From Cereibacter sphaeroides 2.4.1 (GTDB taxonomy: Bacteria > Pseudomonadota > Alphaproteobacteria > Rhodobacterales > Rhodobacteraceae): 32,000 bases of DNA. How positions within the stretch are numbered: the stretch's first letter is position 1; every line of letters starts with the position of its first letter. The translations under genes were made by a program, and so were the position numbers. Where the stretch lies: positions 660,001 to 692,000 of the forward strand of contig NC_007493.2 of NCBI RefSeq assembly GCF_000012905.2. Direction: 5' to 3'. Below are positions 1 through 32,000 of the stretch, piece after piece. The notes under the pieces are model-generated. The model saw only the letters and a program-made list of their open reading frames with translations, did no database searches and was not told the DNA's origin.

Positions 1-159
1 GGCGCGTTTCTTCGCGACATCGGACAAGCCCTCCACGAAGTTGCCGCCCTTCACGAGGCGGGCGCCGAGGTCGGCATCCACCTTGATCGGCACATGCGCA
101 CGCGCACGCCCGTAATCGCCGACCTGCATGCGCAGCGGCGTGACCGTCATCTTCGACAT
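1..159 (-). CDS. Hypothetical phage head-module protein; only the N-terminal 53 codons are present and the gene runs off the window.
   Basis: ATG at 159..157 is preceded by GGAGAGAG (161..170, minus strand). The reading MSKMTVTPLRMQVGDYGRARAHVPIKVDADLGARLVKGGNFVEGLSDVAKKRA stays open to the window edge. It lies directly downstream of the capsid gene. Confidence 0.5.
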   Translation of the reverse strand, partial: MSKMTVTPLRMQVGDYGRARAHVPIKVDADLGARLVKGGNFVEGLSDVAKKRA

Positions 160-190
160 GGTCTCTCTCCAAAGGGGATCGGAACTGAGA

Positions 191-210
191 GGCGGGCCCG
201 AAGGCCCGCC
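191..210 (-). terminator. GC-rich stem-loop after the capsid gene; possible attenuator or partial terminator.
   Basis: GGCGGGCC (191..198), loop CGAA, GGCCCGCC (203..210). It sits between the capsid stop (230) and the next start (159). The minus-strand tail is only weakly U-rich. Confidence 0.35.
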
Positions 211-229
211 CCGGTCACCTGCGCCGCGA

Positions 230-1531
230 TCAGGCGACGCGGCCGAAGTCGCCGTAGATCAGCGCGGCCGCACGCTTGATGGCCAGCGCCAGCCGCTTCT
301 CGGCCCGCACGGTCAGCATGTTCTTCACGAAGTTGTCCCGGTCCTCGGACGAGATCAGCACCTCGGTGTCCATGCGGTCGTAGATCGTGGCGGCCGCGCG
401 GAAGGCCCCCACGAGGAACTTGTCCTCGTCGATCTCGGTCGTCGGCACCACGGGGCGGCCCCAGAGCACGGGACCGGCCAGCTGCAGCGGGTTCGCAAAG
501 ATGTAGCGGTTCTCGGAATCCTTGGCCGTCTCGATCAGCGCCCAGTCGATCTCGTTGAGCACCATCCCGTCCGCCGGATAGAGAGCGAGGCTCGCCTCCA
601 GCAGCGCGAAGCGCAGCTTGTCGATCGCCGTGGCGCCCGCGGGCTCGTAGACGCCGGAATAGGCGCTGGCGTTGGTGATCAGGCCCGACAGGTGCTGACC
701 CTCGCCGTCGCCCGAGAGGATCTCCGCCTCCTCGGTCAGGTCGAGACCGTAGCGAAGCTCGCCGTCGATCTCGCCCTGCAGCTGGTCGGCATCTTCCAGA
801 GCCTGCCGCGAAACCGGGATCCAGTGCGCGATGGTTCGCACCGGAGCGTCAGCGGCCTCGTATTCCAGCCCGCTCTCGGGCTTCAGCGCGCCTTCCGCCA
901 CGACGCCGGCGGCATTGGTGCGGGCCTTCATCCGGGCATACTGGACGAGGTTCGAGTTGGTGGTGGACCGGCTCAGAAGATCGCGGACGAACACCTGCCG
1001 GCGGGGGAGACCCACGATCTCGGTCTCGCGCTGGGGCGCGATCAGCGGGCCGGCCGAGGCCGAACCCGAGGTAATCGCGTTCTGCACGATGAGAGTGATG
1101 GTGCCCTTGCCGTTGAAGGCCTTGACCTGGGCGTCCATCGAGATTGCCTGCCCGAGGGTCTGGCGCGCAGTGCCCCCGCCCCGGCGACCGGACATGCGCT
1201 GCTCGATGTCGAGGTTGCGCGCATCCATGTCCTCCAGCCGCTGCTGCAGCTTGGCGACCGAATCCTGCAGGGCGTTCTGCGCGGTCAGCAGACTGTCGGC
1301 CTTGACCTTGGTCTCGTCCGAGAGCTTGCCCGCGTTCTTCGCCTCCTGGAAGGCGGTGTCGGCCGTCTTGCGGACGTCATTGCCGATGCGGTCGAGCTCC
1401 TGCTTGACCTCCTTCAGCAGGGCTTCGAGGTTGCCCGCGCCACCCTCTGCCCGGGGGGCACAGAGCACGGCATGGGGCTGGGTCGCCGCGAGGAGCGCGG
1501 ACGCCACCAGCGGCATGTTCAGATGTTTCAT
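230..1531 (-). CDS. Phage major capsid protein, HK97 family
   Basis: 433-aa ORF immediately after the prohead protease. It has a coiled-coil delta-like N-terminal region (LEALLKEVKQELDRIGNDVRK...LQQRLEDMD) and an HK97-type C-terminal body (...WGRPVVPTTEIDEDKFLVGAF...). GGAG lies 6 nt upstream of the ATG at 1531. Confidence 0.9.
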   Translation of the reverse strand: MKHLNMPLVASALLAATQPHAVLCAPRAEGGAGNLEALLKEVKQELDRIGNDVRKTADTAFQEAKNAGKLSDETKVKADSLLTAQNALQDSVAKLQQRLEDMDARNLDIEQRMSGRRGGGTARQTLGQAISMDAQVKAFNGKGTITLIVQNAITSGSASAGPLIAPQRETEIVGLPRRQVFVRDLLSRSTTNSNLVQYARMKARTNAAGVVAEGALKPESGLEYEAADAPVRTIAHWIPVSRQALEDADQLQGEIDGELRYGLDLTEEAEILSGDGEGQHLSGLITNASAYSGVYEPAGATAIDKLRFALLEASLALYPADGMVLNEIDWALIETAKDSENRYIFANPLQLAGPVLWGRPVVPTTEIDEDKFLVGAFRAAATIYDRMDTEVLISSEDRDNFVKNMLTVRAEKRLALAIKRAAALIYGDFGRVA

Positions 1532-1543
1532 GGTGATCTCCGA

Positions 1544-2383
1544 TCAGATGGTTTTCGCGAAGTTCAGGAGGTTCCGCACCTCCGCAGCGACCGCAGCGTC
1601 ATGCATGCTGGCAGGAGCAGCGCCCGGCTTGCTCCCCTTCAGGGCGGCGAGCAGCTCGCGCGCCTCAGAGCGTGAGACCCCCGCCTTGCTGGCGAGGACG
1701 TCGAATTTCCTTTCGGCGCGGGCGGAGGCCCGCCCCTCGTCGGCATCGGACAGGTCCAGCTCGTCCGCCGACAGCAGCCCGTCCGCGAAGCCCTGCTCCA
1801 CCGCCTGGCCGCCCGAGATCCACGTCTCCCGGTCGAGCATGGCCGAGATCTTCTTTGCATCGATCCCGCTGCGTGCCGCGTAGATGTCGGCCGAGACGGC
1901 ATCGAAGGGCTCGAGCCACTGCGCCACCTCGGTCAGCGCGTGGCGGTCGCCGGCCGCGAGCACCCAGGTGTTGTGGATCATCAGGAAGCCCGCCCGGGCG
2001 ATGCGGATCTCGTCGCCCGCCATGGCGATGACGCTGGCGGCCGAGGCGGCGACACCGAGCACCCGGACCGTCACCTTCGCGGGATGCTCGCGCAGCGCGT
2101 TGTAGATCGCGAGGCCCTCGAAGAAGTCCCCGCCCGGGCTGTTGATGTTGACCACCACATCCCGGTCGCCGATTGCGCGGAGCGCCCCGCTGATCCGCTT
2201 TGCCGTCACGCCGTCGCCCCAGAAGTCCTGCCCGATCACCTCGAGGATCGAGATGCTGGCATCGCCCTCTTCGGCGGCCGATCGAACATCGGGGTTCCAG
2301 CGCTGCAGCGCCTTCACGTTCACATCGCTCCGGATGCCGGGCTTGGCCGAGACTTCGGCCTTCGGCAGGTCGCGCATGCTCAT
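1544..2383 (-). CDS. Prohead (head maturation) serine protease, ClpP/S14 family, with a C-terminal extension
   Basis: ClpP-like motifs NINSPGGDFFEG, GVAASAASVIAMAG and FLMIHN. ATGA overlap with the portal stop (2380..2383). Canonical position between portal and capsid. Confidence 0.9.
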   Translation of the reverse strand: MSMRDLPKAEVSAKPGIRSDVNVKALQRWNPDVRSAAEEGDASISILEVIGQDFWGDGVTAKRISGALRAIGDRDVVVNINSPGGDFFEGLAIYNALREHPAKVTVRVLGVAASAASVIAMAGDEIRIARAGFLMIHNTWVLAAGDRHALTEVAQWLEPFDAVSADIYAARSGIDAKKISAMLDRETWISGGQAVEQGFADGLLSADELDLSDADEGRASARAERKFDVLASKAGVSRSEARELLAALKGSKPGAAPASMHDAAVAAEVRNLLNFAKTI

Positions 2384-3630
2384 GCCTGATTCTCCTTCTG
2401 GCCGAGATCGGATAGCGGCGCCATCGCGGTCTGAGCCGTCAGCTCGTCGCCGCCGTCGCGCCGGGAAAGGTTCAGTTTCTCGCGGGCCTCGTTGCGGGAC
2501 ATGATCCCGTTGGAGACGAGCTTGGTCAGAAACTCGGACTTGGCCTTGCTGTCCATCTGGAGGATGCCCTCGCGGTTGAACTCGGCGTAGCGCGAGAGCC
2601 GCTCACCCCGGGGCATCAGATCCTTTTGGATCCGCTTCTCGATGCGCCGCAGCACCGGGTTCAGCCCGAGCTCCATCCAGGCGATCAGGATCTGCTCGAC
2701 GCCCGAGCCCCACATCGTCTGGCCCTCGCCCGCGTGGCCGATCACGATCGGCGGCACCCCGAACCAGCGGCAGATGTCCTCGACCTGGAAACGCCGGGTC
2801 TCCAGCATCTGGGCATCTTCGGGGTTCAGCGTCAGCGCCTCGAAGCTCATTCCGGCTTCGAGCACCATCACCTTCCAGGCGTTGTCCGAGCTGCGGTAGG
2901 CCTCCAGCATCGTCCGCATCTGCTGACGCTGCTCGGCGGTCAGCGTTTGCCCTGCCTTCAGCACCCCCGAGATCTGCATCCCGTTCGAGAAGAGCTTGCC
3001 CGCGCTCTCGTCGGCCGCCAGCGCCGTGCCCATGGTCTGGACGCCGAAGTTGATGGCCGACAGCCCCATGTCCCCGCCGAAGCCGAACCCCTTCACATGG
3101 AAGACCTTGTCGCGGGGCAGCACCTCGCTCTTCCCCCGATCAAGGATCTGGTAGAAGAGCTCGCCGTCGCTGTTGCGGATCGGGCGGGTCATGTTGGCCG
3201 GCAGCGGCTGCAGCGACGACAGCCGCCCGCCGATGTCGGTCCGCTCGGAATAGCAGTTGCCGTTGACCATCAGCCACGCCACCTGCCCCTCCCAGTGCTC
3301 GAGCGCGGTCTGATCGAGGTTCGGCGAGACCGAGAGGACCTCGGCCAGCCGGTCATCCACCGAGCTGCGGGAGCCGTCGCCTTCCTTGCGGTAGACGGCG
3401 AGCGGCAGGGCCGAGATGGCCATGGCGGTCTGACGGACGCAGGCCCAGACGGCCGAGAGCTGCATGGCCTTGTCGAGGGTGACCGGCTTGCCGGCCGCGG
3501 ATGTCCTGCCGAAGAGCCGCGACCATCCCGGGCCGTCCGACAGCGACAGACGCCGTTCCTTCTCGATGTCGTAGGCGGCGCTGCGGACCTGCGCCGGCAG
3601 GCGCGCGGCGAGGCGGGTGATGAGGGACAT
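2380..3630 (-). CDS. Phage portal protein, HK97 family
   Basis: 416-aa ORF between TerL and the protease, with size and order typical of a portal. The start codon overlaps the TerL stop (TGATG at 3628..3632). Confidence 0.85.
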   Translation of the reverse strand: MSLITRLAARLPAQVRSAAYDIEKERRLSLSDGPGWSRLFGRTSAAGKPVTLDKAMQLSAVWACVRQTAMAISALPLAVYRKEGDGSRSSVDDRLAEVLSVSPNLDQTALEHWEGQVAWLMVNGNCYSERTDIGGRLSSLQPLPANMTRPIRNSDGELFYQILDRGKSEVLPRDKVFHVKGFGFGGDMGLSAINFGVQTMGTALAADESAGKLFSNGMQISGVLKAGQTLTAEQRQQMRTMLEAYRSSDNAWKVMVLEAGMSFEALTLNPEDAQMLETRRFQVEDICRWFGVPPIVIGHAGEGQTMWGSGVEQILIAWMELGLNPVLRRIEKRIQKDLMPRGERLSRYAEFNREGILQMDSKAKSEFLTKLVSNGIMSRNEAREKLNLSRRDGGDELTAQTAMAPLSDLGQKENQA

Positions 3631-5339
3631 CAGATCACCAGCACCGGGTCGGACAGGAAGTCGTCGAGGCTTGCCGGAGCCTGAGGATTGGTGTCCATCA
3701 GCACCGCCCCCGTGAAGAGGGCGATCAGGGGATCGATCTTAGCCACACCTGCAGCCTCCTTCGTTATGTAGACATTGTTCCCGCGCTGCTCGGCCTTCGC
3801 GTTGCCGACGCACCATGTCATCATCGGCTGGCCGGCATGCCGGATGCGGCCGTCGAGCAGCCGCCGCTCCAGTCCCTTCACCGCGCCGTTCAGCTTGTAG
3901 CCCTGCCCGATGGGTGCGATCCGCGTGGACGGATCGAAGCCCTCGGCCTCCAGCGCATCGACGAGAGCCGCCACGCCATAGGGGTCGAGGCCGATGCAGA
4001 CGCCGTCCGGAAGCCTGCCCGCGTCCCGCGCCTCGCAGATGATCGCGACCGCCTCCTCGACATGCTCGGCCGCGCCGTCGGTGATCCGAAGATCTCCGGC
4101 CCTCTCCAACTCCTCGAGCCGGGGCGCGATCTCCTTGCGGTTCTTCAGCACGTCTCTGACGCACCACGCCCAGCTGCGGGTCAGCCAGATCTTGGTCTCG
4201 CGGTGCCGGCCGATGGCCGTGAGGCCGAAGAGATCGTCCGCGCCGCCGACATCGCCGCCGAAGATGACAACCTCGCACTGGTCGAGCAGCTGCGCATAGG
4301 TCAGCCCCGGCTCCGCATTCTTCAGCCAGTAGTCCGCCCCGACCCACCGGTCGGAATGCAGGCCGATGCCCATCTCCACGTTGAGATGCTGCGAGGCGAA
4401 GAGCGCGAGCTTGTCGTCCCCGCCCTCCTGCGCCTCCACGAACTTCTCGCGCAGGAAGTCGATCGAGACCGACCGCTCGAGGTTCGGGTTCACCAGCCCC
4501 CAGGTGCTGTCGTCCATCCATGCCTTGGCGGCCTGCATCTTTGCCGGCAGCTCGTAGAGCACCGGCAGGATCGGCAGGCTCACCTTGCCATCGCGCACGT
4601 CGCGGGCCAGCTTCAGCCGCCGCTTGAACTCGCCATGCGGCTGGACCTTCGACTGGGTCGTGATCTCCAGCAGGAAGCCCTCGGGCCGGGAGGCGAGCCC
4701 GCCCTCCAGCTCTAGATAGATCGCATCCGCCTTCGACTTGTGGCCGAGAACGTGGGTCTCATCCACGAGGATGTAGGCCGCCTTCGACCCGGTAATGACA
4801 TCGCCATCGGCCGAGAGGATGCGGATCACCGCGCCCGTGTTCATGTGCACGATCGTCTTGGAGTGATCCTTGACGTCGAAAATGCCGCCCTTTTCCTTGT
4901 CGAGCCGCGGGTCGAGCCGGATGATCCCGGCCGCCTGGCGGAAGGCGATGTCAGAGATCTTCTGCGTCTCGGCGATCAGGATCGCCTCCGCCAGCGGGCG
5001 CTCGTTGAGGATCACCGCCGTCACGATGATCGCGGCCGAGATCGATGACTTCCCGTTCTTCTTCGGGATCATCACGAAGAACTGCCGGATCATCCGGCGG
5101 CGGGTCTCCGGGTCGTAGGCGCCGAAGATGGCCCTCACGAGATCGAAGATCCATTCCTCGCAGACCTCGCCCAGCGTCGGCGTCCCGATCATGTCCGGGA
5201 CGCGCAGGCTCTTGAAGATCCGCAGCGCCTTGTCCGCGACCGGCCGGAAGAGCGGCAGGTCGGGGATCAGCGAACGGCCTGACGCGAGCCGCTCCGCCCA
5301 GTCCGGGCAGGCGGTCGACCAGTCATTGGCGTGGATCAT
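3630..5339 (-). CDS. Terminase large subunit
   Basis: 569 aa. Terminase_1-type Walker A region (FFVMIPKKNGKSSISAAII) and Walker B-like YILVDETHVLG. Followed by the portal and preceded by the small-terminase-like gene. Confidence 0.9.
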   Translation of the reverse strand: MIHANDWSTACPDWAERLASGRSLIPDLPLFRPVADKALRIFKSLRVPDMIGTPTLGEVCEEWIFDLVRAIFGAYDPETRRRMIRQFFVMIPKKNGKSSISAAIIVTAVILNERPLAEAILIAETQKISDIAFRQAAGIIRLDPRLDKEKGGIFDVKDHSKTIVHMNTGAVIRILSADGDVITGSKAAYILVDETHVLGHKSKADAIYLELEGGLASRPEGFLLEITTQSKVQPHGEFKRRLKLARDVRDGKVSLPILPVLYELPAKMQAAKAWMDDSTWGLVNPNLERSVSIDFLREKFVEAQEGGDDKLALFASQHLNVEMGIGLHSDRWVGADYWLKNAEPGLTYAQLLDQCEVVIFGGDVGGADDLFGLTAIGRHRETKIWLTRSWAWCVRDVLKNRKEIAPRLEELERAGDLRITDGAAEHVEEAVAIICEARDAGRLPDGVCIGLDPYGVAALVDALEAEGFDPSTRIAPIGQGYKLNGAVKGLERRLLDGRIRHAGQPMMTWCVGNAKAEQRGNNVYITKEAAGVAKIDPLIALFTGAVLMDTNPQAPASLDDFLSDPVLVI

Positions 5340-5340
5340 G

Positions 5341-5817
5341 TCAGTGCGTCCGGTAGACGCCCGGCGTCAGGTCCGGGTCCGAGATCGCCGCCTCTGCCGC
5401 GGCGCGGCGCGCGGCCTCCTTCTTGCCGATCGGCTCAGCGGCCGCATCGGCCGGCTGATCCTTCAGGGCCTGCTCGGCCGCCAGGCGGTCCCGCTTCTCC
5501 ATGATCTTCCCGAGTTCCTTGAGCGCGCCGACATTGCCCTTGTTGGCCTCATCCGCGAGGACCTTCGCCCGCCACAGCTCGAACCGGGTCCGCTGCATCG
5601 ACGCGGCACGCAGCTCGGAAAAATAATACTTCCGCAAGGTGGGCAGGGAGATGTGCAGCCCCTGCGCGATCTCCTCGGCCTTGTAGCCGAGCGCCAAGCC
5701 CATGATCACCTTGTCGGCGTTCGATTTGGACCACTGGTGGGACGGCCGTCCACGACGCCCCGAGGGCAGCGTGACGCAGTCGCCGAAAAGGTCGATTGTC
5801 GTTTTTCCGCTGTCCAA
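5341..5817 (-). CDS. Terminase small subunit-like HTH protein
   Basis: 158 aa. A GRPSH motif is followed by an HTH (YKAEEIAQGLHISLPTLRKYYFSEL), as in small terminases of alphaproteobacterial HK97-like phages. The stop lies 1 nt from the TerL start. The start is a TTG with no clear SD, so the N-terminus is uncertain. Confidence 0.7.
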   Translation of the reverse strand: MDSGKTTIDLFGDCVTLPSGRRGRPSHQWSKSNADKVIMGLALGYKAEEIAQGLHISLPTLRKYYFSELRAASMQRTRFELWRAKVLADEANKGNVGALKELGKIMEKRDRLAAEQALKDQPADAAAEPIGKKEAARRAAAEAAISDPDLTPGVYRTH

Positions 5818-5859
5818 GAAAAAAATCTCCGCGTGAGGGGAGCGCGGGTCTTCCTTCCG

Positions 5860-6759
5860 TCACCCCCTGGACTTTGCACCCACCCCCGGGTGAGGGGGCG
5901 CGATGACAACCTCGCCGGGCCGGGGGCCATAGTCGGCCCACCACCTCGCGACGACGGCGGCAATGCCTGCCTTCCGCCGGTCTCCGGCAGCTGCATCGGC
6001 CTGGCACCGGCGCACGCACTCTGCCTCCGGCGTGGCCAGCACCACGATCCGCTCGGGGCGCAGGCGATCCGCCCACCATTGCCGGTGATCGGCCCGGGGC
6101 TCGGTCAGGATCAGCCACGCGCGCGGCCACCGGCCCCGGGCGCTGGTCCGCATCAGGTCGCCCAGCATGGCGTTCCGCTCCCGCAGCACATCACCGATGC
6201 GCCGGTCGCCCTCCTCCGCATTGAGGCGGTCGATCCCGAGCAGCCGGCGCGTGATCTGCTCGAAGCAGATGACCAGATCGTCGGGCCCGGCCGCTGCTCT
6301 CACCCACGTCGACTTGCCCGCGCCCGGCGGGCCCACGACGATGGTGAGCGGCACATGCACGGGCCGGAACCAATCGGGCCGTGCCATCGGAGCAGGCGAT
6401 GCCGCCTGCGGTTGCGCGCGCTCCTCACTCTGCTTCACGCTGTCATGGCAGGACTTGCACAGACACTGCAGGTTGGCGCGATCCCAGAACAGCGCCTCGT
6501 CGCCCCGGTGCGGTACCTTGTGGTCAGCCACGAGCTGCGATGTGTTCCCCTCGACCCGGCCGCACATGCGGCAGGTGAAGGCCGCCTCGGTCAGGATCTC
6601 CCACCGAAGCGCGCGCCAGCGGGCGGTGTTATACCACGCGCGCCACGGCGAGAACGTCAGGCGAGCCTTGGTCCTGCTGCGGCCTTCACCGCCCGAGAGC
6701 GATGCCAGGCGTGCGGGCGCAGAGGCAAGCCGCTGCGGGATCTTCCTGAGCCGCGCCAT
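5860..6759 (-). CDS. HNH endonuclease fused to a P-loop NTPase/kinase-like domain
   Basis: The N-terminal half has an HNH signature (CRMCGR...ADHKVPHRGDEALFWDRANLQCLCKSCHD). The C-terminal half has Walker A VVGPPGAGKST, a hydrophobic strand WLILTEP and a kinase-like ATPEAECVRRC. It is one uninterrupted 299-aa frame, immediately upstream of TerS. Confidence 0.8.
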   Translation of the reverse strand: MARLRKIPQRLASAPARLASLSGGEGRSRTKARLTFSPWRAWYNTARWRALRWEILTEAAFTCRMCGRVEGNTSQLVADHKVPHRGDEALFWDRANLQCLCKSCHDSVKQSEERAQPQAASPAPMARPDWFRPVHVPLTIVVGPPGAGKSTWVRAAAGPDDLVICFEQITRRLLGIDRLNAEEGDRRIGDVLRERNAMLGDLMRTSARGRWPRAWLILTEPRADHRQWWADRLRPERIVVLATPEAECVRRCQADAAAGDRRKAGIAAVVARWWADYGPRPGEVVIAPPHPGVGAKSRG

Positions 6760-6794
6760 GTCTGCCTGCCATGATGAGGGTGCCGGAACGAGAA

Positions 6795-6824
6795 GCGCCC
6801 GGGGAGCATCTGCTCTCCGGGCGC
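6795..6824 (-). terminator. Strong stem-loop between an unknown gene and the HNH gene; intrinsic-terminator-like on the minus strand.
   Basis: 13-bp stem GCGCCCGGGGAGC (6795..6807) / GCTCTCCGGGCGC (6812..6824) with a 4-nt loop. One position pairs as G.U on the plus-strand RNA but is an A.C mismatch on the minus-strand RNA. The minus-strand tail is UUCUCGUU. Confidence 0.45.
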
Positions 6825-6865
6825 CATTCGGTCCGCCTGCAAAATGTCAATGCAGTGAGGTTCTG

Positions 6866-7528
6866 TCAACGGCCTTGTTCGCGCCATGGCGACATGGGCG
6901 GCATGTCTGCGGTCAGTTGGACCGTCGACAGAATGTCGAGCGTGCGCAGCTCGTGGCCGAGATGCAGCAAAGCCCCCCACCATGTGAGCCACTCGCGCCG
7001 CGCGGCGGCAATCTGGGCGTGGCTCGGGGCATAGGTAACAGGACAGGCCTCGACCGGCCGGACGACCCGACGCCCGCGGTGCACCGTCACGATCTCATCC
7101 ACCACCTCGATCCGCGCGAACATCCCGTGCTTGGATCGGCGCCAGTCGCGCGGCACACAACGCGGGCGCGCGTCGGGCATCCAGTCGGGCCGCAGGCCGG
7201 CGCGCGCGAGGGTGGCGATCTTCACCGCCATGCCGCGCCCGCCATGCTCGGGTGGAAGCGCCGCCACGGCCGAGGCGATCATCTCGGCATCGTCAGCCGG
7301 AAGGGAATGCCCGCCGCCGTCGATGCGGCACCCGATGGCGCCCCGCTGCGCCACCAGCCAGGCCGACGAGACGGTCCGGCGATAGCTGTCCGGTGCGGCT
7401 TCTTCCGCGAAGTCGACGCTGGCGCACTCGGTCTGGAACGCCCAGACCAGCGCGCGTTCGATCGACATCTCTCGCCGCGCCGGCGCCACCGGCTCCGCCC
7501 GCCGCAGGTCCACCGCGCGCCCGATCAT
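6866..7528 (-). CDS. Hypothetical phage protein
   Basis: 220-aa ORF. ATGA overlap (7525..7528) with the upstream gene. No motif recognised by eye. Confidence 0.65.
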   Translation of the reverse strand: MIGRAVDLRRAEPVAPARREMSIERALVWAFQTECASVDFAEEAAPDSYRRTVSSAWLVAQRGAIGCRIDGGGHSLPADDAEMIASAVAALPPEHGGRGMAVKIATLARAGLRPDWMPDARPRCVPRDWRRSKHGMFARIEVVDEIVTVHRGRRVVRPVEACPVTYAPSHAQIAAARREWLTWWGALLHLGHELRTLDILSTVQLTADMPPMSPWREQGR

Positions 7529-8139
7529 GCCGCCGCCCCTTCCTTGCGGGCGCGGCCGGCATCCACCAGCGCGCGGGCCTGTGCCCGGTCGCGGAGATAG
7601 AGCTCGAGCCAGTCGCGATCCTCGCGGCTGGCCGTCTCGCGGTCGATCCGGTCACGGATCAGCTCGCAGCGCCGGGCGTTGTCCTGCGCCTCATCCCGGA
7701 TCTCGCGCAGGTCCATCGCGAGCGGCGGGCGGGGGTGTTTGAGGAGCCAGCGGTAGAGCTCCACCAGATGCCCGCCGGCCTCGGCCTTCGGCCCCTCGAC
7801 CGAGGCGAGCCAGCTCGAGACCAGCCGGCGTTCCGCCGGCGGCGGCTCCTCGATGGCCCGCGCGAACTGCCGGATCAGCACCTCGGACGGCCAGACCCCA
7901 TCGGCCGCGCTGTCGATCAGCACCTCGGCCAAGGTCATCAGGTTCTCCGCGCCCATGTAGCCCAGCTGCTCGCAGAGCCTGGCCATCGCCGCCTCGTGCG
8001 CCGCGGCGGCCGTGCCGCGCCGCCTCACCATCCCGGCCTGCTCCAGCCGGTCCACCACCAGCGCCTTCACCCGCGCTCGCTCCTCTGCCTTCGTCATGGC
8101 CATCCCTTTCTCAGCCAGCCACGCCTGCCGTCTCGCCAC
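7525..8139 (-). CDS. Hypothetical phage protein
   Basis: 204-aa ORF translationally coupled to the next gene. The start is ambiguous: GTG at 8139, or ATG at 8103 or 8097. No motif recognised. Confidence 0.6.
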   Translation of the reverse strand: MARRQAWLAEKGMAMTKAEERARVKALVVDRLEQAGMVRRRGTAAAAHEAAMARLCEQLGYMGAENLMTLAEVLIDSAADGVWPSEVLIRQFARAIEEPPPAERRLVSSWLASVEGPKAEAGGHLVELYRWLLKHPRPPLAMDLREIRDEAQDNARRCELIRDRIDRETASREDRDWLELYLRDRAQARALVDAGRARKEGAAA

Positions 8140-8170
8140 CGCCCGATCTTCTCACCCCTGCAGAAGGGAT

Positions 8171-8299
8171 GTTTTGTCAGGTTCTGTTTTGTCGGGTCCG
8201 GTCCTGTCCTGTCCTGTGGGGCAATTACAGTTCCGGCCCTGAAAATTGCTGTAAATGACTGTAAGGATTGCAGTCGATTACAGTCGATTACAGCTGTAA
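8171..8299. repeat. Repeat-dense, AT-richer intergenic block with iteron- or operator-like short repeats
   Basis: GTTTTGTC occurs twice (8171..8178, 8186..8193). GTCCN occurs four times in tandem (8196..8215). TTACAG/CTGTAA occurs seven times in 8225..8299. Three 10-bp tandem units lie at 8266..8295 and the 12-bp palindrome TTACAGCTGTAA at 8288..8299. Confidence 0.8.
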
Positions 8300-8300
8300 A

Positions 8301-8984
8301 TCACTGGACCTGCACGAGCTTGGGCCCGCCGCGCGTGGCCTCGAAGGCCGCGCGCACATTGTCCGTCGTGATGTAGAGATCGCGCTCGCCGAGCCAGTCC
8401 GCGATGGCGATCACCACGTCCGGGCTCTCGGCCGCGCGCGAGCATTTGATCTCGATGAGCTTCTTCTTCACCCGCGTCCGGGCCACGGCCTTCGAGCCTT
8501 CCGTCCGCGCCTGATCGCGCCCGCGCTTTCGGCGGTGCATGTCGCGGGCGATGCCCGCGATCATCACATGGCCGAGCCGCCGGTTGGCGGGCGCATCCTC
8601 CTGGTTCGAGATATGGGTCTCGCGCCAGCCGTAGAGCGCGCCCTCGCGCGCCGCGCGCCAGCTCTCGAGATCGGCGCCATAGCCGGCAAGCCGGGCGAGC
8701 TCAAGATCGTCGTCGGGCAGCGTCCCAGCCGGGTCCTGCCGGAACGCCTCGCACCAGAGAAGGAGCGCGGTGCCGATGTCGGCGCGCCGGTTCTCCGCGA
8801 GCGCTCGGGCGACGAAGCGGGAGGTGAGGAGGCGGTTGATGTGGAGCGGCACCCATTCGTGGCTCGAGAGCGTGTCGCCGAAGGCCAGCGGATATTCCCA
8901 GAATTCGCCGACGATCTCGGTCGCGGGCTCGGTCAGTCGGTCATGCGGCACGGGCACCTCCCGCGGCGCGTCGGAAGCGGTCAC
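8301..8984 (-). CDS. DUF1376 (YdaU-like) protein, putative phage replication-associated protein
   Basis: 227 aa. The N-terminal region matches the DUF1376 pattern as I remember it (FGDTLSS...ALLLWCEAFRQDPAGTLPDDDLELARLAG...W). It sits in the early lytic operon. Confidence 0.6.
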   Translation of the reverse strand: MTASDAPREVPVPHDRLTEPATEIVGEFWEYPLAFGDTLSSHEWVPLHINRLLTSRFVARALAENRRADIGTALLLWCEAFRQDPAGTLPDDDLELARLAGYGADLESWRAAREGALYGWRETHISNQEDAPANRRLGHVMIAGIARDMHRRKRGRDQARTEGSKAVARTRVKKKLIEIKCSRAAESPDVVIAIADWLGERDLYITTDNVRAAFEATRGGPKLVQVQ

Positions 8985-8990
8985 GCTTCG

Positions 8991-9542
8991 TCATGGCAGG
9001 CCTCCATAGATGAAGACGGGCACCTGGGCGGCGAGGGCGGATGCGACCTCGTGCCGGATGCCGGTGGAGTCTGACCAACCGCGGATCTCGGGGACCACGA
9101 CGGCGGCGCAGACAGTGAGAAGGGGACGACACCAGTCCTCCCAGAGGGCCAGAGCGAACGGGTCGATCCGGAGCCGGGGGAACATGGTGGCATGGAGCGC
9201 GGCGGCCGAGAGCACCACGGGCGAGATCGCCGTGACGCCGACCTCCAGTAGCCGCGCCACCTCGCGCGCGGCGTCGGCCATCGCGGCCTCGGACAGATCC
9301 CGCGACCAGCGGCCGTCCGGGCCGACCGCGCGGAGCGTGTAAGGGCTCGCCAGATAGACGGGCCGCCCCCAGCGCGCATGCCGCGCGACGAGCGCCGGGG
9401 TCGCGCCCCAGCGCAACAGATCCGCGCGCCCTGCAGGATGGCGCCGCAGCGCGGCCCATTCGCTCGATCGAAAAGCGCCGGAGGCCGCAGCCCCCGGCGA
9501 AGTGGCCGCGTCCTGTACAGGCAAGGGCGCGGCGGCGGTCAC
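8991..9542 (-). CDS. DUF1937-like protein (nucleoside 2-deoxyribosyltransferase-like fold)
   Basis: The frame contains VYLASPY...VTAISPVV...VVVPEIRGWSDSTGIRHEVASALAAQVPVF, the DUF1937 pattern. The start is uncertain: GTG at 9542 gives a GTGA overlap with the upstream stop, and TTG at 9416 is the alternative. The two other overlapping ORFs (8941..9651 and 8981..9379) are Arg/Pro-rich shadows. Confidence 0.6.
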   Translation of the reverse strand: MTAAAPLPVQDAATSPGAAASGAFRSSEWAALRRHPAGRADLLRWGATPALVARHARWGRPVYLASPYTLRAVGPDGRWSRDLSEAAMADAAREVARLLEVGVTAISPVVLSAAALHATMFPRLRIDPFALALWEDWCRPLLTVCAAVVVPEIRGWSDSTGIRHEVASALAAQVPVFIYGGLP

Positions 9543-9787
9543 AGAAGGCTCCCGACGGCCGTGGCGAGGATCGCCGATCCGGCGAGCACGGAGGGGACGA
9601 GCCACCAGCAGGAGGGCAGGCGGCAAGGCGAATGCTCCTCGCTTTCGTCATCGCGGTGCAGCCATGTCTCGGCCAGCCGGGAAGAATATTTCCGCGACTG
9701 TTTCTTGAAGTGCAGATGGTTGCAGAAGGCGCGGAAGGACCGCGCCTCGTAGAACCGCTGCATGAGATACCAATAGACCCGCCTCAT
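9539..9787 (-). CDS. Small tail-anchored membrane protein (82 aa), unknown function
   Basis: ATG at 9787 overlaps the upstream stop (ATGA at 9784..9787). Composition is protein-like with lower GC. The C-terminal hydrophobic segment is WWLVPSVLAGSAILATAVGSLL. Confidence 0.55.
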   Translation of the reverse strand: MRRVYWYLMQRFYEARSFRAFCNHLHFKKQSRKYSSRLAETWLHRDDESEEHSPCRLPSCWWLVPSVLAGSAILATAVGSLL

Positions 9788-10041
9788 CCCCGTCCCTCGA
9801 TGATGCTGAAGATTTCCTCGCCGCAGGCGATGGTCATGACCGCGAAGACATGGCGCAGCGCCGCGTCGTTCTCGCATTGCAGCCAGTTCCGGACCTGCCG
9901 CTCGCTCACGCCGAGCACCGGCGCGGCCTTCGCCGCCAGATCCCGCTCCGAGGAGGCCGGGAAGGCCCGCCACAGAAGCCCCGCGAACCTTTTTCGGCTC
10001 GCTCGGGCATGAACGTCACTTTGGGCAAGATTTTTCCGCAT
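9784..10041 (-). CDS. Small HTH-type regulatory protein (85 aa) in a cII-like position
   Basis: ATG at 10041 with GGAG 5 nt upstream. HTH-like segment AAPVLGVSERQVRNWLQ. It is the second gene of the rightward (lytic) operon. Confidence 0.55.
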   Translation of the reverse strand: MRKNLAQSDVHARASRKRFAGLLWRAFPASSERDLAAKAAPVLGVSERQVRNWLQCENDAALRHVFAVMTIACGEEIFSIIEGRG

Positions 10042-10121
10042 GTTCACTCCATCTTCTCCCTTGGAGAGGGTTTTCGATGACGAAGCGATTTCACGACCGG
10101 AGAGGGGGGCGGCGTAGAGCA

Positions 10122-10361
10122 TTACGCCGCCCCTCTAACTTCGCTGGACCGGTCGTGGACGGCCAGCATCCATTCTGCGGTCGCAAACGTCAGGCCTCGA
10201 GCGGCGGCAGCTTTCACGACTGCGGCTTGCCAGTCAGCAGGAACACGTCCTGCCCTCGCCCACTTGTGGACTGCCTCCACATTCGCGCCGACTTCAGCGG
10301 CGAAGGCCCGGCGCGTCGGCCAGCAAGCGATCAGCTTTTCGATCAGGTTCTCGGTCTGCAT
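10122..10361 (-). CDS. Cro/YdaS-like HTH regulator
   Basis: MQTENLIEKL...RRAFAAEVGANVEAVHKWARAGRVPADW matches the YdaS/Cro-type HTH pattern. It is divergent from the XRE repressor. The ORF track starts at TTG 10379; ATG 10361 is preferred. Confidence 0.7.
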   Translation of the reverse strand: MQTENLIEKLIACWPTRRAFAAEVGANVEAVHKWARAGRVPADWQAAVVKAAAARGLTFATAEWMLAVHDRSSEVRGAA

Positions 10362-10369
10362 GCCGCATA

Positions 10370-10390
10370 TTCTGGACAAAACATCCAGAA
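10370..10390. promoter_or_regulatory. Operator-like palindrome in the divergent repressor/Cro control region
   Basis: TTCTGGA (10370..10376), a 7-nt spacer, then TCCAGAA (10384..10390). It lies between the Cro-like start (10361) and the repressor start (10398 or 10413). Confidence 0.5.
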
Positions 10391-10397
10391 AGACAAG

Positions 10398-10748
10398 ATG
10401 GAAGAAACTTCAATGGGCAAACTTTCCATTTGCCGTCAAAATGTGCCCATGAAATCAATGCCTAGCAGGCTCCCCAAGATTGATCAGGCTGGCGTGGCGC
10501 GTCGGCTGGAGGCCCTAAGAGACGCACTTGGTCTCGATAAGGGCGAATTCGCACAATCGTTCGGCCTCGATCCTTCGAGCTACTCCAAGGTGTTGCAGGG
10601 CAAGAAGCCGCTTAAGTCCGAGTACGGCCATGCCATAGCCGAAGGCTGGGGCGTCAGCATGGACTTTATCTATCGGGGCGACATGTCCCGGATCGACGAG
10701 ACTTTACGAACTAAGGTCATGCAGAACCTCACCGCACCCATGCGATAG
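10398..10748 (+). CDS. XRE-family (CI-like) prophage repressor
   Basis: HTH_XRE pattern: RRLEALRDALGLDKGEFAQSFGLDPSSYSKVLQGKKPLKSEYGHAIAEGWGVSMDFIY. Lower GC than the flanks and divergent from the Cro-like gene. The start is uncertain, with in-frame ATGs at 10398, 10413, 10449 and 10458. Confidence 0.8.
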   Translation: MEETSMGKLSICRQNVPMKSMPSRLPKIDQAGVARRLEALRDALGLDKGEFAQSFGLDPSSYSKVLQGKKPLKSEYGHAIAEGWGVSMDFIYRGDMSRIDETLRTKVMQNLTAPMR

Positions 10749-11193
10749 AGGCGATCAATCGACATTCCGGAAGCATCGGCAAGCGCGAACAGCAACCGGT
10801 CTCCTGCATCGAGTCTCATCCCTACCCCTCTCGTTCACATGCGGTTCTAGGCAAGCTATGGCCATCACAAGGCCATTTCGGTCAGTGCCAGGTCGGGGAT
10901 CGTCGTATGTCGCAACGGCGAAAATCCGCGTCCTAGTGAAAATTCTCTTTTTTGCTCGCATCATACGATGACGGCAAGCGCAACCCTCGGCCACTTCTGA
11001 CGCCTCTGAGTTCTGCCACTCCACGGCCAAGGCTTCCCCACCTGCCGCTGCGGCCACTTCAGCTCATCAATGACCTCTCGGGAGCCTACGTAAGCGGCGC
11101 TTCTCAAGTAACTGGACGTTTCGTCCATCAATAAGTTGACGATGGAAGAAATGTCCAGCATGTTGAGACGTGCTTACTTGCATGGAGATCCTC

Positions 11194-11391
11194 ATGCCCG
11201 CCACCGCTATCCGTTACCCGGCCTCCGCGCCGGTTGCCCGCTTCGCCCTTCTTGACCTGACCGAGCCCCAGCTGCGCCGGCTGCTCGCGGCGGCCGAGGC
11301 GGGGCTCCCGCAGCTCGAGCCCATAGACGACGAGACCGAGGCCGAGCTCGCCGCGATCCTCGGCCAGGCGCGGGAGGCGCTCGGGGCATGA
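11194..11391 (+). CDS. Hypothetical phage protein (65 aa)
   Basis: ATG at 11194 with GGAG 6 nt upstream. High third-position GC. The stop overlaps the next start (ATGA at 11388..11391). Confidence 0.5.
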   Translation: MPATAIRYPASAPVARFALLDLTEPQLRRLLAAAEAGLPQLEPIDDETEAELAAILGQAREALGA

Positions 11392-11720
11392 GCCGGATCC
11401 TGCCCCTCACGCCCCGCAATCTGAATGCCGCGCGCCATCGTGCCGAGCACGCGCCCACGCCCGAGGTCCGCGAGGCCGCGAGCCGGCTGCTGACGGAACA
11501 CGAGCTGGCCGTCGCCACGGGCCGCCCGCTGCACCGCGCCCGGCCGCGGCCCGCCTTCCGGACGAGCAGGCCCAGCCCGCTCGGGTCCAGGCTCACCGGC
11601 TTCCTCGTGGGGGCGCTCGCGCTCCTGGGCTTCCTGTTTGTCGCCACGGTCCTCTGGGCGCACGCTACCGACGTGGCCGAGACCATGCGCCAGCAGGCCA
11701 GCGCCATGCGGGGCATGTGA
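11388..11720 (+). CDS. Hypothetical membrane-anchored phage protein (110 aa)
   Basis: Coupled to both neighbours. One clear TM segment, LTGFLVGALALLGFLFVATVLW. Confidence 0.5.
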   Translation: MSRILPLTPRNLNAARHRAEHAPTPEVREAASRLLTEHELAVATGRPLHRARPRPAFRTSRPSPLGSRLTGFLVGALALLGFLFVATVLWAHATDVAETMRQQASAMRGM

Positions 11721-12115
11721 TGGAGGCCGCCCCGCATCCCGCGCCGCGGTCCGGGCCCGTTCCGGTCGAAAGCCTCAACGCGGCCGACCTCGACCGCATG
11801 GCCGCGGCCATCGACAGCGGCCGGATCCGCAGGCCGCCGATGAAGGAAACGCCGGCCGACCGCGCCGTGGCCGAGGCCGCCTATCAGGTCGCGGCCGACG
11901 AGCTGCGGCAGTTCATCGAACGCTACGAGCAGCTCGAGGCCGAGAAGAAGGAGATCGGCGGCCAGCAGAAGGAGCTGATGGCCGAAGCGAAGGGCAGGGG
12001 CTACGCGCCGAAGATCCTCAGGATGATCGTGGCGCTCCGCAAGCGCACCCCCGACGACATCGCCGAGGAGGAGACGCTCCTCGAGCTCTACAAGGCCGCG
12101 CTCGGCATGGCCTGA
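11717..12115 (+). CDS. GapR/DUF2312-family DNA-binding protein with an N-terminal extension
   Basis: The C-terminal ~90 aa (ADELRQFIERYEQLEAEKKEIGGQQKELMAEAKGRGYAPKILRMIVALRKRTPDDIAEEETLLELYKAALGM) matches the DUF2312/GapR pattern. GTG 11717 or ATG 11720 overlaps the upstream stop. Third-position GC in the extension is very high, so the extension is probably translated. The alternative start is ATG 11840. Confidence 0.75.
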   Translation: MMEAAPHPAPRSGPVPVESLNAADLDRMAAAIDSGRIRRPPMKETPADRAVAEAAYQVAADELRQFIERYEQLEAEKKEIGGQQKELMAEAKGRGYAPKILRMIVALRKRTPDDIAEEETLLELYKAALGMA

Positions 12116-12237
12116 CCCACCCCCGGCGCGGCGGGTCCGTCCGCGCAGCTTCCGTTCAACCTGCCCGGCGCCTCGGCGCCCGGGTTCATTCCCGCGCTCC
12201 GGCGCGCCGGAGAAGAATTGCATGAAGGGCATCCCGC

Positions 12238-14049
12238 ATGGCTAAGGACTTCATCTTCCGAGGCGATCTGCGCCTCATCCCGCTCGCCGAGCTCCGGCTC
12301 TCGCCCCTCAACAGCCGGCAGGAGATCGCGGCCGAGGAGGTCGAGGCCATGGCCGAGAGCCTCGCCGTGGCGGGGCTGCTGCAGAACCTCATCGGCCATC
12401 TGACGCCCCAGGGCGTCGAGATCGTGGGCGGCGGCACCCGGCTCCGCGCGCTGCAGCGCCTCGCGGCCGAGGGCTGGAGCCGGCACCCGGATCTCATTCC
12501 GATAGATCCGGTACCGGTGAAGGTGACGGCCGACCTGCAGGAGGCGGTGGCCTGGGCGGGGACCGAGAACAGCGCGCGCTCGGCGCTGCATCCGGCCGAC
12601 GAGGTCCGCGCCTATGCCGCGATGCGCGACCGCGGCGCGAGCCTGTCGCGGATCGCGCGCAGCTTTGCGCGCTCCGAGGCCCATGTCGAGCGGCGCCTGA
12701 AGCTCGCGGACCTGCCGGCCGAGGCGCTGGCGGCGCTGCGGGCGAACGAGATCTCGCTCGAGATGGCGAAGGCGCTGACGCTCGCGCCGAGCGGCGAGCG
12801 CTGCCTCGAGGTGCTGGGATCGGTGCGCGGCCGCGACATGCGGCCCGAGCAGGTCCGGCGCGAGCTCACGCCCGGCACCGTGCCCTCGACCGACCGCCGC
12901 GTCCTCTTCGTGGGGCTGGAGGCTTACCTTGCTGCCGGCGGAACCTCTCAGCGCGATCTCTTCGCCGACCGGACGCTGCTGGAGGACGAGGCGCTCCTCG
13001 ACCGGCTCTTCGCCGAGAAGGGCGCGGCCGAGGCCGAGCGGATCCGCGCGGAAGAGGGCTGGGAATGGGCGACGTGGGTGCCGGAGGAATATGTCTCCTG
13101 GACCGTCACGCAGAAGCTGGTGCGGCTCTACGCCCGGCCGGGGAAGCTCTCGGACGGAGAGGAAGCGGAGCTCGCGGCGTTCGAGGAGCGCGAGGCCGAC
13201 GACACCCTCGACGAGGCTGGCCGCGCGCGGCTGGCTGAGCTCGAGGCCCGGCGGGAGGGCGGCTTCACCGACGCGCAGCGCGCCTCGGCCGGGATCTTCG
13301 TCTATTGCAGCAGCCGGGACGGGCTCTCGGTCGAGCGCGCCTATCAGCAGCCGCGGGCGGTTCCGCGTGGCGCGGCCGAGGCGGCGCCCGACCTGCCGCA
13401 ATCGCTGATCGAGGACCTGCACCGGATCCGGCTCGGGGCGCTGCAGGCGCGGCTGATGGATCAGTCCGAGCTCATGCTCGACCTTCTGGCATGGTCGCTC
13501 GGCGGCGGCCTCCGCCCCTGGGCGCGCCCGCTCGCGATCTCGCCCACCGATCAGCCCATTGTGCCGGAGAAGGGGGAGGGCACGAGCTACCCACCGCGGC
13601 TGGCGGCACGGATGGAGCCGAACACGAGCCTCGGGCCGGACGGCACCCCGGCCGAGTTCGAGGCCTTCCGGGCGCAGGGCAAGAAGCACCGCAACCAGAT
13701 CCTGACCGAAGCCCTCGCTCGAACGTTCTGCACCGGCAGCTCCGGCCTCTCGGCCACGCTCGCGCGCCAGCTCGGGGTGGAGGTGCGCCGGATCTGGACG
13801 CCGACCGCACAGGGCTTCCTCGGCCGCTGCAGCGCGAGCTATCTCGACCGGCTCTGGGGCGAACTCGTGCCGGCGGCCGAGGCGGATCAGAGCTTCCAGA
13901 AGCTGAAGAAGGGCGAGAAGGCGAAGCGCCTCGAGGCGCTCTTCGCCGATCCCGCCACGCGCGAGGCCCTTGGCCTCAGCCGCGAGGATTGCGCGAAGAT
14001 CGACGCCTGGGTGCCGGCGGAGCTCGGCTGGCCGGAGGGTGACAAATGA
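12238..14049 (+). CDS. ParB/Srx N-terminal-domain protein (603 aa)
   Basis: N-terminal ParB-like nuclease/CTPase fold pattern (LIPLAELRLSPLNSRQ...GLLQNLIG...VEIVGGGTRLRALQRL). The long C-terminal region is unassigned. Confidence 0.75.
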   Translation: MAKDFIFRGDLRLIPLAELRLSPLNSRQEIAAEEVEAMAESLAVAGLLQNLIGHLTPQGVEIVGGGTRLRALQRLAAEGWSRHPDLIPIDPVPVKVTADLQEAVAWAGTENSARSALHPADEVRAYAAMRDRGASLSRIARSFARSEAHVERRLKLADLPAEALAALRANEISLEMAKALTLAPSGERCLEVLGSVRGRDMRPEQVRRELTPGTVPSTDRRVLFVGLEAYLAAGGTSQRDLFADRTLLEDEALLDRLFAEKGAAEAERIRAEEGWEWATWVPEEYVSWTVTQKLVRLYARPGKLSDGEEAELAAFEEREADDTLDEAGRARLAELEARREGGFTDAQRASAGIFVYCSSRDGLSVERAYQQPRAVPRGAAEAAPDLPQSLIEDLHRIRLGALQARLMDQSELMLDLLAWSLGGGLRPWARPLAISPTDQPIVPEKGEGTSYPPRLAARMEPNTSLGPDGTPAEFEAFRAQGKKHRNQILTEALARTFCTGSSGLSATLARQLGVEVRRIWTPTAQGFLGRCSASYLDRLWGELVPAAEADQSFQKLKKGEKAKRLEALFADPATREALGLSREDCAKIDAWVPAELGWPEGDK

Positions 14050-14124
14050 GCGCGGAGAAGGAACAGGTGCGCGCGGCGCCGCCGGTGGGCGTGCTGTGTC
14101 GGGCGCTGAGAGGGAGCAGGGGCC

Positions 14125-14355
14125 ATGAGCGCTAAATCGTCTCTCACTTTCGCACCGCGGTTGCTGCCGGCGCCGCAGGCCGCGGCTTATCTCGGTGTCA
14201 GTGCGACCACGTTGCGGGGGCTGCCCATCCCGCGCAAGGTGCTGGGCGGGAAGCGGCTCTATGACCGGCTGGAGCTCGAGGCCTATGCCGATTCCCTCTC
14301 CACCGAGGGCGAGGTGAAGGCAAACTCATGCGACGGCGCCTTCGGGATCACCTGA
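14125..14355 (+). CDS. xis: Excisionase / AlpA-family HTH protein
   Basis: 76 aa. MerR/AlpA-like HTH (APQAAAYLGVSATTLRGLPIPRKVLGGKRLYDRLELEAY). The stop overlaps the integrase ATG (TGATG at 14353..14357). Confidence 0.7.
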   Translation: MSAKSSLTFAPRLLPAPQAAAYLGVSATTLRGLPIPRKVLGGKRLYDRLELEAYADSLSTEGEVKANSCDGAFGIT

Positions 14356-15380
14356 TGCTGCCCCGCGTTCACAGGGTCAGGCGCGGCGGGACGGTCTACA
14401 AGTACCACCGCCGCACCCGGAAGGAGCTGCCGCGGGACGTGCCCGAGGACGATCCGCGCTTCGTGGCGGCATGGCTTGCGGAAGAGCAGCGCGCGCCGAC
14501 CGTGCGCTCGCGGAGCCAGGCGGGAACGATTGCCGCCGCCTGCGAGGCCTATCTTGGCAGCCGCTCCTATCGCGAGCTCTCGGACGGATACCGGCCGGTG
14601 ATCCGGCGCCACGTCGAGCGCATCAAGGAGCAGGGGGAGAAGGCGCTGCTGAAGGATCTCCTGCCGCGCCACATCCGCGCCGATCTCGAACCGCTGTCGC
14701 CGCCCGTGGCCTCCTCGCGGCTGAAAGCCTGGAGGAAGCTCGCGGAGTTCTGGCTCCTGAAGGGGATGCTGGACGCCGATCCGAGCGAGGGCGTGAAGCG
14801 CAAGAAGATGGGAAAGGTGGCCGGCTTCACGGAGTGGACCGCCGAGGATCTCGAGGCGTTCCGCGCGCGCTGGCCCATCGGTACGGCGCAGCGGCTTGCG
14901 CTCGAGCTCTATCAGTGGACGGGTGCCCGGTGCGTCGACGTGATCCGCCTCGGGCCGCAGATGGTGGGGCGGGACGGGGTCCTGACCTATGTGCAGCAGA
15001 AGACCGGCAATCCGGCCCATGTGCCCTGGACCTGTCCCGCCTTCGGACTCGAGGAGCAGCGCGCTGATCTGATGCGCTGCCTGCCGGTCGGATCGCCGGT
15101 CTACATGCTGACGGAATACGGCAAGCCCCGGACGCAGAAGGGCGTGAGCCAGTGGTTCTCGGCCGCCGCGCGGGAGGCGGGGCTCGAAAGCCGGACCGCG
15201 CACGGATTGCGCAAATACCGCATGAACGCCTTGGCCGAACATGGCGCTTCCGTGCTCGTCATGCAGTCATGGGTGGGGCACACGACTCTGCTCGAGGTGC
15301 AGGAATACACCCGCCGGGCCGACCGCCGCCGGGTGATCTCCGGAGGGCACCCTGTAAAACGCGACCCTGCGGGAGCGTAA
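14355..15380 (+). CDS. int: Tyrosine recombinase / phage integrase
   Basis: The C-terminal catalytic region shows R...HGLRK...GH...Y (TAHGLRKYRMNALAEHG, WVGHTTLLEVQEYTR). It is adjacent to a tRNA 3' end. The ORF track starts at 14328, but ATG 14355, coupled to xis, is preferred. Confidence 0.9.
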   Translation: MLPRVHRVRRGGTVYKYHRRTRKELPRDVPEDDPRFVAAWLAEEQRAPTVRSRSQAGTIAAACEAYLGSRSYRELSDGYRPVIRRHVERIKEQGEKALLKDLLPRHIRADLEPLSPPVASSRLKAWRKLAEFWLLKGMLDADPSEGVKRKKMGKVAGFTEWTAEDLEAFRARWPIGTAQRLALELYQWTGARCVDVIRLGPQMVGRDGVLTYVQQKTGNPAHVPWTCPAFGLEEQRADLMRCLPVGSPVYMLTEYGKPRTQKGVSQWFSAAAREAGLESRTAHGLRKYRMNALAEHGASVLVMQSWVGHTTLLEVQEYTRRADRRRVISGGHPVKRDPAGA

Positions 15381-15413
15381 ACATCGGGGAATGTCAGCCA
15401 CTTGCGTGGCACA

Positions 15414-15490
15414 TGGCGGGCCCAGAAGGACTCGAACCCTCAACCTGCCGATTAGAAGTCGGCTGCTCTATCCAGTTGAGCTATGAGCCC
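15414..15490 (-). tRNA. tRNA-Arg, anticodon UCU
   Basis: 77-nt cloverleaf folded by hand. Acceptor GGGCTCA/TGGGCCC, D arm GCTC/GAGC, anticodon stem GCCGA/TCGGC with loop CT-TCT-AA, T arm GAGGG-TTCGAGT-CCTTC, discriminator G, encoded CCA. Confidence 0.9.
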
Positions 15491-15533
15491 GCGCCCCGTT
15501 CTTTTGCGTCAGTCGGAGAAGGGGCGCAAGGGG

Positions 15534-16004
15534 TCAGAGGCTGCGGGTCATGAAGACGCTGTTCGGATCGTCCCAATAGCCTTCGAACGGGCCGCAGGTC
15601 TCGAAGCCCGCCCGTTCGTAGAGCAGACGCGCGGGGGCGAAGGGCGGTTCGACGCCGGTCTCGAGGCTCATGCGGCGGAAGCCTGCCGCGCGGGCTTCGG
15701 CCAGCAGATGCTCGAGGAGACGCCGGGCGAGGCCCTGTCCCCGCGCCTCGGACAGGACATGCATCGACTTGATCTCGCAGTGCGTGGCGTCGATGGCCTT
15801 GAAGGCGCCCATGCCGACGAGGGCGCCTCCGACACGCATCCCGTAGAAGAAGACGCCGGGCGCTGCGAGGTCGGCCGGGTCGAGCGCATGAACGCTCTCG
15901 GGCGGCGAGGTCTCCCGCATGAGGGTCAGGTGGCGCATGAAGATCGGCTGGAAGGTCGGATCGGTGGGATCGGCGCGGCGGATGTCGATGTCGGCGGGCG
16001 GCAT
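15534..16004 (-). CDS. GNAT-family N-acetyltransferase
   Basis: 156 aa from ATG 16004. GNAT motif A region SMHVLSEARGQGLARRLLEHLLAEARAAG. The longer ORF-track N-terminus is Arg/Pro-rich and not protein-like. Confidence 0.8.
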   Translation of the reverse strand: MPPADIDIRRADPTDPTFQPIFMRHLTLMRETSPPESVHALDPADLAAPGVFFYGMRVGGALVGMGAFKAIDATHCEIKSMHVLSEARGQGLARRLLEHLLAEARAAGFRRMSLETGVEPPFAPARLLYERAGFETCGPFEGYWDDPNSVFMTRSL

Positions 16005-16320
16005 GAGGATCCTGTGGTTTGCGAAGCTCTCCGATGCCACGGATGCGGCGCGGGACCAAGGGAGAAGGGGGCGCGCCTGCGCCTTGTCCGGCGGTGCAAG
16101 TCCATCCAGGGAGTGGTGCCGCCCGACCGTGACGGCAGGGGGCTTGGGACGGCAGTCGTTCTTGGCGCGTCCTTCGGGCGGCACGGGCCGGCCATGCGGT
16201 CCAGCGGACGGAGAGCGCCGTCGGCAGCCGGCTGTCCTCGGCGGTCGCAGGCTGCACATCCGTTCAACAGGCCTGAGGCGCCGGCAGCGCGGAGGCGGTC
16301 CCGAGGCTGAGCGGTTGGCC

Positions 16321-16632
16321 TCAGTGCGTCCAGGCGCCGCGGCGGTCGGTCGCGAAATTCTCGCCGTAGCCGCGGGGGCGGATGTTGGCCTTGCGCGGCT
16401 TCGCTTCGGTCACCTCGACCTCGATCCGGTGCGCCTTGGCATAGTCGAGCGCGGCCTCGCGGCTGTCGAACTGCAGGACGACCTGATTCTGCGTGTCGGC
16501 CGACGAGGTCCAGCCCATCAGCGGGTCGATATCGCGCGCCTCGCGGCTCTCGAAGACGAGCACCCAGCCCTTGGCCTTCCCGGTCCCGGACTGCATGGCG
16601 TTTCGGGCTGGCTGATAGATACGCGCGCGCAT
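16321..16632 (-). CDS. ETC complex I subunit conserved-region protein (NDUFS4-like)
   Basis: [28 protein letters not shown]...[12 protein letters not shown]...[12 protein letters not shown] matches the small alphaproteobacterial NDUFS4-like family. Confidence 0.8.
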
Positions 16633-16887
16633 GAAATGCTCCCTGACAGATGCCATGTTTATTGGCGGCTTTTCCGTCGCAGATCAAGACCCGCAACCGC
16701 GGGGCAAGCGGCTGTCGATCGATCACGGGAGGGGTGGGTGGGGTGTGGGGTGCAACCGACCGACAGCGTTCTGCTGCTTGCCCTGCCTTTCTAGCGGTCT
16801 TGGGTTAATTGAAGGTAAAGAACCTGCCGCTCCGCCCTTGTTCGCGAACAAAAACGGATCAAATCTAAGCGGCTGAAGGGAATCATC

Positions 16888-19071
<2,184 letters not shown>

Positions 19072-19409
19072 GTGGGGCCGCCGCCGGCAAGCCCGGCGCG
19101 GTCGCACCAAGCGCCGCGGGGGCGTTTCAGCAGTGCTGCCGCCGGCGGCGCTACGCTGCGGCGTCAAGCCGGTCGGAGCACTGAGACGGGCAGCCATCAG
19201 CGGTCTCGCGCGGGAGGATGGCCCGGTCACAGTGCCGGTCTGCCTCGGCCGACAGGCTCCTTTCCGCGATGCCGCAGAGCCGCTCGTGCCAGTGGGCGTC
19301 GCCTGCGGTTGGGAGATCGGGCGGCTCGATGCGGCAGGGTAGCCTGCGGGCCTTAACCCGTCGTTAACTAGGGCGCATCAGGCTGGCGGGGGTTCGGAGG
19401 GCTCGTTCG

Positions 19410-20123
19410 ATGCACACCGCTCTCGCCTCTCTCGCGCTTGTCGGCATGGTTGCTGTGCCCGCGTCCGGTCTCGCGGGGCCCTGGGCGCGCGAGAAGGGCC
19501 GCGTCTTCCTCACGCTCTCGCAGCAGCAGGACGGCGCAGGCGAGAGCTGGACCGGGCTCTGGGCGGAATACGGGCTCACGCCGCGGATCACGCTCGGGCT
19601 CGATGCCGGCCGGTCGGGGCGGGGAGATGGCAAGCTCATCCTCTGGGCGCAGAAGGCGTGGGAGAGGGGGCCTCACCGGATCGCCGCTTCGGCCGGGCTC
19701 GGGGCCGTCCGTCTCGAGGGCGCGCTGGCGCCGCTGGCTCAACTGGGCGGCGCCTGGGGCAGGGGGATCGAGACGCGCTTCGGGCCCGGCTGGCTAGCAA
19801 TCGAGATGCGCGGCATCGTCACCGGGCGCAACGTGACCTTCGAACAGCGCCTCGATGCGCAGACGGTCGCCACCGTGGCCTACCTCGTGCCCGAGACCAG
19901 CGCGAAAGCCGAGCTGACGCTCGGCCTTTCGCCGCGCGACCGGCTGAAGGTGATCGAGCAGCTTCAGCTGGAATATGGCCGCGACTCCGGCTTCGAGGCC
20001 CGGCTCGCGACCTCGCTGGTCTACGATCTCGCGCGGCCCACGAAGCTGGAGATGGGCCTGATCCTGCCCATCGAGAGCGCCTCGGAGCCCGCGCTGAAAC
20101 TGGGCCTCTGGCTTGAGTTCTGA
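19410..20123 (+). CDS. Putative outer-membrane beta-barrel protein
   Basis: Signal-peptide-like N-terminus (MHTALASLALVGMVAVPASGLAGP), alternating-hydrophobicity strands, and a C-terminal ...LGLWLEF ending in Phe. GGAGGG lies 9 nt upstream. Confidence 0.55.
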   Translation: MHTALASLALVGMVAVPASGLAGPWAREKGRVFLTLSQQQDGAGESWTGLWAEYGLTPRITLGLDAGRSGRGDGKLILWAQKAWERGPHRIAASAGLGAVRLEGALAPLAQLGGAWGRGIETRFGPGWLAIEMRGIVTGRNVTFEQRLDAQTVATVAYLVPETSAKAELTLGLSPRDRLKVIEQLQLEYGRDSGFEARLATSLVYDLARPTKLEMGLILPIESASEPALKLGLWLEF

Positions 20124-20128
20124 GGCGC

Positions 20129-20401
20129 TCAGTCGAAGATGAGCTTCGCGAGGAAGAGCACCACCGCCGCGCCGATCAGCGCCGCAACGACCATCGCGAC
20201 AAGGCCCGAGGCGGCGAGCACCGTCACCCCCAGCGCCAGCAGAAGCAGCGGCGTCGCGAGGGCCGCCAGAAGGCCTATGATCATGTAGCGCCCGCGATGG
20301 CGTCCGCCTGCGACAGCGCTTGCGATCCAGCCGGCGGCGAGCCCCACCAGCGCCAGCACCACGAGCCCGACGATTCCGACCCCTTGGATGAATTCTTCCA
20401 T
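20129..20401 (-). CDS. GlsB/YeaQ/YmgE-family stress-response membrane protein
   Basis: 90 aa from ATG 20401, with GGAG upstream. Three Gly/Ala-rich TM segments typical of the transglycosylase-associated family. Confidence 0.7.
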   Translation of the reverse strand: MEEFIQGVGIVGLVVLALVGLAAGWIASAVAGGRHRGRYMIIGLLAALATPLLLLALGVTVLAASGLVAMVVAALIGAAVVLFLAKLIFD

Positions 20402-20501
20402 GATCTTCTCCCCTTGTTGCGGGTCGAACGCGGCAGGCGGGGCTTCGGGTCCGCGCTGCCGCAAAGATGGGAAGCGTGCGGCGCAGGTCCCGGCCGGCGC
20501 G

Positions 20502-20819
20502 TCAGTAGCCTGCGACCACCTCGTACATGACCGGCTCGAAACTGCGGCAGAGGGTGGCGAAGCGGCGGGTGCGCTCGCGCATCTCGGCGGTGCGGAGCAT
20601 CGCCTGGAAATCCTCGCGGCGCTGCCATTGCGAATAGTTGGCGATACGGGTCTGGGCGTCGTTCACATGCAGGCTTGCCGAGATGAAGCCCGGCTGATGC
20701 CGGATGAAGCTGTCGAGTGTCGCCTGCAGCTCCTCGAGCAGATCGGCGCAGGTGCCGGGGGTCATCTCGAAGGTGGTGATGACGGTCTGGCCGGTGAAGG
20801 CCGGGTCGATCTGGGTCAT
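20502..20819 (-). CDS. Antibiotic-biosynthesis-monooxygenase (ABM) domain protein
   Basis: 105 aa. ABM-like pattern (FISASLHVNDAQTRIANYSQWQRREDFQAML). AGGAGG lies upstream of ATG 20819. Confidence 0.65.
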   Translation of the reverse strand: MTQIDPAFTGQTVITTFEMTPGTCADLLEELQATLDSFIRHQPGFISASLHVNDAQTRIANYSQWQRREDFQAMLRTAEMRERTRRFATLCRSFEPVMYEVVAGY

Positions 20820-21010
20820 GGCTGTCCTCCTGTTCTGCCGGGAAGCCTAAGCGGCGCCACCCCCTGCCACAAGCGCGGCGAAATGCGGCACCCTGTGGCC
20901 CCTTCCGCAGCGCGCCCGGAGAGGCGTCCCTCGCGCCCCGAATGTCCCGCGGAGAGGCTGCGGCAACTTCGCGCTACCCGGGCAACGGGGGGCGGGGTAG
21001 GCTCCGGCTC

Positions 21011-21202
21011 ATGCAGCTCATCGACCCCAACCACCCGTTCTTCCGCGCCGCCTGGCGCCGCTGGCTCACCGCGATCCTCCCGATCGCCTGGTCCGGAGTG
21101 GAGTTCTTCGCGCTTCACAGCCCGATCTGGGCCGTGATCTTCCTGCTTCTGGGGGCCTATGCCTTCTGGGTGCTGGTCATCAAGGGACCCGACGCGGCCT
21201 GA
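21011..21202 (+). CDS. Small membrane protein (DUF3329-like)
   Basis: 63 aa from ATG 21011: MQLIDPNHPFFRAAWRRW followed by two TM segments. This resembles the small alphaproteobacterial DUF3329 family as I remember it. Confidence 0.5.
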   Translation: MQLIDPNHPFFRAAWRRWLTAILPIAWSGVEFFALHSPIWAVIFLLLGAYAFWVLVIKGPDAA

Positions 21203-21455
21203 CAGTCGCGGCGACCGGCCCGCCAGAGCGGTGCCCGGGGCGCCCTGATCCGCCGACGTGCCGCGCGGGATCTGTCGCGCACCAGAACCGGAGCCGCGCT
21301 CAGCGCCGCCAGAACCGTCAGGAAGAGGACTAAGACGATCTCGGTCATGGGGCCAGTTGGCCACAGGACCCTTAAGGAGGAATTAAGCGCAGAGTTCCTG
21401 GGGAACGCCGGTGGCCTTTCGTGCGTTCGGGGCCCAGCAACCACGGAGTATCATC

Positions 21456-21599
21456 ATGAAGAAGTCTTTCCTCCTGCTGCCCCTGCTCGCCCTGATGGGT
21501 CTCGCCGCCTGCGAAACCGTCGAGGGCGCGGGCCAGGATCTGTCCGCAGCCGGTAGCGCAATCAGCCAGGAATCGCGCGAGGCGCAATCGGGGATGTAA
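21456..21599 (+). CDS. Entericidin A/B-family lipoprotein
   Basis: 47 aa. MKKSFLLLPLLALMGLAAC lipobox followed by ETVEGAGQDLSAAG. GGAG lies 7 nt upstream of ATG 21456. Confidence 0.8.
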   Translation: MKKSFLLLPLLALMGLAACETVEGAGQDLSAAGSAISQESREAQSGM

Positions 21600-21636
21600 G
21601 GCTCGTGACGCGGCGCCCGGGGGCGCCGCGTCCGCC

Positions 21637-23436
21637 TCAGCTGTCCATCTTCAGCGCATTGATGAAGGCCTGCTGCGGGATCTCGACCTTCCCGAACTGG
21701 CGCATCTTCTTCTTGCCCGCCTTCTGCTTGTCCAGGAGCTTGCGTTTCCGCGTGGCGTCGCCGCCGTAGCACTTGGCCGTCACGTCCTTGCGCATCGCCG
21801 AGATCGTCTCGCGCGCGATGACCCGCCCCCCGATCGCGGCCTGAATCGGGATCTTGAACATGTGCCGCGGGATGAGCTCCTTGAGCTTTTCCACCATCGC
21901 CCGCCCGCGCATGTCCGCCCGGTCGCGGTGCACCATCATCGACAGCGCATCCACCGGCTCGTCATTCACGAGGATCGACATCTTCACGAGGAAATCCTCG
22001 CGATAGCCGGTGATCTGGTAATCGAAGCTCGCATAGCCCTTCGTCACTGACTTCAGACGGTCGTAGAAGTCGAACACCACCTCGTTCAGCGGCAGGTCAT
22101 AGACCACCATGGCCCGCGCGCCCGCATAGCTCAGGTCGAGCTGGATGCCGCGGCGATCCTGGCAGAGCTTGAGCACGTCGCCCAGGTACTCGTCCGGCAC
22201 CATGATCGTGGCGCGGATCCGCGGCTCTTCGATATGGTCGACATAGGTCAGGTCCGGCATGTCGGTCGGATTGTGCAGCTCCTGCAGCGTGCCGTCCTTC
22301 ATGTAGATCTGATAGACCACCGACGGGGCCGTGGTGATGAGGTCCAGATCGTATTCGCGCTCCAGCCGGTCGCGCACCACCTCGAGATGGAGGAGGCCCA
22401 GGAAGCCGCAGCGGAAGCCGAAGCCGAGCGCCGCCGAGGTCTCCATCTCGTAGGTGAAGGAGGCGTCGTTCAGCGCGAGCTTCTCGATCGCCTCGCGCAG
22501 GGCCTCGAAATCGTTCGCATCGACCGGGAAGAGGCCGCAGAACACCACCGGCTGCGCCGGCTTGAAGCCGGGCAGGGGCGCCGCGCAGCCCTTCTTCTCG
22601 TGGGTGATCGTGTCGCCCACCCGCGTGTCGCGGACCTGCTTGATCGAGGCGGTCAGCACGCCGATCTCGCCCGGGCCCAGTTCGGCAATGTCCACCATCT
22701 GCGGCTTGAGCACCGCGAGACGGTCGATGCCATAGACGGCGCCCGTCTGCATCATCTTGACCCGGTCGCCCTTGCGGATCACGCCGTCCATCACCCGGAT
22801 CATGACCACGACGCCCAGATAGGCATCATACCAGCTGTCCACCAGCATGGCCTTCAGCGGGGCCTCGCGGTCGCCCTTCGGCGGCGGCAGGCGGTGGACG
22901 ATGGCTTCGAGCACATCGGGAATGCCGAGGCCCGACTTGGCCGAGATCAGCACGGCGTCCGAGGCGTCGAGACCGATCACATCCTCGATCTGGCTCTTCA
23001 CCCGCTCGGGTTCGGCCGCGGGCAGGTCGATCTTGTTCAGCACCGGCACGATCTCGTGCCCGGCATCCAGCGCCTGATAGACGTTGGCCAGCGTCTGCGC
23101 CTCGACCCCCTGCGACGCATCCACCACCAAGAGCGATCCCTCGACCGCACGCATCGACCGGCTGACCTCATAGGCGAAGTCGACGTGACCGGGCGTGTCG
23201 ATCAGGTTCAGGACATAGGTCCGGCCGTCCTTCGCCGGATAGTCGATCCGGACCGTGTTGGCCTTGATGGTGATGCCGCGCTCGCGCTCGATATCCATCG
23301 AGTCCAGGATCTGGGCCTTCATGTCGCGTTCGGCCACCGTCCCCGTCAACTGGATCAGCCGGTCGGCGAGGGTGGATTTGCCGTGGTCGATGTGCGCCAC
23401 GATGGAAAAGTTGCGGATGAGGTCGAGCTGGGTCAT
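21637..23436 (-). CDS. lepA: Translation elongation factor 4
   Basis: 599 aa from ATG 23436. G1 motif [19 protein letters not shown] and full-length LepA architecture. The ORF-track N-terminal 33 aa are not conserved-looking. Confidence 0.97.
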
Positions 23437-23788
23437 GCGCGGCATATAGCCTGTCCCAGCCTCGCCGGGAAGAGGCGAGCGCGCGGGCCCGCGGCTTTGC
23501 ATGGGCACGGGTGCCGCGGACAGGCGCCGGCTCAAGAGGCTGGCATGGCTCGAAAATCTCCGCGCGAGGCCCGGCAGGCCGACCCCCGGCGAGGCCGCTC
23601 ATCCGCCAGAGGCGGCGGGATTGATTCTATCGCCCGCGCCGCGGACGGCCTCTGCCTGTCGCAGCCGGGCCATCGGGGCCATGCGGATCGGCGAACTCCG
23701 GCTCGCAGGAGAAGAGTGTGAAGGTGCCGCCGGCCAATCCCGGGATTGCCTGAGGCAGGCGCCGCGCATCGAGCGGCAAGCTCAAACG

Positions 23789-23811
23789 AAAAAGAACCGC
23801 CGAAGCGGTTC
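23789..23811 (-). terminator. Rho-independent terminator downstream of tRNA-Gly
   Basis: On the minus strand: GAACCGC, loop TTCG, GCGGTTC, followed by TTTTT (plus-strand A run at 23789..23793). Confidence 0.7.
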
Positions 23812-23843
23812 CGTTTCCAACTCGCTGATCCAGCGAGAGTTTT

Positions 23844-23918
23844 TGGAGCGGGCGATGAGATTCGAACTCACGACCCTTACCTTGGCAAGGTAATGCTCTA
23901 CCCCTGAGCTACGCCCGC
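23844..23918 (-). tRNA. tRNA-Gly, anticodon GCC
   Basis: 75-nt cloverleaf folded by hand. Acceptor GCGGGCG/CGCCCGC, D arm GCTC/GAGC, anticodon stem TTACC/GGTAA with loop TT-GCC-AA, T arm GTGAG-TTCGAAT-CTCAT, encoded CCA. Confidence 0.9.
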
Positions 23919-24325
23919 GTCCTTGGGTGAGCGGGGATTTATAAAGAGCCGCGGGCGGCCGCAAGGGGAAATTTCGGCCCGGCAGAAAAAAGTTCGACGG
24001 CGTCGGCGGGCGGGAGGCCGCGGCCCGCCTTTGCGGCCGGTCCGCCGTCCCCGGCCACCCCTCCGCGCGCCCGTCGGATCGGCAAGCCGGAGCGCCCCGG
24101 CCGCGAAGCGCCTGCCTCCTGCCGGGCCGTCGAACCTCTCGCCGCTTGCCGGCCGCTACCAGCGTCGGGCCCAGTCGAAGCGATGACCCAAGGGCCGCTT
24201 CGGCGTGCGGAGGCAGGGGCCGCCGACCGGGTTGGGCGTGCCGCGAAGTCTCTGGCCTCGGCCGCAGAGAGCGGGGGAGGGCGCGCGCCCGCGCGCAAGC
24301 GTTGATGGCGGAGGCCGGGAAGAGG

Positions 24326-24349
24326 CCCCACGCCCTGCGGGGCGTGGGG
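24326..24349 (-). terminator. Stem-loop downstream of pyc; possible terminator.
   Basis: CCCCACGCCC (24326..24335), loop TGCG, GGGCGTGGGG (24340..24349). It lies 22 nt after the pyc stop. The minus-strand tail CUCUUCCC is only weakly U-rich. Confidence 0.4.
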
Positions 24350-24371
24350 GCGCTGGCAGTTCCCGGGAGCC

Positions 24372-27300
24372 TCAGTCCTCGAGTTCGACCAGCAGGTCCT
24401 TCGCCTCGATCTGCGCGCCGGGCCCGACATGGACAGCCTTCACGGTGGCCGCACGGTCGGCATGGAGCCCGGTCTCCATCTTCATCGCCTCGATGGTGAC
24501 GAGGAGATCGCCCGGCTTCACCTTCTGGCCCGCCGAGACCGCGACCGAGGCGACCGAACCCGGCATCGGGGCGCCGACATGGGCCGGATTGCCGTCCTGC
24601 GCCTTGGGCCGGGTCGCGGTCTTGGCCTTCACCGCCCGGTTGGCCACGCGGATCACCCGCGGCTGGCCGTTCAGCTCGAAGAACACCTTGGCATCGCCGT
24701 CGTCCGACGTCTCGCCCACGGCGGACAGCCGGATCTCGAGCGTCTTGCCGGGGTCGATTTCGGCCGAGATCTCCTCGCCCGGCTCCATCCCGTAGAAGAA
24801 GGTCCGGGTCGGCAGCGTCCGCACCGGCCCGTAGATCCTGTGGCGGGCGCGGTAGTCGGTGAAGACCTTGGGATACATGAGGTAGCCGTTCAGATCCTCG
24901 GCATCGACGGCCGTGTCGAGCGGATCGTCGTCGCCCTGCTTGATCTCCGACAGGAGCTTCTCGCGCGCGGCTGCGATGTCGACGGGCGGCAGATGCGCGC
25001 CCGGTCGCTCGGTCGAGGGTGCCTCGCCCTTCAGCACCTTCTTCAGGATCGGCTCGGGCCAGCCGCCGTGGGGCTGGCCGAGATTGCCCTTGAGCATGTC
25101 CACGACCGAGTCCGGGAAGCTCACCTCGACCTCGGGATCCTCGACCTCTTCCCGCGTCAGCCCCTGCGCCACCATCATCAGCGCCATGTCGCCCACCACC
25201 TTCGACGAGGGCGTGACCTTCACGATGTCGCCGAACATCCGGTTCGCGTCGGCATAGGCCTGCGCCACCTCGGACCAGCGTTCCTCGAGCCCCATGGAGC
25301 GCGCCTGCGCCTTGAGGTTGGTGAACTGGCCGCCGGGCATCTCGTGCAGATAGACCTCGGAGGCGGGCGAGGGCAGGCCCGATTCGAAGGCCGAATACTG
25401 CTGGCGCACATGGCCCCAGTAGTCCGAGATCTCGCGGATCGCCGCGATGTCGAGGCCCGTGTCGCGGTCGGTGTGCTTCAGCGCCTCGACGATCGAGCCG
25501 AGGCAGGGCTGCGAGGTGCCGCCCGAGAAGGCGTCCATCGCCGCATCGACCGCATCCACCCCGGCATCGCAGGCGGCGAGCACGGTCGCGCCCGCAATTC
25601 CGCTCGTGTCGTGGGTGTGGAAGTGGATCGGCAGGCCCACCTCCTCCTTCAGCGCCTTCACCAGCACGCGGGCGGCGGCAGGCTTCAGAAGCCCGGCCAT
25701 GTCCTTCAGACCCAGCACATGCGCGCCCGCGTCGCGCAGCGCGCGGCCCATGCCGACATAGTAGTTCAGATCGTATTTGGAGCGGTCGGGATCGAGCAGG
25801 TCGCCCGTGTAGCAGATCGTGCCCTCGCAGACCTTGTTGGCCTCGATCACCGCATCCATTGCCACGCGCATGTTCTCGACCCAGTTGAGCGAGTCGAACA
25901 CGCGGAACACGTCGACGCCGGTTTCGGCCGCCTGACGGACGAATTCCTGCACCACATTGTCGGGGTAGTTCGTATAGCCGACCCCGTTCGAGGCGCGCAG
26001 CAGCATCTGCGTCATGACGTTGGGCAGCCGGGCGCGGATGTCGCGCAGCCGCTGCCAGGGACATTCCTGCAGGAAGCGATAGGCCACATCGAAGGTGGCG
26101 CCGCCCCAGCATTCCACCGAGAAGAGGCCGCCGAGGTTCGCCGCATAGGCGGGCGTGACCTTGATCATGTCGATCGAGCGCATCCGGGTGGCGAGCAGGC
26201 TCTGGTGGCCGTCGCGCATCGTCGTGTCGGTCATCAGCACGCGGGTCTGCGCGGCCATCCAGTCGGCCACCGCCTGCGGGCCCTTCTCCTCGAGGAGGGT
26301 CCGCGTGCCGGGCTGCGGTGCGCCCTTGGGCTCGGGTGCCTTCGGATCCTTCAGCTCGGCCGAGGGGCGGACCCGGCCGGCCGTCTCGGGGTGCCCGTTC
26401 ACGGTGATGTCGGCGATGTAGGTCAGGATCTTCGTCGCCCGGTCACGACGCGGCTTGAAGTTGAAGAGGTCGGGCGTCGTGTCGATGAATTTCGTCGTGT
26501 AGGAATAGTCGAGGAAACTCGGGTGCTTCAGCAGGTTCTCGACGAAGGCGATGTTGGTGGCCACGCCCCGGATGCGGAACTCGCGCAGCGCCCGGTCCAT
26601 CCGCGCGATGGCCTTTTCGGGCGTGGGGGCCCAGGCCGTCACCTTCACGAGGAGTGAATCGTAATAGCGGGTGATGACGCCCCCGGCATAGGCCGTGCCG
26701 CCGTCCAGCCGGATGCCCATGCCCGTGGCCGAGCGATAGGCGGTGAGCCGGCCGTAGTCGGGAATGAAATTGTTCTGCGGATCCTCGGTCGTGACGCGGC
26801 ACTGCAGCGCATGGCCCGAGAGCTTGATGTCGTCCTGGCTCGGGCATCCGGTTGCCTCGGCCAGCGTCGCCCCTTCCGCGATGCGGATCTGGGATTGCAC
26901 GATGTCGATGCCCGTCACTTCCTCGGTGACGGTATGTTCGACCTGAACCCGCGGATTGACCTCGATGAAATAGAATTTCTCCGAGTCCATATCCATCAGG
27001 AACTCGACCGTGCCCGCGCATTCGTAATTCACATGGGCGCAGATCCGGCGGCCGAGCTCGCAGATCTCTGTCCGCTGCTCCTCGGTGAGATAAGGCGCGG
27101 GCGCGCGCTCGACGACCTTCTGGTTGCGCCGCTGCACGGTGCAGTCGCGCTCGTAGAGATGGTAGATCGCGCCGTATTTGTCGCCGAGGATCTGCACCTC
27201 GACGTGGCGCGCGCGCTGGATCATCTTCTCGAGATAGCCCTCGCCGTTGCCGAAGGCGGCCTCGGCCTCGCGTCGGCCCTCGCGCACCTTGTCGGCCAGC

Positions 27301-27836
27301 TCGGCCTCGGAAGTGATGGGCCGCATGCCGCGCCCACCGCCGCCCCACGAGGCCTTGAGCATCAGCGGATAGCCGATCTCGGCCGCCTGCCGCTTGATCT
27401 CCTCCATATCGTCGCCCAGCACCTCGGTCGCCGGGATCACCGGCACGCCCGCGGCCATGGCCACGCGGCGGGCCGAAGCCTTGTCGCCGAGCGCGCGCAT
27501 CGTCTCGGCCTTCGGGCCGATGAAGGCGATGCCCGCTGCGTCGCAGGCCTCGACGAAATCGGGGTTCTCCGACAGAAGCCCGTAGCCCGGGTGGATCGCA
27601 TCGGCGCCCGACATCTGCGCCACGCGGATGATCTCGGGGATCGAGAGATAGGCGCCCACGGGCGAGAGGCCCTCGCCGATCCGGTAGGCCTCGTCCGCCT
27701 TGAAGCGGTGGAGCGAGAGCTTGTCTTCCTCGGCATAGACGGCGACCGTCTTCTTGCCCATCTCGTTTGCCGCCCGCATCACCCGGATGGCGATCTCACC
27801 ACGGTTGGCGATGAGGATCTTTCGGAACTCGGCCAT
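24372..27836 (-). CDS. pyc: Pyruvate carboxylase
   Basis: 1154 aa from ATG 27836, with GGAGG upstream. Biotin-carboxylase N-terminus (KILIANRGEIAIRV), carboxyltransferase HFHTHDTSG, and biotinyl motif EAMKMET near the C-terminus. Confidence 0.97.
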   Translation of the reverse strand: MAEFRKILIANRGEIAIRVMRAANEMGKKTVAVYAEEDKLSLHRFKADEAYRIGEGLSPVGAYLSIPEIIRVAQMSGADAIHPGYGLLSENPDFVEACDAAGIAFIGPKAETMRALGDKASARRVAMAAGVPVIPATEVLGDDMEEIKRQAAEIGYPLMLKASWGGGGRGMRPITSEAELADKVREGRREAEAAFGNGEGYLEKMIQRARHVEVQILGDKYGAIYHLYERDCTVQRRNQKVVERAPAPYLTEEQRTEICELGRRICAHVNYECAGTVEFLMDMDSEKFYFIEVNPRVQVEHTVTEEVTGIDIVQSQIRIAEGATLAEATGCPSQDDIKLSGHALQCRVTTEDPQNNFIPDYGRLTAYRSATGMGIRLDGGTAYAGGVITRYYDSLLVKVTAWAPTPEKAIARMDRALREFRIRGVATNIAFVENLLKHPSFLDYSYTTKFIDTTPDLFNFKPRRDRATKILTYIADITVNGHPETAGRVRPSAELKDPKAPEPKGAPQPGTRTLLEEKGPQAVADWMAAQTRVLMTDTTMRDGHQSLLATRMRSIDMIKVTPAYAANLGGLFSVECWGGATFDVAYRFLQECPWQRLRDIRARLPNVMTQMLLRASNGVGYTNYPDNVVQEFVRQAAETGVDVFRVFDSLNWVENMRVAMDAVIEANKVCEGTICYTGDLLDPDRSKYDLNYYVGMGRALRDAGAHVLGLKDMAGLLKPAAARVLVKALKEEVGLPIHFHTHDTSGIAGATVLAACDAGVDAVDAAMDAFSGGTSQPCLGSIVEALKHTDRDTGLDIAAIREISDYWGHVRQQYSAFESGLPSPASEVYLHEMPGGQFTNLKAQARSMGLEERWSEVAQAYADANRMFGDIVKVTPSSKVVGDMALMMVAQGLTREEVEDPEVEVSFPDSVVDMLKGNLGQPHGGWPEPILKKVLKGEAPSTERPGAHLPPVDIAAAREKLLSEIKQGDDDPLDTAVDAEDLNGYLMYPKVFTDYRARHRIYGPVRTLPTRTFFYGMEPGEEISAEIDPGKTLEIRLSAVGETSDDGDAKVFFELNGQPRVIRVANRAVKAKTATRPKAQDGNPAHVGAPMPGSVASVAVSAGQKVKPGDLLVTIEAMKMETGLHADRAATVKAVHVGPGAQIEAKDLLVELED

Positions 27837-28018
27837 GCATTCACCTCCGGGCATCAGGCTGGTGCGCGAACTCTAGTGGTGCCGCGGTGCGGCGCAATAG
27901 CTCAAGGGCGACGTCCGGGAAGAAAATCTGACCGATCCGGCGCCTGCCGGAACAGGTTTTGTGAACGATTGCGGAACACTTCTTTAACTCCGGGCAGAGG
28001 CAGGCTAGATTGGCGGGC

Positions 28019-30370
28019 ATGAGCCAGATCGATGAAAGCGAAGCCTTCGAGGCGGCCGTGCCGCTCAGCCAGCGCGCCATGGCCGCGCGCCCACGTCCCT
28101 ATATCGACGAGCTGAATCCGGCGCAGCGTGCGGCGGTTCTGGCGCTGGATGGACCGGTGCTGATGCTGGCCGGGGCGGGCACCGGCAAGACGAAGGCGCT
28201 GACGGCGCGAATCGTGCATCTGCTCGATTCGGGAAAGGCGCGGCCGAACGAGATCCTCGCCGTGACCTTCACCAACAAGGCCGCGCGCGAGATGAAGGAC
28301 CGGGTGGCCCGCCTTCTGGGGCAGGTCGAGGGCATGCCCTGGATGGGCACCTTCCACGCCATCAGCGTCAAGATCCTGCGCCGGCACGCCGAACTGGTGG
28401 GGCTGAAGTCGAACTTCACCATCCTCGACACCGACGACCAGCTCCGGCTGCTGAAGCAGCTGATCGTCGCCGCCAACATCGACGAGAAGCGCTGGCCCGC
28501 CCGGATGCTGGCCGGCCTCATCGACCACTGGAAGAACCGCGCCTGGACGCCGGCCAAAGTGCCCGCCTCGGAGGCGTCGGCCTACAACAACCGCGGCACC
28601 GAACTCTACGACCAGTATCAGCAGCGCCTGCGCGAGCTGAATGCCACCGATTTCGGCGACCTGCTGCTCCATGTGCTGACGATCTTCCAGTCGCACCCCG
28701 ACGTGCTCGAGCAATATCGCCGCTGGCTGCGCTACATCCTCGTGGACGAATATCAGGACACGAACGTCGCGCAATATATGTGGCTCAGGCTTCTGGCGCA
28801 GACGCACCGCAACATCTGCTGCGTGGGCGACGACGACCAGTCGATCTACGGCTGGCGCGGGGCCGAGGTGGGCAACATCCTGCGGTTCGAGAAGGATTTT
28901 CCCGGCGCGCAGGTGATCCGGCTCGAACAGAACTACCGCTCGACCCCGCATATCCTCGCCGCCGCCTCGGGCATCATCGCGGCCAATGCGGGCCGGCTCG
29001 GCAAGACGCTCTGGACCGAGCGGCAGGAGGGCGAGAAGGTCCGGCTGATCGGCCACTGGGACGGCGAGGAAGAGGCCCGCTGGATCGGCGACGAGGTCGA
29101 GAGCTTCCAGCGCGGCCGCGGCGGCCTCGGCCCCTTCCGTCTCGATGACATGGCGATCCTCGTGCGCGCCAGCCACCAGATGCGCGCCTTCGAGGACCGG
29201 TTCCTGACCATCGGGCTGCCCTATCGCGTCATCGGCGGCCCGCGCTTCTACGAGCGGCTCGAGATCCGGGATGCGATGGCCTATTTCCGCCTCGCCGTCA
29301 GCCCGGACGACGATCTGGCCTTCGAGCGGGTGGTGAACCAGCCGAAGCGCGGACTGGGCGACAAGGCCCAGCAGGAGATCCAGCGTGAGGCCCGCGCCCA
29401 TGGCACCTCGCTTCTCGAAGGCGCGCGCAGCCTTCTGGCCCGCGGCGGCATCGGCGGGAAGGGGGCGGGGCAGCTCCGCGCCTTCGTCGACGGCATGGAC
29501 CGCTGGCACGGCACCACGCTCGACCGCGACCATGACCATATCCGCCTCGCCGAGCAGATCCTCGACGAGTCGGGCTACACCGCCATGTGGCAGGCCGACA
29601 AGACGCCCGAGGCGCCGGGCCGGCTCGAGAACCTCAAGGAGCTGGTGAAGGCGCTCGAGCAGTTCGAGAACCTGCAGGGATTCCTCGAGCACGTCGCCCT
29701 CATCATGGAGAACGAGACCGAGGAATCGGTCGACAAAGTCACGATCATGACGCTCCACGCGGCCAAGGGGCTGGAGTTTCCCGTCGTCTTCCTGCCGGGC
29801 TGGGAGGACGGGCTGTTCCCGTCACAGCGCGCGATGGACGAGACCGGCCTCAAGGGGCTCGAGGAGGAGCGGCGGCTGGCCTATGTCGGCATCACCCGTG
29901 CCGAGCAGCTCTGCACCATCTCCTTTGCGGCCAACCGCCGGGTCTATGGCCAGTGGCAGAGCCAGCTGCCGTCGCGCTTCATCGACGAGCTGCCGTCCGC
30001 CCATGTCGAAGTGCTCACCCCGCCGGGCCTCTATGGCGGCGGCTACGGCGCGGCCGGCATGGCCTCCTCGCTGGAAGCGCAGGCCCTGCGGGCCGATGTC
30101 TACGATTCGCCCGGCTGGAAGCGGATGCAGACCCGTGCCGGCGGCCGCCCGATGGCCCAGCCGCGCGAATCGCGCCATGTCACCATCGACCTCGAAGCCG
30201 TCTCGGCCTTCGCCGAGGGCGACCGCGTCTTCCACCAGAAGTTCGGCTATGGCCATGTCATGGGAATCGAGGGCGACAAGCTCGACATCGATTTCGAGAA
30301 GGCGGGAGCGAAGAAGGTCGTGGCCCGCTTCGTGGTGGCGGCGCATCAGGCCGACGACATCCCCTTCTAG
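28019..30370 (+). CDS. uvrD: UvrD/PcrA-type ATP-dependent DNA helicase
   Basis: Walker A AGAGTGKTKALT, motif II ILVDEYQDTN, and a C-terminal Tudor-like tail (DRVFHQKFGYGHVMGIEGDKLDIDFEKAG). ATG 28019 is preferred over TTG 28010. Confidence 0.93.
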   Translation: MSQIDESEAFEAAVPLSQRAMAARPRPYIDELNPAQRAAVLALDGPVLMLAGAGTGKTKALTARIVHLLDSGKARPNEILAVTFTNKAAREMKDRVARLLGQVEGMPWMGTFHAISVKILRRHAELVGLKSNFTILDTDDQLRLLKQLIVAANIDEKRWPARMLAGLIDHWKNRAWTPAKVPASEASAYNNRGTELYDQYQQRLRELNATDFGDLLLHVLTIFQSHPDVLEQYRRWLRYILVDEYQDTNVAQYMWLRLLAQTHRNICCVGDDDQSIYGWRGAEVGNILRFEKDFPGAQVIRLEQNYRSTPHILAAASGIIAANAGRLGKTLWTERQEGEKVRLIGHWDGEEEARWIGDEVESFQRGRGGLGPFRLDDMAILVRASHQMRAFEDRFLTIGLPYRVIGGPRFYERLEIRDAMAYFRLAVSPDDDLAFERVVNQPKRGLGDKAQQEIQREARAHGTSLLEGARSLLARGGIGGKGAGQLRAFVDGMDRWHGTTLDRDHDHIRLAEQILDESGYTAMWQADKTPEAPGRLENLKELVKALEQFENLQGFLEHVALIMENETEESVDKVTIMTLHAAKGLEFPVVFLPGWEDGLFPSQRAMDETGLKGLEEERRLAYVGITRAEQLCTISFAANRRVYGQWQSQLPSRFIDELPSAHVEVLTPPGLYGGGYGAAGMASSLEAQALRADVYDSPGWKRMQTRAGGRPMAQPRESRHVTIDLEAVSAFAEGDRVFHQKFGYGHVMGIEGDKLDIDFEKAGAKKVVARFVVAAHQADDIPF

Positions 30371-30390
30371 CGGTCGCGTCGGCCTCGGGC

Positions 30391-31536
30391 TCAGCGCCTC
30401 CGGGCCGCGCGTTCCGTCACATGGACCGCCAGCCCCGCGAGGAGCCCCCAGAAGGCCGCCCCGATCCCGGCCATGGCCACGCCCGAGCCGGTGACGGCCA
30501 GCGTCACCACCGCGGCGAACCTCTGCTCGGGATGGGCGAAGGCCGCCGTCAGCGCGCCAGTCAGCGGCCCGAGCAGCGCGAGCCCCACCAGCGCCGTGAC
30601 GAGGGCGGGCGGAAGGGCCGCGATGCAGGCGAGGATCGCCGGGCCGAAGAGGCCCAGCCCGACCCAGACCGCCGCATAGACGAGCCCCACGCTCCAGCGG
30701 CGGCTCCGGTCGGGATGAACCTCGTCGCCCAGACAGATCGCGGCGGTGATGGCCGCCATCGACACGGTATGCGCGCCGAAGGGCGCCGTCAGCGCCGAGA
30801 GCCCGCCCGTCACCGTCAGCGCGCTGCGCACCGGGGGCTCGTATCCGGCGGCCCGCAGGACGGCGAAGCCCGGCAGGTTCTGCGAGGCCATCGTGACCAG
30901 ATAGAGCGGCAGGCCCAGTCCGATCAGCACCGTCGGATCGAAGGCCGGCGGGATGAAGGTCAGGGTGGGGAACGCCAGCGGCAGCTCCGGCATCGCGGCC
31001 TCGCCTGCGAAGGCCAGCGCGCTGCCCCCGGCCAGTGCCGCCAGCACGGCCAGCGCAGGGTTCCAGAGCCGGACGAGGGCGAAGACCGCGATGGCGGGCA
31101 GGACGAGGAGCGGCAGGGCCTCGGCCGCTCCGGCGAGCTTCAGGCAGAAGGGCAGGAGCACGCCGGCCAGCATCCCGCCCGCGATCCCGTCGGGGATCAG
31201 GGCCACGGCCCGGCCGAGCGGCTTCAGCGCGCCGGTCAGAGCGATGAGCAGCCCCGCCAGCAGGAAGGCGCCCACGGCCTCGGGCATCGTGATCCCTTCG
31301 GTGGCCGCCACCAGCGCGGCCCCCGGCGTCGACCAGGCGAGGATCACCGGCACCCGGCTCCGCCAGCTCAGGAAGGCGCTGCCCACCGCCTTGCCGAGGC
31401 AGATCGCCAGCACCCAGCTTGCCGTCTGCGCCTCCGTGGCCCCCAGCGCGGCGGCCGCCGCCAGCACGAGGGCGATGGTCGAGCCGTAGCCCACAAGAGC
31501 GGCCACCAGCGCCGCCGAAAGCAGGGAAAGACGCAT
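30391..31536 (-). CDS. benE: BenE-family benzoate/H+ symporter-like transporter
   Basis: 381 aa, polytopic. The N-terminal region (ALVGYGSTIALVLAAA...LAWSTPGAAL) resembles BenE-family proteins by eye. Confidence 0.6.
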   Translation of the reverse strand: MRLSLLSAALVAALVGYGSTIALVLAAAAALGATEAQTASWVLAICLGKAVGSAFLSWRSRVPVILAWSTPGAALVAATEGITMPEAVGAFLLAGLLIALTGALKPLGRAVALIPDGIAGGMLAGVLLPFCLKLAGAAEALPLLVLPAIAVFALVRLWNPALAVLAALAGGSALAFAGEAAMPELPLAFPTLTFIPPAFDPTVLIGLGLPLYLVTMASQNLPGFAVLRAAGYEPPVRSALTVTGGLSALTAPFGAHTVSMAAITAAICLGDEVHPDRSRRWSVGLVYAAVWVGLGLFGPAILACIAALPPALVTALVGLALLGPLTGALTAAFAHPEQRFAAVVTLAVTGSGVAMAGIGAAFWGLLAGLAVHVTERAARRR

Positions 31537-31623
31537 GATACCCTCCGCCAGACCGGGCCGACTATGCCCGCGGACGGGATGGGCGCAAGGGGAAGTCCCT
31601 CATCGGCCGCATGAATCCGGCCA

Positions 31624-31665
31624 GGGAAATGAAAACGGCGGCACCCTGGAGAAGGTGCCGCCGTT
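31624..31665 (-). terminator. Rho-independent terminator closing the sRNA array
   Basis: On the minus strand: AACGGCGGCACC, loop uucuccag, GGUGCCGCCGUU (12-bp stem; arms at 31634..31645 and 31654..31665), followed by UUCAUUU. Confidence 0.8.
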
Positions 31666-31704
31666 CGATCTGGGCCGGTGAGGGAACGCCGGTCCGAAAG
31701 GGGG

Positions 31705-31774
31705 GCGGCGGCTCCAGGGAGGAGGAGGGAGCCGCCGCTTGGTCATCGGCACCGCGGGAGGAGGTGCAGTGCCG
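31705..31774 (-). ncRNA. CcsR/'cuckoo'-family sRNA unit (terminator-proximal copy); two hairpins with CCUCCUCCC-type loops
   Basis: On the minus-strand RNA, hairpin 1 is CGGCACUGC-ACCUCCUCCC-GCGGUGCCG (31747..31774) and hairpin 2 is GCGGCGGCUCC-CUCCUCCUCCCU-GGAGCCGCCGC (31705..31738). The U.G pair in hairpin 1 exists only on the minus strand. Ends are approximate. Confidence 0.7.
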
Positions 31775-31818
31775 AAGTCCGGTGGGAGGGGGCGCGCGGC
31801 CCGATCCCGGAAGGGGAG

Positions 31819-31888
31819 GCGGCGGCTCCAGGGAGGAGGAGGGAGCCGCCGCTTGGTCATCGGCACCGCGGGAGGAGGTGCAGTGCCG
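31819..31888 (-). ncRNA. CcsR/'cuckoo'-family sRNA unit (second copy)
   Basis: Same two hairpins, shifted by exactly +114 nt (31861..31888 and 31819..31852). Confidence 0.7.
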
Positions 31889-31932
31889 AAGTCCGGTGGG
31901 AGGGGGCACGCGGCCCGATCCCGGAAGGGGAG

Positions 31933-32000
31933 GCGGCGGCTCCAGGGAGGAGGAGGGAGCCGCCGCTTGGTCATCGGCACCGCGGGAGGAGGTGCAGTGC
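31933..32000 (-). ncRNA. CcsR/'cuckoo'-family sRNA unit (third copy, cut by the window end)
   Basis: Hairpin 2 lies at 31933..31966. Hairpin 1 begins at 31975 and is cut 2 nt short at 32000. Confidence 0.65.

Follow-up and report, generated by a model that had tools for sequence, protein, structure and literature searches.

The final stretch of the 32,000-nucleotide DNA analyzed here (the window) is almost certainly the 3' portion of the ccaF1-CcsR operon, in Cereibacter sphaeroides 2.4.1 or a near-identical strain. Positions 31694-32000 form a tandem repeat with a period of 114 nt, 2.7 copies, 98% matches, and no indels (Tandem Repeats Finder), each unit of which folds on the minus strand into two hairpins. 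Every testable defining feature of the cuckoo/CcsR RNAs and of the cluster CIN1 was found in the region except the gathering score of the Rfam family RF02791. The locus is reportedly also described in Berghoff 2009 and Billenkamp 2015. The feature is already known, and biologically nothing is added here to the published work, in which the locus, its promoter class, processing, protein partner, target, and phylogenetic spread have all been described (Reinkensmeier & Giegerich 2015 and Grützner 2021; PMC8034643, PMC4615179).

The ccaF1-benE locus

The array runs off the right edge of the window, and sequence beyond position 32000 was read from L001, a 3.84-Mb public contig containing the exact BenE. 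Over 10,090 nt this contig and the window were 99.99% identical. L001 carries a 100-N gap within the array (GCA_009767555.1; L001 9723-9821), and the promoter, ccaF1, and the first repeat units were read there, outside the window. The downstream neighbor of the array, which is not in the RNA operon, is the following:

30391..31536, minus strand: benE, benzoate/H+ symporter family (PF03594, E 2.9e-100)

Approximately 700 nt upstream of benE and on the same strand, L001 contains a 71-aa DUF1127 open reading frame (PF06568, E 2e-13), the stop codon of which is one nucleotide away from repeat unit 1. An earlier note on this DNA, made from the sequence alone, had predicted that the array and a lead ORF extend past position 32000, and both the additional units and this ORF, on the same strand, bear that prediction out. 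BenE is identical to ABA78247.1 and the DUF1127 protein to ABA78248.1, which are consecutive entries of the record for C. sphaeroides ATCC 17023 (= 2.4.1). CcsR1 to CcsR4 were defined in this same strain, R. sphaeroides 2.4.1 (PMC8034643, PMC4615179). A benzoate transporter gene (OG18) is the known other flank of the Rhodobacteraceae cuckoo cluster, CIN1 (PMC4615179), and benE, which lies on the same strand as the array, matches that flank. The published RNase E contexts of CcsR1 to CcsR4 are GUUUCC, CUCUUC, ACUUC, and ACUUC, respectively (PMC8034643). At the sequence level, these four motifs were found in the same order at the 5' ends of L001 units 1 to 4, and ACUUC also precedes the two complete units of the window (units B and A below), at 31892-31888 and 31778-31774. 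The exact BenE and CcaF1 proteins and the matching RNase E contexts thus lead us to place the end of the window within the ccaF1(RSP_6037)-CcsR operon. When the window array was compared with the known system, CcsR1-4 (RSs0680a-d; cuckoo HP2 variant, CIN1), the two proved to be the same locus: the agreement extends to BenE, CcaF1, the CCUCCUCCC-loop modules, the RNase E contexts, the terminator, and the benE flank, and nothing essential differs. Of the array, only the final 2.7 units fall within the window, and each of them belongs to the CcsR3/4 type.

Upstream of ccaF1, the motif ATTGTGCA-N16-CCCATGTT (L001 8974-9003) is conserved in 11 relatives. We take it, judging the consensus from general knowledge, to resemble a sigma-32/RpoH-type promoter. 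The sequence GCAGCA recurs between its -35 and -10 elements. Just upstream of this motif (L001 8944-8958) lies a palindrome, TGCTGCATGGCAGCA, which is nearly invariant in 11 Rhodobacteraceae relatives and which in C. sphaeroides has a form with one mismatch, CGCCGCATGGCAGCA; this palindrome may be a regulator binding site.

Other parts of the contig and of the window gave separate observations. Upstream of mraZ, approximately 900 nt of L001 (6846-7747, outside the window) have no called gene. The long dcw 5' leader of R. sphaeroides carries the sRNA UpsM (PMC5089854), and the gap is consistent with being the dcw leader with UpsM. Within the window, positions 10001-11000 have a GC content of 0.568, compared to approximately 0.68 elsewhere, and include an ORF for an XRE-type helix-turn-helix protein (10077-10748, plus strand; HTH_31, E 5.5e-6) whose neighboring ORFs are without a Pfam match. 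Horizontal transfer may have brought in this small segment.

Folding of the repeat units and the terminator

The earlier note had described an exact 114-bp period with at least three units. The period of 114 was recovered, but it is near-exact rather than exact: self-comparison at a lag of 114 revealed a single mismatch, 31794 versus 31908, across 31704-31886. The window contains two whole units and a third that is truncated by its edge. The features of the array are given below in the direction of minus-strand transcription, with scores for the CcsR1 family of Rfam (RF02791) and for R1, a covariance model described in the next section.

31926..32000, minus strand: unit C, CcsR3/4-type, 5' end lost at the window edge (R1 90.6 bits, E 7e-17, truncated 5'; RF02791 43.7 bits, E 2.1e-9)
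About 32003-31974, minus strand: unit C hairpin 1, 5' end outside the window, loop at 31993-31984
31966-31933, minus strand: unit C hairpin 2, loop CUCCUCCUCCCU at 31955-31944
31897..31925, minus strand: C-rich spacer separating units C and B, CCCCCUCCC; site of the sole lag-114 mismatch within the array
31812..31896, minus strand: unit B, CcsR3/4-type, complete, with its ACUUC (R1 111.7 bits; RF02791 47.3 bits, E 1.7e-10)
31889-31860, minus strand: unit B hairpin 1, loop ACCUCCUCCC at 31879-31870
31852-31819, minus strand: unit B hairpin 2, loop at 31841-31830
31783..31811, minus strand: spacer between units B and A
31698..31782, minus strand: unit A, CcsR3/4-type, the final full unit of the array, with its ACUUC (R1 111.7 bits; RF02791 46.7 bits, E 2.7e-10)
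31775-31746, minus strand: unit A hairpin 1, loop at 31765-31756
31738-31705, minus strand: unit A hairpin 2, loop at 31727-31716
31672..31695, minus strand: tail hairpin predicted by folding, located 3' of unit A and 5' of the terminator, with a CCGG stem and the loop CGUUCCCUCA
31627..31666, minus strand: predicted Rho-independent terminator of the ccaF1-CcsR operon (RNAfold, -27.5 kcal/mol)

The minus strand of 31620-32000 folded with a free energy of -204.9 kcal/mol (z = -11.4), and 0 of 100 dinucleotide shuffles folded as well. Two GC-rich hairpins per unit had been proposed for this strand, and folding recovered both of them in all three window units: hairpin 1 with a stem of 10 bp and the loop ACCUCCUCCC, and hairpin 2 with a stem of 11 bp and the loop CUCCUCCUCCCU. 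The feature of the cuckoo HP2 variant, one anti-Shine-Dalgarno-like CCUCCUCCC per hairpin loop, is therefore present in each of these units. The proposal that hairpin 1 needs a U.G pair also held, since the plus strand has a C.A mismatch at this position; the stem is continuous on the minus strand (-17.2 kcal/mol) and has an internal mismatch on the plus strand (-15.2 kcal/mol). Hairpin 2 is strand symmetric and equally stable on either strand, and the plus strand as a whole likewise folds well (z = -6.8).

An intrinsic terminator on the minus strand had been said to close the array, which agrees with the folding results. Its core is a GC-rich stem of 12 bp (31663..31636) with the loop CUCC, followed by UUUUCAUUU at 31635-31627, and the stem grows to 15 bp once A-U and G.U extensions are counted (31666..31633). 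A simple consensus promoter/terminator scan found nothing and missed this terminator because the predicted stem takes up the first Us. The element lies upstream of benE at a distance of approximately 90 nt, and the arrays of all C. sphaeroides strain loci end with the same element. Published work describes a terminator that closes the operon at its 3' end (PMC8034643). Positions 31628-31697 of the minus strand (L001 9840-9909), which span the tail hairpin and the terminator, gave weak matches to both R1 (29.5 bits, E ~1e-3) and RF02791 (19 bits, E 0.042), and the terminator stem, ACGGCGGCACC/GGUGCCGCCGU, comes close to the hairpin 2 consensus with its loop shortened to UUCUCCAG. From these sequence likenesses, the tail hairpin and terminator together resemble a decayed cuckoo module. 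A U-tract follows the last intact unit itself in several relatives.

Family assignment, functional strand, and coding capacity

A search with the CcsR covariance model of Rfam, which the earlier note had suggested as a check, matched all three window units on the minus strand only. The RF02791 scores were 47.3, 46.7, and 43.7 bits, with E values from 1.7e-10 to 2.1e-9 in a permissive scan of 31400-32000. All of these scores miss the RF02791 gathering score of 65.3, because RF02791 was built on CcsR1 orthologs, and no match was obtained in the region at gathering thresholds. Across the whole window, the gathering-level Rfam matches were two tRNAs only:

15414-15490, minus strand: tRNA-Arg (TCT)
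23844-23918, minus strand: tRNA-Gly (GCC)

Unit 1 of the array, as read in L001, scored 106.2 bits on RF02791, which is above gathering. Since the window units fall below this threshold and unit 1 above it, we filed the window units as CcsR3/4-type paralogs and not as CcsR1. The architecture had been attributed to CcsR1-4; the CcsR family stands, and the assignment within it can be narrowed to the CcsR3/4 type for the units in the window. As judged from their sequences, these units are CcsR3/4-type paralogs of the cuckoo family that have the architecture and loop motifs in common with RF02791 and differ from CcsR1 in their stems and linker (44-47 bits).

Relationships to other RNA families were also assessed. 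The alpha-r14/NfeR1 RNAs (SmrC14) of Rhizobiales, including Sinorhizobium (RF02344, ar14), belong to the same cuckoo family, with CCUCCUCCC loops, an association with DUF1127, and stress induction, and the window region matched RF02344 weakly (35.4 bits, E 6e-5). They have three to four hairpins per RNA, are often located 5' of a DUF1127 gene or transcribed from a promoter of their own, and, unlike CcsR, are without a long tandem array (PMC8034643, PMC4615179). The 6C RNA of Actinobacteria (RF01066) and sX13 of Xanthomonas (RF02232) have an analogous design, in which neighboring hairpins carry C-rich loops for pairing with G-rich motifs in mRNAs; these are single genes of unrelated phyla, with runs-of-C loops and without a DUF1127 context. 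Their matches to the window region were marginal (28.1 bits, E 0.12, for 6C and 19.1 bits, E 0.27, for sX13), and membership in either family was rejected in favor of analogy only.

For the comparative analysis, the covariance model R1 (85 positions, 24 pairs) was seeded with four CcsR3-type units and extended by search. The seed was limited to these four because a MAFFT alignment of six units misaligned hairpin 1 in units 1 and 2. R1 was searched against the window, L001, and 80 loci listed around CcaF1 homologs (GTDB species representatives), and the C. sphaeroides strain loci were gathered separately by means of BenE variants. Among the matches listed, at least 116 with E<=1e-3 came from approximately 40 Rhodobacteraceae loci; all were on the DUF1127 strand, and the first typically began straight after the DUF1127 stop codon. 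An additional 37 matches in C. sphaeroides strains were again all on the DUF1127 strand, and on neither strand did R1 match the rest of the 32-kb window or the locus flanks. In the 116-unit alignment of the matches listed, which was fitted to R1, standard pairs occupied 94.6% of the cells, compared to 38-57% when the partners were slid by 1-3 columns, and double (both-side) changes occurred at all 24 of the 24 pairs. The covariation score was 0.600 versus 0.05-0.12 in the slid controls, and 0 of 500 shuffles reached any of the observed measures. RNAalifold was run as well, on the same alignment of 116 sequences, and recovered both hairpins unaided with compensatory changes at 17 of 17 pairs. 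The loop motif CCUCCUCCC (also given as CCTCCTCCC) occurs twice in 96 of the 116 units among the matches listed, and G.U pairs, which are A.C on the opposite strand, are frequent in the homologous units.

These data bear on whether the array could instead be a structural DNA repeat (REP/BIME-like, a recombination substrate) or encode a plus-strand RNA, with no minus-strand RNA function. The significant fold of the plus strand, the equal stability of hairpin 2 on both strands, and a copy number that varies from strain to strain, as in unstable repeats, would all fit such an element. We nevertheless consider it very improbable, given that all 153 R1 matches among those listed lie on the DUF1127 strand and adjoin a DUF1127 gene, that neither the rest of the window nor the locus flanks contain another, and that the G.U pairs so common in these stems would be A.C on the other strand. 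The orientation of the terminator fits the minus strand, the fold of that strand has the more extreme z score (-11.4 versus -6.8), and the sRNAs are visible in published Northern and dRNA-seq data (PMC4615179, PMC8034643).

Whether the repeat codes for protein was also examined. Five of the six frames are stop free over 31694-32000, three on the plus strand and two on the minus strand. The earlier note had listed two open minus frames and one open plus frame; its minus count was correct and its plus count too low. With so many frames open and a unit of exactly 38 codons, the repeat might be taken to specify repeat proteins, either proline-rich ones in the minus-strand ORFs 31562..31909 and 31600..31980 or ones rich in Gly and Arg on the plus strand. 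We attach next to no probability to this reading. Neither ORF product had a Pfam match, and the gene caller placed no gene there in L001 or in the strain loci. Among the matches listed in relatives, the spacing between units fell into classes 0, 1, and 2 modulo 3 in 20, 15, and 28 of 63 cases, so that a multiple of 3 (20/63) was at chance level, no frame was conserved, and the spacing showed no codon periodicity. Conserved frame-breaking indels were observed, and the compensatory stem changes and invariant loops are an RNA signature. Furthermore, the BenE and CcaF1 accessions are consecutive in the 2.4.1 record, and several frames being open together is typical of GC-rich noncoding repeats. 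Taken together, the strand, covariation, spacing, and Pfam results exclude a protein-coding repeat and establish which strand is functional. The ORFs across the units are artefacts that arise from the GC richness of the repeat and its length of 38 codons, in agreement with the claim that 31562..31909 and 31600..31980 are not genes. The checks run here from among those suggested in the earlier note all favored its interpretation, with minor corrections to the period, the frame count, and the unit type. A mechanical ORF track is expected to yield several overlapping phantom repeat proteins at 31694-32000.

For annotation, the consequences are practical. A pass at the Rfam gathering threshold misses every unit in the window, because RF02791 models CcsR1 only. 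Mechanical ORF tracks give spurious repeat proteins, and in draft assemblies the array is broken or collapsed. Both the missed units and the spurious ORF calls would be cured by a cuckoo model that covers the whole family.

The operon model and the copy number of CcsR3/4-type units

In the proposed mechanism, transcription would begin upstream of the 71-aa ccaF1 (RSP_6037), approximately 0.7-1 kb past position 32000, from a promoter of the sigma-32 type that RpoHI/RpoHII recognize, as published. The transcript would proceed on the minus strand through the tandem two-hairpin cuckoo modules and, as predicted from the sequence, end at the terminator at 31666-31627. According to the published scheme, RNase E would then cut the precursor at the A/U-containing ACUUC between modules to give sRNAs of approximately 75-85 nt, and CcaF1 would bind the CcsR RNAs and modulate their maturation and stability. 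The two CCUCCUCCC anti-Shine-Dalgarno loops of each sRNA would pair with G-rich, SD-like stretches of mRNAs with the involvement of Hfq, which has been published for flhR and which we infer for other targets; pairing of the CCUCCUCCC loop with such stretches is the accepted model. The basis for these steps lies in previous work. Expression of ccaF1-CcsR depends on RpoHI/RpoHII and is induced by heat and (photo)oxidative stress (PMC8034643, PMC4615179), the CcsR sRNAs come from the ccaF1 3' UTR through RNase E processing (PMC8034643), CcaF1 is an RNA-binding protein that affects CcsR maturation and stability (PMC8034643), and Hfq binds the CcsR sRNAs, for which flhR mRNA is a target (PMC8034643, PMC4615179).

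The array could also act mainly in cis or as a sponge, as a long and structured 3' UTR whose role would be to titrate CcaF1 or Hfq or to steer the fate of ccaF1 mRNA. This is compatible with the main model and not exclusive of trans-acting sRNAs. Variable copy number (7 versus 9 units in complete genomes) fits a dosage or titration role, and from general knowledge the architecture can be likened to that of multi-site sponges such as CsrB. CcaF1 has been found to bind the CcsR RNAs and alter their levels, and the longer precursors appear to be translated ccaF1 mRNA (PMC8034643). Against this stand the published processed single sRNAs, their binding to Hfq, and their direct mRNA target flhR, as well as the published overexpression in which CcsR alone, supplied in trans without ccaF1, largely reproduced the phenotypes. 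As the main function of the array, a cis or sponge role is thus quite unlikely; nothing in the results computed here discriminates between the sponge and trans-acting roles.

The array of L001 consists of units 1 to 4, the 100-N gap, and then the last unit. Window unit C and unit 4 of L001 (L001 9635-9721) show 100% identity, and four positions differ between unit C and L001 unit 3 with its flank. Because unit C corresponds to L001 unit 4 and not to unit 3, the genome would contain at least five, and probably at least six, units. In complete genomes, R1 counted 9 units in ATCC 17029 (CP000577.1) and 7 in CP033434.1, a closely related genome whose BenE is a close variant. The draft genomes (L082, L084) gave counts of 3 or 5. 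Short-read contigs have their first position within the array or immediately past it, and the Logan contigs L087 and L088 begin, at position 1, with the last unit. With 3 or 5 units in drafts versus 7 or 9 in complete genomes, copy numbers from draft assemblies are unreliable. Table 1 of PMC4615179 gives 9 units for ATCC 17029, 7 for 2.4.1, and 7 for KD131, in clusters of "up to 9 copies." Our R1 counts agree with that table, and copy-number variability is thus already published. The functional papers describe four sRNAs, with a joint "CcsR3/CcsR4" probe and a 680-nt precursor (PMC8034643).

Throughout the copies and strains compared, the spacers vary and the hairpin cores are identical. In a locus with five CcsR3/4-type copies (L086 2300-2868), the 85-nt cores are identical except that at one pair the first copy has G.U in place of G-C (GCCGTCGCC), and several positions of the spacers, which are approximately 30 nt long, differ among the copies (in the window, the spacers are at 31783-31811 and 31897-31925). 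Identical cores and drifting spacers suggest either that the copies evolve in concert or that the cores are under strong purifying selection. The raw unit counts are already in Table 1 of PMC4615179, and the new part would be only the reading in terms of dosage and concerted evolution. On the present evidence we slightly favor the view that the count of four sRNAs is too low and that an array of the 2.4.1 type comprises CcsR1, CcsR2, and five CcsR3/4-type copies that evolve in concert. The dosage of CcsR3/4 would in that case be a rapidly evolving trait at the level of strains, and one that short-read assemblies would systematically collapse or break.
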